From positions 6,483 through 70,482 of IMG/VR virus record IMGVR_UViG_3300036851_000339: a DNA stretch of 64,000 nt. One strand, 5' to 3'. Source of the DNA: a virus. The stretch's first letter is position 1; each line of letters opens with the position of its first letter. The translations under genes and the position numbers were made by a program. Under the pieces are notes generated by a model. It searched no databases, had not been told where the DNA came from, and saw only the letters and a list, made by a program, of their open reading frames with translations. Positions 1 to 64,000 of the stretch are shown here, piece after piece.

Positions 1-1
1 C

Positions 2-796
2 ATGATGACCCTCTCCACGATTATCGCTATTGACGCTTGGAGACATGGCCAGGCTGCGGGTGCGGGTGTTCTGGATGACAGATCTCTCAACATCAATGGT
101 CTCTCAGAGGCGCTGAATGATGGTTTCCTGCCAAGCTGGGATGGGAACATCTTCAACACCTATGGATCTCAGGCGAGAAATGGCGCAGTAGAAGCAGCCT
201 TGAATAGCTCACCTTATTGGCTGGGTAACTCGAATGGATCTGCTGGGAAGATCACTTACGAGAAGATGGAAGATATGTACCAGATCGCTTCTCAGGGGAA
301 CCTCTCGCCAGATCTGGGTGTGACATCGAAGAGGGGTATGACTCTCATCAAGAACACCCTCCAGGTTCAGCAGAGATTCCAACAGGAGAGAGATCCCCGG
401 TATGGGTTTGAGGGTGTCCTTCTGAACTCGATGAGAATCACGAAGGATGACTATGCTCCTTCTGCTGCTCCGTCCGCTGGTGGAAGTGGTGGGAGTAACC
501 CGATCCTGGGGAACTGGACCACAGGCACTATTGCTTATGTTCCTCCTGCTGCTGCCAATATTGGGACTTTTCCAACTGCTGGCACAACTCTCACAGTCGC
601 TGAGGTCCTATTCATGTTGAATACCGATACCTGGATCTTGAGGGTCTCGGATGATGAAGAGTTCCAGTTTGGGTGGACAGGTTTTAAGCCTGGACAGGAT
701 AATACTAGAGTCTCAGGTCAGTCCTTGGCTGCTATCAACCTCGAAAATCCTGCTGCGAATCGTCTCAATATTCACGGCTACGGATTCAACTCCTAA
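2..796 (+). CDS. Major capsid protein, C-terminal part (5' truncated)
   Basis: HK97-like C-terminal pattern (PDLGVTS..QQRF..GFEG....ITKDDYAP; FMLNTDTWILRV; GFN end); lies before the head-completion genes. Confidence 0.75.
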   Translation: MMTLSTIIAIDAWRHGQAAGAGVLDDRSLNINGLSEALNDGFLPSWDGNIFNTYGSQARNGAVEAALNSSPYWLGNSNGSAGKITYEKMEDMYQIASQGNLSPDLGVTSKRGMTLIKNTLQVQQRFQQERDPRYGFEGVLLNSMRITKDDYAPSAAPSAGGSGGSNPILGNWTTGTIAYVPPAAANIGTFPTAGTTLTVAEVLFMLNTDTWILRVSDDEEFQFGWTGFKPGQDNTRVSGQSLAAINLENPAANRLNIHGYGFNS

Positions 797-809
797 TCCG
801 AGTACCAGA

Positions 810-855
810 GGGAGAGCAGTCGTCTTAGGATTCCTGCAACCGTATCACTGCGGGG
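810..855 (+). promoter_or_regulatory. Stem-loop after the capsid gene (possible attenuator or stabiliser)
   Basis: GGGAGAGC...GCTCTCCC inverted repeat in the intergenic gap. Confidence 0.35.
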
Positions 856-897
856 CTCTCCCTATAACTTTCATCTATACGGAAGGTCAAATAAGTT

Positions 898-1569
898 ATG
901 TTTCGTAGAAGTACTAACAACCCTTGGATTCCACCGGGTGGGATTAACTCTGGTTCCTTTCTCCAGATTGGTGGAGAAGATGTCGCTCCTGGTGTAGGAG
1001 CTAGATTCCCTGGTCAGATTGGTCAGACAGTTGTTCACTCCAATAAGACTGCCCTTCAGGATTCCTTCAAATCTCCAATCACTGGATTGACAGTTCCTCT
1101 TTTTGAGGGAGTGTATCAGTTGGTGAAGTGGGCTCCAGGCGTTACTACTCCGGCTAGAGGATCTCTAGTGTTTTGGAATACTCTCGCACTTAATGGTGTT
1201 CCGAACTTTGAGGTTACTACAGTTGCTTCATCGGTAGGCAACTTTCGAGCAGGTGTATGTCTGTTTACTGAAACAGTTGCCGCTGCTGGAAAGTTTACTT
1301 ATATACAGGTCGCAGGTTTAGCTAGTATATTGTTTGGGGCAGCTCCTTCAGCGAATCCTGGTCAACTTATTATCCAAGCCACTGCCGCCAATACTCCTTT
1401 GTTGACAGCAGTCACCGTTAACACCTTTGCAGATGGTCAGGCCATTCCAGCGGATGGAGCTAATCTTTTGAAGGCCATAGTTGGTCGTGGGTATGAGACT
1501 ACCAATACGGCCTCTGTCACTAATAGAGTTCTTATGGATCTCAATGGATTTGTTCCTAACATTGGGTAA
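898..1569 (+). CDS. Putative capsid decoration/cement protein
   Basis: Directly after the capsid gene; Gly/Ala/Thr-rich beta-type sequence with FTYIQVAGLA, a pattern typical of cement proteins. Confidence 0.5.
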   Translation: MFRRSTNNPWIPPGGINSGSFLQIGGEDVAPGVGARFPGQIGQTVVHSNKTALQDSFKSPITGLTVPLFEGVYQLVKWAPGVTTPARGSLVFWNTLALNGVPNFEVTTVASSVGNFRAGVCLFTETVAAAGKFTYIQVAGLASILFGAAPSANPGQLIIQATAANTPLLTAVTVNTFADGQAIPADGANLLKAIVGRGYETTNTASVTNRVLMDLNGFVPNIG

Positions 1570-1580
1570 GGAGTAACAAA

Positions 1581-1925
1581 ATGCCACTTACATTTACGCC
1601 AGTAAAAGGATCTGAATGGGAAGCTGGGAGACTGCGTGGCCGTACTTATGATGTCCAGTTTGATAATTCATATCTAACCACGGGTGAGCTATTGAATCCA
1701 GATGATGTTGGACTGCTAACTGTTCTAGGATGTCAATGTCTAGGAGTTCGTGGGTCAGGTGGAGGATCAACTACTGCTTATGCGGTTCCAGTATTCAACT
1801 TAGCTAATGGTAATCTTCAAGCATTCGAAACAGGTCTTGCTGTCGATACATTGCTTAGTGAAGTTACTACTGCTCAAGATCTTTCAGGTAACATCTATAG
1901 AATTATGTTCTATGGAATGGGTTAA
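1581..1925 (+). CDS. Small virion structural protein
   Basis: AGGAG RBS; structural operon context; FDNSYLTTGE motif. Confidence 0.5.
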   Translation: MPLTFTPVKGSEWEAGRLRGRTYDVQFDNSYLTTGELLNPDDVGLLTVLGCQCLGVRGSGGGSTTAYAVPVFNLANGNLQAFETGLAVDTLLSEVTTAQDLSGNIYRIMFYGMG

Positions 1926-1928
1926 TGG

Positions 1929-3134
1929 ATGTCCAACTTCCTGATCTACACCAATAAACTCCGTCAATGGGTTTCTTCTCTTGCGCCAGAGCAGGCAGAA
2001 GACTTCATCAATGACGCTTGGCGTGACATAAGAGAGGCCAATGATAGTTGGTCTTTCCTCTTAGGCACGGAGTATTGGCTTGCTCCAGGAAGTATTAACC
2101 TGACTAACATAGGAGTTACTCAATTTAGTAACGTAGTAACATTAAATCATAGTGTTATCGTATCAATTGCTAACTTGAATAATCCTCCTATAACACAACG
2201 TCAACTCAGGTTTGGACTAAGTGGTGGACCTATATACGAAATAGCAGCCACTGATGTCCAGCAAGTGGGTGGAGGGACCATTAACTTAGGGACGGATGAT
2301 CTAATCATCTTGAGTGGCCCCTTCGATCCATCTCACGTAAATAGGCTGATAGTGGTGGCGGGAGCAGGACCGGGGGGCTCTGATCTCAACACCACTATTC
2401 TTGCCTATGTGAGTCCTACTCAAGTTCAGTTGGCTGTGAATGCCTCTACTAGTGTGGTAGCAGCGACCGTGACTTGGGGATCAACAATCACTCTTGCCAG
2501 AAACTTCAACGAGCAGACGAACCTCAACGCTAATGCCCTGCTCTATAGGGTCTACTACTCTCCTCTCACTATAGACTTCCAGCGACTCGATCATCTGACG
2601 GACCCCATCACTGGATATGAGTTTGGGTATGAGGTTTATTCGATTGATGATCTTGACAGAAAGGACCCTCAAAGATCTTCTGTCACTGAGCCATATGAGT
2701 TATACCTGCACCACTTCGACTCTCTGACTGGCCTACCTGTCTATGAGTTGTGGCCGGGTCCAACTATTGAGAGAGCATATGTCGTTACTTTCTGGAAGTT
2801 GGGGATGCCCTTCTCCGCTGATAGCGACAGTTTACCTCCTCAGATCCCTGAAAAACTTCTCCTTCTAAGAGCAAGACTCCTCGCCTATGAGTGGGGAGAG
2901 GTGAATGATTCTGATCCACGAAAGAGACAAAGCTACGCCAGCGCTAAAAACTATGTCAGGAACAAGTATTCCACTGAAGGCCAACCTGGAAGACCACTAG
3001 GCGAACTCGATCAGGCAATGAGAAAAGATGAGAACATCTTGATCCAGGCGAGATTGAGACCAAGAAGACCCGGATCGGGATGGCCAGTTGATAGTAACTT
3101 CCTACAACGACACGCCTTCCCACAAGGATGGTAA
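1929..3134 (+). CDS. Head-tail adaptor-like protein with inserted beta-rich domain
   Basis: N-terminal FINDAWRDI..WSFL helix and YELWPGPT motif typical of podovirus adaptors. Confidence 0.55.
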   Translation: MSNFLIYTNKLRQWVSSLAPEQAEDFINDAWRDIREANDSWSFLLGTEYWLAPGSINLTNIGVTQFSNVVTLNHSVIVSIANLNNPPITQRQLRFGLSGGPIYEIAATDVQQVGGGTINLGTDDLIILSGPFDPSHVNRLIVVAGAGPGGSDLNTTILAYVSPTQVQLAVNASTSVVAATVTWGSTITLARNFNEQTNLNANALLYRVYYSPLTIDFQRLDHLTDPITGYEFGYEVYSIDDLDRKDPQRSSVTEPYELYLHHFDSLTGLPVYELWPGPTIERAYVVTFWKLGMPFSADSDSLPPQIPEKLLLLRARLLAYEWGEVNDSDPRKRQSYASAKNYVRNKYSTEGQPGRPLGELDQAMRKDENILIQARLRPRRPGSGWPVDSNFLQRHAFPQGW

Positions 3135-3165
3135 GAGTAACAAAAGTAACATAAGGAGTAACAAA

Positions 3166-3558
3166 ATGCCTAAAGGAAATGAATACGCATATGGAGCGGG
3201 ACCTGGTGGAGGCACTGGTAATATGCATGGTCAGATAGCCTCTCCATTGCAACTCTGCAAACATGACATAACAGCAAATAGTGGAAGTGGGCAGAAGGGT
3301 GGTGAGCCTAATGGTCCCTTTGGGTCCTATAGCCAATCATCGAGTCCTCTTCCCATCACCACGAGAGATAGTCTTCCTGGAGCTCCTCAACAGGGCTTTG
3401 GGAATCTAGGTGGAGCTCAGGCGAGAGTGGTTACGCCAATGGACACTGCTCCAACTCTTCCAGGTGTGACTGGACAATCGAGTGGGACTGGTTCGACAGG
3501 TGGTGGAAAGATCAGCTCTCCATTCAGCTCGCCCTGGGGTGAATCAGTTGGTGGCTAA
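3166..3558 (+). CDS. Gly/Ser/Pro-rich low-complexity protein
   Basis: AGGAG RBS before ATG 3166, which I prefer over the 3088 start in the ORF track. Confidence 0.55.
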   Translation: MPKGNEYAYGAGPGGGTGNMHGQIASPLQLCKHDITANSGSGQKGGEPNGPFGSYSQSSSPLPITTRDSLPGAPQQGFGNLGGAQARVVTPMDTAPTLPGVTGQSSGTGSTGGGKISSPFSSPWGESVGG

Positions 3559-3568
3559 GAGGTAGACG

Positions 3569-5185
3569 ATGGCTAGAGGTAGGATTTCAGGATGGGTAGA
3601 ACAGGGTGGTAATGAAGTCACAACAGATGGCCGTGACTCAACCACCCTCGTTCAAAAATCATTCCCAGGCGCAACAGTTACAGTCTTCAATGCTGGAACT
3701 GTTGTCCTGGCTACTATCTTCTCAACAGAGGGTGGTGTTCCTCTAGCCAATCCCTTTATAGCTGATGATGATGGATTCTGGGGATTCTGGACTGATGTCG
3801 GCAGATATGATGTTCAGTTCAGTGGGGCTGGCATCGAGACTCCATTTACGATCTTCGCTCTGGAAGCTGTTCTCTCTGGTGAGGGAATAGTTGATCCTGG
3901 AACGAATGGATATCTTGTTAGAACCGCTGTCAACACCGCAGTCACTCGAACCCTCACTGGAACCGCTAATAGAATAGTCATCGTTAATGGGGATGGGCAA
4001 GGTGGGAACTCGGTCTTTGACATAGGCTCGACTGTTGCTACGAGTGGGAATAACTTGAGTTTCTTCTCTGCCACGACCTCAGCACAACTGGCGGCAGTCA
4101 TAACAAATGAGACTGGGACTGGAGTGTTGGTCTTCAATGTGTCTCCTGCTCTCACGACTCCTGCCATAACAGGTGGAACTCATATTGCCATCACTTCCCT
4201 TGGGATAAGATCAACTGGAACTGGAGCCTTCGATCTCACTTTTGCCAATACTGAGAACCTGACTGCGGGGAGAACACTCACATTCACACTGAATAATGTT
4301 AATAGAACTATCAGTCTAAATGGCAATCTAACAACCGCCAACTCATTCACGACCGCTGGAAACAATGCCCTCACATTGACTACTACAGCCGGAACGAATG
4401 TCACCCTTCCAGTTACGGGAACTCTAGCGACTTTAGCTGGAACAGAGACTCTCACAAATAAAACTCTCACAAGTCCAAGAGTGGGAACAGCTATTCTCGA
4501 CACGAATGGAAATGAGATAGTAAGAACTCCAGCTACTGGATCTGCGGTTAATGATGTTACTGTAACTAACGCTATTACAGGTGGAACTCCATCTATAAGC
4601 GCTAGTGGTGATGATCCTAATGTCAATCTTAGAGTCGCTGGCAAGGGAACAGGCAGAGTCATAATTCCAGGTTATGCTTATGCTTTAGATGTCACTAGCA
4701 ATGTTGTTGGGAATGTTACAGGTGGGCTTGACGCTCTTAATTCATTCACCATTGTTGCTGATACTCTTGCGGCTAATAATGATTTTATAGAGTTTGCATA
4801 TGGTGGGCGGTTTGCCACTAACGACAATCAAAAACGAATAGTGCTTACAATTGATGGTCAGACTATATATGATAGTAGCCTTTTTGATTTTGATGGAGTA
4901 GGAGCAGCAAATCAATGGTCCCTTTATGGTAATATAATAAGAATTTCAGCTACTTCTGTAATCATAAGTGGTACTATCATGTTAGGTGAACTTTTTGTAG
5001 ATGGCACCCCAAGTCTTGGTGGAAATGCCCTAATTAGAGGACTAAATGTTACACTGACTGTATCTAATTTGGATACTCTTCCGGTTATACTATTGCTGTC
5101 CGCAGAATCGGCAGGTCCTCCAGGACCAGTAGATAATGATATAACTAAGACTAACTCTGTAATTAAGGTTACGCAAAGAACATAA
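3569..5185 (+). CDS. Tail fibre / receptor-binding protein
   Basis: N-terminal head-binding-like domain (GATVTVFNAGT..LANPF..G.WGFW); Thr/Gly-rich fibre motifs (ETGTGVLVF, GTETLTNKTLTSP). Confidence 0.7.
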   Translation: MARGRISGWVEQGGNEVTTDGRDSTTLVQKSFPGATVTVFNAGTVVLATIFSTEGGVPLANPFIADDDGFWGFWTDVGRYDVQFSGAGIETPFTIFALEAVLSGEGIVDPGTNGYLVRTAVNTAVTRTLTGTANRIVIVNGDGQGGNSVFDIGSTVATSGNNLSFFSATTSAQLAAVITNETGTGVLVFNVSPALTTPAITGGTHIAITSLGIRSTGTGAFDLTFANTENLTAGRTLTFTLNNVNRTISLNGNLTTANSFTTAGNNALTLTTTAGTNVTLPVTGTLATLAGTETLTNKTLTSPRVGTAILDTNGNEIVRTPATGSAVNDVTVTNAITGGTPSISASGDDPNVNLRVAGKGTGRVIIPGYAYALDVTSNVVGNVTGGLDALNSFTIVADTLAANNDFIEFAYGGRFATNDNQKRIVLTIDGQTIYDSSLFDFDGVGAANQWSLYGNIIRISATSVIISGTIMLGELFVDGTPSLGGNALIRGLNVTLTVSNLDTLPVILLLSAESAGPPGPVDNDITKTNSVIKVTQRT

Positions 5186-5200
5186 CTTCCCCCTGAAAGG

Positions 5201-5437
5201 GTGGACATGAGTGTAAGGTCAATGATGGAACATAATAAAGACACGACAGCATGGGGAGGTGTAAGTGCAATGTTGGCTATTATGGGATCTGACATATTAA
5301 ATGCGATCATGATCCCGATGGCTGGATGGCTTGCTGTTTATTTACTTAAGAAGGCAGTTTTATACCTAGAAGGAATAGCTAAAAACTGGTGGAATAATAG
5401 GAAGACTAAAATAACAACCAGTAACGAGAAGGAGTAA
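5201..5437 (+). CDS. Small membrane protein, holin-like
   Basis: One or two hydrophobic segments and a basic C-terminus. Confidence 0.4.
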   Translation: MDMSVRSMMEHNKDTTAWGGVSAMLAIMGSDILNAIMIPMAGWLAVYLLKKAVLYLEGIAKNWWNNRKTKITTSNEKE

Positions 5438-5438
5438 C

Positions 5439-5951
5439 ATGAAGAGAGTATTTATATTTTTGGTTATGGCCCTGGCATCGACAGCGGTCTTTGCACAAGA
5501 GCAGAAATTCAAGGTAGGAGTGTTCGCCACGGCTAGCGAGATCCGAAGTCTATTCCCTGACAGCTTTGGGGCTGAAGCCACGAACTACAATCCCAACATT
5601 TCAGCGGAGTTGATGGGAACTATTGCCAAAGCAGGTGATTTTAGGTTCTCCAGTGGCATCAACTATCGCCGAAACTTCAGCACGGATACTGACACCTATT
5701 TCCTGGCTGGTCAGATCTCTTATCACAAGAGCGTCTTTGAACCATTCGCCAGATTCAACGCGGGTGTGGATAGGATCAAGATTGGTGAGACCTCGACCAG
5801 GACAACCTTCTCACGAGAGATACTTCTAGGAGCTGATCTCAACTTCGGGAAGATCTATTTTCGTCCTGTCGCTGTTGGATTCAAAAGAACTGGTGAGTTC
5901 CTTGCTCCTGCTGAGAGGACTTTTCAATCGGGTTTAGGGTTTAATTTCTAG
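5439..5951 (+). CDS. Secreted outer-membrane beta-barrel-like protein
   Basis: Sec signal peptide (MKRVFIFLVMALASTAVFA-Q); amphipathic beta strands; C-terminal GLGFNF BAM-type signature. Confidence 0.7.
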   Translation: MKRVFIFLVMALASTAVFAQEQKFKVGVFATASEIRSLFPDSFGAEATNYNPNISAELMGTIAKAGDFRFSSGINYRRNFSTDTDTYFLAGQISYHKSVFEPFARFNAGVDRIKIGETSTRTTFSREILLGADLNFGKIYFRPVAVGFKRTGEFLAPAERTFQSGLGFNF

Positions 5952-5962
5952 AATGATAAATC

Positions 5963-7339
5963 ATGGCCTACAATTCCGTTACATTCTCAGAGGCCAAGCA
6001 ACGTTTGGCGAACGAGTTGGGTGATCCCAACAAAGTTTTCTGGACCGATCAGGAACTTGGTCGGTACATTATAGAAGCTCTGCGTTTCTGGGGATTGTCG
6101 GCTCAATACTTTCGAGAGACTGCTCAGTTAAAGACTATCGCTGGGCAGTCTTTCTATCATGTAGAGACAGATCTTTTTGACGGAACTGGCACAACACTTC
6201 TTCAAGGACTCACAGTCACTGATCGAGAGCTGATCAATGACATGAATTATGCTCTGATGGAGCCGCAGATCTCTAACTGGCCTGGAGGTTGGGTTGGGAC
6301 CGAGATGTTCTCCCTCAATGAGATTACTCAAACTGTTCAAGAGTCAAGAGACGAGTTCCTCAAACTCACAGCCTGCATCGCTAGTGGGTATGACCTCATT
6401 ACCACCCAATCAAGAGTCACTCTCCCCTCTAACCACATCAGGATATTAAGAGCTGATATCAATGAGCAGGGATCGAATGGGCCTCTGCCTATGTGGGTTG
6501 TTGACCAGGTTCAACTTCAGACGACCACCAGATCCGCAATCGTTCCAGGTGGAGGAAGACCAAAAGCCTATGCCATCTCTTACTCTCCCCAACTAACGCT
6601 GGATCTCTGGCCGAAACCTTCAGTGAGTTCGACCTTGAATATTCAGGGGATCTTGACAGGAGCGACACTTGATCCAGTCAACACCTCCACTGTTCTTCTT
6701 GTACCAGATGACGCTTCCGTGATCCTAAAATATCGAAGCCTCATAGATCTCTTCTCCGGTGATGGTCTCGCTAGATGTCCGGCGATGGCTCAATATTGTG
6801 AGCAAAGATATATGGATGGACTGGAAGCAATGGCCAACTACCTCTCCATTATGTGGGTGGATGATGGGAGAAGAACACCAGTCACATCAGTAGCACAGTT
6901 CGATCAAGTTAGACCAGAGTGGAGAAGAGGAACACCTGGAGCTCCCAAGAGTGTGGCTCAATTGAATTGGAACACCATCGCCGTGAGACCTGTTCCAGAC
7001 AAGCAGTACACGCTGACATTTGAGAGTGTGAGAAAAGCCATTCTCCCTACCTCCGATGCCGACTTCATTCAGGTCGGAAGAGAATCAATGCCTGCCATCT
7101 ATGATTATGCCCAACATGTAGCTCTGGTGAAAAGTCAAGGGCAAGAGTTCGAGGTGAGTATGGCTAGATACGCATCGGCTAAGCAGATGGCTCAAGAATA
7201 TCGCCTACAGTTGGCCTCTCAGAGCTATCTTTATCAAGCCACTCAACTCCCCTCTCTCCAAGAGCGCTGGTATAGGCCCATTCGGAAAGCATCAGGTGTT
7301 CAGGCGTCTAGCGAAGATCGCCAACAGGTGGAGGCTTAA
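5963..7339 (+). CDS. Tail adaptor/connector protein with two repeated domains
   Basis: FWTDQELGRYIIEAL motif; repeated G.P..Y..LWPKP and G.P....VRPVP modules. Confidence 0.6.
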   Translation: MAYNSVTFSEAKQRLANELGDPNKVFWTDQELGRYIIEALRFWGLSAQYFRETAQLKTIAGQSFYHVETDLFDGTGTTLLQGLTVTDRELINDMNYALMEPQISNWPGGWVGTEMFSLNEITQTVQESRDEFLKLTACIASGYDLITTQSRVTLPSNHIRILRADINEQGSNGPLPMWVVDQVQLQTTTRSAIVPGGGRPKAYAISYSPQLTLDLWPKPSVSSTLNIQGILTGATLDPVNTSTVLLVPDDASVILKYRSLIDLFSGDGLARCPAMAQYCEQRYMDGLEAMANYLSIMWVDDGRRTPVTSVAQFDQVRPEWRRGTPGAPKSVAQLNWNTIAVRPVPDKQYTLTFESVRKAILPTSDADFIQVGRESMPAIYDYAQHVALVKSQGQEFEVSMARYASAKQMAQEYRLQLASQSYLYQATQLPSLQERWYRPIRKASGVQASSEDRQQVEA

Positions 7340-10300
7340 ATGGCTGAGTACAATGGAAAACCCCAAATCCTCACCAAAAGAGGGATGAACGTCACACTTC
7401 CAGGAGATAGGCTGACTCAGGAATGGTTCCAGTATCTCGAAAACATGAGAAGCTACCTCATCGGGGAGTGGAGACAGAGACCAGGAACGGAACAGTTATT
7501 CGATGTTGATGAGTCTATCTATCACATTACTAGACTCAATAATAACAACAGCGGAACCTTTAGAAGGTTTGTTGGTACGACTAATGGAAATGTTTATGTA
7601 GATAATGCCGCTCATAACAGCGCATCAATAGCCGACTCTGGCTATGGGGGCAAGGAGTACAGCTCTGTCATATCTAGACCTGATAGATCAACAGAGCCAT
7701 ACCTATTTATAGGTAGTGATCTTAGGAATGGGAAGTTCGATACAGTTGGCGCTCGTACTGAGTGGGGCCTATCTGCTCCTATACAACCTTTGGAGGCTAA
7801 TTTTCTTGGGGCTAACTACAAAATAGCCTCTCATCTTTATTTTCCGCCTGGAGCTGTCGTTTTTGAGGGGACAACAACCTATACTCCAAGTTCTGGAGCA
7901 ATAGGCACATCGTCCAGAACTTCCAACATATTTCCACTGACTGCGTTCTATGATAATGGAGGAATCAATACTCCTCCAGGCATGGCCTCTATCACTTTGA
8001 CCTCTCAAGTCTTCCCTCCCTGGACTGATCAGTTGCAGCCGGGGATGTTCATTGATTTTGTCTTTAGATTTGGTGGGCCTCCCGCAAGTCAAGTCTACTT
8101 TGGCCGCACTATTGTAGAGGAAGTTATCTTCCCTATAGCTAATACTGCTATAACTGCTATAGCTTATGATACTGGATCTACGGGACCATGCAGTATAACT
8201 CTGCAATCTCCCACTGAGGGATTGAAGAGGAACTGTCTGGTTAATGTTAATGGACAAACTACTAGAGTCCTTTCAGTTACTAGAGATCAAGATGGTATTC
8301 CATCCTTTAGGTGTGATCTTCCATTTACGGCTATAGTGGGTATGCCTGTGACTGGAGTGTACTGCTTCAGGGCTTATATAGATACTACTTGGATTGTCGG
8401 AAGCGCCCCTCTTACTACCTATGCCACTTCCGGCGTATGGGACTGGACAGGCATTACGGCTGGTCTTCAGACTGCTACAGCCACTAGAAGCGATTTCAAT
8501 TTAGCTGTAACAGAAGTACCTCAAGGAGGAATCAACGAAATAAGATCCTTTCAGGCGGATGATATATTTCATATATCTATCAATGCTAATTATGGGGCAG
8601 TATCTGAGATACAAGTTCAGTTCGATGTAAATGATGGAACATTTACCCAGAACTATTATTTTCTAGCTATTCGTCCACCTGATCTGTTTGGGTCATACAT
8701 CCAGAACCAAGTGGCGATCATGTCTCAACAGAACCAAGTTACGATAGATCAGTTGGATAAATTTGTTCAAGATGAACTATTAAGAGCTGAGAAAATATAT
8801 CCTCCACAGGATTACGAAGCTATAGGAGATATAGCTAGACAATTTCTTGATACTGTCAACATTGATGCTAGCACTGGACTAGTTGTGGGTAGTGGATCTG
8901 GAACTGTATCTGTGACCAACAACTCCGGTACTGGTCAATGGGCTGAGATCTTTGTTCCAATAGGCCAATTCCAAAGAGTGGGAACTGGTATATTTGATTG
9001 GTCGAATGTTCAGGCTGTTAGAGTAACTGTCAATGCTACTACTACTACAAGTATCTCATTTGGTAGCCTCTACATCAGAGGAACCTATGGGCCTAACTCC
9101 AAAGATATTCCCCCTTATACTTATACTTACAGAGCTAGAAATACTCTGACTGGAGCTAGATCTAACCCATCTCCTCCTACTCGTTATACAACTGACATAT
9201 ATAGGGGATTGGTTGAGTTGACCATTCCACCCTATCCTGATCCACAAGCTGATGTTATAGATATATTCCGACAGGGAGGTGTTCTAACTACACCTCAACT
9301 AACAGCTACGATTCCATCTTCACAGGCCAGCGTCTTTGATATCTTGCCTGACTCTATAGCTATTCGTAACCCAACCATCGAGGTGGATAGATTCAAGCCT
9401 TGGATCTCTTCAGATTTCCCTCTCCAAGGAGTCTGCAACACAGCGGGGACCAGCGTTCTTCGCCAGAGTGGAGATGTATTCGATACTAGATGGATTCGTG
9501 GGACACAGATAATCATCGGAGATAGGGTTTATAGTATCTATACCAATCCAGCATCGACTGATTTTCTAACGCTGAATGAGTCTGCTGGAGCGCAAACCAA
9601 TGTTCCCTTCTATGTTCCAGAGCCGATACTGGATGGGCAGACTTATCTTGCAGTCTTTGGTCCTTATGCTGGAGCCACTGGGGAGTTCATCTTCGCTGTA
9701 GGAGATCCTCGAAATCCTGGATATATATACTGGACTAATGGGAATGATATTGAGTCAACCTCTGATGTGAACTCCCTCGAACTCTGTAACCCCTCAGAGA
9801 CCCTCATGAATGGATGTGTCCTTGATGGAATCGTCTACTGCTTCTCCGATAAGAGAGCTTGGAGAATCTTGCCATCATTCACTGGAGGACAGACTGGAGG
9901 GGGATCGGACTTCTACCCACAGGAAACAGCAATAGGGAAAGGGCTTTGCTCAAGGTGGGGGCTTGCTGTTGGGGATGCGATCTACTTCGTCTCTTATGAT
10001 GGAGTTTATAGATCGAGAGGAGATGCGATAGAGAGTTTGACTGATGAGAGCCTTGCTCCCTTATTCAGAAGAGATGGAGTCAATACCTCATTCCAGGTTC
10101 CAGTTTCTCCACTCGACCTCACCCAGCCTGATGAGATCTCCCTGATCTATTCCTATGATGGGCTCTATCTCCACTTCCTGGGAATAGATGGCGTTAGGTA
10201 TGTTGGGTATATGTCTTTCCTCACTGGTGGATGGACCTTCGACACCATCATAGGAGACGCAATCATCAGGTCATCGAGAGAGATTCAGTCAACTACTCAA

Positions 10301-11335
10301 GATATTGTCCTGGTGGGGACTGAGAGTGGGAGGGTTCTTCAGAGATCAACCTCAGCTCTCACCGATGCAGGAACTCCAATCAGTTGCAGAGTGTGGGATC
10401 GAGAAGAGATATGGGATTCTCTGAGAGCCACTAAGCAGGTTGGGGATACGATGGTGGATGTTGATCCTGCGAATGCTACCATCACTCCTACTTTGAGGTA
10501 TGATAATAATACCTCTAATGACGTACTGAGTAATATAACTGGAAATGGGAGGGATCAGTTTGTCAGAGATATCAATAACGGAGCTGGAAGAGTTGTACGA
10601 GGGGCAGCACTGGATCTGGCCTGGACTGATGGATCAACAGGAATTCCAAAGGTATATGCTTGGGAACCCTCAGCTCTCATCAAGCCTGAAGAGACTATCA
10701 ATAGAGCCTCAGATTGGGATGCGGGTGGGTATACTGGTACGAAGTGGCTGCAAGGATTCCGTCTTAGGGGGGATACTGCCGGATTAGCTAAGTCGTTCCA
10801 GGTGGAGATAGATGGTGGGGTCTTTGTTGAGAGTTTCACTTTCACCGCTAATGGAGAACAGGTCCAAACATTCTGGCTCAACACTCCAGTCGTCTGCCAT
10901 GAGATGAGACTTCTAGGGACCGATTCGGATTCCTGGAGATTCATGGGAGTGGAATGGATCTTCGAGCCTGAACCTGAGATGGCCGCTGTATGGGAGACTC
11001 AGGTGACGAATTTGGATCTGCCCTTCTTCTCACATATCCGGGAGATGATGATAGCTCATCGTTCTACTACTGATATAACGATGACTGTCACGACTGATGG
11101 AGTTAGTAATACATATACTATCACTAATGGAAGTGGTGAGAGAGTTAGAACCTATCTACCACTTCTGGCCATTAAGGCGAAGTACCACAAGTTTCGATTT
11201 ACCTCATCTCAGCCTTTTGGATTATGGATTGTAGATCTGGAGACTAAGGCGGGTAATTGGGGAAGGGTTGAGGCGTATGCTACAATAAAGCCTTTTGGAG
11301 ATATATCTAGGAGTAATGGTGGAGCAAGAATCTAA
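7340..11335 (+). CDS. Tail nozzle / DNA-stabilisation protein (P22 gp10 / T7 gp12-like) with large insertion
   Basis: 1331 aa; N-terminal LENMR...WRQRPG; beta-propeller-like C-terminal half; gene position. Confidence 0.6.
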   Translation: MAEYNGKPQILTKRGMNVTLPGDRLTQEWFQYLENMRSYLIGEWRQRPGTEQLFDVDESIYHITRLNNNNSGTFRRFVGTTNGNVYVDNAAHNSASIADSGYGGKEYSSVISRPDRSTEPYLFIGSDLRNGKFDTVGARTEWGLSAPIQPLEANFLGANYKIASHLYFPPGAVVFEGTTTYTPSSGAIGTSSRTSNIFPLTAFYDNGGINTPPGMASITLTSQVFPPWTDQLQPGMFIDFVFRFGGPPASQVYFGRTIVEEVIFPIANTAITAIAYDTGSTGPCSITLQSPTEGLKRNCLVNVNGQTTRVLSVTRDQDGIPSFRCDLPFTAIVGMPVTGVYCFRAYIDTTWIVGSAPLTTYATSGVWDWTGITAGLQTATATRSDFNLAVTEVPQGGINEIRSFQADDIFHISINANYGAVSEIQVQFDVNDGTFTQNYYFLAIRPPDLFGSYIQNQVAIMSQQNQVTIDQLDKFVQDELLRAEKIYPPQDYEAIGDIARQFLDTVNIDASTGLVVGSGSGTVSVTNNSGTGQWAEIFVPIGQFQRVGTGIFDWSNVQAVRVTVNATTTTSISFGSLYIRGTYGPNSKDIPPYTYTYRARNTLTGARSNPSPPTRYTTDIYRGLVELTIPPYPDPQADVIDIFRQGGVLTTPQLTATIPSSQASVFDILPDSIAIRNPTIEVDRFKPWISSDFPLQGVCNTAGTSVLRQSGDVFDTRWIRGTQIIIGDRVYSIYTNPASTDFLTLNESAGAQTNVPFYVPEPILDGQTYLAVFGPYAGATGEFIFAVGDPRNPGYIYWTNGNDIESTSDVNSLELCNPSETLMNGCVLDGIVYCFSDKRAWRILPSFTGGQTGGGSDFYPQETAIGKGLCSRWGLAVGDAIYFVSYDGVYRSRGDAIESLTDESLAPLFRRDGVNTSFQVPVSPLDLTQPDEISLIYSYDGLYLHFLGIDGVRYVGYMSFLTGGWTFDTIIGDAIIRSSREIQSTTQDIVLVGTESGRVLQRSTSALTDAGTPISCRVWDREEIWDSLRATKQVGDTMVDVDPANATITPTLRYDNNTSNDVLSNITGNGRDQFVRDINNGAGRVVRGAALDLAWTDGSTGIPKVYAWEPSALIKPEETINRASDWDAGGYTGTKWLQGFRLRGDTAGLAKSFQVEIDGGVFVESFTFTANGEQVQTFWLNTPVVCHEMRLLGTDSDSWRFMGVEWIFEPEPEMAAVWETQVTNLDLPFFSHIREMMIAHRSTTDITMTVTTDGVSNTYTITNGSGERVRTYLPLLAIKAKYHKFRFTSSQPFGLWIVDLETKAGNWGRVEAYATIKPFGDISRSNGGARI

Positions 11336-12003
11336 TGGCCACAGAGTTCATATCCCAGAGCACAGTCAACTATGCTACTAGAACCAATACTCTAATACCT
11401 GCTCCCATCAATATTCAAGATGGCGATCAGTTGGGGATGATCTTTGTTATATTTAGTAACTCTCCCGCCGCTCCAACTCCCACCTTCCCTACTGGGTTTA
11501 ACTCTGTGGGAGGTGTGTATCCTCTGATATTGTTAGGAGATGATCTTGCTGTCCATGCTGTTACTAAAGAGGCTGCTTCCGAGGTTGGAGATTATGAGGT
11601 AGTACACACAGAAGCCAACACGACAGTCTTTATGGTAGTTGTGAGAGGGTCTTCTGGGTTGGGAGCTATAAGTGGAATCATTTCAGCGACTGAGGTAGTT
11701 GATATAGATAGTGTAACAACTATCAATAATGAATCGTTTGTTTTGTTATTCGCTCAGTCGAGTAACTTCCTAGGAGCTGTCACTCCTCCAGGCGCGCCAC
11801 CTACATTTGATGAGAGATTTGATTCTGCATTGAGCATACTCTATGCGGCTACTGGAATAATGGCCACGGCTGGAGCTACTGGAAATAAGATAATGACTAT
11901 GACTGAGGGTCCTTCATCTGGAGGGATGATAGTTTTTGAAGCTGCAATTGCCCCTCCATCAGGTGGAGGTGGTGTGGGATATAGATTCGATGATTGGTAT
12001 TAA
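11335..12003 (+). CDS. Tail-associated beta-sandwich protein
   Basis: Coupled to the nozzle gene; beta-rich. Confidence 0.45.
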   Translation: MATEFISQSTVNYATRTNTLIPAPINIQDGDQLGMIFVIFSNSPAAPTPTFPTGFNSVGGVYPLILLGDDLAVHAVTKEAASEVGDYEVVHTEANTTVFMVVVRGSSGLGAISGIISATEVVDIDSVTTINNESFVLLFAQSSNFLGAVTPPGAPPTFDERFDSALSILYAATGIMATAGATGNKIMTMTEGPSSGGMIVFEAAIAPPSGGGGVGYRFDDWY

Positions 12004-12012
12004 AGGAGAAAT

Positions 12013-12360
12013 ATGATAGCGGCAACGGTAACACTTTCAACTACAGCTCAATCACTTAGAGCTTTGATTGACGCTGCGACTCCAGGTCAACTCACTCCCC
12101 TCTTTACTAATAGGGTGTGTGAAGTGCAGATTCAGGTAGTAGGACTTACAGATCAATTCTTTCTGGTCTACAAGCCAGGGATAGTGAGTCTTGCAACTGA
12201 CGCAGGGTTCTTCTTTCAAGGATTGACAGACGATGCAACAGGTTCTAGAAGTCGCTGTGTGATGCGAACCCCAACAGGCAATCAACTTTCACTCGCCGAT
12301 ATTTATCTGGTTGGCGCAGTAGGTGGAGAACAGGCAGCGATCTTAGCTAATACAATTTAG
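12013..12360 (+). CDS. Hypothetical virion protein
   Basis: AGGAG RBS; operon context. Confidence 0.5.
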   Translation: MIAATVTLSTTAQSLRALIDAATPGQLTPLFTNRVCEVQIQVVGLTDQFFLVYKPGIVSLATDAGFFFQGLTDDATGSRSRCVMRTPTGNQLSLADIYLVGAVGGEQAAILANTI

Positions 12361-13136
12361 TGCCAAGAAGCAACACTTCAAATAGATATGTTATTCCGAC
12401 TCTGCCAAATACAGATCCCAGAGTAACAAGAGTTATTCAAGATCTGGCGGATAGGGTGAACTATCTCACTGATGAGATTGGTAGGGTGAGAGCTGTCGCT
12501 AATGATGTGACTGAGTTGGCCAAGAAAGAAAGACCAGTACAGGGAGTACTAAACCTTCCTGGCCAAGCGGGAGCAGGTGATGGATTCATTCGTATTAGTA
12601 AGGATGGAGTTATAATTAGCTATGCTAGCCCAATCAGGAATGCATATACACTGCCTCTAGATTTATCTTCTGGCGAAACTTCGATAACGGTAAATACAGA
12701 GACGATTTTGAGACAGACTTCTATTCCAGCTAACTTTCTGAAACGGGGAGATCATCTTCGTGTCCAAGCTGGAGGATTTATTCTCTCTGATACTGGAGTT
12801 GTTACTTCTGTTACTTGGAGAGGTAGATTTGGCAGCACCGGATTAGCTAGTCCTGAATGGATGAATCCTGTTACGTTTGCGCCTGGAGTAGCTCTTGTTC
12901 CTTGGTACATGGAATATGTGTTGACACATGATGCCGATAATCCAGACTTTATGGGCATAGGTGGACAATTCAACTTTAATAATGGAGCAATATTTCCGAG
13001 GGTTGATAGAGGAGAGATAGTAGCAGACTTTACTGTGGATAATACCCTCTATCTAACTGCACAGATCGCCGGAACCGGGGCTAATCAATTCGTAGTTAGT
13101 GAGACATACGAAGTGTTAAAACACTCACTGGGGTAA
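12360..13136 (+). CDS. Tail-associated protein (coiled coil plus beta domain)
   Basis: C-terminal domain resembles the fibre C-terminus (TSIPANFLKRGDHLRVQAGG vs TIVADTLAANNDFIEFAYGG). Confidence 0.5.
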   Translation: MPRSNTSNRYVIPTLPNTDPRVTRVIQDLADRVNYLTDEIGRVRAVANDVTELAKKERPVQGVLNLPGQAGAGDGFIRISKDGVIISYASPIRNAYTLPLDLSSGETSITVNTETILRQTSIPANFLKRGDHLRVQAGGFILSDTGVVTSVTWRGRFGSTGLASPEWMNPVTFAPGVALVPWYMEYVLTHDADNPDFMGIGGQFNFNNGAIFPRVDRGEIVADFTVDNTLYLTAQIAGTGANQFVVSETYEVLKHSLG

Positions 13137-13138
13137 AC

Positions 13139-13570
13139 ATGAATAATATAATTATCAGGATGTTAGACCCAGAACAATATTATCTCTTGGAGGAGTTCTG
13201 CCAGAGAGAAGGAATTGACGCTCCATCCCCAGAGTTCAGTTGGGTTGTCGCTGCGATTGATACTGAGATTGGAAAGATTGTGGGGATTGTAGTGGCGCAG
13301 ATGTTGATCCATTGTGAACCGATCTGGCTACAGAAGGATGTCCAGGGCAAAGGTTTAAAAGAGAAGATGATGGATATGCTGGAGTTGAAGTTGGATGAGG
13401 CATCTGTATTGAAGAATGTTCCTATTCATACTTATGTTGAACCAACAAATCCGGCAGCGGAGAAGATATGCAAGAAGAGAGGTTTCGTTCAGAGTGAGAG
13501 AAAATTTTGGACAAAATTTTACACTGGCGAGAGTTTTATAAAATTACTTAACAGCAGCAATGGCTCGTAA
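13139..13570 (+). CDS. GNAT-fold protein preceding the ejection genes
   Basis: VQGKGL acetyl-CoA-binding motif and N.AA.K...K.GF motif; positioned like T7 gp13 / P22 gp14. Confidence 0.6.
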   Translation: MNNIIIRMLDPEQYYLLEEFCQREGIDAPSPEFSWVVAAIDTEIGKIVGIVVAQMLIHCEPIWLQKDVQGKGLKEKMMDMLELKLDEASVLKNVPIHTYVEPTNPAAEKICKKRGFVQSERKFWTKFYTGESFIKLLNSSNGS

Positions 13571-13591
13571 GTCGTTGAAAGGAGAGAACTT

Positions 13592-14722
13592 ATGGCGGCA
13601 GCTATACCGATGGCCATAGGGCTAGGCACCAGCGCAGTACAGGGGGTGCAAGGGAAGGGAGCAGCTAAGGAGCAGCGTAAACAGGCTGATCAGCAAATGG
13701 CTCTACAGAGACAGCTATTAGATATGCAGAGGCCATTCCTCCAGAATCAACTGGATGTGAGTAACTACTCTGTTGATGCCCTATCTAGAAATCTCAATCC
13801 CCTCCTCTCCGCTTATATGAGCTCATCTCAAGATGCCGATAAGCTGGGAGACCAGATGATTGGCCGATATGATGAGCTGATGGGTGATGCTCTTGGGAGA
13901 GAGAACCAACTCTATGGCCAGGGGCAGAACCTGATGAACTCTTCTCTTGGATATCTCGACGCGGCAGGAAGAGGACTTGGTGATGTTCAGAACTTCTATC
14001 GCAGCTTTATGGATAGTGGACAGAGGGCGATAGATAGATTCCTTCCATCGGCGCAGAGGACTTTTGAGAATATAGCTCCAGAGATTGGCAATATCAATCA
14101 GGGGTATCAGTCTGCGAATGAGAATATAGCCAGGTTTGCTCCGAGAGGTGGAGGGAGAGTCTCTTCGATGGCAAAGGCCAACACTGATAGACAGAAGCAG
14201 ATCAGTGATCAGTTCTTTCAGAGCAGACAGAATACGCAGAATCAGGGACTCCAAGCTGCATTCCAGGGAGCAGCTGGTCAAGGTCAGACATCCAACTCCC
14301 TAGCAAACCTATACCAGTCTGCGCTTAGTGGGGGTCTTAATACAATCGGGACCGGCTCCAACTACCTCACATCGAGGGGAGGATTGGCGCAGAATGCTTT
14401 TGCTCAGGGACTGAATGCAAAGAATCTATCGCTCAATAATAAACAAGGGATGTCAGGAGTGCTCCAATCTCTTATGGGTGTTCCAGGCTCCTCTGGACAG
14501 AGTATCCCAAGTCTCTATGGCACCCAGGCGAACCTTAGCAATGCCGCTGCGAATAGGGCTTATGGATCAGACGCGAATCAGAAGCAGGGATCAGGGCTTG
14601 GTGGCTACCTTGTGGACTTGTTTAATAACAAAGGAGTGCAAGGTAAGATTGATGGTTTGTTAGGTGGGCTGTTTGGTAAGGGTAGTAGTGGAATGACACT
14701 TGGTGACTTCAACATGGATTAA
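13592..14722 (+). CDS. Internal virion / DNA ejection protein
   Basis: MAAAIPMAIGLG N-terminus; Gln/Gly/Ala/Ser-rich helical sequence. Confidence 0.65.
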   Translation: MAAAIPMAIGLGTSAVQGVQGKGAAKEQRKQADQQMALQRQLLDMQRPFLQNQLDVSNYSVDALSRNLNPLLSAYMSSSQDADKLGDQMIGRYDELMGDALGRENQLYGQGQNLMNSSLGYLDAAGRGLGDVQNFYRSFMDSGQRAIDRFLPSAQRTFENIAPEIGNINQGYQSANENIARFAPRGGGRVSSMAKANTDRQKQISDQFFQSRQNTQNQGLQAAFQGAAGQGQTSNSLANLYQSALSGGLNTIGTGSNYLTSRGGLAQNAFAQGLNAKNLSLNNKQGMSGVLQSLMGVPGSSGQSIPSLYGTQANLSNAAANRAYGSDANQKQGSGLGGYLVDLFNNKGVQGKIDGLLGGLFGKGSSGMTLGDFNMD

Positions 14723-14731
14723 GGAGTAACT

Positions 14732-16210
14732 ATGCCAGGAGATATAGCATCGGAAATTTTTGGTCGTTTGAGACAACTCAATGATGAGCAGAGAGGTAAG
14801 GACTACGATAAGCAGAATCAGTTGGTGAAGCTCTATGGGAGTCTGGCGGAACAGATCGAGCCAGATAGCATGGGGACATATCTTCAGGGGTTTGAGAAAT
14901 TGATGTTCCCATCGAATATGACTCCCAAGGGATTCGATAAGAAGGGCTTTATGAATTTCGTGAGATCCGTCTCTGGTATGCCGAGTGATGACTATGGGAC
15001 GAGACTGGGAAGTGAGTTCAGAAATCTCACTTCGAAGTTCATGGGTCCTGAGAGGGCCGCAAAGGCTAAGCAGAGTTGGACCGCTCAGATGGCTACTCCC
15101 AATAATGAGATGGAGATGGCCAATCGAGAGCAGGTATTCCAGGATGAGCGTAATCTCCCTGACTCCATTGTGTTGAGAGACCCAAGGCAGGAAGCTCTAC
15201 AGAAGATCCAAACTCAATATGGTCTTCAGTATCAGCAGAAGATGAATGAGCTCGCCACCAGGGAACAGAACATGAGGGAGAGGCAGAGACTCAATGATGA
15301 GAGGGACTTTGGGAATAGGTGGGAACTTGCTCAGCACAACTCTACTCTCAAATCTCGTCAGGACATCTTCAATGAAGCTATGAAGGTGGCAGGGAAATAT
15401 CAGAGAAGATATCCAACTGACACAGATTATGACGAGGCCATTGGTAATATATCAAGAAGAGATAATCTCAATGAAGAGATCTTGAGGAATAGATCAGGAT
15501 ATCTAAAAGCTCAAGCGAATAAGGCTGAGATGGAAACAGGAGTCATGAGAGAGTCTGGCGGAATGAAGCCTGCTGATCTAAGAGCTGAGAGACAGTTTGC
15601 ACAGGGGCAATACTCAGATGCCAGAAAGGTCTATGACACCTGGGCTCAATCGAGAGAGAAGGCGAGGGGATATATGCCCAATATCTCTGCGATGGAATCT
15701 AGACTGGAAGGGATAGCTAAGAAGATTCCTTCCGCTCCTGGGAGCCAAGGCGCATACTTTGATAAGACTAAAAGGACTATCGTGACTCCGGAGGGACTTG
15801 GTTTGCTGAGGGCTGATCAGGCTGTTCTTGATGACTATCTCAAGATGCTGAAGGAAGAGGCTGCTGTAAAGGCTGAGATGAGAGGGGCGTTTGAGCAGCT
15901 TCAGGGGATGCCGGACTATATCGAGAATATTGGTGGTAGTGAATGGGATGATATAAGGTTGAAGAAAGGAATAGCTCCCCGTCCTGGGATAAAGAGACAA
16001 GGAGATAGACAACCTCAACAACCTGAGACACCTTCAAGACCTCTTCCCAGAGCTGGCCTCACTACTAGCGCTCCAAGGCCAGTTATCAAGATTCCATCGA
16101 GAGTTGATAGGACATACCAGCCTAACGAGATCATCAATATGAGTGGGATCAGATATCGAATAATGGACATAGCCCCAGATGGAACAGCCACGGCAAGAAT
16201 AGTAAGGTAG
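14732..16210 (+). CDS. Internal virion / ejection protein
   Basis: Helical, charged; second gene of the ejection triad. Confidence 0.55.
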   Translation: MPGDIASEIFGRLRQLNDEQRGKDYDKQNQLVKLYGSLAEQIEPDSMGTYLQGFEKLMFPSNMTPKGFDKKGFMNFVRSVSGMPSDDYGTRLGSEFRNLTSKFMGPERAAKAKQSWTAQMATPNNEMEMANREQVFQDERNLPDSIVLRDPRQEALQKIQTQYGLQYQQKMNELATREQNMRERQRLNDERDFGNRWELAQHNSTLKSRQDIFNEAMKVAGKYQRRYPTDTDYDEAIGNISRRDNLNEEILRNRSGYLKAQANKAEMETGVMRESGGMKPADLRAERQFAQGQYSDARKVYDTWAQSREKARGYMPNISAMESRLEGIAKKIPSAPGSQGAYFDKTKRTIVTPEGLGLLRADQAVLDDYLKMLKEEAAVKAEMRGAFEQLQGMPDYIENIGGSEWDDIRLKKGIAPRPGIKRQGDRQPQQPETPSRPLPRAGLTTSAPRPVIKIPSRVDRTYQPNEIINMSGIRYRIMDIAPDGTATARIVR

Positions 16211-16249
16211 TAACTAAAGTAACATCCATGTTACTTTTGGAGTAACATA

Positions 16250-19200
16250 ATGGCCTCAGAGATTCCTATCGTTGATCCTTACGAGATCGAGTTCGATCAG
16301 GATACAGACATCACCTATAAAGATCCTGTCACTGGAAAGAGGATAGCGGTTCGCCCGCCGAAGCCTAAAGCCCCAGATGTCTATAAGAAGATAGGCACCG
16401 AGCTGATTGAGGATATCAAGAAGGGCATCGAAGTAGAAAGGCCCATCAAGAGAGCTCTCACTCGACCTCAACGGAAAGACATCAAGATAGAACCCCAGTT
16501 CGATACAGTGGTAGCTCCTCCTTATATAGATTCATCTGGGAAGTGGGCTCCATCTTTTGAGTCTGCCTATCCTGGATTGACGAGAGGTCAGAGCGTAATG
16601 GCGGATGCCTTAGCTCGACCAGATGAAGAGAATGAGTTCCAGCGAAAGGTGACGCTTGCTGAATTCGACAGGGAGATGCAGAAGAAGAACGCTCCTGGAT
16701 ATGTGGAACAGCTAGGGAATAGGTTTGCCAGAGGGTATATGAGTTCAGGGGAGAGTATGCTTAAAGGGGTTTCTCTTCTGAATAAGGAATCAGCCACAGA
16801 TCCCACGACCCAATTCCTATATGAGACTCCTCAAGAGAAGAGGGCCACCTATCAAAGGCTTATGCCTATTGATGAATATGATAATAGTCTGCCAATGCTG
16901 GCGGCTCAAGGATTGGGGTCATCTGTCCCATTCATGATGGGTGGAATCGCTGCGGGGCCTCTCTCTACTTATTCTACTGCTCTTCTGGGAGCTGCATCCA
17001 ACGCGGGTTCTACCTATGATGATGCTATCGCTAGAGGAGCTGATGACTCATCCGCGAGATATGCAGCAGTGGTTGGGGCTGTGATCGGATTGGGTGAGGC
17101 TGCTGGGATTGGAAGAATCAAGGGATCATCGAAGTTGCCCTTCCAGATGAATCCACTGGCGAGAGTTGGGCAGTATGCGTTGCAGACAGGACAGGAGGGA
17201 GCTGAGGAATGGATTCAGGAGACGGCTTCTCAGATTCTAAACAATGTCAATGCTAAAGTGATTAGTGGATATGATCCGAATAGAGCCATCCAGGAAGAGG
17301 TTTGGGAGAATGGGCTGAGTGGATTCCTAACTGGTGTGCTGGCTGGTGGAGCATCTAGTGGCGCATCTCGACTGGCTCTTCAAGCTGATCCCCAATATCA
17401 GAAGTTGAAGGCTTTCGATCAGGAGTTCAAGTTATATCTTAACAGCCCGGTTGATGAGAGGATTGCCGATCTTAAGACATTCACTCCATCAGAGGTTGGA
17501 GATCTCCCAGCCGCTAAGCCACTCGACTCTGCCTCGAAGAGAATATCTTTCTTGAATGAGAGGATTGAATATCTCAAGCAGAAGTCAGGAGCAGCCCAGG
17601 CAAGTGGAGACAGCCAACTAGCAGAGTCAATCAATCAGAGAATGGTAGAGATGGAGAGTGAGATGTCTGCTCTTCAAGAGAACAGAGATCTCGATATGAC
17701 CTTTGACCTCCTCCCCTCACTCAAATCAGGTCAGAGTCCAGCGATGGTAGTTCCTAATTGGGTGATCGCAGCGGCTGAGAATAGGGATTACTCTCCAACT
17801 TTGGGCGTTACAGTTCCCACGAAGTTATTTGGTAGAACTCTGGGACGAGTTATGCAGAGAAGTCCCTCAAGAGAGCACATGGAGGCTGTTGTCGATGCTC
17901 TGTGGGAGATCAAGAATGCTGCGAGTGATGAGGGTCTATCTTCAATTGCGCTCGTCAGTAGGGATGCTCTCACTCAAGGATATAGCCAGGTCCCATCTCA
18001 CGAGTCTCTCCATGTTGGGCAGATAGCGGCTGCTGAAAAGGCCGGAATAGGAGAATCACTTTGGGAGTTGCACGATAAAGAATGGGCCAAGACAAACCCC
18101 TTTATTCAAAAGGTCATAGCCTCTGGAAAAGGAAGTGAGGTTCTCACTCCCGGAAGAGCTCCAGAGGACCTCCTCGCTGTCGAGCTTCCAGTCTACGTGA
18201 TGACGAATGAGGCCACTAGATTTTTCGATACTGATGAGGAAGGTGATGACTTTGTGATGGACTATTTCACCCACATCCTTCACAATAGAGGAGTTGAAGC
18301 CCTCAATGAGATCGAGAGGGCTCATCGAGCTCTTCCTGGAAGAGAAGAGATAATTCCACAAGTAAGGAGCATATATGAATCCCATATCAGAGAACTCATT
18401 GACGCAGGGACCGTCCCAAGAGAAGCGGGAGATAGGTTCCTTGAATCTTTCATTGCTGGCCGCACATCTGAAGTCCCTCCTGGAATCGGGAGTCCCAGAA
18501 GCAGAGGCGTTGGCGGATACAAAACTGCTGATGAGGAAGCTCAGATTGGCAGTCTCCCAGCCAGTGAGCCTCCCAGAGGAATCGCTCCAGACCTCAGAGA
18601 GTCAAATCTAAATAGATTCCTAGAGAAATCCTCAGTCAAGGTTCCTCTTTATCATGGGACATCATCTCCCAGTGAGATAGTAGGAATTGATCCGTCCAAG
18701 TTTGCTCCTAATGCGCTCTACGGACCTGGGTTTTATATGACCCAGAGTAGTGAGATTGCTGCGGGAGATGAGGGTTACGCTACAACAACTGTAGATAGAT
18801 ATCAGCAGCCAGTTAAGATGGAAGGGCCATTTGGCGATGAGATAGAAGTCCTGGAAAGTATTGGAAAACCTCGTGCCTATCAACTCTACACCAACATCCA
18901 GAAGCCCCTCAATGTTGAACAAGTTAGTGACGTGGAGCTAGGAAAGAAACTAGATCAGTTGGTCGGGTTTGATTATCCAGTCTTACAAGACGGAGTAACT
19001 CCTGATGCGGATAACCAAGAAATATATCAATTACTAACTCGATATTTTGGAACTAAAGAAGAGGTTAATGATTGGTTACAGGCTCAGGGGTATGATGGGA
19101 TTACTCATATAGGGGGAATTACTAATTCTCCTAAATGGTTCCAGTCGGAAGAGGAAGCTAGAATCTATGCAGATCAGACTGGAGGAGATCTTCTCGGTCC

Positions 19201-22200
19201 TGAAAATATTCCATTTCAAGCAACTGGACCTATGGGTGAGCCTTGGATGGTCAAGGGACATAGAGTCTGGATCGCATTCCCTAACGCTCAGGTGAAATCA
19301 GCGACAGGCAACATAGGAGCCTTCGATCCCAGCAATGAAGAGTTGTCTGCTGCTATACCTCCTCCACTCAAAACTGTCTCTGACCCAAATGAGAGAGAAG
19401 ATAATCTTCTTGAGTTTCTTAGGGATTCACAAACATTCTATAAGAGTGGTGATCCCATAAAATTGTATATTCCTTCCATAGCTAGGACTGCTCCAAATGT
19501 TCTAAATATAAATGACTATGTAAAGAACAAATATGCTGGCCTTGAGCTATATCAAAGTCCTGAAGCTGCTGAACAAGATTTAGAGACTAACTATAAATAT
19601 GGAACTCCAACAGACAGCGAGTTAGAAGCAGATCCAGATTTTGAGGCGATCTATAATCAACAGTTGCCTTTTGTTATTGGAGATTGGAAAAGACAACAAG
19701 GACTTCTACCCAGCAGAAAATTTGATGACCCCATTCCAGATTATGTAATGCCATATCTTGAGGAAAGAGCTCGCATTAAAGCTTTTGAGATTCTCAAGAA
19801 TCGTTATCCAAATGTTCCTCCAGGAGATGTTCTACCTACTAACAGATCTCGGCAGCTACAGTCTTTCTATGCCAATATAACAAACCCTTTTGATTTGGAG
19901 AAAGGTTTTACTCCAGAAGAAATCGAGAGGATACGAGAGGGAATGATAAAAGAGCTGGCTGAAAGACGAGATAAAAAACAGTTAGTATCAAGCCAGAACT
20001 ATGAGGATATACGATTTAATGTAGAGGATTCAGCTCTACGGATTCTGGAGGAAGAGGCAGAGAATGAGATTGACAGAGTTCAAGTGACAGGCCAAAGGAT
20101 CTTCGAGGAGATGGGTAAGTATCTAACCAACTCTAGAGGAGGCCCAATGTGGACAAGTATTAATAGAGCTCTTCAGTTGGCTGGATATGATGGATATAAA
20201 TATTTATATCAAGAGGGATATCCTAAAGAATTTAATTCGCTGAAGGAAGCTAGAGATTACGCGGATAAAGTTGGTGGCATTCTTCGGGAAGAGGGCGGGT
20301 TTATAGTTGGACCTGATAGATGGATTACATATGAAGTAGTTGACCCTACCACTGGGCAGAAGTCAATAAATAGAAGATTAGATCCACATGTTAGCGTAGG
20401 GCCAACAGTTTATGGTTCTACAGTATGGGGTATATGGAATAGAAGCCAAATCAAGTCTGCTACTGGGAACATAGGAGCTTATGATCCTTCCAATGAAGAG
20501 CTGTCGGCATCTACTCTACCTCCTCTGAAAGTAGGAGATAAAGTCAAGAAGAAGATTCTCTCAGGTGTTGGTAAAGAGGTGGGCGAGATCACCAGCCTTG
20601 GACAGGATGAGGATGGTGAGTTCGCAGTTGTCACATTCCCAAGTGGGTCAGAGGAGATCTATCTTGATAGACTGGTAAAGGATGTCCCGAAAACCCCATC
20701 TCCATCTACTCCACCAAGTAAAACTCCACCTGCCCCACCAACTAAGGTAGCCCTGGTTGGGGATAAAGTAAAGCTGAAGGATGTCCCCGATCCAGTCGAG
20801 GTCAAGTATCGAGCTATAGATGGCATTGTGGTTGTGATGCCCGATGGAACTGTTAAGCCTTTTGATTTCAAAGATATAGAGTTCGTTGCAGAACATGGAG
20901 CCACGAAGCCTAGATCTGCGGCTCCAAGATATACAATCAGACAGAAGGCCATCCTCGATAGCCCAATCATAGAAGAGGTCAACCCTTCCCAACAATCTCT
21001 CCCAGGGATAGAAGCTCCTAAGAGGGTGCAGGCTGTTCCTGAATTGGAGAAGCCAGCTCAACCTCGTCTACCTGGTGTCGAAGAGTCACCCATTCTCTTC
21101 CAACGCCATATCACCCCAGAAGTAGTAAGAGCTGTAACGGAGGGGTTCAAGGCTCTACTCGATGCGGGGGCTATAAAGCGTGACCCAACTCAGAGAGTCT
21201 TCCTCCAGGTCTATGATGCCGTGATGACTGGGAAGATCAACCCAAGGAAATTCTCCGATCTCCTCGATGAGAACAACCTCTCTATTGAGGACTTCGCATC
21301 GGAGCTAGAGGAGACAGCATCTGAGGCGGGGCGCATTCTGGGAGAGTTCTCTAGATTGTCTAGGTATACCGTGAAGTTCATGAGGGAGAACCCAGATCTA
21401 GCGAAGAAGGTCATCCCGAATAAGGTAATGATGGATGCAATCCTGAGAGAGATCGAGACAGATGTGCTTGGGAGGAACTTCCTGGATAGAGCCAGTGGAT
21501 TAGGAGTTGGACTCATTCTCTCTGATCAGTTCATAGCAATCCGGAATATTGTCACAACCCTTAAGCGAATCCCTATTCTGGGAGGAACTCATGCGATTGC
21601 TGCTTGGGTTAAGTATGTGAATGAGGGATCTCCAAAAGGGATGAATTATCCTGATACTATCGCAGAGGCCAATCATCAAGCCCTTATGGCATTCGAGCCA
21701 ATGGCGGAGGTCCTCGCCCACATGACTCCTCCTCAACTAAGGAGATTCCTCAACTTCAAAGGGATGGGTGAGAGTGAGAAATACACAGAGGCCATCATCC
21801 AACTCTCAAAACACTTTCCCCATTTAGAGAAGGAGTTGGCTGTTCCGGGGTTCGGGCCTGATAAGAAGAGTGATGATGCAATGGTGGAGATGGAGGGCAA
21901 TGTAGAGACGGCTAGGCAGATCCTTAATGATATGAGGATAGATATTAAGGATCGGGATAGACTGGAGAGAAGGTTCAAGATCGCTGAGAGGAGATTAGAA
22001 AGTAACACAAAGGGAATTGGGAGAGTGCTCAGAGGAATAGAGTGGCCCATCCAGCAGATGATGAGACCTGCTAACTTTGCTGAGAAGTTCTTTCGGCATC
22101 CAGTCTTCTATGGACATCTCGCAATGACGATGAAGGAGAAGGGGTGGGATCTGGCAGATGCTATTAGATTTGAGAAGGGGCAAGAGAAGGATCTCACCAC

Positions 22201-23575
22201 AGAACAGAGAGCACTGAGATTTAGGAATATTCCAGAGGAGGATCTCAAGTCAGCGATAGATGAGGCTCTCTACTTCACTCATGCCTATATGCCGAGAGCT
22301 GAGAATGGCCCATTGGAAGCGGCTGGAAGAATGATGATCCAGGCCCTCAATGTGACTCGTCCTGTTACTGGCCCTGCTCTTAACCTCTGGTTCGCCAAGG
22401 CTATGTTCAACTCAATGAAGTTCACTTGGGAGTATGTTCCTCTGATTCCTCTTCTGGGTGGAGGTGTGCCATCTCTTCTAGCTCTTCCATTGGGGATGAT
22501 TGGTCCAGCGAGTAGGATAATGTTCCCTCGAATCTTCACTCCAGTAAAAGGTGATCCTATTCCCATCAACCCAATCAGACCCAATGATTATAAGAGATTC
22601 GCAGCGGGCATTGTTGGCACCATCATGTACACGATGGCCAATGCTCTTCTCGATGCAGGGGGAGGGGGTGATGAGTGGTGGCAGATAGATACTGGGAGGA
22701 AGGGAAAGAAGGGGCAACCTTTATACGTGGATATCAGATCCGACATGCCCCTCGCTAATTGGTTTAGGGTTGCAGATCTGAACAGAAGAGTAAAGGATGG
22801 CAGGCTCAACGACCTCAAGTTCAGCCAAGAGATGCTCGAACTCTACACAGGTATGCAGAGAGGAGCTCCTGATATGGCTGAAGCTCTTGATGGACTGATG
22901 GAGATGTGGGCGGATGGAGATGAGCCAAGGGAGAGTGCTTATACTAATGTCGGGAGGAGATTCTCTTTTGTCACTAAACCCTTCGCAAATATAAGAAACT
23001 TATGGGCCATATTCTCTGAGGAGGAGAATAAAAGAAAAGATTTAAAGGGTACTAGATTTTTAGGCCCACTTATTGATAACCTACCATACTTCAGAAGGAG
23101 TTTGCCGGATGTTAACCCCCCGACTCAGGAACCTCCAGTTCTAGCATCCGAGTATCCAGCGACTCAGTGGGTCCCTGGAATTAAGTTGGTGGAGGGTGAG
23201 AGTTTTGCCGGTAGGGAGTGGAAGAGGATGGGCTTTTATAATCGGAGATTTCTACAACCCGATCCGAATCCACTTATCAATAGGGCGCAGAATGATTATT
23301 TCAGAAAGCAGATCACAGGTCTTGGAGACACACTTGAGAAGAGTGAGTATTATAAGTCTCTGGATGATTCTGGAAAGGCTGCTCTCTGGGAGTATTACAT
23401 ATCGGGTGATGGTGGGATAGCCTCAGAGGCGAGAGAGGCTGGAGCTCAGGCTGACTATCTTGAGCAGTACAAGAGGCAGTTGAGAGAAGAGGCAGGAGGA
23501 GAGCTCCAGAGGAAGGCATCTGGGATGGAGGAGAGGATCAGGAATATCAAAGCGCCATCGCCTGCAACGAAATGA
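16250..23575 (+). CDS. Large polyvalent ejection protein with HExxH motif and two ADP-ribosyltransferase-like (ART-PolyVal) domains
   Basis: 2441 aa; LYHGT...GPGFYMT...GYDGI...QVKSATGNIGAFDP, repeated as GYDGY...QIKSATGNIGAYDP; HESLH; glycine-rich hydrophobic N-terminal helices. Confidence 0.75.
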   Translation: MASEIPIVDPYEIEFDQDTDITYKDPVTGKRIAVRPPKPKAPDVYKKIGTELIEDIKKGIEVERPIKRALTRPQRKDIKIEPQFDTVVAPPYIDSSGKWAPSFESAYPGLTRGQSVMADALARPDEENEFQRKVTLAEFDREMQKKNAPGYVEQLGNRFARGYMSSGESMLKGVSLLNKESATDPTTQFLYETPQEKRATYQRLMPIDEYDNSLPMLAAQGLGSSVPFMMGGIAAGPLSTYSTALLGAASNAGSTYDDAIARGADDSSARYAAVVGAVIGLGEAAGIGRIKGSSKLPFQMNPLARVGQYALQTGQEGAEEWIQETASQILNNVNAKVISGYDPNRAIQEEVWENGLSGFLTGVLAGGASSGASRLALQADPQYQKLKAFDQEFKLYLNSPVDERIADLKTFTPSEVGDLPAAKPLDSASKRISFLNERIEYLKQKSGAAQASGDSQLAESINQRMVEMESEMSALQENRDLDMTFDLLPSLKSGQSPAMVVPNWVIAAAENRDYSPTLGVTVPTKLFGRTLGRVMQRSPSREHMEAVVDALWEIKNAASDEGLSSIALVSRDALTQGYSQVPSHESLHVGQIAAAEKAGIGESLWELHDKEWAKTNPFIQKVIASGKGSEVLTPGRAPEDLLAVELPVYVMTNEATRFFDTDEEGDDFVMDYFTHILHNRGVEALNEIERAHRALPGREEIIPQVRSIYESHIRELIDAGTVPREAGDRFLESFIAGRTSEVPPGIGSPRSRGVGGYKTADEEAQIGSLPASEPPRGIAPDLRESNLNRFLEKSSVKVPLYHGTSSPSEIVGIDPSKFAPNALYGPGFYMTQSSEIAAGDEGYATTTVDRYQQPVKMEGPFGDEIEVLESIGKPRAYQLYTNIQKPLNVEQVSDVELGKKLDQLVGFDYPVLQDGVTPDADNQEIYQLLTRYFGTKEEVNDWLQAQGYDGITHIGGITNSPKWFQSEEEARIYADQTGGDLLGPENIPFQATGPMGEPWMVKGHRVWIAFPNAQVKSATGNIGAFDPSNEELSAAIPPPLKTVSDPNEREDNLLEFLRDSQTFYKSGDPIKLYIPSIARTAPNVLNINDYVKNKYAGLELYQSPEAAEQDLETNYKYGTPTDSELEADPDFEAIYNQQLPFVIGDWKRQQGLLPSRKFDDPIPDYVMPYLEERARIKAFEILKNRYPNVPPGDVLPTNRSRQLQSFYANITNPFDLEKGFTPEEIERIREGMIKELAERRDKKQLVSSQNYEDIRFNVEDSALRILEEEAENEIDRVQVTGQRIFEEMGKYLTNSRGGPMWTSINRALQLAGYDGYKYLYQEGYPKEFNSLKEARDYADKVGGILREEGGFIVGPDRWITYEVVDPTTGQKSINRRLDPHVSVGPTVYGSTVWGIWNRSQIKSATGNIGAYDPSNEELSASTLPPLKVGDKVKKKILSGVGKEVGEITSLGQDEDGEFAVVTFPSGSEEIYLDRLVKDVPKTPSPSTPPSKTPPAPPTKVALVGDKVKLKDVPDPVEVKYRAIDGIVVVMPDGTVKPFDFKDIEFVAEHGATKPRSAAPRYTIRQKAILDSPIIEEVNPSQQSLPGIEAPKRVQAVPELEKPAQPRLPGVEESPILFQRHITPEVVRAVTEGFKALLDAGAIKRDPTQRVFLQVYDAVMTGKINPRKFSDLLDENNLSIEDFASELEETASEAGRILGEFSRLSRYTVKFMRENPDLAKKVIPNKVMMDAILREIETDVLGRNFLDRASGLGVGLILSDQFIAIRNIVTTLKRIPILGGTHAIAAWVKYVNEGSPKGMNYPDTIAEANHQALMAFEPMAEVLAHMTPPQLRRFLNFKGMGESEKYTEAIIQLSKHFPHLEKELAVPGFGPDKKSDDAMVEMEGNVETARQILNDMRIDIKDRDRLERRFKIAERRLESNTKGIGRVLRGIEWPIQQMMRPANFAEKFFRHPVFYGHLAMTMKEKGWDLADAIRFEKGQEKDLTTEQRALRFRNIPEEDLKSAIDEALYFTHAYMPRAENGPLEAAGRMMIQALNVTRPVTGPALNLWFAKAMFNSMKFTWEYVPLIPLLGGGVPSLLALPLGMIGPASRIMFPRIFTPVKGDPIPINPIRPNDYKRFAAGIVGTIMYTMANALLDAGGGGDEWWQIDTGRKGKKGQPLYVDIRSDMPLANWFRVADLNRRVKDGRLNDLKFSQEMLELYTGMQRGAPDMAEALDGLMEMWADGDEPRESAYTNVGRRFSFVTKPFANIRNLWAIFSEEENKRKDLKGTRFLGPLIDNLPYFRRSLPDVNPPTQEPPVLASEYPATQWVPGIKLVEGESFAGREWKRMGFYNRRFLQPDPNPLINRAQNDYFRKQITGLGDTLEKSEYYKSLDDSGKAALWEYYISGDGGIASEAREAGAQADYLEQYKRQLREEAGGELQRKASGMEERIRNIKAPSPATK

Positions 23576-23576
23576 T

Positions 23577-24125
23577 TTATGTTACTGATTGCCATCTTAC
23601 TCCAGTTTTTATAAAATATATAGTTGTCGGGGATAGCCCAAGTAAGTTCGCAATAGAATGACTTGTTACACCTTTTCGTAACATGCTACGAATTATCCTT
23701 ACTTGTTTTGAGGTAAGTTTAGCTGAGGAAGATCTTTCACCACTGGTATCAGTAAGACCAGTCTCCCGCGCGTGTTTGTTGTTTTCAGCTAAGGTTATCC
23801 ATTCAAGATTTTCGGCACGATTATCAGTTTTGCGCCCATTTATATGGTTGATGCAAAGCCCATCTTTATAGCCTGGAACAAAGGCCCATCCAACAAGACG
23901 ATGGATAAAGATCTTTCTTCTTTTTCTATTGATTACAGGATGAATATACCAGTATCCTTCTTTAGACTTGACTGGAGAGTATTCTTTGGATGGATATGCC
24001 TGTCTATATGGAGTTTGTTTCTTTCTATTTACTATTATGGAAAAAGCTTTTCGTCTAACTTTGCCGTCACTCGTTACTTGAAGATAATCTTCGTAGCTGG
24101 GTACATCTTTCCAATCGTTTCTCAT
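23577..24125 (-). CDS. NUMOD4-HNH homing endonuclease
   Basis: WKDVPSYE.Y.QVTSDGKVR (NUMOD4); IHRLV..AF; INHINGRKTDNRAENLEW...N..H; C-terminal HTH; AAGGA RBS before 24125. Confidence 0.9.
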   Translation of the reverse strand: MRNDWKDVPSYEDYLQVTSDGKVRRKAFSIIVNRKKQTPYRQAYPSKEYSPVKSKEGYWYIHPVINRKRRKIFIHRLVGWAFVPGYKDGLCINHINGRKTDNRAENLEWITLAENNKHARETGLTDTSGERSSSAKLTSKQVRIIRSMLRKGVTSHSIANLLGLSPTTIYFIKTGVRWQSVT

Positions 24126-24191
24126 GCAAATTCCTTTCAACAAATTGGTCATAATATTAGTAATATGAGTAACAATATCACAAGGACACAT

Positions 24192-24668
24192 ATGATTACA
24201 AGTAGCACAGGCATAGAACTTATAAGGCGATTTGAGGGTCTACGTAAAGATGTTTATCGCTGTTCAGCAAATGTCCTAACTGTGGGTTGGGGCCATGCCC
24301 TAACAACAAAAGAAAAGAACATCTACAAGTTCGGACATGAAGTAGCCCAAATTCAGATAGATAAGTGGTTCAGCGAGGATGTAGCGAAGGCTGAGAAGAT
24401 TGTGAACAACTGGGTCGCAGTCCCACTCACTCAAGGACAGTTCGATGCGCTTGTCTCTTTTGTGTTTAATCTAGGAGCGGACAACTTTAAGCGATCTACT
24501 CTGCTGAAAGAGTTGAATAAGGGCAATCACCTAGAAGCGGCTGAGGAACTTCTCCGCTGGAATAAAACGCGGTCAAAGGGTCGTATGCGGATACTTCCAG
24601 GTCTTGTGGCTAGGAGGAAAGCGGAGCAGAACTTATTCCTTGGGGAAATAGCTCCAGTTGTTGCTTAG
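24192..24668 (+). CDS. Endolysin, GH24 lysozyme
   Basis: GIELIRRFEGLR..Y.C..VLTVGWGH; QGQFDALVSFVFNLG; GLVARRKAE. Confidence 0.92.
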   Translation: MITSSTGIELIRRFEGLRKDVYRCSANVLTVGWGHALTTKEKNIYKFGHEVAQIQIDKWFSEDVAKAEKIVNNWVAVPLTQGQFDALVSFVFNLGADNFKRSTLLKELNKGNHLEAAEELLRWNKTRSKGRMRILPGLVARRKAEQNLFLGEIAPVVA

Positions 24669-24969
24669 TGACTGCTCTAAATGCCCTTCTTGACTTTAGG
24701 ACGTTGAGATTTTCATGGATGTCACATAGTTTTAAGATGCGTCCCTCCAATGTCCAATAATCGTTTATACATTTATCGCAAGCCAAATCCAGCACCCTCA
24801 CTTGTACAGCCTCGCCAGGGAGAGGGTCTTCTGGAGAAGGTGGCTCGATGATTGTCATGATTACATATTCGTTTATCATATAACTCCAAATAATATCTGG
24901 ATTAATATTGCAGTTAACATGATGCAGCCTATTCCTACTATAGTTAGAATGAATATTCTTTTTTCTGTC

Positions 24970-25296
24970 TCAGTCATCTCTCCTCCTTGATGCTTCTTCT
25001 GAGAAGCCTTGTGGGTATCTAGCTCTCAATTTCTGGATGTTATATTCTAGTATATCATTCAGATCTATCATATTGAGAGTAGCTATTGCGCTCAGATACC
25101 AGATACAATCACCGATTTCAGCTTTTAGCTTTAGTTCATCTAAGTCATGCCCATGAAATACATGTTTCTTAATTGGTTCAAGAATCTCTCCAACCTCTCC
25201 ACCTAAGCCTATAGCATAGTTGAGAAGTTCCATGTGATGTTCCATAGTGTCGTTCATGGTTTGAGATGCGAGATTTTGGTATTCACTTGGGGTCAT
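24970..25296 (-). CDS. MazG-like nucleotide pyrophosphohydrolase
   Basis: GLGGEVGEI...KK..F; AEIGDCIWYL; NIQKLRARYP. Confidence 0.88.
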   Translation of the reverse strand: MTPSEYQNLASQTMNDTMEHHMELLNYAIGLGGEVGEILEPIKKHVFHGHDLDELKLKAEIGDCIWYLSAIATLNMIDLNDILEYNIQKLRARYPQGFSEEASRRRDD

Positions 25297-25658
25297 TTTT
25301 CAAACTCCTTCTTTAACTGTTCATACTGTCTAAGTCTTAAATCTTTTAGTCTTCGTGTCTCATTCTCCTTTTTCCCTTTCTCAACTCTCTGCCTCTCCTC
25401 TTCTTGCTTTATCTTGTGTGCAATGAGAAAGGCCCTAAAAGATTCATTATCCATCTCTAGCCAGTCAAGTGGGATACTATAGCTCTCAGTTCCACAACAT
25501 CCGCTGCTACAAGCAGCACACTCAAATGTTGCTCCTTCATCAACAGAAATTCCAGTTGACCATCCTCGACCATATGGATGACCAAGAATTTCTTTTGCAA
25601 TTTGGGCATGACATTCGACAATGTATTCTAACTCTTGCACTATCGCACGAATGTTCAT
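25293..25658 (-). CDS. Hypothetical protein
   Basis: Coupled ORF; Cys cluster and charged C-terminus. Confidence 0.55.
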   Translation of the reverse strand: MNIRAIVQELEYIVECHAQIAKEILGHPYGRGWSTGISVDEGATFECAACSSGCCGTESYSIPLDWLEMDNESFRAFLIAHKIKQEEERQRVEKGKKENETRRLKDLRLRQYEQLKKEFEK

Positions 25659-25849
25659 AACTCAATAACCTCGCTCTCCGATCTTCCCTCAATTATGCTA
25701 TCGAGCGCCATTGATAGTTTTTCCAGACTATTAATATCAGTCCAAGCATGAGTGGCAATATGATTCTCGCCTTCTCCATCTGTTATAAATACCCAAAACT
25801 CATTTGGATCGTTTAGACTGTCACTTTTCTCAATCTCAACCTTCATCAC
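25655..25849 (-). CDS. Hypothetical protein
   Basis: Overlapping operon ORF with GGAGG RBS. Confidence 0.5.
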   Translation of the reverse strand: MMKVEIEKSDSLNDPNEFWVFITDGEGENHIATHAWTDINSLEKLSMALDSIIEGRSESEVIEL

Positions 25850-26023
25850 CCTCCTCCTTCTCGTTCTCCATTAGGATTCTTCTGATTGCTGCTTTTATCT
25901 CTTTATCTTTATACAATCCTTTTATCTTATTATACCTATTAAAGGCTACACTTCTCTCAATCAGACCTTCATCCATTAGCTTCTCAACAATCCACCACGC
26001 GAAGTCTTCATTGTCTTTTGGTA

Positions 26024-26209
26024 TCATCGTGTCTCCATTACTACACACTCAGCTCCACCAATCTGGATAGCGTGACATAATTCTGTGAATTTCTTAAACT
26101 CCCTTTCAGTAAAGGTGAAGCAGAAATATTCTTCGTCGTTGTTATTGGGCGTTATCTCAAGTCGGATATCGCCATCATGTTCTTTAGACAGCTCTATATA
26201 ATCATTCAA
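26024..26209 (-). CDS. Hypothetical protein
   Basis: Coupled ORF with GGAGG RBS. Confidence 0.45.
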   Translation of the reverse strand: MNDYIELSKEHDGDIRLEITPNNNDEEYFCFTFTEREFKKFTELCHAIQIGGAECVVMETR

Positions 26210-26643
26210 GATATTACCTCCTTTATCAATTCACATATTAAGTAACCTAAGATTGAAGCAACTATTATAAATCTCCACTCTACTGGGACCTTTTTAGGTT
26301 TCGATCTTTCTCTCTCCATCTCAGAATGGAACTTATAAAAACTATCTTCCTTCATCGTGTATGGTTTATAGTCTCCATCTCTAAAATCCATTGGGAGTGT
26401 CGTATCAAGACCGAATAGATCATCATGTATAAAAGTTCTACTGGCCTGCTGTTGGAGGAGTGCGTAGTGAGCTGTTTCTCTCTGTCGATTCTGGGCCTGG
26501 GCCAGTTGTTGGCCTGTTGCGGTTTTATATTGTTGACACTGTTGCTGTAGAAGCTCGCCACGATTGACCTGTAATAGGAAATCGCCTAAAGATTGTGGAG
26601 CGTCTTGGAAGAATGAGTTAGGCAGTGGTTTTACGTTTCCCAT
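26206..26643 (-). CDS. Gln-rich protein with C-terminal transmembrane helix
   Basis: ATG overlaps the polymerase stop (TAATG); FIIVASILGYLI segment. Confidence 0.55.
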   Translation of the reverse strand: MGNVKPLPNSFFQDAPQSLGDFLLQVNRGELLQQQCQQYKTATGQQLAQAQNRQRETAHYALLQQQASRTFIHDDLFGLDTTLPMDFRDGDYKPYTMKEDSFYKFHSEMERERSKPKKVPVEWRFIIVASILGYLICELIKEVIS

Positions 26644-29576
26644 TAGAACTTTATCTCCTCCATTTCTGCCATCGAATCTCCGATAGATACATCTACTGAA
26701 CACGAAAAACCCGAAGGACATAACATGGGATTGGCTAACTCCATGACAGGAGATTCCAGATGTCTTTTTATATTCTCTATACACTCATCAGCTAATTCTT
26801 TTGGAGGATGAAGAATCCAGGCATCATGCGGAAAAAGTATTAGTTCGTATTTTTCTAGCCATCCCCACTCAGCGGCTTCACGCATCTTCTTTCTAAATAG
26901 GCCATGCGCATTCGAAGCTGGAAGATATGCTAAAGCTTTCTCTGAGTCTTGCCCTTTCGTTTTGTACCAACGTCCATCTTCAGCTCTGCGCCATGTCCAG
27001 CAATCCCATAGCCACCTTCTGAATCCCCATGCGTTTTGTAGGTACGGGACGCGACCTCCTCCTATATCTAGAGACTTAAGAAGATTCTCTTGCCAAGCCA
27101 CAGTGGCAGGATAGATTCTACCCAGCATCTTATGCATCTGCTTTGCCTGCTCTAAGCTATCGAAGAACTCTTCGTTCTCGTAGTAAAGACGATTGGGAGA
27201 TTCGCCAAAGTTAAAGCCGTGATTCAAGGGCTTTGCTTGTTCATCTCTGATCTTCTTATGTTTCTTTTTGATCTCTTCTAGGTATAGCTTGAGATCTGAG
27301 TCACTCATATCAAGAGCTTTTTCAATCCCTGGATATTTGACAAGCCAACCCGCCACATAACTATGTGGATCAATCTTTGCTGTCCGCCATTTACGCTCAT
27401 CATTTGCCAAGACCGCAGTTGTCAGATCATGAAATGCCTTAAAATCCGCCTCTATAATCACATGCCCAGGTTCTGCCGCTACACATCTACGGAAGCGATC
27501 AGCTAACTCCTTTCTTCTTTTTGGAAGAGTGAACACATTGGGAGCCTTACTGGAATACTGTAGAGTTGAATTGGTATGGGCTCCTGTTCTCAATCTCCCA
27601 TCAGCATCGGGAATCCATCCACCCTTGATCACTCCATCCTCTCCCCTCTTCCCAGCGTAACTATCCCTCATCTTCTCAAGAGCCCTGATCTCCCTGCTGA
27701 GTTTGATGACTGGATCTTTCGTCTTCTCTTCTAGCCTCCTCATCACTTTATCCGCAGTGGTCTCTTTCCCCTCTCGGAAGGTCTTCGGCACCTCCATCTT
27801 CATGAACTTGAGATACTCGATCATCTGCTTGCTGCTTCGAGGGTTGAAGGGGACGAATCTGAATAGCCTCTTCCCGTCTTGAGTGACACGGATATCAGGG
27901 AAGTTGCTCAACACGTCATCAAGAGTACCATTTAGCTCTTTACCAAGTAACATATCATACACCTGAGTTACTTTTAAGTTACTCTTTTTATACTTTATGT
28001 TACCCTCTTTATCCAATTTAGGATTCCCATCTTTATCAACCTGTGGGATGGGATCGAATAGCGTTGGATGCTTCTCATAGACGAATGGCTTTATCTCTCC
28101 TGGCAGATTGCTGAATCCTTTGGGAGGATCCATCTTGTGGAGTTCAGGTGGGACTATTGAGATGATCTCTTTCACCTTTGCAGTCACTTCTACTTCGAGC
28201 CATTCTCTCAAGTCATCTAGTCTCTCTTTGTTGATCGGAATGCCTCTTCTCTCCCAAGGGATCTCACTCTTCTCTCGCTGCTCTCTGATATAGCGTTGAT
28301 AGCCATCCCACATTCCGAGTTTATCCATCTCGTTTGGGAGTTTGGAGGCTATACGGATAAGAGAGCAGACATCACAAATTCCATAGAACTCAGCGTCAGT
28401 TCCAGAGAAATGCTTCCAGGGAAAAGACCATCCATAATCAACCGCGACCTGTTGAAGTTTGGCTGGGAGATCTGGCTGGAGAGCTTTTCTCATTGAGAGA
28501 GAATCATATTTTTCTCCATTGATTCTGATCCCCTCCTGTTCCAGGCGAGGTTGATCGAAGTGGTCTCCATTGTGAGCTATCTTTGGGTTGGGCGTTGCAA
28601 GAATCTTCTGAGCCAATTCCCTGATTTTGGGGTCCCTCCAGTCTCCATAGATCCCCCAAGTGTCTGAGATGGCAAACTGGATTGATATAATTCCAAGATC
28701 TTCACTGAAAGGCTGTCCACTGCTGTCAATAACTCTGCTCTCGTCACTGGGGAGTTCATCATATCTTCCTGATACCATGTCTCCACCATCTTCTTCATCC
28801 TCTCCAGCGCATTCTCCATCAGTTGTTCTTTCGACAAGTTCATCCTCATCTCCTTTTTGTGAGTATGGTGTCTCTATGTCATACGCGATCCACGCATCCG
28901 ACTCAGCCTCTACTTCTGCGAGGAAGTCCTCGAACGCCTTGACTCCCTCTCTGCACTCGATCTCCTCCTTCGGGTTGATGGTGTAGGTGATGCGCCCTGC
29001 TGCTGCTGATCGAGCGGTGTTGATGTCTTTGATGAGGGTTCCGATGAGGGCTGTGTGTTTTCGTGTAATGAAACTAGGGTGGAAAGTTGGCACGACAGGA
29101 ATTCCATTTGGGCCGGATAGCACAAACCCTCGAAGGTAACTAATAGAAGCCCGGTCTCCCAGTCTTCCCGTAAGTTCTCTAAGAGGGATGGAACCAAGAG
29201 CAAGAATTGCTCTGGGCTTAAGTTCGGCGATAGCTCGATTGAGATATTGACTGCAATGATTGATTGACTCTCGTTCATATGGGGCTCCTGATAGGTAGTT
29301 GTTAGGTGGGCGACATCTTATGATGTTAGTGATCCAGAAGTCTTCTCTGGTATAGCCCGCAGTTCTTATAGCTTTTTCTAGAATAGATCCTGCTGGCGCG
29401 TGTGGTCGAAATGGAAGAGAGTCTTCATTTTCGTGGGCTCCGCTCGCCTCACCAATCATCAAAACTCCAGACCTTCCCTTACCCTCTATTTTAGTGAGTC
29501 TAGATAGATGACTAACGCCATGATCATATAAAGGGCAGCCAATACACGTATCTGGTAATAACTTAAGAGGACCCAT
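26643..29576 (-). CDS. polA: Family A DNA polymerase with N-terminal family-4 uracil-DNA glycosylase-like domain and 3'-5' exonuclease
   Basis: CxxC/GEASG/TNIIRCRPPNN/HPS UDG motifs; DIET, HNGDHFD and YGICD exonuclease motifs; polymerase motifs A, B and C. Confidence 0.92.
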   Translation of the reverse strand: MGPLKLLPDTCIGCPLYDHGVSHLSRLTKIEGKGRSGVLMIGEASGAHENEDSLPFRPHAPAGSILEKAIRTAGYTREDFWITNIIRCRPPNNYLSGAPYERESINHCSQYLNRAIAELKPRAILALGSIPLRELTGRLGDRASISYLRGFVLSGPNGIPVVPTFHPSFITRKHTALIGTLIKDINTARSAAAGRITYTINPKEEIECREGVKAFEDFLAEVEAESDAWIAYDIETPYSQKGDEDELVERTTDGECAGEDEEDGGDMVSGRYDELPSDESRVIDSSGQPFSEDLGIISIQFAISDTWGIYGDWRDPKIRELAQKILATPNPKIAHNGDHFDQPRLEQEGIRINGEKYDSLSMRKALQPDLPAKLQQVAVDYGWSFPWKHFSGTDAEFYGICDVCSLIRIASKLPNEMDKLGMWDGYQRYIREQREKSEIPWERRGIPINKERLDDLREWLEVEVTAKVKEIISIVPPELHKMDPPKGFSNLPGEIKPFVYEKHPTLFDPIPQVDKDGNPKLDKEGNIKYKKSNLKVTQVYDMLLGKELNGTLDDVLSNFPDIRVTQDGKRLFRFVPFNPRSSKQMIEYLKFMKMEVPKTFREGKETTADKVMRRLEEKTKDPVIKLSREIRALEKMRDSYAGKRGEDGVIKGGWIPDADGRLRTGAHTNSTLQYSSKAPNVFTLPKRRKELADRFRRCVAAEPGHVIIEADFKAFHDLTTAVLANDERKWRTAKIDPHSYVAGWLVKYPGIEKALDMSDSDLKLYLEEIKKKHKKIRDEQAKPLNHGFNFGESPNRLYYENEEFFDSLEQAKQMHKMLGRIYPATVAWQENLLKSLDIGGGRVPYLQNAWGFRRWLWDCWTWRRAEDGRWYKTKGQDSEKALAYLPASNAHGLFRKKMREAAEWGWLEKYELILFPHDAWILHPPKELADECIENIKRHLESPVMELANPMLCPSGFSCSVDVSIGDSMAEMEEIKF

Positions 29577-29691
29577 TATAATTCCTCCTTACTTCTTTTT
29601 TAATGCATTAAATATTAAACCTATAATGGCTAGAAATATAACAATCGCCACAAAAGCGGCTGCTTTGTCTGTTATATATGCAACATTGGGG

Positions 29692-29958
29692 TCAACCATG
29701 CTGTCTCTTCTTCTCCAGGTAGAGTCTGTCTTGAAGTGAGAATCCCAGGAAGGCCCAGAGTTTGTTGATCGCATCCTCTCTTGCAATCTTTCTTCCTATC
29801 TCATGATCATAGTTGGCAGGATCTACACAGGCTGAACTTCCTAATATCTCGAAACCATTATGGAGAACTAGTACAACCACTGCTGTTTTATGCCCCACCT
29901 TATAGTGGCCTTCTTCAGCTATGGCTGCTTCTATGTCTTCAATTGTAACGGAATTCAT
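29692..29958 (-). CDS. N4 gp49 / Sf6 gp66-family protein (candidate Acb4-like nucleotide sponge)
   Basis: LHNGFEILGSSACVDPANYDHEIGRKIAREDAINKLWAFLGF is the characteristic family pattern. Confidence 0.8.
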   Translation of the reverse strand: MNSVTIEDIEAAIAEEGHYKVGHKTAVVVLVLHNGFEILGSSACVDPANYDHEIGRKIAREDAINKLWAFLGFSLQDRLYLEKKRQHG

Positions 29959-29966
29959 TAGTCTCC

Positions 29967-30515
29967 TTAGTTATTTCTACTTTTAAATTGCCTAACTTCA
30001 CCTTCAACTATTACATCGAAGTAGTTCACTTGTCTGTCAGTTATCAGTTCTGGTGAATTAGTTACCAAGTCATACATCTCAGTAATATATTTTAAAGGAC
30101 TTTTCATTCCGTTCTGGGTTTCCACTTCATACTCTAATGGCGGCAATGTATATCCTTGGTCCATAATTTCTTGTATTCTATTTAGTTGAATTCTTGTTCT
30201 CTGAACTGCCGTAAGAGTTATTGATTTAGGCTCCGCTTTTAGTAGACTTCCCAGATGACTAAGATTGATTGAGTTAGCTCTATCCACCAATGTATTACTG
30301 GCATCATCGTCTATTGAAATATTTCTACCTTCTAGTACACTTAGTATTTCTTCTGTTATTCCATCTTCAGTCTTTTCGGCTTCCTTAAATACATCACTAA
30401 CTACATTATTTAAAAGCTGCCTTACTACATCTGATGTTGTACCTCCGGTTTTCATATGTTGAATATGAGTTCTTATCGGACCCTCTGCTCTATCCTCTGC
30501 GCTTAACTTTGGCAT
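29967..30515 (-). CDS. Hypothetical protein
   Basis: 182-aa ORF with GAGG RBS. Confidence 0.6.
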   Translation of the reverse strand: MPKLSAEDRAEGPIRTHIQHMKTGGTTSDVVRQLLNNVVSDVFKEAEKTEDGITEEILSVLEGRNISIDDDASNTLVDRANSINLSHLGSLLKAEPKSITLTAVQRTRIQLNRIQEIMDQGYTLPPLEYEVETQNGMKSPLKYITEMYDLVTNSPELITDRQVNYFDVIVEGEVRQFKSRNN

Positions 30516-30771
30516 TCTTTACCTCTTTTCTTAACTTCTCTTTTCTCTTCTGCAAAATGGAAATCACTGCGTGACAATCTCTACAAAGAGTTGTTAGATC
30601 TTCCAGCGGCTCCTTTCCATACCCATACATATTACAATTCTTATAATGTCTATGATGTACTTGCAGATTCCATGTTGAGTCACAAGTCCTACATTCATAG
30701 TTATCTCTTTGAAGAGCCAACTTTCTCTTGGCTTTCCATAGATCAGACTTAATGTAGGACTTGTAATCCAG
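30490..30771 (-). CDS. Small HNH endonuclease (CxxC..HH..CxxCH)
   Basis: YIKSDLWKAKRK.ALQRDNYECRTC...VHHRHY...LTTLCRDCH; probable CTG start at 30771. Confidence 0.8.
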   Translation of the reverse strand: MDYKSYIKSDLWKAKRKLALQRDNYECRTCDSTWNLQVHHRHYKNCNMYGYGKEPLEDLTTLCRDCHAVISILQKRKEKLRKEVKNAKVKRRG

Positions 30772-30772
30772 A

Positions 30773-31585
30773 CTACTTCACTCCCAATTTTCTAGGATCT
30801 AAAAGCTCAGCAATCTCCGCCGACACTCTCAACTCTCTCTGAGCAACCGGATCATAAAAGAGATGGGCTCGGAGTGGAGCCGACTCAACATGATATGCCT
30901 TGCGAATTTCAAACTCCGCAAAACTCTCATCGTCATCTCTCTTCCAAGTCGAGACCTCAGCCTGGGCCTCTCCAATAGAGAGAGCCTTGATCTTGGCCTC
31001 ACCCTTCACCTCGTCGTAGATCTTGAAGCCCTTCTCATCGAACTGATACAGCCAGACACCTTCTTGAACTTCAGCTACTCTCGGAGCAGACTTAACCCAA
31101 CGAGTCCTGGCATAAAGGAGGATTCCATCTTCCTCATTCATCGCTAAAGCCTCATCAATTGCATTCTTGATAACCGGCAAAGCAGAACCATCATTAACCC
31201 TCTGTCCCGCCTGCTTAGCAATGAAGGTCAAGGAAGACCCCTTCTCAGGACCAAACGCTACTGAGCTGGCATAATAGTCCTTCAAGAAAGCCCCTTCTTT
31301 GTTCTCCTCAACATCAAAGGTTCTAGCGACCAGGGCCGCAATGACCTTGCCTCCAACGATCTTTCCAGTCCTGGGATCTTTTACGAGATCCTTGTAATAG
31401 ACCGGATCTCCCTGCCTTCTCCGATTTGGTCTCACCTTAATGGCATAGACTCCATCAGAGGGAGGAGCTGGAGCAGTCATCGCCTCTGGAGCAGCGTCCA
31501 TATTGATGTCTGGGACGTACTCATTGAGGGATGCCAGAAAGTCTGGATCGGTCATGTCTATGTCTACTGGGACATATTCTTCCAT
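30773..31585 (-). CDS. Putative ssDNA-binding protein
   Basis: APPSDGVYAIKV motif; follows the ATPase and exonuclease genes. Confidence 0.4.
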   Translation of the reverse strand: MEEYVPVDIDMTDPDFLASLNEYVPDINMDAAPEAMTAPAPPSDGVYAIKVRPNRRRQGDPVYYKDLVKDPRTGKIVGGKVIAALVARTFDVEENKEGAFLKDYYASSVAFGPEKGSSLTFIAKQAGQRVNDGSALPVIKNAIDEALAMNEEDGILLYARTRWVKSAPRVAEVQEGVWLYQFDEKGFKIYDEVKGEAKIKALSIGEAQAEVSTWKRDDDESFAEFEIRKAYHVESAPLRAHLFYDPVAQRELRVSAEIAELLDPRKLGVK

Positions 31586-31846
31586 TTATGCAACCTCCTG
31601 AGCCGCTTTGGCTCTTGCTTTGTCGCGAAGTTTGAATTCCTTGAGCAACTCATTGCCCAAAATAGTGCGTTTATAATTGCCATTCTCTTTCCGGAAGAGA
31701 CCCTTCCTCAAAAAGCCGTCCATTCTCTGCTCTGCTTGCCAGGTGAGAGTCTCTTTGGCTTTGACGGTTGACTTTAGAAGCATCTGGTATTGATCTTCTG
31801 AGAGTGCATATTTCACGCTCTTGAATGTGAGGACGTGTTTTTTCAT
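31586..31846 (-). CDS. Small basic protein, possibly winged helix
   Basis: KGLF.....YKRT.LG pattern. Confidence 0.45.
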   Translation of the reverse strand: MKKHVLTFKSVKYALSEDQYQMLLKSTVKAKETLTWQAEQRMDGFLRKGLFRKENGNYKRTILGNELLKEFKLRDKARAKAAQEVA

Positions 31847-31854
31847 AGCTGTTA

Positions 31855-32001
31855 TTATTTCTCCTTCTTATTTACTGTTATTAGCGTTTTGCAAACTGTA
31901 CATCTAACTCTAGTAGGGTCCTTTGTCTCATTGGCTACTCTGTTTTGCTCACCATGGATCTTGTCTTGCGCTTCGTGTTTACATATACACTTAACTACCA
32001 T
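31855..32001 (-). CDS. 48-aa zinc-finger protein (absent from the ORF track)
   Basis: MVVKCICKHEAQDKIHG...RCTVC; ATG overlaps the upstream stop. Confidence 0.6.
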   Translation of the reverse strand: MVVKCICKHEAQDKIHGEQNRVANETKDPTRVRCTVCKTLITVNKKEK

Positions 32002-33008
32002 CACTCACTCTCCCCTCCAGTCATACCCAGTTTTTCCTGTAAAGCCACCATCTCTCTCATTAGATAAAGCTGTTCATTCCCGAAAGTGGGTGTAAATGGT
32101 GAAAGTTCCAATGGGGTGACTAATTCTCCTGGCTTTGGCTCACTCAACTTCCAAGGCTCATCCAGATATTTATAGATCTCTTGTGGAGTGGCCTTTGGGA
32201 TAGCTGGAGGTATACGACGGATCTGAGTGAACTCTTTCTTCTCCCTATCCCACTTCTTCTGGGAGTATGCCTCCTTCATCACGATGGCCCTCGGATTAGG
32301 GAAGTGCTGCACTATTGGGTCCACCATGACAAGTGTGAGTTTGGAGAGTTCATGCCAAGTCGTGAGTTCAGTCGTTCGGAACTTATTAAAAGCAGGTTGA
32401 TTATTCGCCCATGCTGCTCGAAGTTGGAAGGTCACAATGAAGCATTTCACTTTACTCATCACAGTCTGATAGAGATTGTTGATGAGGTGTTTAGCTCCAC
32501 TCTGGGTGGCCCCAAACTTGTTCTCAGCCACATTCTGCGCCACCAGACCATACTTCCTCGCCACATCTGGGTTGTTCTGGATGAATCGCTTGGCCCCTTC
32601 GACCAATTCCTGGGCGTTGTCGATGGCAAATACAGTGAATCTATATTTCGGCATGGAGTTGGCTATCTGGAGGATTCGGTCGTAAACACTCTGGATGTCA
32701 TAGTCTGATCCATAAGCAGTTGCCAGCTCTTTCATCACCGGGAAGTATCCACCCACTTCGAGCTGTTTCGTCGCATCCTCTTCCTCTTTGCTCTCCAGAT
32801 CCACCATCACTAGATTAGCTGGATCATCGAACTTCTCCAGGAGAGAGCTCTTCCCTTTCCCTCGAAATCCCGTTATGAATGTTAGTCCTGAAAATTCTGG
32901 ATGGATAATGCTCTCCTGTTTTTCACCCGTCCAGATTGGGTCATGCAACTTTTGGATAATAGCATTCGGTCGAGGAATAGCAACACCTCTAGGCACTGGT
33001 TTGTTCAT
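32001..33008 (-). CDS. P-loop ATPase (AAA_24/Sak4-like recombinase)
   Basis: Walker A GFRGKGKSS; VDLE; Walker B AIDN. Confidence 0.7.
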   Translation of the reverse strand: MNKPVPRGVAIPRPNAIIQKLHDPIWTGEKQESIIHPEFSGLTFITGFRGKGKSSLLEKFDDPANLVMVDLESKEEEDATKQLEVGGYFPVMKELATAYGSDYDIQSVYDRILQIANSMPKYRFTVFAIDNAQELVEGAKRFIQNNPDVARKYGLVAQNVAENKFGATQSGAKHLINNLYQTVMSKVKCFIVTFQLRAAWANNQPAFNKFRTTELTTWHELSKLTLVMVDPIVQHFPNPRAIVMKEAYSQKKWDREKKEFTQIRRIPPAIPKATPQEIYKYLDEPWKLSEPKPGELVTPLELSPFTPTFGNEQLYLMREMVALQEKLGMTGGESE

Positions 33009-34302
33009 TTACACTTCCTTCCTGTTCTTGTCCAATTACTCGTATTACTTTAAAGTTCTCAATGTCGTGATTTGGCACACGCTCTGTTAATTTCCCCTGC
33101 TCCACAAGAGACTCGATTGTGTCATTGCCCCAGCAAATGGTGTGGAATTGGCAGATGTTGTTGTAGCGGTCCACGCATTGGGAGGGCTCGACTGGAATAG
33201 ACTCATCAAAAGCATCCTGCCAATCAATCTCTGGAAAGCGAACCTCCTCTAAATGCCTAAGAGAGTCTGCCCATCTCCATTCTTTAGCAGAGAATCCTCT
33301 AAGCCACATCATTGCGTCCCCCTGGATAAAAGGTTCATCTCTGAGAGGGATGATCGTATCTGAGAGGAAGTTCTCTGAGTGTTGAGGAATCTCATCCTTC
33401 AACCACTCAAGCCACTCCATGAAGTTCATCTCGTCCCAGATATCACACTTAGCCCAAGTCGTTCCTAGCTGGCGCTTTCTCATCTGTCCCCCATCCAAGT
33501 CGTACCATCCATATCTAGGACTGAAACTCTCTGGTTGGATGTCTCCTCCGATTGTCTTCTTTTGTTGATATGGGTGGATGAGCCCAGATCCGAACCTCTT
33601 GATATTCAAGTCTTTATCCCAATACTGCTCCCCTTTTAGGAAGTAGGTATAGAGTGTCCCTTCTGGAGCCTCACCGTACTTAGCCCAGATCGCATATGAC
33701 TCCATCCATCTTTGGATATCCGTCTTGAGCTTCACATTCATGATTTCTGGGAATGTTTGGGCCGTCTTATAAGAGCCATGCCAGAGTTTGCCCGTCGTGC
33801 GATGGCGGAAGGTGGTGTCTGGACGGCTCATCACAACCAGATATCTTCCGTCTCTCTCATCCAGGACCCAATTGATCTCTTCCTCTGCGTTCACTATCAC
33901 GAATTCATTCAACATCCTCTCCAACACTAGATGCTCAAAGACATAAGCGAAGGCTGTTACTATGTGAGTTGCGTCGTTTGTGAGAGCCTGGATTTGCTCT
34001 TCGACATAGAAGTCTGGGAAGGAGAGATTCTCATCGAGATAGTCTCCTGCGATCAGGAGTGATGTCTCAAATGGAACACCTTGAGTCCTCGCATCCAAGA
34101 ACTCATGAATCCCTCCTCCGGTTGTTAGGTGGATGGAGTGGCCAGAAGAGACATAGCCGAATCCTCCATATTCAGTTGTGTAGTAGCGGTCCCGAAGGCA
34201 GAGCTTTTCCGCATTCGATCTATCCAGGAAGACACACCTCTCAGGATCTACCTCGATTGGATCTGCTCCGATTCTGTAGAGTATGATTTTCTCGCTGTCC
34301 AT
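32989..34302 (-). CDS. PD-(D/E)XK / Cas4-like exonuclease
   Basis: N-terminal C.R.RYY; GGGIHE; EEE; SRPD; SYKT; C-terminal C......CQFHTIC. Confidence 0.7.
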   Translation of the reverse strand: MDSEKIILYRIGADPIEVDPERCVFLDRSNAEKLCLRDRYYTTEYGGFGYVSSGHSIHLTTGGGIHEFLDARTQGVPFETSLLIAGDYLDENLSFPDFYVEEQIQALTNDATHIVTAFAYVFEHLVLERMLNEFVIVNAEEEINWVLDERDGRYLVVMSRPDTTFRHRTTGKLWHGSYKTAQTFPEIMNVKLKTDIQRWMESYAIWAKYGEAPEGTLYTYFLKGEQYWDKDLNIKRFGSGLIHPYQQKKTIGGDIQPESFSPRYGWYDLDGGQMRKRQLGTTWAKCDIWDEMNFMEWLEWLKDEIPQHSENFLSDTIIPLRDEPFIQGDAMMWLRGFSAKEWRWADSLRHLEEVRFPEIDWQDAFDESIPVEPSQCVDRYNNICQFHTICWGNDTIESLVEQGKLTERVPNHDIENFKVIRVIGQEQEGSVNEQTSA

Positions 34303-34643
34303 CTTTATTCTCCTTTGTCTGCATCTCTATTGTATTGAGGGCTTTTGAATGGCTGGATAACATATTGTCTGTTCTATAAATGAAGCTATCTAGTCTTATG
34401 TTTATTTTTTTAAGTTCGGCCTCAATAATAGAAAGCATTTCAATTATCCTCATTCTCTCTACGTGCGCTTCATCTTCACTCATTTATCCTCCTATGAAGT
34501 AGCCACCTAGAAATAGTAACCCTAGTATGACAAAAATGAATCCAAGGAATAACAACGTTCCCGATATAACTCTTTCGTTTTTCACACATCTCCTTTATTG
34601 TTAGTCAAAAACATACCTTATTAGTAACCCAAAAGCTACTGCG

Positions 34644-34850
34644 CTAATAATTAACCGTATTAACCTCGGCATCCTCATCTAGCAACCTCACTGTTTTATT
34701 CGTGAAGCCATAAGTCTCAGCTTCGAAGAGTGGAAGGTCTTCAGCGTCCGCTTCTGCAAACTCAATGGCCTCAGTCTCGCTACTGGCACAGACACTAATT
34801 CTATATTTGAAGGTCCCTTCGAGGACCACTAGATAACGGCTATCGCTCAT
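34644..34850 (-). CDS. Hypothetical protein
   Basis: V.ASSETEAIE.A motif common in small phage proteins. Confidence 0.55.
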   Translation of the reverse strand: MSDSRYLVVLEGTFKYRISVCASSETEAIEFAEADAEDLPLFEAETYGFTNKTVRLLDEDAEVNTVNY

Positions 34851-35047
34851 ATTTGATTGAATCTCCTTTTATTCATAGCTATATCAACAATTGTTAGTTT
34901 ACGACTGGTTAAGTGATACACGTCTTGACACCTGCTACACTTATAGACAGTCAGTTTGTTACCATATTTGCGTGAGAGTTTCTTCGCTGTGATCTGGGCT
35001 GAGACTTTAGTTGGGAATCTCTTCTTCCGGCATCTCTTCTTCTTCAT
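34847..35047 (-). CDS. Small basic zinc-ribbon protein
   Basis: C.KKRF.T...A; YKCSRCQDVYHLTS. Confidence 0.65.
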   Translation of the reverse strand: MKKKRCRKKRFPTKVSAQITAKKLSRKYGNKLTVYKCSRCQDVYHLTSRKLTIVDIAMNKRRFNQI

Positions 35048-35354
35048 ACCCCCTCCCTCTTATCCTGGATAAGGGTGTTGGGGTGAAGTGGATGTCTCTT
35101 TCGATTGATAGACCCCAAGGGCCTTTGGCTGATTCGAGTTCTGACAGCAAGAAATAACCAAGCTCTTCCTCGAAGCCTTGGACGAGACCGAAGAATTTCC
35201 AGTCTCCGTTTTCTATCTCCTGTCCCTCTATGCAAAACCAAGTCCAGTTGCTGTCTGGGGTGAAGAACTTCACTACTGCCTTTGGATCGTCTATATTCTC
35301 TTGGGAGTAGAAAGGAGGGATTTTCTTCTTGAGTGCTTCTGTCAGGAGTTTCAT
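35007..35354 (-). CDS. DUF2958-like protein
   Basis: VVKFFTPDSNWTWF..E; FFGLV.GFEEELGYF.LSEL; IERDIHF. Confidence 0.8.
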   Translation of the reverse strand: MKLLTEALKKKIPPFYSQENIDDPKAVVKFFTPDSNWTWFCIEGQEIENGDWKFFGLVQGFEEELGYFLLSELESAKGPWGLSIERDIHFTPTPLSRIRGRGYEEEEMPEEEIPN

Positions 35355-35704
35355 CAGAAGTGCCTCCTTATGAGTTCAGCTATGTCGTTGAAGGTTGATC
35401 CTTCGTCGTTGCGGGTGGCGAGATCGCTGCATACTCCCTGATCTTCAATCTCATAAGCGCCATTAGTAGACCTTATTTTAGCCCATTCCCGAACCTGAGT
35501 TGGTAAGAATCCTCCTGCGCCTAAGAATATATAGTTCCCACCGCCATCAGATTCCCACTCAACTTCAGGATGTTTGCGCTTGTATTGCTCACACAAAACC
35601 CCAAGACAACAATAGCCATCTCCTTTTCTGAGGGCTCCTGTGGCCTGGGTATAATCCCCTGATTCAAGATCCTTGATCCACTCTTCCTTTATCTCTTGGT
35701 TCAT
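35354..35704 (-). CDS. Conserved phage protein, paralog 1 (CCLGVLC family)
   Basis: MNQEIKEEW..DLESGDY.Q; CCLGVLC; ND...F..IA..I. Confidence 0.7.
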   Translation of the reverse strand: MNQEIKEEWIKDLESGDYTQATGALRKGDGYCCLGVLCEQYKRKHPEVEWESDGGGNYIFLGAGGFLPTQVREWAKIRSTNGAYEIEDQGVCSDLATRNDEGSTFNDIAELIRRHF

Positions 35705-36060
35705 CAGAAGTTCTCCCTTATTATATTGGCTATCTCCAGAAAAGATTTGCCATTATCGTTATCAGCCATCAATGAACTACCTTCAACATAACTTCCATAA
35801 CGGCTATCCATGTCTGCCCATGTCACTACCTCATCAGGTAAGTGAGTTCTAGCTCTATCGGTTTCTGTACAAAGAGTGTAGTACCCTTGACTCCCTTCTA
35901 TAGGGGCTGTCCACTTTAGGCCCTTCTCCTTGATATATAAGTCACATAGGACTCCAAGACAGCAAAAGGTGTCATCGTAATTCTTTAAGGCCAACTTTCC
36001 TTGCCTGTACTCATCAGACTTAAGAGCTTCTATCCATTTTTGCTTGATTTCCTGATTCAT
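35704..36060 (-). CDS. Conserved phage protein, paralog 2 (CCLGVLC family)
   Basis: Same motifs as the adjacent gene. Confidence 0.7.
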   Translation of the reverse strand: MNQEIKQKWIEALKSDEYRQGKLALKNYDDTFCCLGVLCDLYIKEKGLKWTAPIEGSQGYYTLCTETDRARTHLPDEVVTWADMDSRYGSYVEGSSLMADNDNGKSFLEIANIIRENF

Positions 36061-36070
36061 GTTACTCCTT

Positions 36071-36102
36071 AAATGAAAATGGGCAGCAATAAGCCACCCA
36101 TT
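36071..36102 (-). terminator. Probable intrinsic terminator
   Basis: AATGGGTGGC-TTATT-GCTGCCCATT followed by TTCATTT on the - strand. Confidence 0.5.
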
Positions 36103-36230
36103 GTGTTACTTGTTTGTTACTTTATATTACTTTTTACTGTTTAATATATTAGCTATTCTCACAAGAGCGGCTTCTATAAACACTAAGATTGTAAAGATAA
36201 GTAAACCAATAATCCATAATGTAAGTACCA

Positions 36231-36554
36231 TCATGATGTAATCTCTCCTCTTATCCATCTCGCAATGGTCTTCTCCATCAACCTCAAAAGGTCATCAACC
36301 TCCTCAATACTAGACACAAGAAGATCCAGTCCCTTTCCTGGGAGTCTTTCTTCCTTTTGATTCATGGCATTGTAGAGGCTGAGCTTTATCTTGATGTTGA
36401 CATAGCCTGGATGGGAGCTAAAGCGCTCTGCTCGAAGGGCATCAGCAAATATTCCCCTCGATATGGTTCTCTCGATAGACCGTTTCTCTTTCTCTGTTTT
36501 GGCTTTCGCTAATTGCGAACTCGATTTGGAAGTCTTCTTCTTTTTGGGTCTCAT
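36231..36554 (-). CDS. Hypothetical basic protein
   Basis: Coupled ORF. Confidence 0.45.
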   Translation of the reverse strand: MRPKKKKTSKSSSQLAKAKTEKEKRSIERTISRGIFADALRAERFSSHPGYVNIKIKLSLYNAMNQKEERLPGKGLDLLVSSIEEVDDLLRLMEKTIARWIRGEITS

Positions 36555-36966
36555 TCATCCTCAATACCTCCTGTTTCACTTTCTCCCTCTCTATCCTCTC
36601 CTCCAGTCTCCTTCTGATTCTCAAGAGCATCTCGTATTCTCTGTCTGATTTCGGAAAGATAAGTCCCTTCTCCCTCGATTGAATCAAGGCCCTCAAAAGG
36701 AGTTGACATTCCTCCGTGTTGAATCTCGCCACTGTCTCTCTGACTTTCGTTAGTTGGGGATTTTTTCTTTTTTCTTTTTTCTTTCGCAAGTTGTTCCTCT
36801 CCTATATCCTTTAACTGTATGTATAGTTTAGAGCTTATTATTTCAGGATGCCATACAGTAAGTAATTGGGGGAGGTCCATTCTTCGGGTGTTGAGCTCGA
36901 ATGGGATTAACTCATCCGCCAACACTCTGAATTCAACATCTAGCTTAACAGTTACATACCTCCTCT

Positions 36967-37275
36967 TCATAGATTGAGCCTCTTTATCTCTGCCTTGTAT
37001 GACTTACGTAGATATCTAATATGGCAGCTTTTACAGTGGCTTGCGCCATTTTCAAAAGGTGTATCGCCACAGTTCAAGCAAACTCCCAATCGCAATCTCT
37101 CACGCCGCTTTCTTTTCTCTGCCTTTATTTCCTTCTTCGCAGATCTTCGGCGATACTCCAATTCGGCTTGGTGTCTTTCCTCCAGGGACATAGGCACGCG
37201 TTCCACGTGGTGGGGGCGCTTGCTTCTTGATATCACTTTTTGGAGGATCTTCTTTTTTGGTAGACTGTCTCCCAT
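36967..37275 (-). CDS. Basic protein with CxxC-CxxC zinc finger
   Basis: GVCLNCG...CKSCH. Confidence 0.55.
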   Translation of the reverse strand: MGDSLPKKKILQKVISRSKRPHHVERVPMSLEERHQAELEYRRRSAKKEIKAEKRKRRERLRLGVCLNCGDTPFENGASHCKSCHIRYLRKSYKAEIKRLNL

Positions 37276-37596
37276 ATTTCTTCCACTCCTTTACTCCCTG
37301 ATTATAGTCACTCTTCCAGATTAAATATTCGCACAGTTCCTCCGTAGAGAGTTTTAAGATCTCAGGAGGTAGATCGGGAAGAGGTCGAGAGTCCTCTATC
37401 GTTTTTACATATTTAGTAAGAGGGTGATCTTCCCTCTCCTGTCTTATTGAGGGAGTGATCCATTTCATATCGGGATGCTTTTTACGAATGTCCTTCCAGA
37501 CTTCTATCCCTGCGAGAAAGGTATCTCTGTAGTCCCCATATTCATTGAGTTTTAGAAGGATATGCTCTTCCAGTAATCGGCAGAGCTTTACTATCT

Positions 37597-38502
37597 CTAG
37601 TTTAAGCTGTTGTCTTTGAGTAAATGCCATGCTCCCTGGTAGCTCCACCAATCCATCACAGGAGAGATTTTACGATCCTTCCCCTGATTGTCGGTTGGAA
37701 GGTAGAAAGACTTTCGATCTTCCTTCCCGAATTTCTCTTTTAGGTCAATAGAAGGGATAATGAAGATCCTTCTTTCGTTTTCTCCAGCCTCCCTTATTTC
37801 TCCCGCTATGGCGATTATGAATTCATATTCATTGAGGATAGATTTTATAACTTGGATTCTGTTATAGGTTTTGTATCTTTCCCCATTACGTGTTGAGAGT
37901 GGTGAGAAAGTGGCCTTTTTAGATAGGTAGATCCTACAGGAGTGACCATTGATTATCGCCATGTTTTGGTAGCATCTATTCAGGTCTTTGCTTTGGACGA
38001 TCTCCATCGAAAGTCCCATTTCAGCGAGAGCATCTGATAGATAAGAGAGTTTCTCACTATCCTCAACAGATATGATGGCGTTCTCTCTCATTCTCTCACA
38101 AACAAAAGAGTGTCTGCGCTCGCGTCCAGTGACATTGAATCCGAAGTAAGTTGTGTATATCTGCTGGATTCTCTGCTTCGACACTCCGGCCAGATCCGCT
38201 ATCTCCATGATAGTCCTGCCCTGGTCCAACATCCCCTTCATCTCATCGTAGTCAAAAATGATCTTCCGTCGGTGGTCACTGCTTATGTTGTTATATTGAA
38301 GCCTAGCCTCCTCTATTGTCTGAGGAGGCTTGACTCTTTTCTTTCTTACTCTTAGCTCAAGCGAGAGGTTCTCTTCTGGAATCAGAAAAGTTCTACCTCT
38401 TTTTATAATGCCTTTTATACGGCCCTCTTTGATCCACTTCCTTATAGTGGCTACATGGAGGCCCTTCTCTTTCGCAAATTCCTGTATCGTGAATAATTTC
38501 AT
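37597..38502 (-). CDS. DNA-binding regulator with two HTH domains (HTH_17/excisionase-like plus sigma region 4-like)
   Basis: FTIQEFA...TIRKWIKEGRIKG; TIMEIADLAGVSKQRIQQI; AGGAG RBS before 38502. Confidence 0.75.
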   Translation of the reverse strand: MKLFTIQEFAKEKGLHVATIRKWIKEGRIKGIIKRGRTFLIPEENLSLELRVRKKRVKPPQTIEEARLQYNNISSDHRRKIIFDYDEMKGMLDQGRTIMEIADLAGVSKQRIQQIYTTYFGFNVTGRERRHSFVCERMRENAIISVEDSEKLSYLSDALAEMGLSMEIVQSKDLNRCYQNMAIINGHSCRIYLSKKATFSPLSTRNGERYKTYNRIQVIKSILNEYEFIIAIAGEIREAGENERRIFIIPSIDLKEKFGKEDRKSFYLPTDNQGKDRKISPVMDWWSYQGAWHLLKDNSLN

Positions 38503-38633
38503 GAGCGCTCCTAACGTCCTGTTTATGGCCGCTGTCAGCCTCATTATTAAAATAATAGCCTGTTACAGCAATGTCATATATGCATAATATAGTATAAGTT
38601 GAGCAATGGTAACAGGCTATTGTATGCAAACGC

Positions 38634-39539
38634 TCAAGCAGCCTTCTTTATTAGCTTCGCTGGGTGGGCTTTGACTGGGGTTACGATTTCGAGATGCGCC
38701 TTAGCAGGCGTTTTCACACTGTCTGGGAATGGGAAGAGCTCTTCCTTGGTGGGGACTAGCTTCGTTAGACCTATTCCAGAAAGATATGCATCGAGAGCTG
38801 CTTCTGTGAGTCCGTAGATCTCGCTATGAACCTGACTCCCTGTTACTACCACTCTCTCAATGAGATGGTCTCTTAAGGCGATGATCGAGGCTTCACCTTT
38901 TCTGTTCTTGTAGGCCATTCCAGTGTAGAGGACCTCAGCAAACCTGGGCAGTCTGTAGCGATTCTCCGTATACCAGACCCTTGCCATTGGAGCGAGAACG
39001 GGAGAGATGGTGATGTGCTTTCTCCTTGATGGGAAGTATGAGAGGACCTCTTTCACTGCCTCTTCATGTTTCTCATATGCCTCGACCACCTCTGGGACGG
39101 TTGCTTTGCCTCTTAAGCCATTCATCAGGGATCTCACCACCGCCACCTCGTTGAATCCCGCGTCCTTATAGCCGAGGAGTTTAAGAACATCAGATGCGTT
39201 TCTCGCCGCTCCAGTATCAACCACCATCCTCACTTGGGGATCGAGTCCTTTCACGACGAGCGTTTTGGTTGCTAGTCCAGTGCTGATGATGCTGGTTAGT
39301 CTGTGTTGGCCATCGACAAGATTATCATCCCAATCGAACGCCACAGCTTCATGTGTGATGAACCACTTCCCATTGGTTTTATCTCTCCCATATTTCTCAA
39401 CGAGGCGTGGTCTCAACTTACGATTGTGGGGATTGTTGTTCTCCATCCATTGCTGGGCCAACTCTGGGGTGATTTCTACGAATTCGGCTGAGAGGGCCTC
39501 CTTTGTGGGTTTTGACTGTTTATTGTTGTTTGGTTTCAT
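38634..39539 (-). CDS. ParB/Srx-like N-terminal domain protein
   Basis: ITPELAQQWM..N..NR; LVDGQHRL; DTGAARN. Confidence 0.75.
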   Translation of the reverse strand: MKPNNNKQSKPTKEALSAEFVEITPELAQQWMENNNPHNRKLRPRLVEKYGRDKTNGKWFITHEAVAFDWDDNLVDGQHRLTSIISTGLATKTLVVKGLDPQVRMVVDTGAARNASDVLKLLGYKDAGFNEVAVVRSLMNGLRGKATVPEVVEAYEKHEEAVKEVLSYFPSRRKHITISPVLAPMARVWYTENRYRLPRFAEVLYTGMAYKNRKGEASIIALRDHLIERVVVTGSQVHSEIYGLTEAALDAYLSGIGLTKLVPTKEELFPFPDSVKTPAKAHLEIVTPVKAHPAKLIKKAA

Positions 39540-39742
39540 GTTTCTTATTTCCTTTGTTAACTGTTGATTTATAAACTATGTAGATCTCTACCTAAATATG
39601 CGAAGTCTACATGTATCTATTAATACATGTAGACGTTCAACCATTTTAGCGACTAACTAAGAACCACATCTTTGGTAGTCATCACTACAATTTTGGATTT
39701 ATTGAGGTTCTCAGGGAGAAAGTTTCTCTCTGAGAATTCTTG

Positions 39743-40462
39743 TTATTCCTTGATTTTGTTGGGGTTGTGGGAGATTTTTGTCTTTTCGTTCTCCCTGAGA
39801 AATCTGCTGGCCGCTTCCACGAATGGGCCTATCATATCACATCCAGGATTAGCTTCAATAGCATAAAGCGCAGAAGCATCAAAAGATCCTGTTGATTCTT
39901 CTAGATTACTGATACATTTAATAAGGGTTACTGCATCAGTCTCTGGCCTCTTACGTTTCTTTTTCTTGGGAACTGATGGAACTACTGGAATGTCGGCAAA
40001 AACTCTCTCAATAGCCTCTCGGATCTTCTTAAGTGGCATCTCTTGCGGGAGATTAATTAGGTAGATAATCTTATTGTAAAGGAGGAAGTCATATTGGGCC
40101 TTTGTTTTATACTTTTGAGCTCTCTCAACAAGTATCTCACGAGCTACAATCCTAAAGGTTTGCATATCCTGCCATTCAAATGCTTTAGGTACTGACTTTT
40201 TCAGCCTGTTATATGCTCTATCTTCATCATCTTTGTTGATACTTGTCAGATTTTTGGCCATATACCGGATAGTTATAGGTACAAAACCATTGACATCCTC
40301 CCAGTTTACTGATACAAAGATGGCTAGAAATGGTTCGTGTAATCCTTCTGGAACTCCTAGCCTATTTAGGCACATATTCCAGATTTGGAGAGTTCTTCTT
40401 GAAGTCAATTGAGTTTCGTGGGCCAGCTTGAAGTTCGAATCGGAATAGGTATAATTACTCAC
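39743..40462 (-). CDS. Hypothetical protein, possible replication initiator
   Basis: 239 aa; winged-helix-like segment (ITIRYMAKNL); flanked by palindromes. Confidence 0.35.
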   Translation of the reverse strand: MSNYTYSDSNFKLAHETQLTSRRTLQIWNMCLNRLGVPEGLHEPFLAIFVSVNWEDVNGFVPITIRYMAKNLTSINKDDEDRAYNRLKKSVPKAFEWQDMQTFRIVAREILVERAQKYKTKAQYDFLLYNKIIYLINLPQEMPLKKIREAIERVFADIPVVPSVPKKKKRKRPETDAVTLIKCISNLEESTGSFDASALYAIEANPGCDMIGPFVEAASRFLRENEKTKISHNPNKIKE

Positions 40463-40546
40463 GGTATTAGCCTTTCAATTTGGGAATAGATATAGGGGGT
40501 ACACGACATACCCCCTTAACTTTTATCGCCGGCATTATATACCACT

Positions 40547-40939
40547 TCACCCAACCTCATTCAATTCTATCTCCTTTAGCTCTCTGAAGAAATCTTCCTC
40601 CTCCTTTGTAGGGCCGATGGGCGGAAGTCCACCTTTAAGCTCCCCCATCGCTATTCTCAATCCCTCAAGAACCCTATCAGCTACATCAGGTATGTTGTAG
40701 TAGTTATCAAGGGCATCTCTCATCGTGTCTATGCTCTCTGGCCCTATCGTTGCCTCCTTCACTCGATCCGCACCTGGTTCCAGCCTCTCATAGATCTCCC
40801 TTATCACTTCCATATCAGCATCGGATGTGGCTGAGAGGGAGATGCTGAAGGTTTCACCTTTTGGACCAACGCATTCAGGATGCCCACAGTCACAGGTTAT
40901 TGTCAGCTTATGTATTACCATCTGTAGTCCTTTCTTCAA
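40547..40939 (-). CDS. Hypothetical protein
   Basis: ORF with CxCxHxxC motif. Confidence 0.5.
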   Translation of the reverse strand: MKKGLQMVIHKLTITCDCGHPECVGPKGETFSISLSATSDADMEVIREIYERLEPGADRVKEATIGPESIDTMRDALDNYYNIPDVADRVLEGLRIAMGELKGGLPPIGPTKEEEDFFRELKEIELNEVG

Positions 40940-41040
40940 GCCATTCTTCCACTATCTTTACCATCTCATTTATGCATCTCTCGTCATATACTGGAAGGGA
41001 GCAGTCATCATATGGAAGGCTAGTCGCATACTCATCCAGT

Positions 41041-41274
41041 TTATCCAGCAGAATCCAGATCTCGTCCTTTTGTGTCATCTCCTTCCTCCTCTCTGAACTC
41101 TAGTATCAGCTCCTTACAATCAATGCAGGTTATCTCAATCGTTCTATTCTGACCCTCAACATACTCTCTCATCTCTAAATTATGAGGAGAGCCAAACCCA
41201 AACTCGATATCAGGATAGTCAGGGAGGTGGTCTCTGAGTTGGAGGTAGTCATCCTTTGATATCATCAGAATCAT
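41041..41274 (-). CDS. Hypothetical protein
   Basis: H...IEITCIDCKE motif. Confidence 0.5.
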   Translation of the reverse strand: MILMISKDDYLQLRDHLPDYPDIEFGFGSPHNLEMREYVEGQNRTIEITCIDCKELILEFREEEGDDTKGRDLDSAG

Positions 41275-41512
41275 CTTCTCTCCCCAATCTCGTCCAAGCC
41301 TCAGTTATCTTCTCTTCCAACTCCAATATCTCCATCATCACTGCCCATTTCTCCTCTGAGATCCTTTGCTTGCTCACGTCATCTGACAGTGTTTGCGCTC
41401 CTCCATATTCTTTATCATCTGAATCATCTAAAAAGATGACCATTTCCTCTGGGTCGTCTGGAGTTGATATTCCAGTACAAACTCCACCGCTTATATGGAT
41501 TACCAGTCTCAT
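41249..41512 (-). CDS. Hypothetical protein
   Basis: RLVIHISGGV N-terminus; AGGAG RBS. Confidence 0.55.
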   Translation of the reverse strand: MRLVIHISGGVCTGISTPDDPEEMVIFLDDSDDKEYGGAQTLSDDVSKQRISEEKWAVMMEILELEEKITEAWTRLGREDDSDDIKG

Positions 41513-41539
41513 TTATGTTACTCCTTTGTTACTCTGATG

Positions 41540-41947
41540 TTACTTATTAAGTACCTTACTAGCTAGAATATAACCATTATGCAATACTCCATCCTCGTTT
41601 CCATCCTCATTCCCAATGAATATAGAGTGGGTGAATTTCCCATCCCTCTCATACACGACCCATAAAGAAGGGTTGGAGTAGCATCTGAGGGCCTCTTCCA
41701 ACTCCTTGATTCTCTCATCTCTAGCCTCAATCTCCTCATCCAACTTCTCAATCAACTCATTCGACTTCTCCACCTCTTGGATAGCCATCTCGTTCTGTTC
41801 ATATAGCTGTTCCAACTCATCAGCTAAATTCTGGGCCTCTTTTATAAGCTCCTCTTTCTCTGTGTTGAGTTCATTGATCCTCTGATTCTTCTCACTCACC
41901 TGCTGTCGTAACGAGTCCACTTCCTTCTCTGTCATCTTGTCGCACAC
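41540..41947 (-). CDS. Coiled-coil protein
   Basis: Heptad-rich E/K/L sequence. Confidence 0.6.
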   Translation of the reverse strand: MCDKMTEKEVDSLRQQVSEKNQRINELNTEKEELIKEAQNLADELEQLYEQNEMAIQEVEKSNELIEKLDEEIEARDERIKELEEALRCYSNPSLWVVYERDGKFTHSIFIGNEDGNEDGVLHNGYILASKVLNK

Positions 41948-42128
41948 TTTCTACCTCCTTTGGTTTGAGTTGTTGATAAAACTCCATCGTCGTTCCCTTT
42001 TCAGACTCGGAAAAGCTCCTCCAATTCCTCAAAGAGACCCACTCTGGTTCTTTATCACCAGTTAGGGAGAGAAGGAATTGAACGGCCTCCACTCCCTCTT
42101 TCTCTTCTTTAGTCATTTCTGTGTTCAT
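41892..42128 (-). CDS. Hypothetical protein
   Basis: GGAG RBS; operon context. Confidence 0.5.
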   Translation of the reverse strand: MNTEMTKEEKEGVEAVQFLLSLTGDKEPEWVSLRNWRSFSESEKGTTMEFYQQLKPKEVESVRQDDREGSGLVTTAGE

Positions 42129-42137
42129 ATCTCTCCC

Positions 42138-42521
42138 TCAGTTGATGAACTCAACCTCCACCCCTTGTTGTGAGAACAGCTCCATGACCCGATTCTCCCG
42201 TTCTAACTCATCCATAGTTGGGGTTAATGAATTAAGTATTATTATCCTGTCGTTGATAGCGTATAACTCTCTACCGATTGGGGAAGAGTTAGGTAAATAC
42301 AGATCACCATTATTTAACCACTTAGCCTCATCTGGAAGAATCAGAGCTACCTCTGGAGAATGAGCCGCTGCGTTACCCAATAACGTTTCTCTTGGCACTC
42401 CACATGACTCCAGATAGAAACCAACACAACACATTTTTTCATCTTCTCTACGCAGGAGCTTTGATAACTCAGCCCCTTGTCCCCTCAACCATTTCTCTCT
42501 ATCAATCACTAACTTTCTCAC
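42138..42521 (-). CDS. Conserved phage protein, distant relative of the CCLGVLC family
   Basis: IDREKWLRG; MCCVGFY; IND. Confidence 0.55.
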   Translation of the reverse strand: MRKLVIDREKWLRGQGAELSKLLRREDEKMCCVGFYLESCGVPRETLLGNAAAHSPEVALILPDEAKWLNNGDLYLPNSSPIGRELYAINDRIIILNSLTPTMDELERENRVMELFSQQGVEVEFIN

Positions 42522-43105
42522 TTAAACACCTCCATCCACACACTACAGGTTATTACCCTATCCAGCCTCGTCCTACAGTAGAGATGCTGGATAATTGAAA
42601 GAGCTTCAGCAGTAGTAGCTTCTGATGTGACTCCACTCTCGATCCCGACCATCACCCTTATGGATTGCTTCTGTTGGCCTGGTGTCTTCAGCAACTCATG
42701 AGCAAACTTTGTCATTGCTATCACATTCAAATAACGATCCCGCTGGAAGGCCCATACCCCAAGGGTTTCACGGGCATCGTTGATATAAGGGATGAAGTTT
42801 GTGATGCTCATCAACTTCCAATTCTGCCTCTTCACCCTCCCTATCAGTCCCCCAGCTAGGATGAACTCCCCTCTATCTCCCACACCCAGGGAGAGGGATG
42901 CCGCCCACTTCTTCCCCTCCCTCCACATCAAGGCCCTCACGTCCTCCATCCCAAAGAGGGCCATCGAATAGATAGGGATATGTCCATCATCTCTTCGGAA
43001 CCATCTTCCCGCGTAGGGGTAGTCTTTCTCTCTTAGCATTCTGAGGAGTCGCATCTGGGCTTCCTCAAGAGTTATATCAGGGCTATCTTTCATAGTAGCT
43101 CCCAT
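42518..43105 (-). CDS. Hypothetical protein downstream of the JAB gene
   Basis: Overlaps the end of the JAB gene; same operon. Confidence 0.55.
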   Translation of the reverse strand: MGATMKDSPDITLEEAQMRLLRMLREKDYPYAGRWFRRDDGHIPIYSMALFGMEDVRALMWREGKKWAASLSLGVGDRGEFILAGGLIGRVKRQNWKLMSITNFIPYINDARETLGVWAFQRDRYLNVIAMTKFAHELLKTPGQQKQSIRVMVGIESGVTSEATTAEALSIIQHLYCRTRLDRVITCSVWMEVFK

Positions 43106-44009
43106 ATAATTCTCTCCAATAATCCTCTATCTGTCCCGTCTCCTCCAGGAACTCTCTATACACCTCTTCCTTCTCCTTGTTGTTGTTACCCCAATATCCT
43201 GGCATCCCTACTCTATTTTTGTTACTCCCCTTACCTCCATTATATGTAACAACATAAGCCTTCTCAGGTTCAGGGAGTTCTGAGAGAATAGCCCCGCCAT
43301 CTGACCCAAAGGCTGCTCTATTATAATTCGAGGTAGTCTCCACTCCACAAGACGCCTTGTCCTTGTGAGAGTATGATCCAGCCCTATAACGCAGTATATT
43401 AGGGCAATCTCCCAAAGACTCAACCTTCGAAGTGATTGAAGGTCTCTCGATTTTATGGCTGAATGGCCAATCTTCTACCCCAAGAGGCATCAGATTCGCA
43501 TATGACACCCCCATCTCTCCACACTCTAGATCATAATTAAGGATGGCCTCATAGCTGAAGCCTAATAATTTCGACTCAACTTTAGAATCTGGAGTGGCCA
43601 CCACGATAGAGCTGGCGAAGTTGGAACAAATCCCTCCATCCGATAGATCTCCCCCATCTCCTTTCGCCTTGAGTGATCCAGAGAATCTCGCAGACATCAT
43701 ATGATGAGAGTGAATCCCACAAACCATCCTCTCCCTCACCCACTCAGGGAACATCTCATCGAGAGTGGGCTCATCTCCTTTATATGGCCTAACGTGGGAC
43801 CCTCTACGGATCTGGTTGGGTGGGGTCCAGAGCTCAGTAATAATGACATGAAGACCATTTTCATTTCGTTCACCCAACCCAACTGTCATCCACTCATCCT
43901 TATCCCAGATAGCTCCTGCAAGTTGGGCTATCAACTCTGGAGCGATCTCGATGAGCCCCTTTGTGGCTTTGACGACTGGGCAACTTACAACTTTCTCAAT
44001 CTCAATCAT
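43083..44009 (-). CDS. JAB/MPN+ metalloprotease (prokaryotic deubiquitinase-like)
   Basis: Catalytic Glu candidate (DEW); P.Q; GIHSHHMMSARFSG...D. Confidence 0.75.
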   Translation of the reverse strand: MIEIEKVVSCPVVKATKGLIEIAPELIAQLAGAIWDKDEWMTVGLGERNENGLHVIITELWTPPNQIRRGSHVRPYKGDEPTLDEMFPEWVRERMVCGIHSHHMMSARFSGSLKAKGDGGDLSDGGICSNFASSIVVATPDSKVESKLLGFSYEAILNYDLECGEMGVSYANLMPLGVEDWPFSHKIERPSITSKVESLGDCPNILRYRAGSYSHKDKASCGVETTSNYNRAAFGSDGGAILSELPEPEKAYVVTYNGGKGSNKNRVGMPGYWGNNNKEKEEVYREFLEETGQIEDYWRELYGSYYER

Positions 44010-44622
44010 TACTCCTCCTTATCTCATTTACTGGATTCGCCGCAGTAGGCATAAAGTGTTGAGTCTCTATTATCTTCCCTGTATAGAGGAGATAAAGGAT
44101 CGCTTCTGCTCCCATCCCCACTGATCGGAAGACTTGCCCCAGCCAGGGCTTGATGGTGTAGTCATCGTGTTGTTCTAACTCATCTCCCATGTAGATAGGT
44201 GGGCCTGGGGAGACTGTGGCGATGCCTGTTCCATCGAGGGCCAGACGGATGCCTTTTATATCTAGCATATCAATAGTATCCCACATCAACTCTCTCTCCG
44301 ATCTACCCATATCAGTAGCATCTACAAAGATAGTCTTACTCCAGTCTCCCTCTCCAAGGTCATCAGGATAAAATCTTCTGGTATGGATAATAGGTGGAGT
44401 GTTCCCCATCACATACTTTATGAAGGTATGGAGGTATTCCACTTTTGGTTGAGTTGGATCGAGAGGCATCGGGAGACGTTTAGCCCCTCCTCCACCTACA
44501 AAGTTGTCATCATCGTAGACTTCTATTGGGACAATATCCTCAAGCTCACGGCATAAAGCTACTGTAAGCCAGAAGGCTGATCCCGCTCCTGCTATCACGA
44601 TTCTGTTATACAAAGGCTTCAT
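44002..44622 (-). CDS. ThiF/MoeB/E1-like adenylating enzyme
   Basis: IVIAGAG Rossmann loop; YDDD; R; PKV; FVDATD....R. Confidence 0.75.
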   Translation of the reverse strand: MKPLYNRIVIAGAGSAFWLTVALCRELEDIVPIEVYDDDNFVGGGGAKRLPMPLDPTQPKVEYLHTFIKYVMGNTPPIIHTRRFYPDDLGEGDWSKTIFVDATDMGRSERELMWDTIDMLDIKGIRLALDGTGIATVSPGPPIYMGDELEQHDDYTIKPWLGQVFRSVGMGAEAILYLLYTGKIIETQHFMPTAANPVNEIRRSND

Positions 44623-45538
44623 CTTCTTCCTCCTCTTCCTCTTCCATCTCAAAAGAAGGCTCACACTGACAGGGTGAGCTTCCACAATCCCCACAGTAGT
44701 TCTCACAACGTTCACATATATTATCGCCGTTTAGCTCCTCATTACTGCTGAATGACTCGCCACATGCATCACATATAAAGGCTGGATGCTCTACGCAATA
44801 TGTGCAGACCCTTCTATCATTCAACTCACTCCTCAGCTCCATATATCCACAGGTGTTACAGCCTCTCAGTATGTTATAACAATCATAACAACATCTCAGC
44901 TCTCTCCTTGAGTAGTACCTTGACTCAGGCTCAAAGAGTGTCTTTGAACATATGTTACATTCTATGTACAACCCGATCCGACATTCAGCGCAGAACCTCC
45001 TTTGATCCATGTCCAATACCTTCATGCAGTTCTCGCATCTGAACATCTGCGCTATCTCAAGACACTTAGCTGAGCATAGTTTGGTGTCTTTAAACCCAAA
45101 ATAGAACTCAACGTCCACAAAGAACTTTCCACTACAAGCTGGGCAGTTTTTATATGGAAGCCTCTCACAATCATGCCCTATCTCAACCAACCATCGAGGG
45201 ACACAGTAGACGTGCTTCCCTTTGGCGACCCCTGCAAATAGGGCCTCTGAGGCTGTTTTGGCCTCCCCAAGACAAACCTCTCCACTCATCCTCCATGAAT
45301 GGGGGTGGACTATCTTACCCTCGCTGATTGGAGAGCCATCCAGATTCCAACATCCCTTTATATAGTGTGATTGGTCATTGATTAACCACACTCTGTTAGT
45401 AGGAAACCACCCATCACAGTAGGGACAACGAGCCTCTGGGTTGATGAAGAGTTTCGTTTTTGTTCTGAGATCCCATCCACTTTTAGACTTATCTATAGCA
45501 GCATCGAGACTTTTCCTCAGCTTATACCCAATACTCAT
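44606..45538 (-). CDS. E2/UBC-like domain fused to a multi-CxxC zinc-finger array and acidic tail
   Basis: HPHSWRMSGEVCLG matches the E2 HPN-x-G-x-ICL active-site pattern; about 10 CxxC pairs; poly-Glu end. Confidence 0.6.
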   Translation of the reverse strand: MSIGYKLRKSLDAAIDKSKSGWDLRTKTKLFINPEARCPYCDGWFPTNRVWLINDQSHYIKGCWNLDGSPISEGKIVHPHSWRMSGEVCLGEAKTASEALFAGVAKGKHVYCVPRWLVEIGHDCERLPYKNCPACSGKFFVDVEFYFGFKDTKLCSAKCLEIAQMFRCENCMKVLDMDQRRFCAECRIGLYIECNICSKTLFEPESRYYSRRELRCCYDCYNILRGCNTCGYMELRSELNDRRVCTYCVEHPAFICDACGESFSSNEELNGDNICERCENYCGDCGSSPCQCEPSFEMEEEEEEEDEAFV

Positions 45539-46221
45539 CACATCCCTCCATGGATAGAGAGCGACACCCATCCATCCTCAGTGGTGGGATAGACGATCTC
45601 TCCTGTCTCTCTTAGCCTCCACACCTTCGCCTCACCTTCCTTCTCAGGTGGACACAACCCCGCGACGAGATTTGATCCTCTCTTGATAGCGATATCCGTT
45701 ATCTCAACGCCTGAGAATGTCGAAGCGAGATATGCTCCTGGGACCGAGGAGAATTGATTGATTGCTGCTGATGTCGCTATTTTGATAAGGGCATCAATGA
45801 TTTCCTGCTCGTGGTCGATTCCATAGAACTGCGCAACACCTGACAACACTCCCGTCAGCCAATCTGGCCTTGTTCCTCCGGATGCGTGGGCGAGATAGAT
45901 GATGGGATCTATCAGACTTTCTCTCTTCTCATAAACTGTTCCACTTACGATGCGATAAACAACCTGATTGATCTGCACAATGGCAAGTTTCCCTCTCCAT
46001 TGAACACTCTCATCTCTGCTCACTTTAAGGATGAACTCCCTCACATACGGAATAATCTGAGGGTCCATATGTTCATGGTCGATTCTGCCTCGATAGATAT
46101 TCACTTTTAGCTCCTTTACGCGACAAGGAGTCGCGGTTCGCAAAAGATTTTCATAAACAGAAAGAGGGAGGGATCTTTCGATCTCCTCCCATCTGAATGG
46201 CCATATAAATGGCGCTGGCAT
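45538..46221 (-). CDS. Unknown protein within the ubiquitin-like operon
   Basis: Coupled to both neighbours (2-nt gap and TGATG overlap). Confidence 0.6.
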   Translation of the reverse strand: MPAPFIWPFRWEEIERSLPLSVYENLLRTATPCRVKELKVNIYRGRIDHEHMDPQIIPYVREFILKVSRDESVQWRGKLAIVQINQVVYRIVSGTVYEKRESLIDPIIYLAHASGGTRPDWLTGVLSGVAQFYGIDHEQEIIDALIKIATSAAINQFSSVPGAYLASTFSGVEITDIAIKRGSNLVAGLCPPEKEGEAKVWRLRETGEIVYPTTEDGWVSLSIHGGM

Positions 46222-46223
46222 CC

Positions 46224-46535
46224 TTAGTAAGCCTTCCCACCAGGGACAGGTCGATAAGTGGTTCCTTCAGGTTCCACTCGATCACTCCCATCAGCGTTCT
46301 TGAGATAATCCGAGTTAAGGGAGTTCACCTGATACTCAGCCTTCCCAGGTTCCTTGATCTCAACTCCAACCACCTGGCTCACACCAGAAGAGCGCATGAT
46401 CTGTTTGATCTTCCCCTTGATGGTGATAGTCTCACCTCCACAATCAAGAGTGATCTCTTTGAACTTACCATCGGTGACTTCGACGTTAGTGATATCTTTG
46501 ATCTCACCAGTGACTTCGATATTCTGAAATGACAT
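46224..46535 (-). CDS. Candidate ubiquitin-like modifier (ends PVPGG-KAY)
   Basis: 103 aa; beta-rich; di-Gly three residues from the C-terminus; first gene of the E2/E1/JAB operon. Confidence 0.5.
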   Translation of the reverse strand: MSFQNIEVTGEIKDITNVEVTDGKFKEITLDCGGETITIKGKIKQIMRSSGVSQVVGVEIKEPGKAEYQVNSLNSDYLKNADGSDRVEPEGTTYRPVPGGKAY

Positions 46536-46586
46536 TTGTTTTCCTTTTATGCCTTTCGGCAGTTTTGAGTTGATTGTTTGAAATAG

Positions 46587-46612
46587 AAAAAGACCGCCAG
46601 TATTGACAGTCT
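46587..46612 (-). terminator. Intrinsic terminator upstream of the ubiquitin-like operon
   Basis: AAGACTGTCA-ATAC-TGGCGGTCTT followed by TTT. Confidence 0.55.
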
Positions 46613-46657
46613 TCGTTGATTGCTGATTTTTGTTACTCTATGTTACTCAAATAGTAA

Positions 46658-46876
46658 CTAGAGAGTTGAGATTGTTACCCTTTTGAGGAACTTTCTAGAG
46701 ATTAACAACGTTCTCATCTTTCCTAAAAGATCTTTATAGACTATATCAATGCCCGTGGATTCATCCTCTGACATGACTTCTCTGATTCGCTGGATTGCAT
46801 TGTTTAATGTATCCTCGTTCTGGAAAGCATGAACGATCTCTCTCCCCTTCTTCGTCGTTAGTATTAGTTGCGGCAT
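46658..46876 (-). CDS. Hypothetical protein
   Basis: Operon ORF. Confidence 0.5.
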   Translation of the reverse strand: MPQLILTTKKGREIVHAFQNEDTLNNAIQRIREVMSEDESTGIDIVYKDLLGKMRTLLISRKFLKRVTISTL

Positions 46877-46877
46877 A

Positions 46878-47156
46878 TTACCAATATTTCTCCCTGTAAA
46901 CTCTGATGTGGGTTACTCCAATCGGGAGCATGTTCTTCCCTATTGCAATATCAACCCCTTTCTGAGCCACATTATCCCACTCCATCACGTTCGTAAGATG
47001 AACCTCACGAGCCTCATTTGGGCCAACTGAGCCATGTTTGTTGATGTAGTCCTGGATCTCTTGAGGAATGGCTATTCCCCACTCTTTCAGAGTATGATAG
47101 ATGTTACGAACTTTATCCGTGTGTTCATTGCCTGGGATTATTCCTACGACTTTCAT
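46878..47156 (-). CDS. Hypothetical protein
   Basis: LPIGVTHIRV C-terminal motif. Confidence 0.55.
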   Translation of the reverse strand: MKVVGIIPGNEHTDKVRNIYHTLKEWGIAIPQEIQDYINKHGSVGPNEAREVHLTNVMEWDNVAQKGVDIAIGKNMLPIGVTHIRVYREKYW

Positions 47157-47431
47157 CTGTAGTTGCCCTCCAGTTTCTTTTTGAGATTGTTGATATCTCT
47201 CTGAACCATTAGGATCTTATGCGTGGCCAGCGTCATGCATATTTCTTTGTTGGTTCTGGTCTTCTGTGTAACTATTGCATAAACCTGAGCGCCTTCTACA
47301 AACTCCAGGTCAGAATTGCTCATCGGAGTTGGCATAAGATTGGTAGAGCCATCTTTAACAGCTCTCCAAAACTGTTCCCTCTCCTCAGCTCGCTCAAGCG
47401 CCTCCATCTGTCTCTGTCTTTTTGACTTCAT
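47153..47431 (-). CDS. Hypothetical protein
   Basis: GGAGG RBS. Confidence 0.55.
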   Translation of the reverse strand: MKSKRQRQMEALERAEEREQFWRAVKDGSTNLMPTPMSNSDLEFVEGAQVYAIVTQKTRTNKEICMTLATHKILMVQRDINNLKKKLEGNYR

Positions 47432-47447
47432 CGACTTTCCTCCCGTG

Positions 47448-47612
47448 TTAATTGTCTATCCTAAAAATAAAATAGAAGTAGAAGATTCCTTCAAAACTCA
47501 AAACTGTTATGAATCTCCACCCCTCTTTGCCCAGTTCATTTATTTCAGCCTCTTCTAAAGGCTTTGAGCTTTTTACAATTTTGACTTCTCCATCCACATG
47601 GAAAACATACAT
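47448..47612 (-). CDS. 54-aa DUF4177-like protein (absent from the ORF track)
   Basis: INELGKEGWRFITV...FYFYF; GGAG RBS. Confidence 0.45.
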   Translation of the reverse strand: MYVFHVDGEVKIVKSSKPLEEAEINELGKEGWRFITVLSFEGIFYFYFIFRIDN

Positions 47613-47668
47613 CTTTTCTCCCTTCTACTCATTGGGTGATCCTGGTCTTACTATTCTCATTCTTGCCA

Positions 47669-47944
47669 TCAATCCTCCAATACATACTCTTCCACCGTTT
47701 TTGTTATCTCTTTTGTTACCTTTTTGGGAACATAGATAGCTCCATCTCTGAGAATCAATACACCATTCTTTGGCCATCTCTCCCATAGGTTAAAGGCGTG
47801 ATCTGCGGATGGACAAGGAAGTCCGCTCATGATGACTTTTGAGATCTTGGTATCATTGATGGTAGCCATGAGATCCTCTGCTGTTATATTTTGAACGTAC
47901 ATTCCATCTTCATCGTCATCATAGAGAATTTGGTATTTGGACAC
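47669..47944 (-). CDS. Hypothetical protein
   Basis: AGGAG RBS; GTG start. Confidence 0.55.
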   Translation of the reverse strand: MSKYQILYDDDEDGMYVQNITAEDLMATINDTKISKVIMSGLPCPSADHAFNLWERWPKNGVLILRDGAIYVPKKVTKEITKTVEEYVLED

Positions 47945-48229
47945 TGTTACTCCTTTCTACTAATTCCTTAATATTTGCTGGCGCAATAGCCTCCTCTTAT
48001 AAGAGGAGGCTTACGCAAAGTGGAGGCCCACCCTCCTCCCCAAGTATCCAGGTTTGTCCCCATTTCAGACCGCGAATCTTCTGAAGACTGGATACAGAGA
48101 CAGGGAGGAGGTGAGTCAAAAAAGAAAGACCAGACAGCCTCTCATGACATGAAACGTCCCTAGGGTTGGACACGACCAACGTTTCATACTGTCCTCACGG
48201 ATACAGCGACATGTAATCTGTCTGGTCTA

Positions 48230-48305
48230 TCGCTCTAGATGGAGTTGCACCATCATCTCTCTTCCAAACTCACCGGAAGTCGCTCTCCTATTAAGCTACA
48301 GAGCA
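48230..48305 (-). ncRNA. Atypical tRNA-like RNA with enlarged anticodon arm
   Basis: Acceptor TGCTCTG/TAGAGCG; D arm GCTT/GAGC; CTTCC-9 nt-GGAAG; T arm GATGG-TGCAACT-CCATC; no CCA. Confidence 0.6.
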
Positions 48306-48419
48306 GGAGGGATCGATCTGGCCTGCCTTAAAGGCAGGCGGTCACGAAGTGAAAGACCAAAACCTACTCTCTACTTCCATCCTCCCCCAGAAAATGGTTG
48401 TATTTTCAGTTTTGGTCTA

Positions 48420-48475
48420 TTGCTCGTATGGGAATCGAACCCATCTGGATGCATCACAGGGGCCTTCCACGAGCA
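48420..48475 (-). ncRNA. Truncated tRNA-like RNA (acceptor stem plus T arm)
   Basis: TGCTCGT/ACGAGCA stem; ATGGG-TTCGATT-CCCAT T arm; only 24 nt between them. Confidence 0.55.
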
Positions 48476-48728
48476 ACCTAAACCCGATCCCATTCAGAGA
48501 CCGGGGCCACCATCCAAGCAGGGTGGGTGGTGGGAGTTAAGGAGCTTCATGACTTCTCCCAGTGTACACCTTTAATAACTCCACTAATGAGATGGAATCT
48601 CCCTGCCATAAACTAGCGGGAGTCGTTGAAAGCAGAGCAATAAAAGGAGGCTGTTTTGATTGGAAAAGCAAATCCTCTTATATCTCCTAGAAGTCCTCAC
48701 GGATATTCCCGACTCCCATAAATCAAAA

Positions 48729-48800
48729 GGTCCACGATTAGACTCGAACTAATGACCTCTCCCTTAACTGGGAGCGCTCTGTCCTCTGAGCTACGTGGGC
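48729..48800 (-). tRNA. tRNA-like gene with non-canonical 6-nt anticodon loop (AGTTAA; Asn-like GTT)
   Basis: GCCCACG/CGTGGAC acceptor; GCTC/GAGC D stem; CTCCC/GGGAG stem; ATTAG-TTCGAGT-CTAAT T arm. Confidence 0.7.
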
Positions 48801-48807
48801 CAGAACT

Positions 48808-48987
48808 CTATCTCACGTTCCTATTTATAATTTTAGCCTTGACCCAATCCCACAACCTCAACACTCCAGCCCCTATAAAGACAGGAGTCATCAACACAGC
48901 CCAGGGCGTAACTATGTAGATGATCGTGAAGATGATGGGTTTTCTGAATGGGTCGAGATTGTCTAACCAGTTAAGCAGGGATTCCAT
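48808..48987 (-). CDS. Small membrane protein (59 aa)
   Basis: Hydrophobic IIFTIIYIVTPWAVLMTPVFIGAGVL segment; GAGG RBS. Confidence 0.45.
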   Translation of the reverse strand: MESLLNWLDNLDPFRKPIIFTIIYIVTPWAVLMTPVFIGAGVLRLWDWVKAKIINRNVR

Positions 48988-48992
48988 TGTTT

Positions 48993-49202
48993 CTACCTCA
49001 ACTTATAAACAGGTTTGTTGTTGTAAGGAATTATTCCCTTTATACCATAGATATCTAAATAATCCCCATCTTGTATACTCACAAAGAAGGAGTCGAACTC
49101 ATCTGCTCCCGGAATGTCTGACTTGATCTGCTCGACATCTTGTGAGTCGCTTAAGAATTGGAAATTATCTGGAATGTCTTTTACATATTCGATGTCTGCC
49201 AT
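48993..49202 (-). CDS. Hypothetical protein
   Basis: AGGAG RBS before ATG 49202. Confidence 0.55.
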   Translation of the reverse strand: MADIEYVKDIPDNFQFLSDSQDVEQIKSDIPGADEFDSFFVSIQDGDYLDIYGIKGIIPYNNKPVYKLR

Positions 49203-49232
49203 TTCGTTTTTTACTCCTTCTAGAAAATGTGA

Positions 49233-49307
49233 TGACCCAGGTTGGAATTGAACCAACGACCCTCGCTTTAGAAGAGCGATGCTCTAAATCCGCTGAGCTA
49301 CTGGACC
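49233..49307 (-). tRNA. tRNA-Arg (TCT)
   Basis: Canonical cloverleaf; TCGCT-CTTCTAA-AGCGA anticodon arm; GTTGG-TTCAATT-CCAAC T arm; no encoded CCA. Confidence 0.92.
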
Positions 49308-49313
49308 AAAAAA

Positions 49314-50327
49314 CTACTCCTCATCCTCCCTAAACGGTCTCGACGCTTCTGGATAGATCATCTTCCAGATTAACTTGGAGTAGTCTTTCTTGTCTAACAT
49401 GTTAAAGAGAATCGCTGGGTACTCGCAAGCGCTAGTGAAATATTGAGCGGTTGCTTTTCTATTTCCAAAATCAGCGAATTGGAGCCAGCATAGATCCTCA
49501 ATAGTTTTATACCTTGATCTGAGATCGTTCTCTGTAGAACGAACCCAATTATAGAACTCATCTGGCACTCTCTCAACTATTTCTTTCAATCCATCAGGAG
49601 TCTGGAGAGCTTCCCAGATGTGCCTCGCGCTCAGCCCTGTCAATAGGCTATGAAGGCGTTTGTATTCCGCGAATTTCATTTTCACCCGTTCACCAGATTC
49701 TGTGAATCGAAGAACGAATCCTTCTTTGTTGGGCTCTTCTAGGGCTGAGAGTTCGTCAAAGCCCTTTATACCCTCATATCGTTTAGCGATAGGAAAGCCT
49801 ATATCCTCAAGGGGTAGTTCTTTGCCTGTTGAGGTCTCTATGATCGCCAATAGAATGAGGTCTTCCATCTCGCCATAATCCACAACTATCCTATTAAGAG
49901 GGTGAATGATCTCGAAGAGATATGTGAGATCATGTCGGAACTCCACCTTCTTGTATTTCCTATCCAAGATATCGTTAGCAAACTCAGACTGCTCACTAGT
50001 GAAGCTCCCTCTTGTAGCTATGAATGGACGCTCACCTATAAAGTATAGAACTCCAAGTGACCCATCCAGCTTCTCATATACCTCAAAAGGGCCATTTGGC
50101 AAATTCCCCTTGAGCTGTTCTATGTTGAAGAATTTAGGGAATGGACGCGCTACTATATGTCCATCATCAGCTACAATCAACCCTCTACAGGCCATCGTCT
50201 CCTCTGTCCATCGCCAATCATATTGACATTTGTTTGAGTAATTGTAGATTGTGAGAGGAGCGGTGGGATGGCGGTGCTTATTTATGTAGCCAGCCTGGAC
50301 CTCCTCTTCTATCTTAAGCCAGTTCAA
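49314..50327 (-). CDS. RNA ligase 1 (T4 RnlA-like)
   Basis: CRGLI; ARPFPKFFN; motif I EKLDGSL; TRGSF; FEII; EGFV; KMK. Confidence 0.9.
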   Translation of the reverse strand: MNWLKIEEEVQAGYINKHRHPTAPLTIYNYSNKCQYDWRWTEETMACRGLIVADDGHIVARPFPKFFNIEQLKGNLPNGPFEVYEKLDGSLGVLYFIGERPFIATRGSFTSEQSEFANDILDRKYKKVEFRHDLTYLFEIIHPLNRIVVDYGEMEDLILLAIIETSTGKELPLEDIGFPIAKRYEGIKGFDELSALEEPNKEGFVLRFTESGERVKMKFAEYKRLHSLLTGLSARHIWEALQTPDGLKEIVERVPDEFYNWVRSTENDLRSRYKTIEDLCWLQFADFGNRKATAQYFTSACEYPAILFNMLDKKDYSKLIWKMIYPEASRPFREDEE

Positions 50328-50353
50328 GATGAGTCTCCTTTCTGAATTATAAA

Positions 50354-50701
50354 CTAAGAAACAATCGCCAATCCAGCAGTCTTCCTCAAATATTCAATCT
50401 CTTCCAACTCCCCTTCATCCAGATCAGCGGTGGGCTCCAGAGTGGGAGGAATAGCGTTAGGGAACATCAGCGGTCCTGCGTGAATCTGGACGATCTCTCT
50501 TCCTCCCCATATCACTGGACCAAAGGCGGTGTCGCGGGCATCAGTGAGGATTGCTCCGAATCGGACATCCGCGAGAATCTGATTATCTCCAAGTCCCTCC
50601 TCTTTCAGGCGTTGGACTATAAAATCAAGGTCATCTACTGTCATTTGTTTAATCCTCGTGGCAAGGAGCCACGGTTCGGAAGTTTTATTTGTGGTATTCA
50701 T
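50354..50701 (-). CDS. Hypothetical protein
   Basis: 115-aa ORF. Confidence 0.5.
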   Translation of the reverse strand: MNTTNKTSEPWLLATRIKQMTVDDLDFIVQRLKEEGLGDNQILADVRFGAILTDARDTAFGPVIWGGREIVQIHAGPLMFPNAIPPTLEPTADLDEGELEEIEYLRKTAGLAIVS

Positions 50702-50727
50702 GTTACTAATGAAAGTAACAAAAGTAA

Positions 50728-51275
50728 CTAACAGGAGCAGCTAAAATAAGTGTTCTCTACTATATCCTGAGTCACCTTCTTACCTGTGTAGATTTGGTAA
50801 TGACGCCAGAATTCCTCTCTATCGCAGTCATACATCTCGGTTCCAAAGTAGAGATTACTCTCAAACCCATTGACCACGGCATCAGCTTGTTCTAGGAGCT
50901 CGTCTAATTCCATATATCCATGCACTGCTATTTCCCTTAAATACTCAAGGGATTCCTTCTGCGCATTGGTGGTTGCCCTCTCTTCAGGAGTCTTAGGGAA
51001 TCCTTGTGGACCCACTCATGCCTTAGACTCTCGATTGTGTATGGGAAGGGAAGGGCGTAGAATTTCTGACCGGGATAGATCTGAGATCGGAGGAATGGAT
51101 CAGCCACTGCGTTTATTTCTCTAACAGTATCAGCCATTCCATCAGGTGTGACATGAATGCGCTGACCTGCTGCTATATATCCCAATGATGTTACTGGGAG
51201 AATGGCAATATGGATGGCATCCCTCTCCTCACCACCTTTTAGCAGCTCACCTAATATTGGTTTGTTTTCCGCCAT
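50728..51275 (-). CDS. Conserved phage protein apparently split by a frameshift (ORFs 50937-51275 and 50728-51015)
   Basis: RDAIHIA..P...ADPFL...SLRHEW N-terminal half and EFW.HY..TG...FSCSC C-terminal half lie in different frames. Confidence 0.5.
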
Positions 51276-51313
51276 CTATTCTCCTCCCGGAAACAAGAAC
51301 TCTTCCAATTTTT

Positions 51314-51847
51314 CTAAAAATTCAGCCATGCAAATTCTCCAAACAGTTTTTTGGCCTCTTTATCGTAAGCCTTAGCTGCATCAATTTCAGTGTCATATAC
51401 GCCAATATGTTTTTGATTCCCGCTTATGCAAATAGTGGCTACCCATCCATCTCTGCCCTTCGGTTTAGGTCCTCTAGAGCCTCCTCCCTTACTTCTAACT
51501 AGTCTAGATACTCCCTTATATTTGGAAGAGGTATTCTTTCTTGGTCTACGATTTTGACAATTCTGTTTTTGGGTAGAGAATCTAAGATTAGCTCTCCTAT
51601 TATCCAGGCCATCTCCGTTTATATGATCTACCTGCTGACCCGGTTTGGCGTCCATGATAAGTCTATGCATCGTCAGGCCGGATCTACGTCCAGAGCTATT
51701 TGTTATGTTAGCCCTTGCATAGATAGTTTGGTTGTCCTTTTTGGGAAACCAGTTATATTTGTTGACTAGTTGATAATATCTATCATCTACTAGAGCTACT
51801 AAATCATTTGTTAGGTATATCTTTTTCATGCTGAAATAATAACTCAT
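51314..51847 (-). CDS. HNH-AP2 homing endonuclease
   Basis: ALVDD; MHRLIM; VDHINGDGLDNRRANLR; SKYKGV; AAKAYD..A..LFGEFA.LNF. Confidence 0.92.
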   Translation of the reverse strand: MSYYFSMKKIYLTNDLVALVDDRYYQLVNKYNWFPKKDNQTIYARANITNSSGRRSGLTMHRLIMDAKPGQQVDHINGDGLDNRRANLRFSTQKQNCQNRRPRKNTSSKYKGVSRLVRSKGGGSRGPKPKGRDGWVATICISGNQKHIGVYDTEIDAAKAYDKEAKKLFGEFAWLNF

Positions 51848-51867
51848 TTAAGTAGATGACCCAATAT

Positions 51868-52062
51868 TTAGATTAGAAATTCCTCTAAATATTCTGGCTC
51901 AAGACCGAAATACTCCTGAACTAACTCACAAGCCTGATCATAGGTTCCACTATTTAGGTGGACTAGGCCATCCAAATCTTCCATGAATTCTTTGATAACC
52001 TCATCGGCCTCTTCTGGAGAGAGGTTATCTCTCTTCATCAGAACTTCTTTCACTGTTTCCAC
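51868..52062 (-). CDS. Conserved small phage protein
   Basis: VLMKRDNLS.EEA; FGLEPEY. Confidence 0.65.
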   Translation of the reverse strand: METVKEVLMKRDNLSPEEADEVIKEFMEDLDGLVHLNSGTYDQACELVQEYFGLEPEYLEEFLI

Positions 52063-52103
52063 GTATTCTCCTTTCTACTACTAATTCTTTAATAGTTAAA
52101 GAC

Positions 52104-52148
52104 AAAAAATGGGGACTGGTCATACAAGCCATTGCTAACCAGTCCCTC
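52104..52148 (-). terminator. Intrinsic terminator-like hairpin
   Basis: GGGACTGGT...ACCAGTCCC followed by CATTTTTT. Confidence 0.5.
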
Positions 52149-53152
52149 CGAGCCAAGTGCTAATACATTCCATCCATCTTATTGAGTAAATAAGTAAGTA
52201 GATGGATCGAGGAGTGGATCGACACTCCTCACTAGAGTCATAAACTCCACTGAGCAATGTAGATTACCTTTTGATACTTGAAAAACGGTAATGGCTAAGG
52301 TATAAAAGAAATGGCGATGATCTCAAGGTAGAAACCACCGCCATTGTTAATGAAGTATTTCCAGGAGCATTATCCTACAAATGATTCTGAATAACAAGCG
52401 CCATTCCTTCATTTGTATGATTAGCTATAGACCTTCCTTCTGGTCTTCCCTATGTTCCAATGCTACAGAGATAAGGGCTGTAGTAGTTCCACCTAGTGAA
52501 ATAAGGCTCTCTTCGGAGTTTCCAGGCAACGGGCTGGTAGTAGATCCAGTTTTAACGCGGGGCAACGTCCTGGTCCACAAGTCACTGCAAATAAAAGCCT
52601 TAGCATAAGCTAAAAGCGTGGAAACATAGTATTAGCCATATCTGGAAATAACAAATAGAACCGCAGATCTCTCTTGTGTAATAGGTGACAAGGGATGGCC
52701 CCAGTCTACCTATAGATGTAAGAAGCTATACTTTAATAGGGCCACACCTTTCGATGTGGACTAATTAAAAGATAGCCCTTTTATGATGACTATAAAATTA
52801 TGATTGGGCTTTCGTCGCAGGAACGACGGTGGGGATCTTATTTCAGATCTTTTAGCTGAGTCGCTAGATTGAGAATTAGATCCAAATTCATCTTGCGGAT
52901 CTCTCTTATGGAGAAGAGACCACTATCCATGATTAGGTCAATCGCGTCTGAGAGAGCCATATAGTTCTCCAAATCTTCCCTCTATATGGAAGGAGTCTGC
53001 CTCTTGTTGTGAGTGTTCTCCAGAGATATTCATATCTATCTCTGGAGGAAATGATGGAGATATAGACTATCATATCTGATCCTCCATAAATAAAAAAAAG
53101 TAACACCCGATGTTACTCACGTGTTACTCTCCATGTTACTTCTTGTTACTAT

Positions 53153-53578
53153 CTATCTCCCCTTTAAATAAGGGAGAGTAGGAACAACTCTAAACAGACA
53201 CTTAGACTCATAAGCCTTAAATGGCTTTCCATCTTTTAGAAGCCATACTGAGAATACACACTCTCTGCCAGCGTTATCTTCTGATGGGAGCCTATCTATC
53301 TGATTCATCCCTAGATGGATGGAGTAAGGCTCATCTGTGCCGTCATCGAATAGGATCTCAATGGCATCACCAAGTCCAGCCGCAGGCCAGGGACCTCTGC
53401 TAACTATCACATCCTCTGAGGTCTCAAACTCCTTTACCTCATCCTTGTGCATATATGGGATGAGGAGTCTGAAAGCCCCTGCGTTGGTGGAGAGGAAGAA
53501 GGCTCCCTTTTTGGCTTGATCTGTCTGCCAGAAGTTGGTCTTGATGATATCAGGTCCATCATTTTCTATTATCACCAT
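53153..53578 (-). CDS. Conserved hypothetical protein
   Basis: GGAGG RBS; TNFW; FFLSTNAGAFRLLIP. Confidence 0.65.
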   Translation of the reverse strand: MVIIENDGPDIIKTNFWQTDQAKKGAFFLSTNAGAFRLLIPYMHKDEVKEFETSEDVIVSRGPWPAAGLGDAIEILFDDGTDEPYSIHLGMNQIDRLPSEDNAGRECVFSVWLLKDGKPFKAYESKCLFRVVPTLPYLKGR

Positions 53579-53734
53579 TTCGAGCCTCCGACTTTAAGTA
53601 ACTAAATATCTCTCCTGATATTCTCCATCCCCCAATGAAGAAGAGGATTGACAGGAGAGCGGCTATCAACCACGTTTGGGTCATAGAAAAGACCTCCTTG
53701 GCCACCTTATATCATAGAGGGCCAGCGATGTCAT

Positions 53735-53926
53735 CTATTCCCCACCTTTATCCTCTTCGTCCTCATCCTCCATCTCTCTCGCTCCTCTCTCATATAGCCT
53801 GCCTCTTTTGTCATCCTCAATCTCAGTCTGGACCCCTTTTGACAGTCCTATGCTGATGATGATGAAGAAGAGAGCGGCTATGACGGCTCCTATGATCAGC
53901 CAGATCATATATTCACCTCCAGACAT
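53735..53926 (-). CDS. Small single-pass membrane protein
   Basis: IWLIIGAVIAALFFIIISIG followed by an acidic tail. Confidence 0.55.
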   Translation of the reverse strand: MSGGEYMIWLIIGAVIAALFFIIISIGLSKGVQTEIEDDKRGRLYERGAREMEDEDEEDKGGE

Positions 53927-53959
53927 AAAAATAGGCCCTCAGCGGAAGCCAAGGGCCTT
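53927..53959 (-). terminator. Intrinsic terminator
   Basis: AGGCCCTTGGC-TTCC-GCTGAGGGCCT followed by ATTTTT. Confidence 0.6.
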
Positions 53960-54037
53960 TGAGTCAATGTTCCTGATGCAAGCGGAGACTCTAACGCCTC
54001 CAGGAAGCCCATCCATCAGATGAGCAACCTGGAACTG

Positions 54038-54205
54038 TTAAGCCTTAAAAGTGGGCAGGTTGTAAGACTGCTCTGAGGAAAACCAAAGGATGATGTTCTG
54101 CTTTCTTGTAAGCTCGAACCTCATCCTTTTGATGTTAACGCCATGAACCTTAAGGAAATGGCCTAATTCTTCGACGCTCTTCATTTGCTTAATATAGCCT
54201 TTCAT
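54038..54205 (-). CDS. 55-aa hypothetical protein (absent from the ORF track)
   Basis: GGAGG RBS; MKGYIKQMKSVEELGHFL... Confidence 0.45.
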   Translation of the reverse strand: MKGYIKQMKSVEELGHFLKVHGVNIKRMRFELTRKQNIILWFSSEQSYNLPTFKA

Positions 54206-54316
54206 CTGACCTCCATAAATAGTGAAGTCCGCATATATATTAATACATGCAGACTTGAGTGATTATTAGAGTCTCAAAGAGAAAATTTCTCCCTGAAAAG
54301 AGAAAGCTTCTCCAAA

Positions 54317-54754
54317 TTATGATGCTAACCTCTTGAGGATAAAAGCCTTAGACGGCTTCGACCCCCCTTCTCTTTTAGGTCCCGGCCTGATCCTATATCC
54401 TCCAGCCTTAGCCTTTAACTCAGATTTCCCTTTTCTAGACAAATCACTTTGTCTTACAAAGTTAATATCCGAATCCTGACACCTATTCGAGTTGAGGCTT
54501 CTCTCATATCGCTGATACTCCTCTGAGTCTTCGATATCAGATAGCCTTGTCTCCAGATCCCTTCGTCTCTTCTTCATAGCCCTAAGCGCTGACTTGGAGT
54601 AGAAGAGAGGAGAAGAGATCTTTTGATAGAGATCATCGAGTATGGACTCTATCTCAGCTTTGGATAAGTCCAGGATTCTCGATCTGTATTTAGGTTTTGG
54701 CTTTTGGGTTGAGGCTGGATCAGGCGAGATGAATACTTGTGGTATTTCTCGCAT
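54317..54754 (-). CDS. Basic hypothetical early protein
   Basis: 145-aa ORF with shared leader motif. Confidence 0.55.
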   Translation of the reverse strand: MREIPQVFISPDPASTQKPKPKYRSRILDLSKAEIESILDDLYQKISSPLFYSKSALRAMKKRRRDLETRLSDIEDSEEYQRYERSLNSNRCQDSDINFVRQSDLSRKGKSELKAKAGGYRIRPGPKREGGSKPSKAFILKRLAS

Positions 54755-54911
54755 TTGTTTAATCCCTTGTTGTTACTTCTGTTACTCCATATCTAAGCTG
54801 AGGCTTTGATAGTAGGTAATCTGAGTAACGTAAATCCGACTTAGAGTAGTTACTTAAAAACTAAAAAAAGTAACATAGTGGTAAGCTATGTTACTCTCTC
54901 TCTCTCTCTTG

Positions 54912-55142
54912 TCAATACGAGCCATATACTATCAATGTCATATGGCCCGCTTTGCCGTGGTAATCTATCAAGCGATTATTGCAGTTAAGCAGGGTAACGA
55001 CATACGCTACAGTGCCAACCTTTTCATCTATCCAGCGAATATGATTTTCTAAACTCTTTTCGTCAACCGCTCCCTCTATCAAACTTCTGTTCAGTTTAGT
55101 GGAAGCGGGAACATACTTTGGATGAAGGTCATCTAACAGCAT
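54912..55142 (-). CDS. Hypothetical early protein
   Basis: Shared TTAAACAAATG leader places the start at 55142. Confidence 0.5.
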   Translation of the reverse strand: MLLDDLHPKYVPASTKLNRSLIEGAVDEKSLENHIRWIDEKVGTVAYVVTLLNCNNRLIDYHGKAGHMTLIVYGSY

Positions 55143-55228
55143 TTGTTTAACCCTTTCTATAGTTAACTTCAAATTCTTCAGTGTAGGCTCAATGAGTAGC
55201 TTTTCCCATAAATGGGCGTAGCCCTAAG

Positions 55229-56176
55229 TTAATCGTTGGATGATGTGGCAGCCATACTCAATTGAGCAATGGCTTTTGTAACGTTGGCCAATGGAGCGGT
55301 AAATTCCATTGGGAGAGCTGACTTTTCGGATTCGATGAAGGCATTAAGTTTGGCCTGATCGGTCAGATCATTCTTGACCTTAGCCAGCAACTCTCTGATG
55401 CCTGCATAGAGAAGACCTCGGAAGCGAACAGTACACAGAGCTTGGACAAATTCGACAGGCCATTCAAAACGTGAATCGCCTGCCTCGCCTGTTAGAGCAC
55501 TCTTGATACTCTCACGGCTTTGGGAATCACCTGTGACAATCGCCTGTGTTAGTGACGCTACTAACTCGATTCCCTTGTAGAGCCGTTCCCCCGCCTTGCC
55601 GTGTTGGACAAGGTAAGTGGGCTGGATGCGAATGCCCCAGTTCTTTGCTTCGTCTGTCCCAATGGCAGTTGCGCCCTGAAAGCCCTTACCTCCATTTTCC
55701 GAGAGAGCGGCTGACCGTCTCTCTACGCCCTTTTTACTCTTTTTGACCTGTCCAAAGAACAGGACATTCGGAAGAGTGTAAAGGCACTCAAGCAGGTATT
55801 TGGCGGAGTTGGTAACTGCAACGTGAGCTGGAATGGAATACCTAATCCCATCCTCATCTTTCGCATTTATCTCAATTGGGGTGTCTCTATCGCCCATTGG
55901 AGCGAGCCCGCCAACCCAACTGAGAAATGATGGCTCTAACTCTTCAGCCAGTACCTCACCTATCTCTTTGTGTGATCGCTGAATTGACTTTAACTCAGTG
56001 ATAAGGTGATCTCGGTCAGCCCCAAAGGCAGTCAGGTACTCAATCAGTTTCGCCCGTGTATAGGATACTTCGGAAAGCGTCGTGATTGAGGTTGACTGTG
56101 TGGAGACCTTTTTGGCCGGAGTTCGTTTTAAAGACTCAAGCAGTGCAATCGCGTCTCTCTGAGTTTCATTTTCCAT
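55229..56176 (-). CDS. First gene of the leftward arm, unknown function
   Basis: GGAG RBS and TTAAACAAATG at 56176; 315 aa. Confidence 0.65.
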   Translation of the reverse strand: MENETQRDAIALLESLKRTPAKKVSTQSTSITTLSEVSYTRAKLIEYLTAFGADRDHLITELKSIQRSHKEIGEVLAEELEPSFLSWVGGLAPMGDRDTPIEINAKDEDGIRYSIPAHVAVTNSAKYLLECLYTLPNVLFFGQVKKSKKGVERRSAALSENGGKGFQGATAIGTDEAKNWGIRIQPTYLVQHGKAGERLYKGIELVASLTQAIVTGDSQSRESIKSALTGEAGDSRFEWPVEFVQALCTVRFRGLLYAGIRELLAKVKNDLTDQAKLNAFIESEKSALPMEFTAPLANVTKAIAQLSMAATSSND

Positions 56177-56547
56177 TTGTTTAATCTCCAAAATGGAAAA
56201 GCCACTCATTCAACCTACACTTATACTATAGCTTTATGGTAGTATCGGACTGGAGCTGCGTCCCGCCTGCCCTATAGTGATGAGGTAGCTAGTGAAGTAG
56301 CGACCGGGCAGATGCTAACCCTACACTCTCCCAAAGGCAGAGAGTCTACAAGGTAGCTGACGAAAGGCGTTTCCATCTGACGCCGGTCTCGAATTGAGAT
56401 ATGCAAATTGCTGGCATCAGGTGGCGCTCCACATTGTTGGGTTCAATCTGCCCTTGCATCAGGCAATCCCCCGAACCCGTCTAAAGAGGGGACATCGCAC
56501 ACGTGAAACAGGTGTGCAATCTCGCGCGTCAGTTGCGCGCAGACCGG

Positions 56548-56575
56548 AGACTACCACCTTTTTCCCCACAGTCAA
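56548..56575 (-). promoter_or_regulatory. Sigma70-type leftward promoter
   Basis: TTGACT-16 nt-TAGTCT with TGn extended -10 and A-rich upstream sequence. Confidence 0.55.
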
Positions 56576-57168
56576 GACTTTTCTTTTCTACACTATAAAT
56601 AAAGTACTTTGTATTATAAAGTATAGATTTTAAAGGACTTACAACTGACCGATCGGTAGGTAAATTCCCCCCATCTCCTCAAAACTCATACTAAAGACCG
56701 ATAGTCCAAAACACCGAATAATCTGATCAATTACGCACCTGGGCAGCGCCCCCAGTAGACAATCTACAGGAATCATACGGAAGACCTAAACACCTATCCA
56801 CCCATCCACCTGTTATCCTATATACATATAGATATATAGATATAATAATATATAGATAGATAGACCTGTCTTCCAGGGGACTTGTCCCAAGGGGTATATA
56901 GGATGGGGGTTGGATGCGTTACCAACATCAGAGATATTTTTTTTTTGGTTTTCCTCTATATACGCAACTAGACATACTTCGATGTTTGAGTTACTACACC
57001 TAATATAACAGAGGAAATAAATGGACAGGACCGGCAGGGCATAAAATGGCTCAATCACACTTCCTTTAAGGAATTCCCTTTTCTTGCTTGGCCTAAAGCC
57101 AGAATAGCATGGATTTTCCAATCTGTCAAAATAAACCCCACCTCCCTCAACAAAATCGTTAAAATCCC

Positions 57169-57196
57169 TTGTAACTTCCCTAACTTGTGCTATAAC
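57169..57196 (+). promoter_or_regulatory. Sigma70-type rightward promoter
   Basis: TTGTAA-16 nt-TATAAC with TGTG extended -10. Confidence 0.55.
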
Positions 57197-57259
57197 ACAA
57201 TCCTGAACTACTAATTTCATAATAGTTCGCCAGTAATAACACAGAAGTAAGGAGAAGTA

Positions 57260-57472
57260 ATGTCACATAATCAAGATCGTTTACTACAATTTTTCGAATA
57301 TTCCCATCTTCCAGAGCGTCTTCAGAGAATCTCGATGTCATTCCATAATTTGGCTAGATGGATGTGCGATGAATTACCACAAAATCCAGAAAGAACAGTA
57401 GCTCTTCGAAAATTACTAGAAGCCAAGGATTGTGCAGTTCGAGCATCTCTCTACAAAGAGGAGACGAAATGA
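57260..57472 (+). CDS. Small helical-hairpin protein resembling Acb2/Tad1-type nucleotide sponges
   Basis: LQFFEYSHLP..LQ..S..F; LPQNPERTVALRKLLEAKDCAVRA. Confidence 0.6.
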   Translation: MSHNQDRLLQFFEYSHLPERLQRISMSFHNLARWMCDELPQNPERTVALRKLLEAKDCAVRASLYKEETK

Positions 57473-58293
57473 GTGTAACAGTCCCAACTAGACAACTATC
57501 AGATTCTATCGCCAACCGCCAAGCACGTCCACTCAATGGAGTCGAGGTAAGAGAAGCATTGGAAAAGCATGTTTTCTCTCTCACTGACCAGATCATGACC
57601 AAGAACGACTCCAAGAGTGATGCTATGCTCCACCAGATCGAGCAAGTGAGCTCATCCCTAAGAGCAGAACTGGCAAAGCATAGCCAACTCAGCAGAGTCA
57701 ACCTCTCCTACCCAAAGGTTGGATGGAGCATCAAGATCAGATTGGAGGAGTTGGAAGACCTTTCTCGCATAATCAATGGCGAGATAGAGCTTGATCTCCA
57801 AAGAAACCTCCGATTGAACATCAGATTTGGCCTTTCTGGAGTGGGAAACGTCATTTCCACGATAGAAGACGAGAGAATCCCCACCGATACGCCAGATCTA
57901 CTCCGAAAAGACTTCAAACTCCCCATCACCACTGATGTTATTGGCCCAGATGGCCTAGTTAAGAAGGTTGACCTATCGAATATCGAGAGGAGAGCTGCTA
58001 GAACTGCTGATGTGGGATCTGGAGCCGTTGATAGGAAGAGCATTTCCGTCTATGGAGAGGTGGAAGAGGTGATTGATGGTGAGATTACAAAGATTCCCGT
58101 TATGGTGGAGAAGCTGGCATCAGGTGGAGAGGAGGGATTGGAGGTAGTATTGCCAAGTCAACTCCCTGAGATCACTCTTGATGATGTAGTAGCAACTCCT
58201 CCTGAACCACCCAAAGCAGAACTCAGCTATCCACTGCCACCTCCTAACTCGATGGCCAATAAAACCAGACCTAATGTGAAGATACGGAGGTAG
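57469..58293 (+). CDS. Hypothetical protein
   Basis: ATG overlaps the upstream stop; GAGGAG RBS. Confidence 0.6.
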   Translation: MSVTVPTRQLSDSIANRQARPLNGVEVREALEKHVFSLTDQIMTKNDSKSDAMLHQIEQVSSSLRAELAKHSQLSRVNLSYPKVGWSIKIRLEELEDLSRIINGEIELDLQRNLRLNIRFGLSGVGNVISTIEDERIPTDTPDLLRKDFKLPITTDVIGPDGLVKKVDLSNIERRAARTADVGSGAVDRKSISVYGEVEEVIDGEITKIPVMVEKLASGGEEGLEVVLPSQLPEITLDDVVATPPEPPKAELSYPLPPPNSMANKTRPNVKIRR

Positions 58294-58295
58294 CT

Positions 58296-58559
58296 ATGAT
58301 GACAATGAAGATGACTTATGCTACTGAGCTGGATGAGAAAATAGACGAACTGCGGAACTTCTGCTCACTCAACAAGAGAGACCAACTCTACATGGATGTA
58401 ATCAACGGCCTCCGAATGCGCTTCTCTCAACCTCTTGAGACCCAGATTGATGAGAGGTCAGCAGAGATTCTAAAGTTAAAGATTGATCTGGAGTTCGAGA
58501 AGAGGTTTTCCGAAAGAATCCTTACTTATCTGATAAAGGGGAATCAATGGCCCTCATAG
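58296..58559 (+). CDS. Hypothetical protein
   Basis: GGAGG RBS. Confidence 0.5.
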   Translation: MMTMKMTYATELDEKIDELRNFCSLNKRDQLYMDVINGLRMRFSQPLETQIDERSAEILKLKIDLEFEKRFSERILTYLIKGNQWPS

Positions 58560-58747
58560 AAATCCGAACAGACCTATCAAGAGTAGTCATAGCTCTAGAG
58601 AGAATCGCGGATCTCCTTGATGAGATAGCTCATCCTGCTCTTCCTCTAGTAGAACAATCAGGGGAAGAAGACCTTGGCTCATATGTAACGGAGGTGGAAG
58701 ATGGCAGAACAGTTTGGGACCAATATTCTCCACGAAGGAATTATTGA
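58547..58747 (+). CDS. Hypothetical protein
   Basis: ALERIADLL motif; coupled ORF. Confidence 0.5.
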   Translation: MALIEIRTDLSRVVIALERIADLLDEIAHPALPLVEQSGEEDLGSYVTEVEDGRTVWDQYSPRRNY

Positions 58748-59381
58748 CTATCCCATCAATGGCGAGGGGAAACTCGTTACTAGAAGAGGCCAGATCACCC
58801 GTCTAAAACCCAAGCTAGACGCGCCTCCCGCGAGTCAACCAGGCTCAGTGGATTGGACCCTCAATATGATATTTGGCTCCTCTCACAGAGCTCTCCAGAT
58901 GATCGAATCCCTTGTCGCGGGCCAGGGTGATAACGCTGATGAGAGGTGGGTTCAGTTCATCCTTGTATACAAAAAGTGGCAGATAGAGTTCGATAGAGGT
59001 GATCTCGACAAATCCCCTACCTTCAACCAGGTCTGTCACACTCTCAACTTGCCAACTGAACAGTTCCTTCGGGATCTTCAGATGGGTGTCCAGAATGTGA
59101 TGACTAAGGTAGCTCATCTAAAAGCCTCACTAGCTGTTCCGGAAGTAATGGATATGGTTATTGAGAGAGCCAAAGCTGAAGATGCCGATGTCAAGGAGAG
59201 GGAACTCCATCTGAAGATCGCAGGAGTGATTGATGAGAAGGGTGGAGTCAACGTCAATATCAACAATAGTAATCAGGTCGCGGTGCTGAATAAGGGAGAG
59301 AAGGACAAGATGAAGACTCCCCTTCTCCAGTTCAGTCAGACAGTGACGGAGATAGATGATGAAGTCAGAAGAGACGGATAG
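58701..59381 (+). CDS. Probable terminase small subunit
   Basis: Helical core plus GGVNVNINN tail; upstream of the large subunit. Confidence 0.45.
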   Translation: MAEQFGTNILHEGIIDYPINGEGKLVTRRGQITRLKPKLDAPPASQPGSVDWTLNMIFGSSHRALQMIESLVAGQGDNADERWVQFILVYKKWQIEFDRGDLDKSPTFNQVCHTLNLPTEQFLRDLQMGVQNVMTKVAHLKASLAVPEVMDMVIERAKAEDADVKERELHLKIAGVIDEKGGVNVNINNSNQVAVLNKGEKDKMKTPLLQFSQTVTEIDDEVRRDG

Positions 59382-59509
59382 AATAACTGAAGAATACAGC
59401 GAATGGGTTTGGCGTTTTAGTGAAGGAGATTCTGAAAGAGGAATATTCTGCCCAAGATGTGGAGAGCCCATACCAATAGCAGTAACGCAGATTGATGATG
59501 AGGTGAGGA

Positions 59510-59734
59510 GTGAAGAGAGTGACACTTAAAGATCTGGCCACTGAGCGAGATATTGAGTGGTTGGAAACTGGAAACGCTGCTCTCTTTACTCACTTTGATG
59601 AAGCGACAGAATTCATGTTGGAAGCCTTGAAGAGTGGACTTCAACTCAGATTAGCAATGGTTGATACAGGAACTCTGAATAATAAGAAGAAGTGTGTTAT
59701 GTACAAAAGATTTTGGATAGAAGAGATTAAGTAG
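59510..59734 (+). CDS. Hypothetical protein
   Basis: GAGG RBS; GTG start. Confidence 0.45.
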   Translation: MKRVTLKDLATERDIEWLETGNAALFTHFDEATEFMLEALKSGLQLRLAMVDTGTLNNKKKCVMYKRFWIEEIK

Positions 59735-59740
59735 CATAAA

Positions 59741-61912
59741 GTGTACAGCCCCAAAGTAACTAAATCTAAAATAGCCAAAGCAGAGAGAATCATTCGAGAA
59801 ACTCATGATCTCCCCCTCAGATGGTCTCTCCAACCCTCTTCCTATGGTGAGAGACAGGAGATGGCTGCTCACTTTGATTCTCTTCTTGACTCAAAAGGCT
59901 TTCTCATAAGGGATTTCACTAACGAGGAACGTCTGTGGATATTGTGTGAATCTACAATTTGTAAATCTGACTTTCTCTACTTCGCCTCCAACTACGCCAA
60001 GATAGAGGACTGGTCAGCCCGAATCGTCAACTTCACTCCCAACATTGCGCAACAAATAATCCTTGGAGTGATGTCTGAGTATGAAGAGAAGATGTGGGCC
60101 ATCATGCTCATGCTCCTCAAGGCTCGCCAACTTGGAATGACCACCTTATTCCAGGTCATCCTGGCCCATCGAGTCTTCTTCTACAAAAACGTAGTCGCAT
60201 ATACAGGATCTGCTGAGGAGAAGAAGTCGAGAGCGATGGTGGGAAAACTTGAGTTCATATGGAACCAACTCCCCTGGTGGCTACGACCTAGACAGACTGC
60301 TGCTCAAGCGGGCGACTTCCTTAAGTTTGGAGACATCAACTCTTCTCTCTGGGTCCAGTGGGGGAATCAGAAACAAGGCATCGGTCGAGGTGGAACTCCA
60401 ACTGTCTCCCACTTATCAGAGCTCTCAACCTTCGAGAAACCTGCTGAGCTTGTAGATGCGTCTCTCTATAGAGCCATGCATGAAAACCCCTTTGCCCTGC
60501 TAGCTTTAGAGTCAACAGCTCATGGCCTGGGCGATTGGTGGCATAAGTCATGGGAGTTTAATGTCAGGAGAGATGCTTTAGGGATAGCAAAATACAAGCC
60601 CATCTTCCTTCCCTGGTATGTTGGAACCGACTTGTATCCAACGGAGGGAGATATGCGAAGAAGGCCAATTCCTCCTGGTTGGAATCCTCCTCAATATGTA
60701 GAGAAGCATGCCGAGGCCGCGAGAGTCTATGTCAACAGTAATCAGTTGATAAAGGGGGCGCTGGGAGAGAATTGGGAGATGCCTCTCTCCCAAAAGTGGT
60801 GGTACTATCTCAACTACGAAGAGGCGAGAGAGCTAAAGCAACTCCATGACTTCCTACAGGAGATGCCAGCTAACGCGAATGAAGCCTTCCAGAACAGCAA
60901 CCCCTCAGTCATGTCAACAGAGACGATGATTGACATACGCACTCGCTCCAATTCTTCACAGCCCGTAGGGGCTTATCAGCTTAATAGTCCTGAAATCCCC
61001 TTTATCTATAGGGATATGAAGACCATTGGAGATCCCATACGAGGAAAGGCTTTCTCTGCTGATGGAGTTCCTCTGGATACTTTTGCCCTGGAGCGAGTTG
61101 AGATGGATAGTTGGCCAGATGGTGATCCAGACCTCAAGCTATATATCTGGGAATGGCCTCAACAGGGCGAGACATATGGGATCTACTGTGATCCATCTGA
61201 GGGTGTTGAGCGAGATTCAAGTGTAGCGGGTGTGATCAAGAAAGCCACTCCATATCATCCAGATGAGCAAGTGGCTGAATGGGCCTCGAACAAGGTAGCC
61301 CCACATGATCTTTGGGCCTTTGTCTACTTCATGGCTCACCTTTATACCGTCAGGGGATACGGTGGAGATTGGATGGAGCCGTTGGTGGTGGTTGAGACAA
61401 ACATCATTGGAGACACAGTTCAGACTGAGATGAGGAAGAGGGGCTATTCGAATTTCTATCGCCAGATGGATCTAACAGCAGTGGGAGATGTCGGTCAGCA
61501 GTTCAATCGCCGCAGCAGAGTCATCAAGGATAGGATAGGTTGGAGAACGGATCGAGTAACAAGGCCGAAGATGATTTCCCTCTTCCGAAAGCTCGTGAGG
61601 GATGGGAACTTCGTAATACGTAGTCCTTGGTTGGTCAATGAGGTTGGGACGCTCCAGTACAATATAGACAAAGCGAGGATCGAGGCAGCCGAAGGCCACC
61701 ATGATGATAGAGTGATGGGACCAGCTATGTTACTTACAGCATGGTACGATCCAGAAGTTTATGGTACTGTCCCAACGTCATTTATTGAACAGAAATCATT
61801 TGAAGCTAGTCTTGACAGATTACCCAGTTATGGTGGTGATGTGCTGGTTGGGAGAGCTTCGAGATATGTGATACCTGATATTGAGTATACAGACAGTAGG
61901 ATTTATGGCTGA
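59741..61912 (+). CDS. terL: Terminase large subunit
   Basis: LKARQLGMTT Walker A; HLSE Walker B; EST; FLPWY; DPSEG...D; VVETN; HDDRV. Confidence 0.92.
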   Translation: MYSPKVTKSKIAKAERIIRETHDLPLRWSLQPSSYGERQEMAAHFDSLLDSKGFLIRDFTNEERLWILCESTICKSDFLYFASNYAKIEDWSARIVNFTPNIAQQIILGVMSEYEEKMWAIMLMLLKARQLGMTTLFQVILAHRVFFYKNVVAYTGSAEEKKSRAMVGKLEFIWNQLPWWLRPRQTAAQAGDFLKFGDINSSLWVQWGNQKQGIGRGGTPTVSHLSELSTFEKPAELVDASLYRAMHENPFALLALESTAHGLGDWWHKSWEFNVRRDALGIAKYKPIFLPWYVGTDLYPTEGDMRRRPIPPGWNPPQYVEKHAEAARVYVNSNQLIKGALGENWEMPLSQKWWYYLNYEEARELKQLHDFLQEMPANANEAFQNSNPSVMSTETMIDIRTRSNSSQPVGAYQLNSPEIPFIYRDMKTIGDPIRGKAFSADGVPLDTFALERVEMDSWPDGDPDLKLYIWEWPQQGETYGIYCDPSEGVERDSSVAGVIKKATPYHPDEQVAEWASNKVAPHDLWAFVYFMAHLYTVRGYGGDWMEPLVVVETNIIGDTVQTEMRKRGYSNFYRQMDLTAVGDVGQQFNRRSRVIKDRIGWRTDRVTRPKMISLFRKLVRDGNFVIRSPWLVNEVGTLQYNIDKARIEAAEGHHDDRVMGPAMLLTAWYDPEVYGTVPTSFIEQKSFEASLDRLPSYGGDVLVGRASRYVIPDIEYTDSRIYG

Positions 61913-62153
61913 TAAACCAGATACATATGCAGGCACTCAAGAAGAATGGGACCAGGTGATGGCCCATTGCGACAAGATGGGCAGATCACTGATGAATGAC
62001 TTCTTCGATGGTGAGCAAGCCATTGTGAGTGAGCAGCTCAAAAGACAACTTTTTGGAGAACCAATCTTAACAAAAGAGCAGGTACAGGAGAGGACAGAGA
62101 GATGGATAGCGAAAGAGAAGGAGATTTGGGGTTCCATGCAAGATCAGTCATAA
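61905..62153 (+). CDS. Hypothetical protein
   Basis: Overlaps the terminase stop; AGGA RBS. Confidence 0.45.
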   Translation: MADKPDTYAGTQEEWDQVMAHCDKMGRSLMNDFFDGEQAIVSEQLKRQLFGEPILTKEQVQERTERWIAKEKEIWGSMQDQS

Positions 62154-62252
62154 AGCATTTGGCTGGTCTCTTGACAGGAGAAATCACTCCGACTAGCGAG
62201 GCAGACCGGGAGTTTATAGATAGTATGACAGGACTATTTGAGGAGAAGGAAG

Positions 62253-62771
62253 ATGCCAGGGATACTGAACTACGAATGTCCGAACGAACACAGATTTCAA
62301 AAAGTATCGAGCAAGGATCGAGTGAGATGCCCAAAATGCAAAAAGATGTCTGATATCCTCTGGGTATCAGATGGCTCCACCCATCAGCAACTCCAGACAC
62401 CAATAGTAATGTGGAGATATCCAGATGGGAGACTTGGCGTGGCGGGTGGAGCCGACTCTAAAACTCCCAAGAATGCTGAGAGAGTTGAGATCCGCTCCTT
62501 GGGGGAGTATCGAAGATACGCTAAGGAGATTAACTCTCAGCTCAGATCGAAGGATGATAGGAAAGAGGAGAGCTTCCTGAGACAGAAAGAACTCTGGGAG
62601 CATGAGAGAAGATCCCGACTAGCCTGGGCTATGGGACAAGAGAGTGACCCCCTTGCCAAAGACCTTTATCGAGAGGCCCTCCAGCGAGATCAGGGTGGGC
62701 ACAAGTCTCCATCGTTCAGGGAGTTCTTCTCAGTTGTGATGGAGAATGATAGGAGTAATTATGACGGTTGA
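62253..62771 (+). CDS. FmdB-like zinc-ribbon protein
   Basis: MP..NYECPNEH.F...CPKC. Confidence 0.6.
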   Translation: MPGILNYECPNEHRFQKVSSKDRVRCPKCKKMSDILWVSDGSTHQQLQTPIVMWRYPDGRLGVAGGADSKTPKNAERVEIRSLGEYRRYAKEINSQLRSKDDRKEESFLRQKELWEHERRSRLAWAMGQESDPLAKDLYREALQRDQGGHKSPSFREFFSVVMENDRSNYDG

Positions 62772-63024
62772 AGAAGCTTATCAAGTGTTAGATGAGGTAA
62801 TGATAGACTACAAGCGAGAACTCATGGAAGAATTTTGGAGAGATAGCGATTATAAATACATGCCTCCCATAGATCCTGTTGAGGAATTCATGGATGATGT
62901 AAGGGAGATGTTATATGAGTAATACTGTAACAATAGGATTCTCACTAATAGGTCTAATAGTTGGAGGCATAATTCTAGCTTATGTCTTTGACTGGCTTGA
63001 TGATCATATACTGTAGGAGTAAGT

Positions 63025-63216
63025 ATGAGTGAAAAGGATGTCACCCTCAACAATCTCCACTCGATAGTGGGAGAGGCTGAATGGGAAATGGTCAGCAGGT
63101 TACTTCATGGTAAGATTATACAGGCTACAGAAGTAACTAAAGAGATGGAAATACCTGAGAAGTATATAGGAATAAAAGTAACAATAGAAGTTTGGCAGTT
63201 AGACGAGCCAGCATAA
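63025..63216 (+). CDS. Hypothetical protein
   Basis: AGGAG RBS. Confidence 0.45.
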   Translation: MSEKDVTLNNLHSIVGEAEWEMVSRLLHGKIIQATEVTKEMEIPEKYIGIKVTIEVWQLDEPA

Positions 63217-63251
63217 AGGAATCAGTCTTCCTCCAATAACCGGAGGAAGAG

Positions 63252-63746
63252 ATGGCAAGGTTTATAAGTGAAAAGTGTAGAGATGCCCAAAGAGCCGCAG
63301 TCACTAAACATGGGCAACGAAGAACTAGACTGGCAAATATTTGGCATGGCATGAAGTCTAGATGCGAGAATCCAAAGTCTAAGGATTATTCTACATATGG
63401 CGGAAGAGGAATAACTATATGTAATGAGTGGAGAGACGACTTTCTAGTATTTAAGACCTGGGCTACTGCCAATGGTTATGATTCGACGTTATCAATAGAT
63501 AGAATAGATGACAGTCTTGGGTATTGCCCATCTAATTGTCGTTTCATTCCCATTCCAGATAATTGCGCCAGAACTAGAAGATCACTGGCACTAGATGCTT
63601 TTGGCGAGACTAAATCTATTCGAGAGTGGGTCAGTGATTATAGATGTTCTGTCTCGCATAATATTGTCTATCACAGAATTAAAAATCTAGGATGGTTGCC
63701 AGAAAGGGCAATCTCTTCGCCTCTCCATTATAGGGAGGTGAGATAA
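63252..63746 (+). CDS. HNH-type homing endonuclease
   Basis: IWHGMKSRC.NP; YGGRGITIC.EW; SIDRID...GYCPSNCR. Confidence 0.85.
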   Translation: MARFISEKCRDAQRAAVTKHGQRRTRLANIWHGMKSRCENPKSKDYSTYGGRGITICNEWRDDFLVFKTWATANGYDSTLSIDRIDDSLGYCPSNCRFIPIPDNCARTRRSLALDAFGETKSIREWVSDYRCSVSHNIVYHRIKNLGWLPERAISSPLHYREVR

Positions 63747-64000
63747 TGCCTACCACTCAAGGCGGAAACTCTGCTGCTGTAGTAACAGGAGCTGGAGCTG
63801 GATCATCTAGGCCCTCACGTTACGAAGCGCCCTATAAGTGGAATGGTGAGAGAAGCCAGGCCCAGCGTATTCTCTCTTGGATGAATGAGTGTATCCAGGA
63901 AGGGGAGTCCTTTCTTAAAAGCCAGACTGGATATAGATTCGTTGATACAAGTCATCGAATCATGGCTGACATTGGCTTCGATGAACTCCCAAGAACCCTC
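63746..64000 (+). CDS. Probable portal protein N-terminus (3' truncated)
   Basis: GGAGG RBS; open frame MPTTQGG...ILSWMNECIQEGESFLK running to the window end; position after the terminase. Confidence 0.55.
   Translation, partial: MPTTQGGNSAAVVTGAGAGSSRPSRYEAPYKWNGERSQAQRILSWMNECIQEGESFLKSQTGYRFVDTSHRIMADIGFDELPRTL

What the first reader, a model, noticed from the sequence alone, without database searches (positions are those of the whole stretch)
48118..48475. Two homologous units, each a tRNA-like element followed by a long stem
Seen on the - strand: both tRNA-like elements start TGCTC and end GAGC(A/G)-A. Each is followed at once by TAGACCA, which opens a long helix closing with TGGTCTTTC: 10 bp at 48409-48418 with 48354-48363, and 11 bp at 48218-48228 with 48127-48137. 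The second helix has an inner 9-bp stem (48149-48157 with 48179-48187) and a U-run after it. One element has a 21-nt anticodon arm; the other lacks D and anticodon arms. Inference: the tRNA mimics may be processing signals (RNase P/Z) that release small structured RNAs, or decoys for anticodon nucleases. This may be an undescribed ncRNA class.
Basis: partly seen in the sequence, partly recalled or inferred. Interest (0 to 1): 0.72.

Follow-up and report, generated by a model that had tools for sequence, protein, structure and literature searches.

The report
Degenerate phage tRNAs with trailing hairpins
An uncultured soil phage keeps two worn-down tRNA genes, each followed at once by a long RNA hairpin, inside a 1.3-kb island of folded RNAs; they most likely serve as cutting marks for the host's tRNA-trimming enzymes, a known principle seen here in a new phage setting.

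Summary
Both tRNA-like elements, both closing helices (10 and 11 perfect pairs), the inner 9-bp stem and the U-run lie at the stated coordinates. Helices anchored this way arise in at most 1 of 2000 flank shuffles.

The finding is part of a larger island (about 47985-49307, minus strand). It holds one normal tRNA-Arg, three tRNA relics with damaged or missing anticodon arms, and four or five long hairpins.

Four related uncultured phage genomes carry the same architecture at the same genome position. In this family, a stem starts within 3 nt of the discriminator base in 12 of 20 tRNA or tRNA-like elements, against 6 of 78 in unrelated loci. The base after the discriminator is U in 17 of 20. 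Stems differ between genomes by two-sided changes and none is broken. The hairpin sequences themselves are not conserved.

My best reading (about 0.5) is a tRNA-punctuated precursor: RNase P and RNase Z cut at intact acceptor/T-arm "top halves" and release stem-closed spacer RNAs.

No RNA data exist. Element B passes Rfam's tRNA threshold; element A and the hairpins match no family. The anticodon-nuclease decoy idea is weak. This scan has noted similar anticodon-less phage tRNA relics on other DNA. I class it as a new variant of a known kind.

The parts
49233..49307 (-). Canonical tRNA-Arg(TCT), first RNA gene of the island. No CCA is encoded and U follows the discriminator.
   Evidence: Rfam RF00005 at 63.7 bits; ARAGORN. 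No anchored trailing helix (5 bp, p 0.595).
48729..48800 (-). tRNA relic with a 6-nt anticodon loop and one C.A mismatch in the acceptor stem; Asn(GUU)-like.
   Evidence: RF00005 at 45.4 bits with a 6-nt loop. ARAGORN calls it 'tRNA-???'. nhmmer's best match is the G001 tRNA-Asn, E 0.0027.
48649..48728 (-). Weak stem-closed element after the 6-nt-loop tRNA. An 8-bp closing helix starts right after the discriminator. It contains one copy of the 13-mer that recurs in hairpin B.
   Evidence: Sequence; fold (z +0.21, not better than shuffles); repeat D3.
48476..48648 (-). Structured spacer with two or three hairpins, including a 9-bp hairpin at 48505-48483 just before element A.
   Evidence: Folds; terminator-like hit. 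By eye only: a 'UUAUGG...CCACC' hairpin type shared with G001 and G006.
48420..48475 (-). Element A: anticodon-less tRNA 'top half'. It has a 7-bp acceptor stem, a 24-nt linker, a 5-bp T stem with a UUCGAUU loop, and discriminator A.
   Evidence: 7 of 7 acceptor pairs, 5 of 5 T-stem pairs. Rfam gives only mascRNA at 17.9 bits and tRNA-Sec at 17.7 bits, E 4-6. Not called by ARAGORN.
48351..48419 (-). Hairpin A: U, then a 10-11 bp closing helix, a branched interior and a UUUC tail. No U-run follows.
   Evidence: I8; z -5.09; 1 of 2000 shuffles.
48306..48350 (-). 45-nt spacer with a 9-bp hairpin (48339-48321). It would form the 5' leader of element B.
   Evidence: I12.
48230..48305 (-). Element B: degenerate tRNA. 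The acceptor, D and T stems are intact. The anticodon arm is enlarged (9-11 nt loop region), the T loop is UGCAACU, and the discriminator is A.
   Evidence: RF00005 at 34.7 bits, above the gathering score of 29. Cloverleaf as the minimum-energy fold. Not called by ARAGORN.
48124..48229 (-). Hairpin B: U, then an 11-bp closing helix, an inner 9-bp stem, a GUGA-capped side stem and a UUUC tail.
   Evidence: I2, I11, D3; z -3.14; 0 of 2000 shuffles.
48118..48123 (-). U6 run after hairpin B, a possible partial intrinsic terminator. Among the 10 hairpins folded, this is the only one I saw followed by a U-run.
   Evidence: terminator-like hit; hairpin tails.
48025..48115 (-). Hairpin C: long rod closed by a CCUCC-rich strand paired with a GGAGG-rich strand. 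It shares sub-motifs with hairpins A and B.
   Evidence: Fold z -3.26, 0 of 200 shuffles; repeats D1, D4, D6 and I10.
47988..48011 (-). Terminal 12-bp perfect palindromic hairpin that ends the island, just before the ribosome-binding site of the next gene (start at 47944).
   Evidence: I3.

Best explanation
The two units belong to a tRNA-punctuated, multi-RNA precursor that is transcribed with the flanking leftward genes. The tRNA-like elements are former tRNA genes. Selection has kept their acceptor/T-arm 'top half' while the anticodon domain decayed (B) or was lost (A).

Inferred steps, none shown:
- Host RNase P cuts at the 5' end of each element (before 48475 and 48305).
- RNase Z cuts between the discriminator A and the following U (after 48420 and 48230), because no CCA is encoded.
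- These cuts separate the transcript into defined pieces and release the stem-closed hairpins (about 69 and 106 nt) that fill the spacers.
- The hairpins act mainly in cis. They fold on their own and so insulate neighbouring tRNA-shaped folds, they cap the new ends against exonucleases, and hairpin B with its U-run also acts as a leaky terminator.

What is shown is the anatomy, its non-random nature, its RNA-strand bias and its conservation in relatives.
For: 1. The anatomy is real and non-random.

2. Four related genomes were found through the terminase and a conserved JAB-like protein. They carry tRNA/tRNA-like plus hairpin arrays at the syntenic position.

3. Hairpins fill spacers exactly.
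- In G006 the order is: Tyr-like tRNA, an 83-nt hairpin, tRNA-Asn, an 83-nt hairpin, an anticodon-less element, then a 105-nt hairpin, with only 3-4 unpaired nt before each next element.
- In G001 the hairpin after the His-like element ends 1 nt before the next tRNA-like element.

4. This is a family-wide feature. 12 of 20 tRNA/tRNA-like elements have a helix anchored within 3 nt of the discriminator at p <= 0.05 against their own shuffled flank.

5. U follows the discriminator in 17 of 20 family elements (my count from the list). In the 68 control tRNAs C dominates (CAA 32, CTA 12, CCA 6). No family tRNA encodes CCA. This fits RNase Z maturation:
- RNase Z cuts 3' of the discriminator on CCA-less precursors, and RNase P can act on them first (passages in PMC1874595).
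- A U was mapped at the 5' end of the released trailer (passage in PMC8549757).

6. Decay is selective. Among the relics seen (window A, B and the 6-nt-loop tRNA; G001 His-like, Ile-like and a 42-nt mini element; G006 mini element), the acceptor and T stems stay paired while the anticodon arm is lost or abnormal.

7. Comparison with the closest counterparts:
- A-type unit against the G006 unit: 22 pairs, 12 unchanged, 10 changed on both sides, 0 broken. In the closing helix 3 of 10 pairs changed on both sides.
- B-type unit against the G001 unit: 31 pairs, 13 unchanged, 2 one-sided, 16 two-sided, 0 broken. In the closing helix 5 of 10 pairs changed on both sides.

8. Structure is at RNA level on the tRNA strand. 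The sense strand folds better than the antisense in 10 of 10 hairpins, with 36 G.U pairs against 13.

9. [quoted passage not shown] That acceptor/T-arm minihelices suffice as RNase P substrates is recalled, not read here.

10. Seven of 7 small ORFs overlapping the island have no PHROG match.
Against: - There is no transcript or end-mapping evidence of any kind. Only one DNA run holds the sequence.
- Only five genomes carry such islands, all uncultured, and the host is unknown, so a host RNase Z is assumed.
- Pair counts between two tRNA-shaped sequences look 'compensatory' whether or not they are orthologous. Only the closing helices and the junction motif bear on homology, and they rest on 10-11 nt of similarity.
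- MAFFT could not align the units correctly, so no covariation statistic such as R-scape was possible.
- The hairpin after the 6-nt-loop tRNA folds no better than shuffles (z +0.21).
- The window's own normal tRNA-Arg has no anchored trailing helix.
- Both elements start with U1 rather than the usual G1.
- Element B has G in place of the usual second U of the T loop (my reading of the loop printed). Its tertiary tRNA fold is therefore uncertain.
- The control set for the U-after-discriminator and helix counts is mostly AT-rich phages unrelated to this family.
Confidence: 0.5

Rival explanations
1. Neutral decay. A and B are dying tRNA pseudogenes from a local duplication, and the hairpins are ordinary tRNA trailers or terminators with no role of their own. 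The island is evolutionary debris that the phage tolerates.
For: - A and B share their first five and last four acceptor bases and the same junction, which suggests a recent duplication.
- Hairpin B is followed by a U6 run.
- Bacterial CCA-less tRNAs are often followed directly by a terminator hairpin. One example is a Lachnospiraceae tRNA-Met followed by a short hairpin that starts with the same heptamer and ends in a U-run (L164). Another is the B. subtilis trnSL-Ala1 figure legend in PMC1874595.
- Hairpin sequences are not conserved between genomes.
Against: - Decay is not random. All 12 acceptor and T-stem pairs of A are intact although the whole D/anticodon region is gone, and the same state is kept in G006.
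- Of the 10 hairpins folded, only hairpin B is followed by a U-run (the tails were read by eye). Most are 70-110 nt, branched, and abut the next tRNA.
- The anchored-helix frequency is 12 of 20 against 6 of 78 in unrelated loci.
- No closing-helix pair is broken in either comparison.
Confidence: 0.22
2. Counter-defence. The altered tRNAs are nuclease-resistant substitutes or decoys for host tRNA-targeting defence enzymes, working together with the neighbouring Rnl1-type RNA ligase.
For: - An Rnl1-family RNA ligase (phrog_562 at 1.3e-62; Pfam RNA_lig_T4_1) lies directly upstream of the island.
- The odd tRNAs have changed anticodon loops: a 6-nt loop, 9-12-nt loops, and no U before a GUN-type anticodon in the three I read by eye.
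- Phage tRNAs with anticodon-loop changes that evade anticodon nucleases are described (abstracts of PMC10264068, PMC11464382 and PMC11555353 in the listing).
- Colicin E5 targets Tyr, His, Asn and Asp tRNAs through a UQU loop motif (abstract of PMC1635277).
Against: - Element A has no anticodon arm at all.
- The anticodon domain is the least conserved part across the family.
- The ligase is present in 1 of 5 related genomes.
- No kinase/phosphatase partner was found in the window's genome (AAA_33: 0 hits in G000).
- Loops of 6 or 9-12 nt are unlikely to decode.
- The trailing hairpins are not explained by this reading.
Confidence: 0.12
3. The hairpins are the payload. They are trans-acting small RNAs or protein-binding RNAs, and the tRNA-like elements exist only to release them, as in herpesvirus TMERs.
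For: - The architecture matches: a tRNA-like element followed by one or two hairpins, cut by tRNase Z (passage in PMC4838037).
- Hairpins A, B and C fold far better than shuffles.
- Sub-motifs are repeated within the island, for example an exact 13-mer with a GUGA loop at two places.
Against: - No primary-sequence conservation of any hairpin between related genomes (best nhmmer E 0.45-3.3). No conserved seed or loop motif was found.
- Normal tRNAs carry the same kind of hairpin.
- Bacteria lack the Dicer pathway that gives TMER hairpins their function.
Confidence: 0.12
4. DNA-level element: a replication origin, a packaging site, or a small mobile element that inserts at tRNA 3' ends.
For: - The stretch is ORF-poor and rich in inverted repeats.
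- Within-genome sharing of stem motifs is what a spreading element would give.
Against: - The strand bias of folding and of G.U pairs points to RNA (10 of 10 hairpins).
- All elements lie on the transcribed strand of the surrounding operon.
- UAGACCA is not over-represented in the window (5 matches against 9.2 expected).
- No transposase or replication-initiator gene was identified among the neighbours I scanned.
Confidence: 0.04

Closest known systems
t-elements of plant mitochondria and the mitochondrial tRNA-punctuation principle (Forner et al. 2007, PMC1920247; abstract read)
   Same: tRNA-like structures that no longer decode sit between other RNAs and are proposed to act as cis-signals for RNase P and/or RNase Z cuts that form transcript ends. 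Stem-loops are discussed there as accompanying cis-elements.
   Different: Those are organellar and flank mRNAs, and their ends were mapped experimentally. Here the setting is a bacteriophage, the flanked pieces are long hairpins and other tRNAs, and nothing has been mapped.
tRNA-miRNA-encoded RNAs (TMERs) of murine gammaherpesvirus 68 (passage in PMC4838037)
   Same: Both are viral. Both have a tRNA-like element followed directly by hairpins, and in TMERs tRNase Z separates the two. Several units lie in a row.
   Different: TMERs are Pol III units of a eukaryotic virus, and their hairpins are pre-miRNAs finished by Dicer. Neither applies in bacteria.
mascRNA/menRNA at the 3' ends of MALAT1/NEAT1 (Rfam RF01684)
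   Same: A reduced tRNA-like element used as an RNase P/Z handle. It is the best non-tRNA Rfam model on element A.
   Different: The score is 17.9 bits against a gathering score of 42.5 (E 4.1), so A is not a member. mascRNA is a vertebrate nuclear RNA.
CCA-less bacterial tRNA genes matured by RNase Z, often with a hairpin right after the discriminator (B. subtilis; passages in PMC1874595, and PMC8549757)
   Same: No encoded CCA, U right after the discriminator, a stem-loop starting 1-2 nt later, and RNase P able to act before RNase Z.
   Different: Those are working tRNAs with short terminator hairpins. Here the tRNA parts are degenerate, and the hairpins are 70-110 nt, branched and mostly lack a U-run.
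Phage T4 tRNA cluster with dimeric precursors and co-encoded stable RNAs
   Same: A phage tRNA operon processed by RNase P, in which several tRNAs lack encoded CCA (passages in PMC11143913). From memory, not read here: T4 also encodes two stable RNAs of unknown function in that cluster.
   Different: No sequence or Rfam relation was found. The T4 tRNAs are functional, and no anticodon-less elements are described there to my knowledge.
Bacterial and phage Y RNAs (YrlA) with a tRNA-like domain (PMC4201824; passages read)
   Same: Non-coding RNAs that combine a long stem with a tRNA-like module. One of them is cut by RNase P and receives CCA.
   Different: In YrlA the tRNA-like module sits inside the stem and the RNA is encoded next to Ro60. 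No TROVE/Ro60 gene was found in 0 of 5 genomes, and no Y RNA family hit appeared at E <= 10.

Membership tests
tRNA (Rfam RF00005), element B | Covariance-model score at or above the gathering score (29 bits) | tested here: met
   34.7 bits, E 9e-5, in the focused search. It was not listed in the whole-window gathering run and was not called by ARAGORN.
tRNA (functional decoder), element B | 5-bp anticodon stem with a 7-nt loop that has U before the anticodon and a purine after it; canonical T loop | tested here: not met
   The loop region is 9-11 nt, or a 7-bp stem with a 5-nt loop in the minimum-energy fold. The T loop is UGCAACU.
tRNA (Rfam RF00005), element A | Score at or above the gathering score; D and anticodon arms present | tested here: not met
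   No RF00005 hit at E <= 10. The only hits are tRNA-Sec at 17.7 bits and mascRNA at 17.9 bits. A 24-nt linker replaces both arms.
mascRNA-menRNA (RF01684), element A | Score at or above 42.5 bits | tested here: not met
   17.9 bits, E 4.1.
tRNA-like processing handle (t-element type; a functional class) | Intact acceptor stem stacked on an intact T arm, discriminator present | tested here: met
   A: 7 of 7 acceptor and 5 of 5 T-stem pairs. B: 7 of 7 (two G.U) and 5 of 5.
tRNA-like processing handle (t-element type; a functional class) | Transcript ends mapped at the predicted RNase P and RNase Z sites | not testable with these tools
   No RNA run holds the sequence. The host is unknown.
Intrinsic terminator | Stem directly followed by a U-run | tested here: inconclusive
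   Hairpin B is followed by UUUC plus U6. Hairpin A and the hairpins read in relatives have no U-run.
Y RNA / YrlA | Encoded next to a Ro60 (TROVE) gene; match to a Y RNA covariance model | tested here: not met
   TROVE was found in 0 of 5 genomes. No Y RNA family appeared among 12 matches at E <= 10.
tmRNA | tRNA-like domain split around a tag-encoding region | tested here: not met
   ARAGORN finds no tmRNA in the window. No tmRNA family hit.
T4-type tRNA repair module (Rnl1 with Pnkp) | RNA ligase together with a polynucleotide kinase-phosphatase, conserved beside the tRNAs | tested here: not met
   The ligase is present in 1 of 5 genomes. AAA_33 kinase-like hits: none in G000, one in G003.

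The most novel reading that the evidence does not exclude
The anticodon-less and loop-altered tRNA relics are matured by RNase P, RNase Z and the CCA-adding enzyme into stable CCA-ended tRNA 'top halves'. These would act in trans as sponges or decoys for host factors that read the acceptor end of tRNAs, such as defence toxins that modify or cut the tRNA 3' end, or tRNA-processing and quality-control enzymes. The released stem-closed hairpins would be a second set of phage small RNAs. That would make the island a dedicated phage small-RNA factory using tRNA punctuation, a strategy so far known from mitochondria and one herpesvirus.
Probability: 0.12. Interest if true: 0.75.

Novelty: new variant of a known kind. 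Interest (0 to 1): 0.45.

Why it matters
If the predicted cuts occur, this would be a bacteriophage use of the tRNA-punctuation principle. Non-decoding tRNA top halves would be kept purely as handles for host RNase P and RNase Z, organising a multi-RNA transcript.

It would also help explain why phage genomes so often carry 'odd' or low-scoring tRNA genes that annotation pipelines call pseudogenes. It would give a concrete, testable set of cleavage sites.

It matters less as a one-off. The element is known from five uncultured genomes, has no expression data, and the scan has already met several similar anticodon-less phage tRNA relics elsewhere.

Tried and rejected
- DNA similarity. blastn of 47950-49320 against 50,697 phage records matched only the tRNA-Arg. 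blastn against the 77 RNA-ligase loci gave one tRNA hit. blastn against five related records gave nothing. nhmmer of ten island pieces against the relatives gave no hairpin hit better than E 0.45.\n- Pattern scans. The junction motif in viral contigs gave 5 chance hits in coding-looking DNA. The T-arm-plus-junction pattern gave G006 plus 2 unrelated hits in viral contigs. In genome contigs it gave 8 hits that by eye are ordinary bacterial tRNA genes. An 18-mer from another conserved RNA gave only G003, G006 and one chance hit.\n- Relatives. The closest RNA-ligase locus (75% identity) is not syntenic and has no tRNAs. The metagenome scan with the JAB-like protein gave 18 loci, none with a syntenic island. 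The wider terminase search added no island-bearing genome. The nearest isolates, Tunturiibacter phages (29.5% terminase identity), have no tRNA hit.\n- Expression. No RNA holder was listed; one DNA run of a soil metagenome holds the sequence. Read laying was not used.\n- Alignment. MAFFT misplaced the acceptor strands and closing helices. I therefore built no covariance model and ran no count of structure pairs. Pairs were instead counted by coordinates.\n- Coding reading. Seven of 7 small ORFs inside the island have no PHROG match.\n- Readings rejected. Y RNA, tmRNA, GOLLD/ROOL-type large RNAs and self-cleaving ribozymes: no Rfam hit at E <= 10 in 47000-50500, and no Ro60 gene.\n- Literature. 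Five searches listed no paper describing anticodon-less tRNA-like elements with trailing hairpins in phages. The library lacks most subscription journals. Pellegrini et al. 2003 was not held.
Full report
**What the window is.** The window is bases 6483-70482 of a 70,482-bp virus record with direct terminal repeats. The only sequencing run that holds the region is a soil metagenome DNA run. The nearest isolated phages, two Tunturiibacter (Acidobacteriota) phages, share only 29.5% terminase identity and have no tRNA hit. The host is therefore unknown. All genes around the finding lie on the minus strand.

**Checking the observation.** Every stated feature is present on the minus strand at the stated coordinates.
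- Element A is 48475->48420 and element B is 48305->48230. Both start UGCUC and end GAGC(A/G)-A. Both are followed by UAGACCA, and the helices close with UGGUCUUUC.
- The repeat finder reports the helices independently: I8 (10 nt, 100%), I2 (14 nt, 93%, perfect core 11 bp) and I11 (9 nt, 100%). It also reports the shared junctions as direct repeats D7 and D9.
- A Watson-Crick helix this long that starts within 2 nt of the discriminator occurred in 1 of 2000 (A) and 0 of 2000 (B) flank shuffles.
- Hairpin A folds with z -5.09 and hairpin B with z -3.14.
- Element B's minimum-energy fold is a cloverleaf with an abnormal anticodon arm.
- Element A is a perfect 7-bp acceptor plus 5-bp T arm joined by a 24-nt linker.

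**What the databases say.**
- ARAGORN finds only a tRNA-Arg (49231-49308) and an unassignable tRNA at 48728-48801.
- Rfam in gathering mode on the whole window lists only the tRNA-Arg.
- The focused, more permissive search lists three tRNA hits above the gathering score: 63.7 bits for Arg, 45.4 bits for a tRNA with a 6-nt anticodon loop at 48729-48800, and 34.7 bits for element B. Over element A it gives only insignificant mascRNA (17.9 bits) and tRNA-Sec (17.7 bits) hits. Nothing matches the hairpins.
- So B is formally a degenerate tRNA gene, and A is a tRNA top half that no family model accepts.

**The finding is part of a larger island.** From the tRNA-Arg (49307) to a terminal palindromic hairpin (47988) the strand carries, in this order:
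1. tRNA-Arg.
2. Two small genes, one matching DUF6839 and phrog_21991.
3. The 6-nt-loop tRNA.
4. A weak stem-closed element.
5. A structured spacer.
6. Element A and hairpin A.
7. A 45-nt spacer with a small hairpin.
8. Element B and hairpin B with the U-run.
9. Hairpin C.
10. The terminal hairpin.

The hairpins share sub-motifs, for example an exact 13-mer with a GUGA loop at two places (D3) and repeats D1, D4 and D6, so the island grew by internal duplication. Seven of 7 small ORFs inside it have no PHROG match.

**Relatives.** DNA searches found nothing beyond the tRNA-Arg. Protein searches with the terminase and with a conserved JAB-like protein 4-5 kb downstream found four genomes with a comparable island at the syntenic place. 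They are G001 (66.8 kb), G002 (65.9 kb), G003 (a 14.7-kb fragment) and G006 (70.8 kb, terminal repeats). Wider scans of viral, metagenome and genome collections added none.

**What the relatives show.**
- In G006 the plus strand reads: Tyr-like tRNA, an 83-nt hairpin, tRNA-Asn, an 83-nt hairpin, a 54-nt anticodon-less element, then a 105-nt hairpin. Only 3-4 unpaired bases precede each next element.
- The G006 anticodon-less element is followed by A|UAGGCCAAACG. Element A is followed by A|UAGACCAAAAC.
- In G001 a His-like element with a 12-nt anticodon loop region is followed by AUAGGACAAGG..., which opens a long rod. The rod ends 1 nt before the next, also degenerate, tRNA-like element.
- G003 has a tRNA-Tyr followed by UAGGCUAUG....
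- G001's second tRNA cluster has Arg and Pro tRNAs followed by UAGGAUAGG stems, and a 42-nt anticodon-less element.
- The trailing hairpin is therefore a family-wide feature of tRNA spacers, carried by working tRNAs as well as by relics.

**Numbers.**
- Using one detector for all sequences (T arm plus 7-bp acceptor), 12 of 20 family elements have a helix anchored within 3 nt of the discriminator at p <= 0.05 against their own shuffled flank. One antisense false hit in L102 was dropped before the family count.
- UAG directly follows the discriminator in 4 of 21 family rows, which includes that false hit, against 0 of 68 controls.
- By my count of the same list, U follows the discriminator in 17 of 20 family elements. 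Controls mostly have C.
- Sense strands fold better than antisense strands in 10 of 10 hairpins, with 36 against 13 G.U pairs. The structures are therefore RNA-level and on the tRNA strand.
- Coordinate-based comparison, A-type unit against the G006 unit: 22 pairs, 12 unchanged, 10 changed on both sides, none broken. The closing helix has 7 unchanged and 3 two-sided.
- Coordinate-based comparison, B-type unit against the G001 unit: 31 pairs, 13 unchanged, 2 one-sided, 16 two-sided, none broken. The closing helix has 5 unchanged and 5 two-sided.
- Caveat: any two tRNA-shaped sequences give 'compensatory' counts in the cloverleaf stems. Only the closing helices and the junction bear on homology, and two sequences per type allow no statistic.
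- The hairpin interiors are not alignable, and nhmmer finds no hairpin similarity between genomes.

**Interpretation.** Three things are conserved: the acceptor/T-arm top half, the absence of encoded CCA with U after the discriminator, and a self-contained stem that starts 1-2 nt later and ends a few nt before the next element. The anticodon domain and the hairpin sequence are not conserved.
- The top half is the part that RNase P, RNase Z and the CCA-adding enzyme read. A seven-pair acceptor stem is called a major RNase P determinant in PMC4201824.
- RNase Z cuts CCA-less precursors 3' of the discriminator, and RNase P can act on them first (PMC1874595). A U was mapped at the 5' end of the released trailer (PMC8549757).
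- The preference of RNase Z for a U at that place is recalled from Pellegrini et al. 2003, which was not held.
- I therefore read the island as a tRNA-punctuated precursor. Cuts at the relics separate the transcript, and the hairpins are released as stem-closed spacer RNAs that mainly insulate folds and cap ends. Hairpin B doubles as a leaky terminator.
- All cleavage steps are inferred.

**Rivals.**
- Neutral decay explains the duplication and the U-run. It does not explain the selective survival of all 12 top-half pairs in A and in its G006 counterpart, or the family-wide anchored stems.
- The counter-defence reading has some support. An Rnl1-type ligase lies directly upstream, the anticodon loops are altered, and phage tRNAs that evade anticodon nucleases are documented (abstracts listed).
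- Against the counter-defence reading: A has no anticodon arm, the ligase occurs in only 1 of 5 genomes, and the anticodon region is the least conserved part.
- The 'hairpins are the payload' reading mirrors herpesvirus TMERs. It lacks any conserved hairpin sequence.
- DNA-level roles are contradicted by the strand bias.
- Y RNA, tmRNA and the large ornate phage RNAs are excluded by Rfam and by the lack of Ro60.

**Comparison with what is known, and novelty.**
- The principle is known from plant mitochondrial t-elements (abstract of PMC1920247), from mascRNA, from TMERs and from dicistronic tRNA-sRNA precursors in Nanoarchaeum (abstract of PMC3491384).
- RNase P processing of phage T4 tRNA precursors, some lacking CCA, is classical (passages in PMC11143913).
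- Five literature searches listed no description of anticodon-less tRNA relics with trailing hairpins in phages, within a library that lacks most subscription journals.
- Earlier notes of this scan report similar anticodon-less phage tRNA top halves and stem-closed tRNA spacers on other, unrelated DNA. These are unverified AI notes. They gave me the t-element and Nanoarchaeum leads, and they show that the theme recurs.
- I file the finding as a new variant of a known kind. It is of moderate interest, and its value depends on end-mapping experiments.

Noticed in passing
window 48729-48800 (-): tRNA with a 6-nt anticodon loop and one C.A mismatch in the acceptor stem. ARAGORN cannot assign it. 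Its nearest match is the G001 tRNA-Asn(GTT) (nhmmer E 0.0027). It looks like an Asn tRNA that lost one loop base.
   Followed up: partly
window 49314-50327 (-): Rnl1-family RNA ligase (phrog_562 at 1.3e-62; Pfam RNA_lig_T4_1) directly upstream of the tRNA-Arg. It is present in only 1 of 5 related genomes, and its closest homologue (75% identity, L002) sits in an unrelated gene context, so it is probably a mobile accessory gene.
   Followed up: partly
L093 about 2607-2700 and L107 about 2776-2867: A roughly 94-nt block conserved between G003 and G006 (75% identity), with two stems changed on both sides. No Rfam hit at E <= 0.5-1. It is probably another undescribed structured RNA of this phage group. 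The window has no clear copy.
   Followed up: partly
window about 48611->48530 (-); L090 about 995->905 (-); L107 about 2436-2500 (+): Hairpins that open just after 'UUAUGG' and close just before 'CCACC' recur in three genomes, and several hairpins in G006 are separated by 'UUUAU'. I saw this by eye only. The AU-rich linkers might be RNase E-type sites.
   Followed up: no
L102 and L103 (G001): The octamer AGGATAGG is strongly over-represented across G001 (9 matches against 1.06 expected in L102; 7 against 1.21 in L103). It forms many of that genome's hairpin stems, including those after tRNA-Arg and tRNA-Pro.
   Followed up: partly
L107 2210-2263 (+): The anticodon-less element of G006 has a G.U wobble at the third acceptor pair and discriminator A, which are the alanine-identity features (that assignment is recalled). 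Window element A does not share this.
   Followed up: no
L099 1501-1572 (-) (G002): tRNA with a CTA anticodon (ARAGORN labels it 'Pyl'; Rfam 44.2 bits), followed by a short hairpin. It is a possible amber-suppressor-type tRNA in a relative.
   Followed up: no
G000:C1:3908-3966 (-), outside the window (L100 1501-1559): Truncated tRNA (27 bits, below the cut-off) whose T arm is replaced by another hairpin. An ORF starts about 120 nt downstream; by eye it might be a recombinase, which I did not test.
   Followed up: no
L149/L150 (G011 52329-52442 and 52753-52860): A distant relative (terminase 22% identity) has two tRNA hits of 108-114 nt, far longer than normal. They may hold insertions or introns.
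   Followed up: no
window 43083-44009 (-): A 308-aa protein conserved in G001 and G002 with an invariant HSHH motif. From memory this resembles JAB/MPN metalloproteases, but there is no Pfam or PHROG hit. I used it as the synteny anchor.
   Followed up: partly
window 51314-51847 (-): HNH endonuclease (phrog_99 at 1.8e-36), 2 kb upstream of the island.
   Followed up: no
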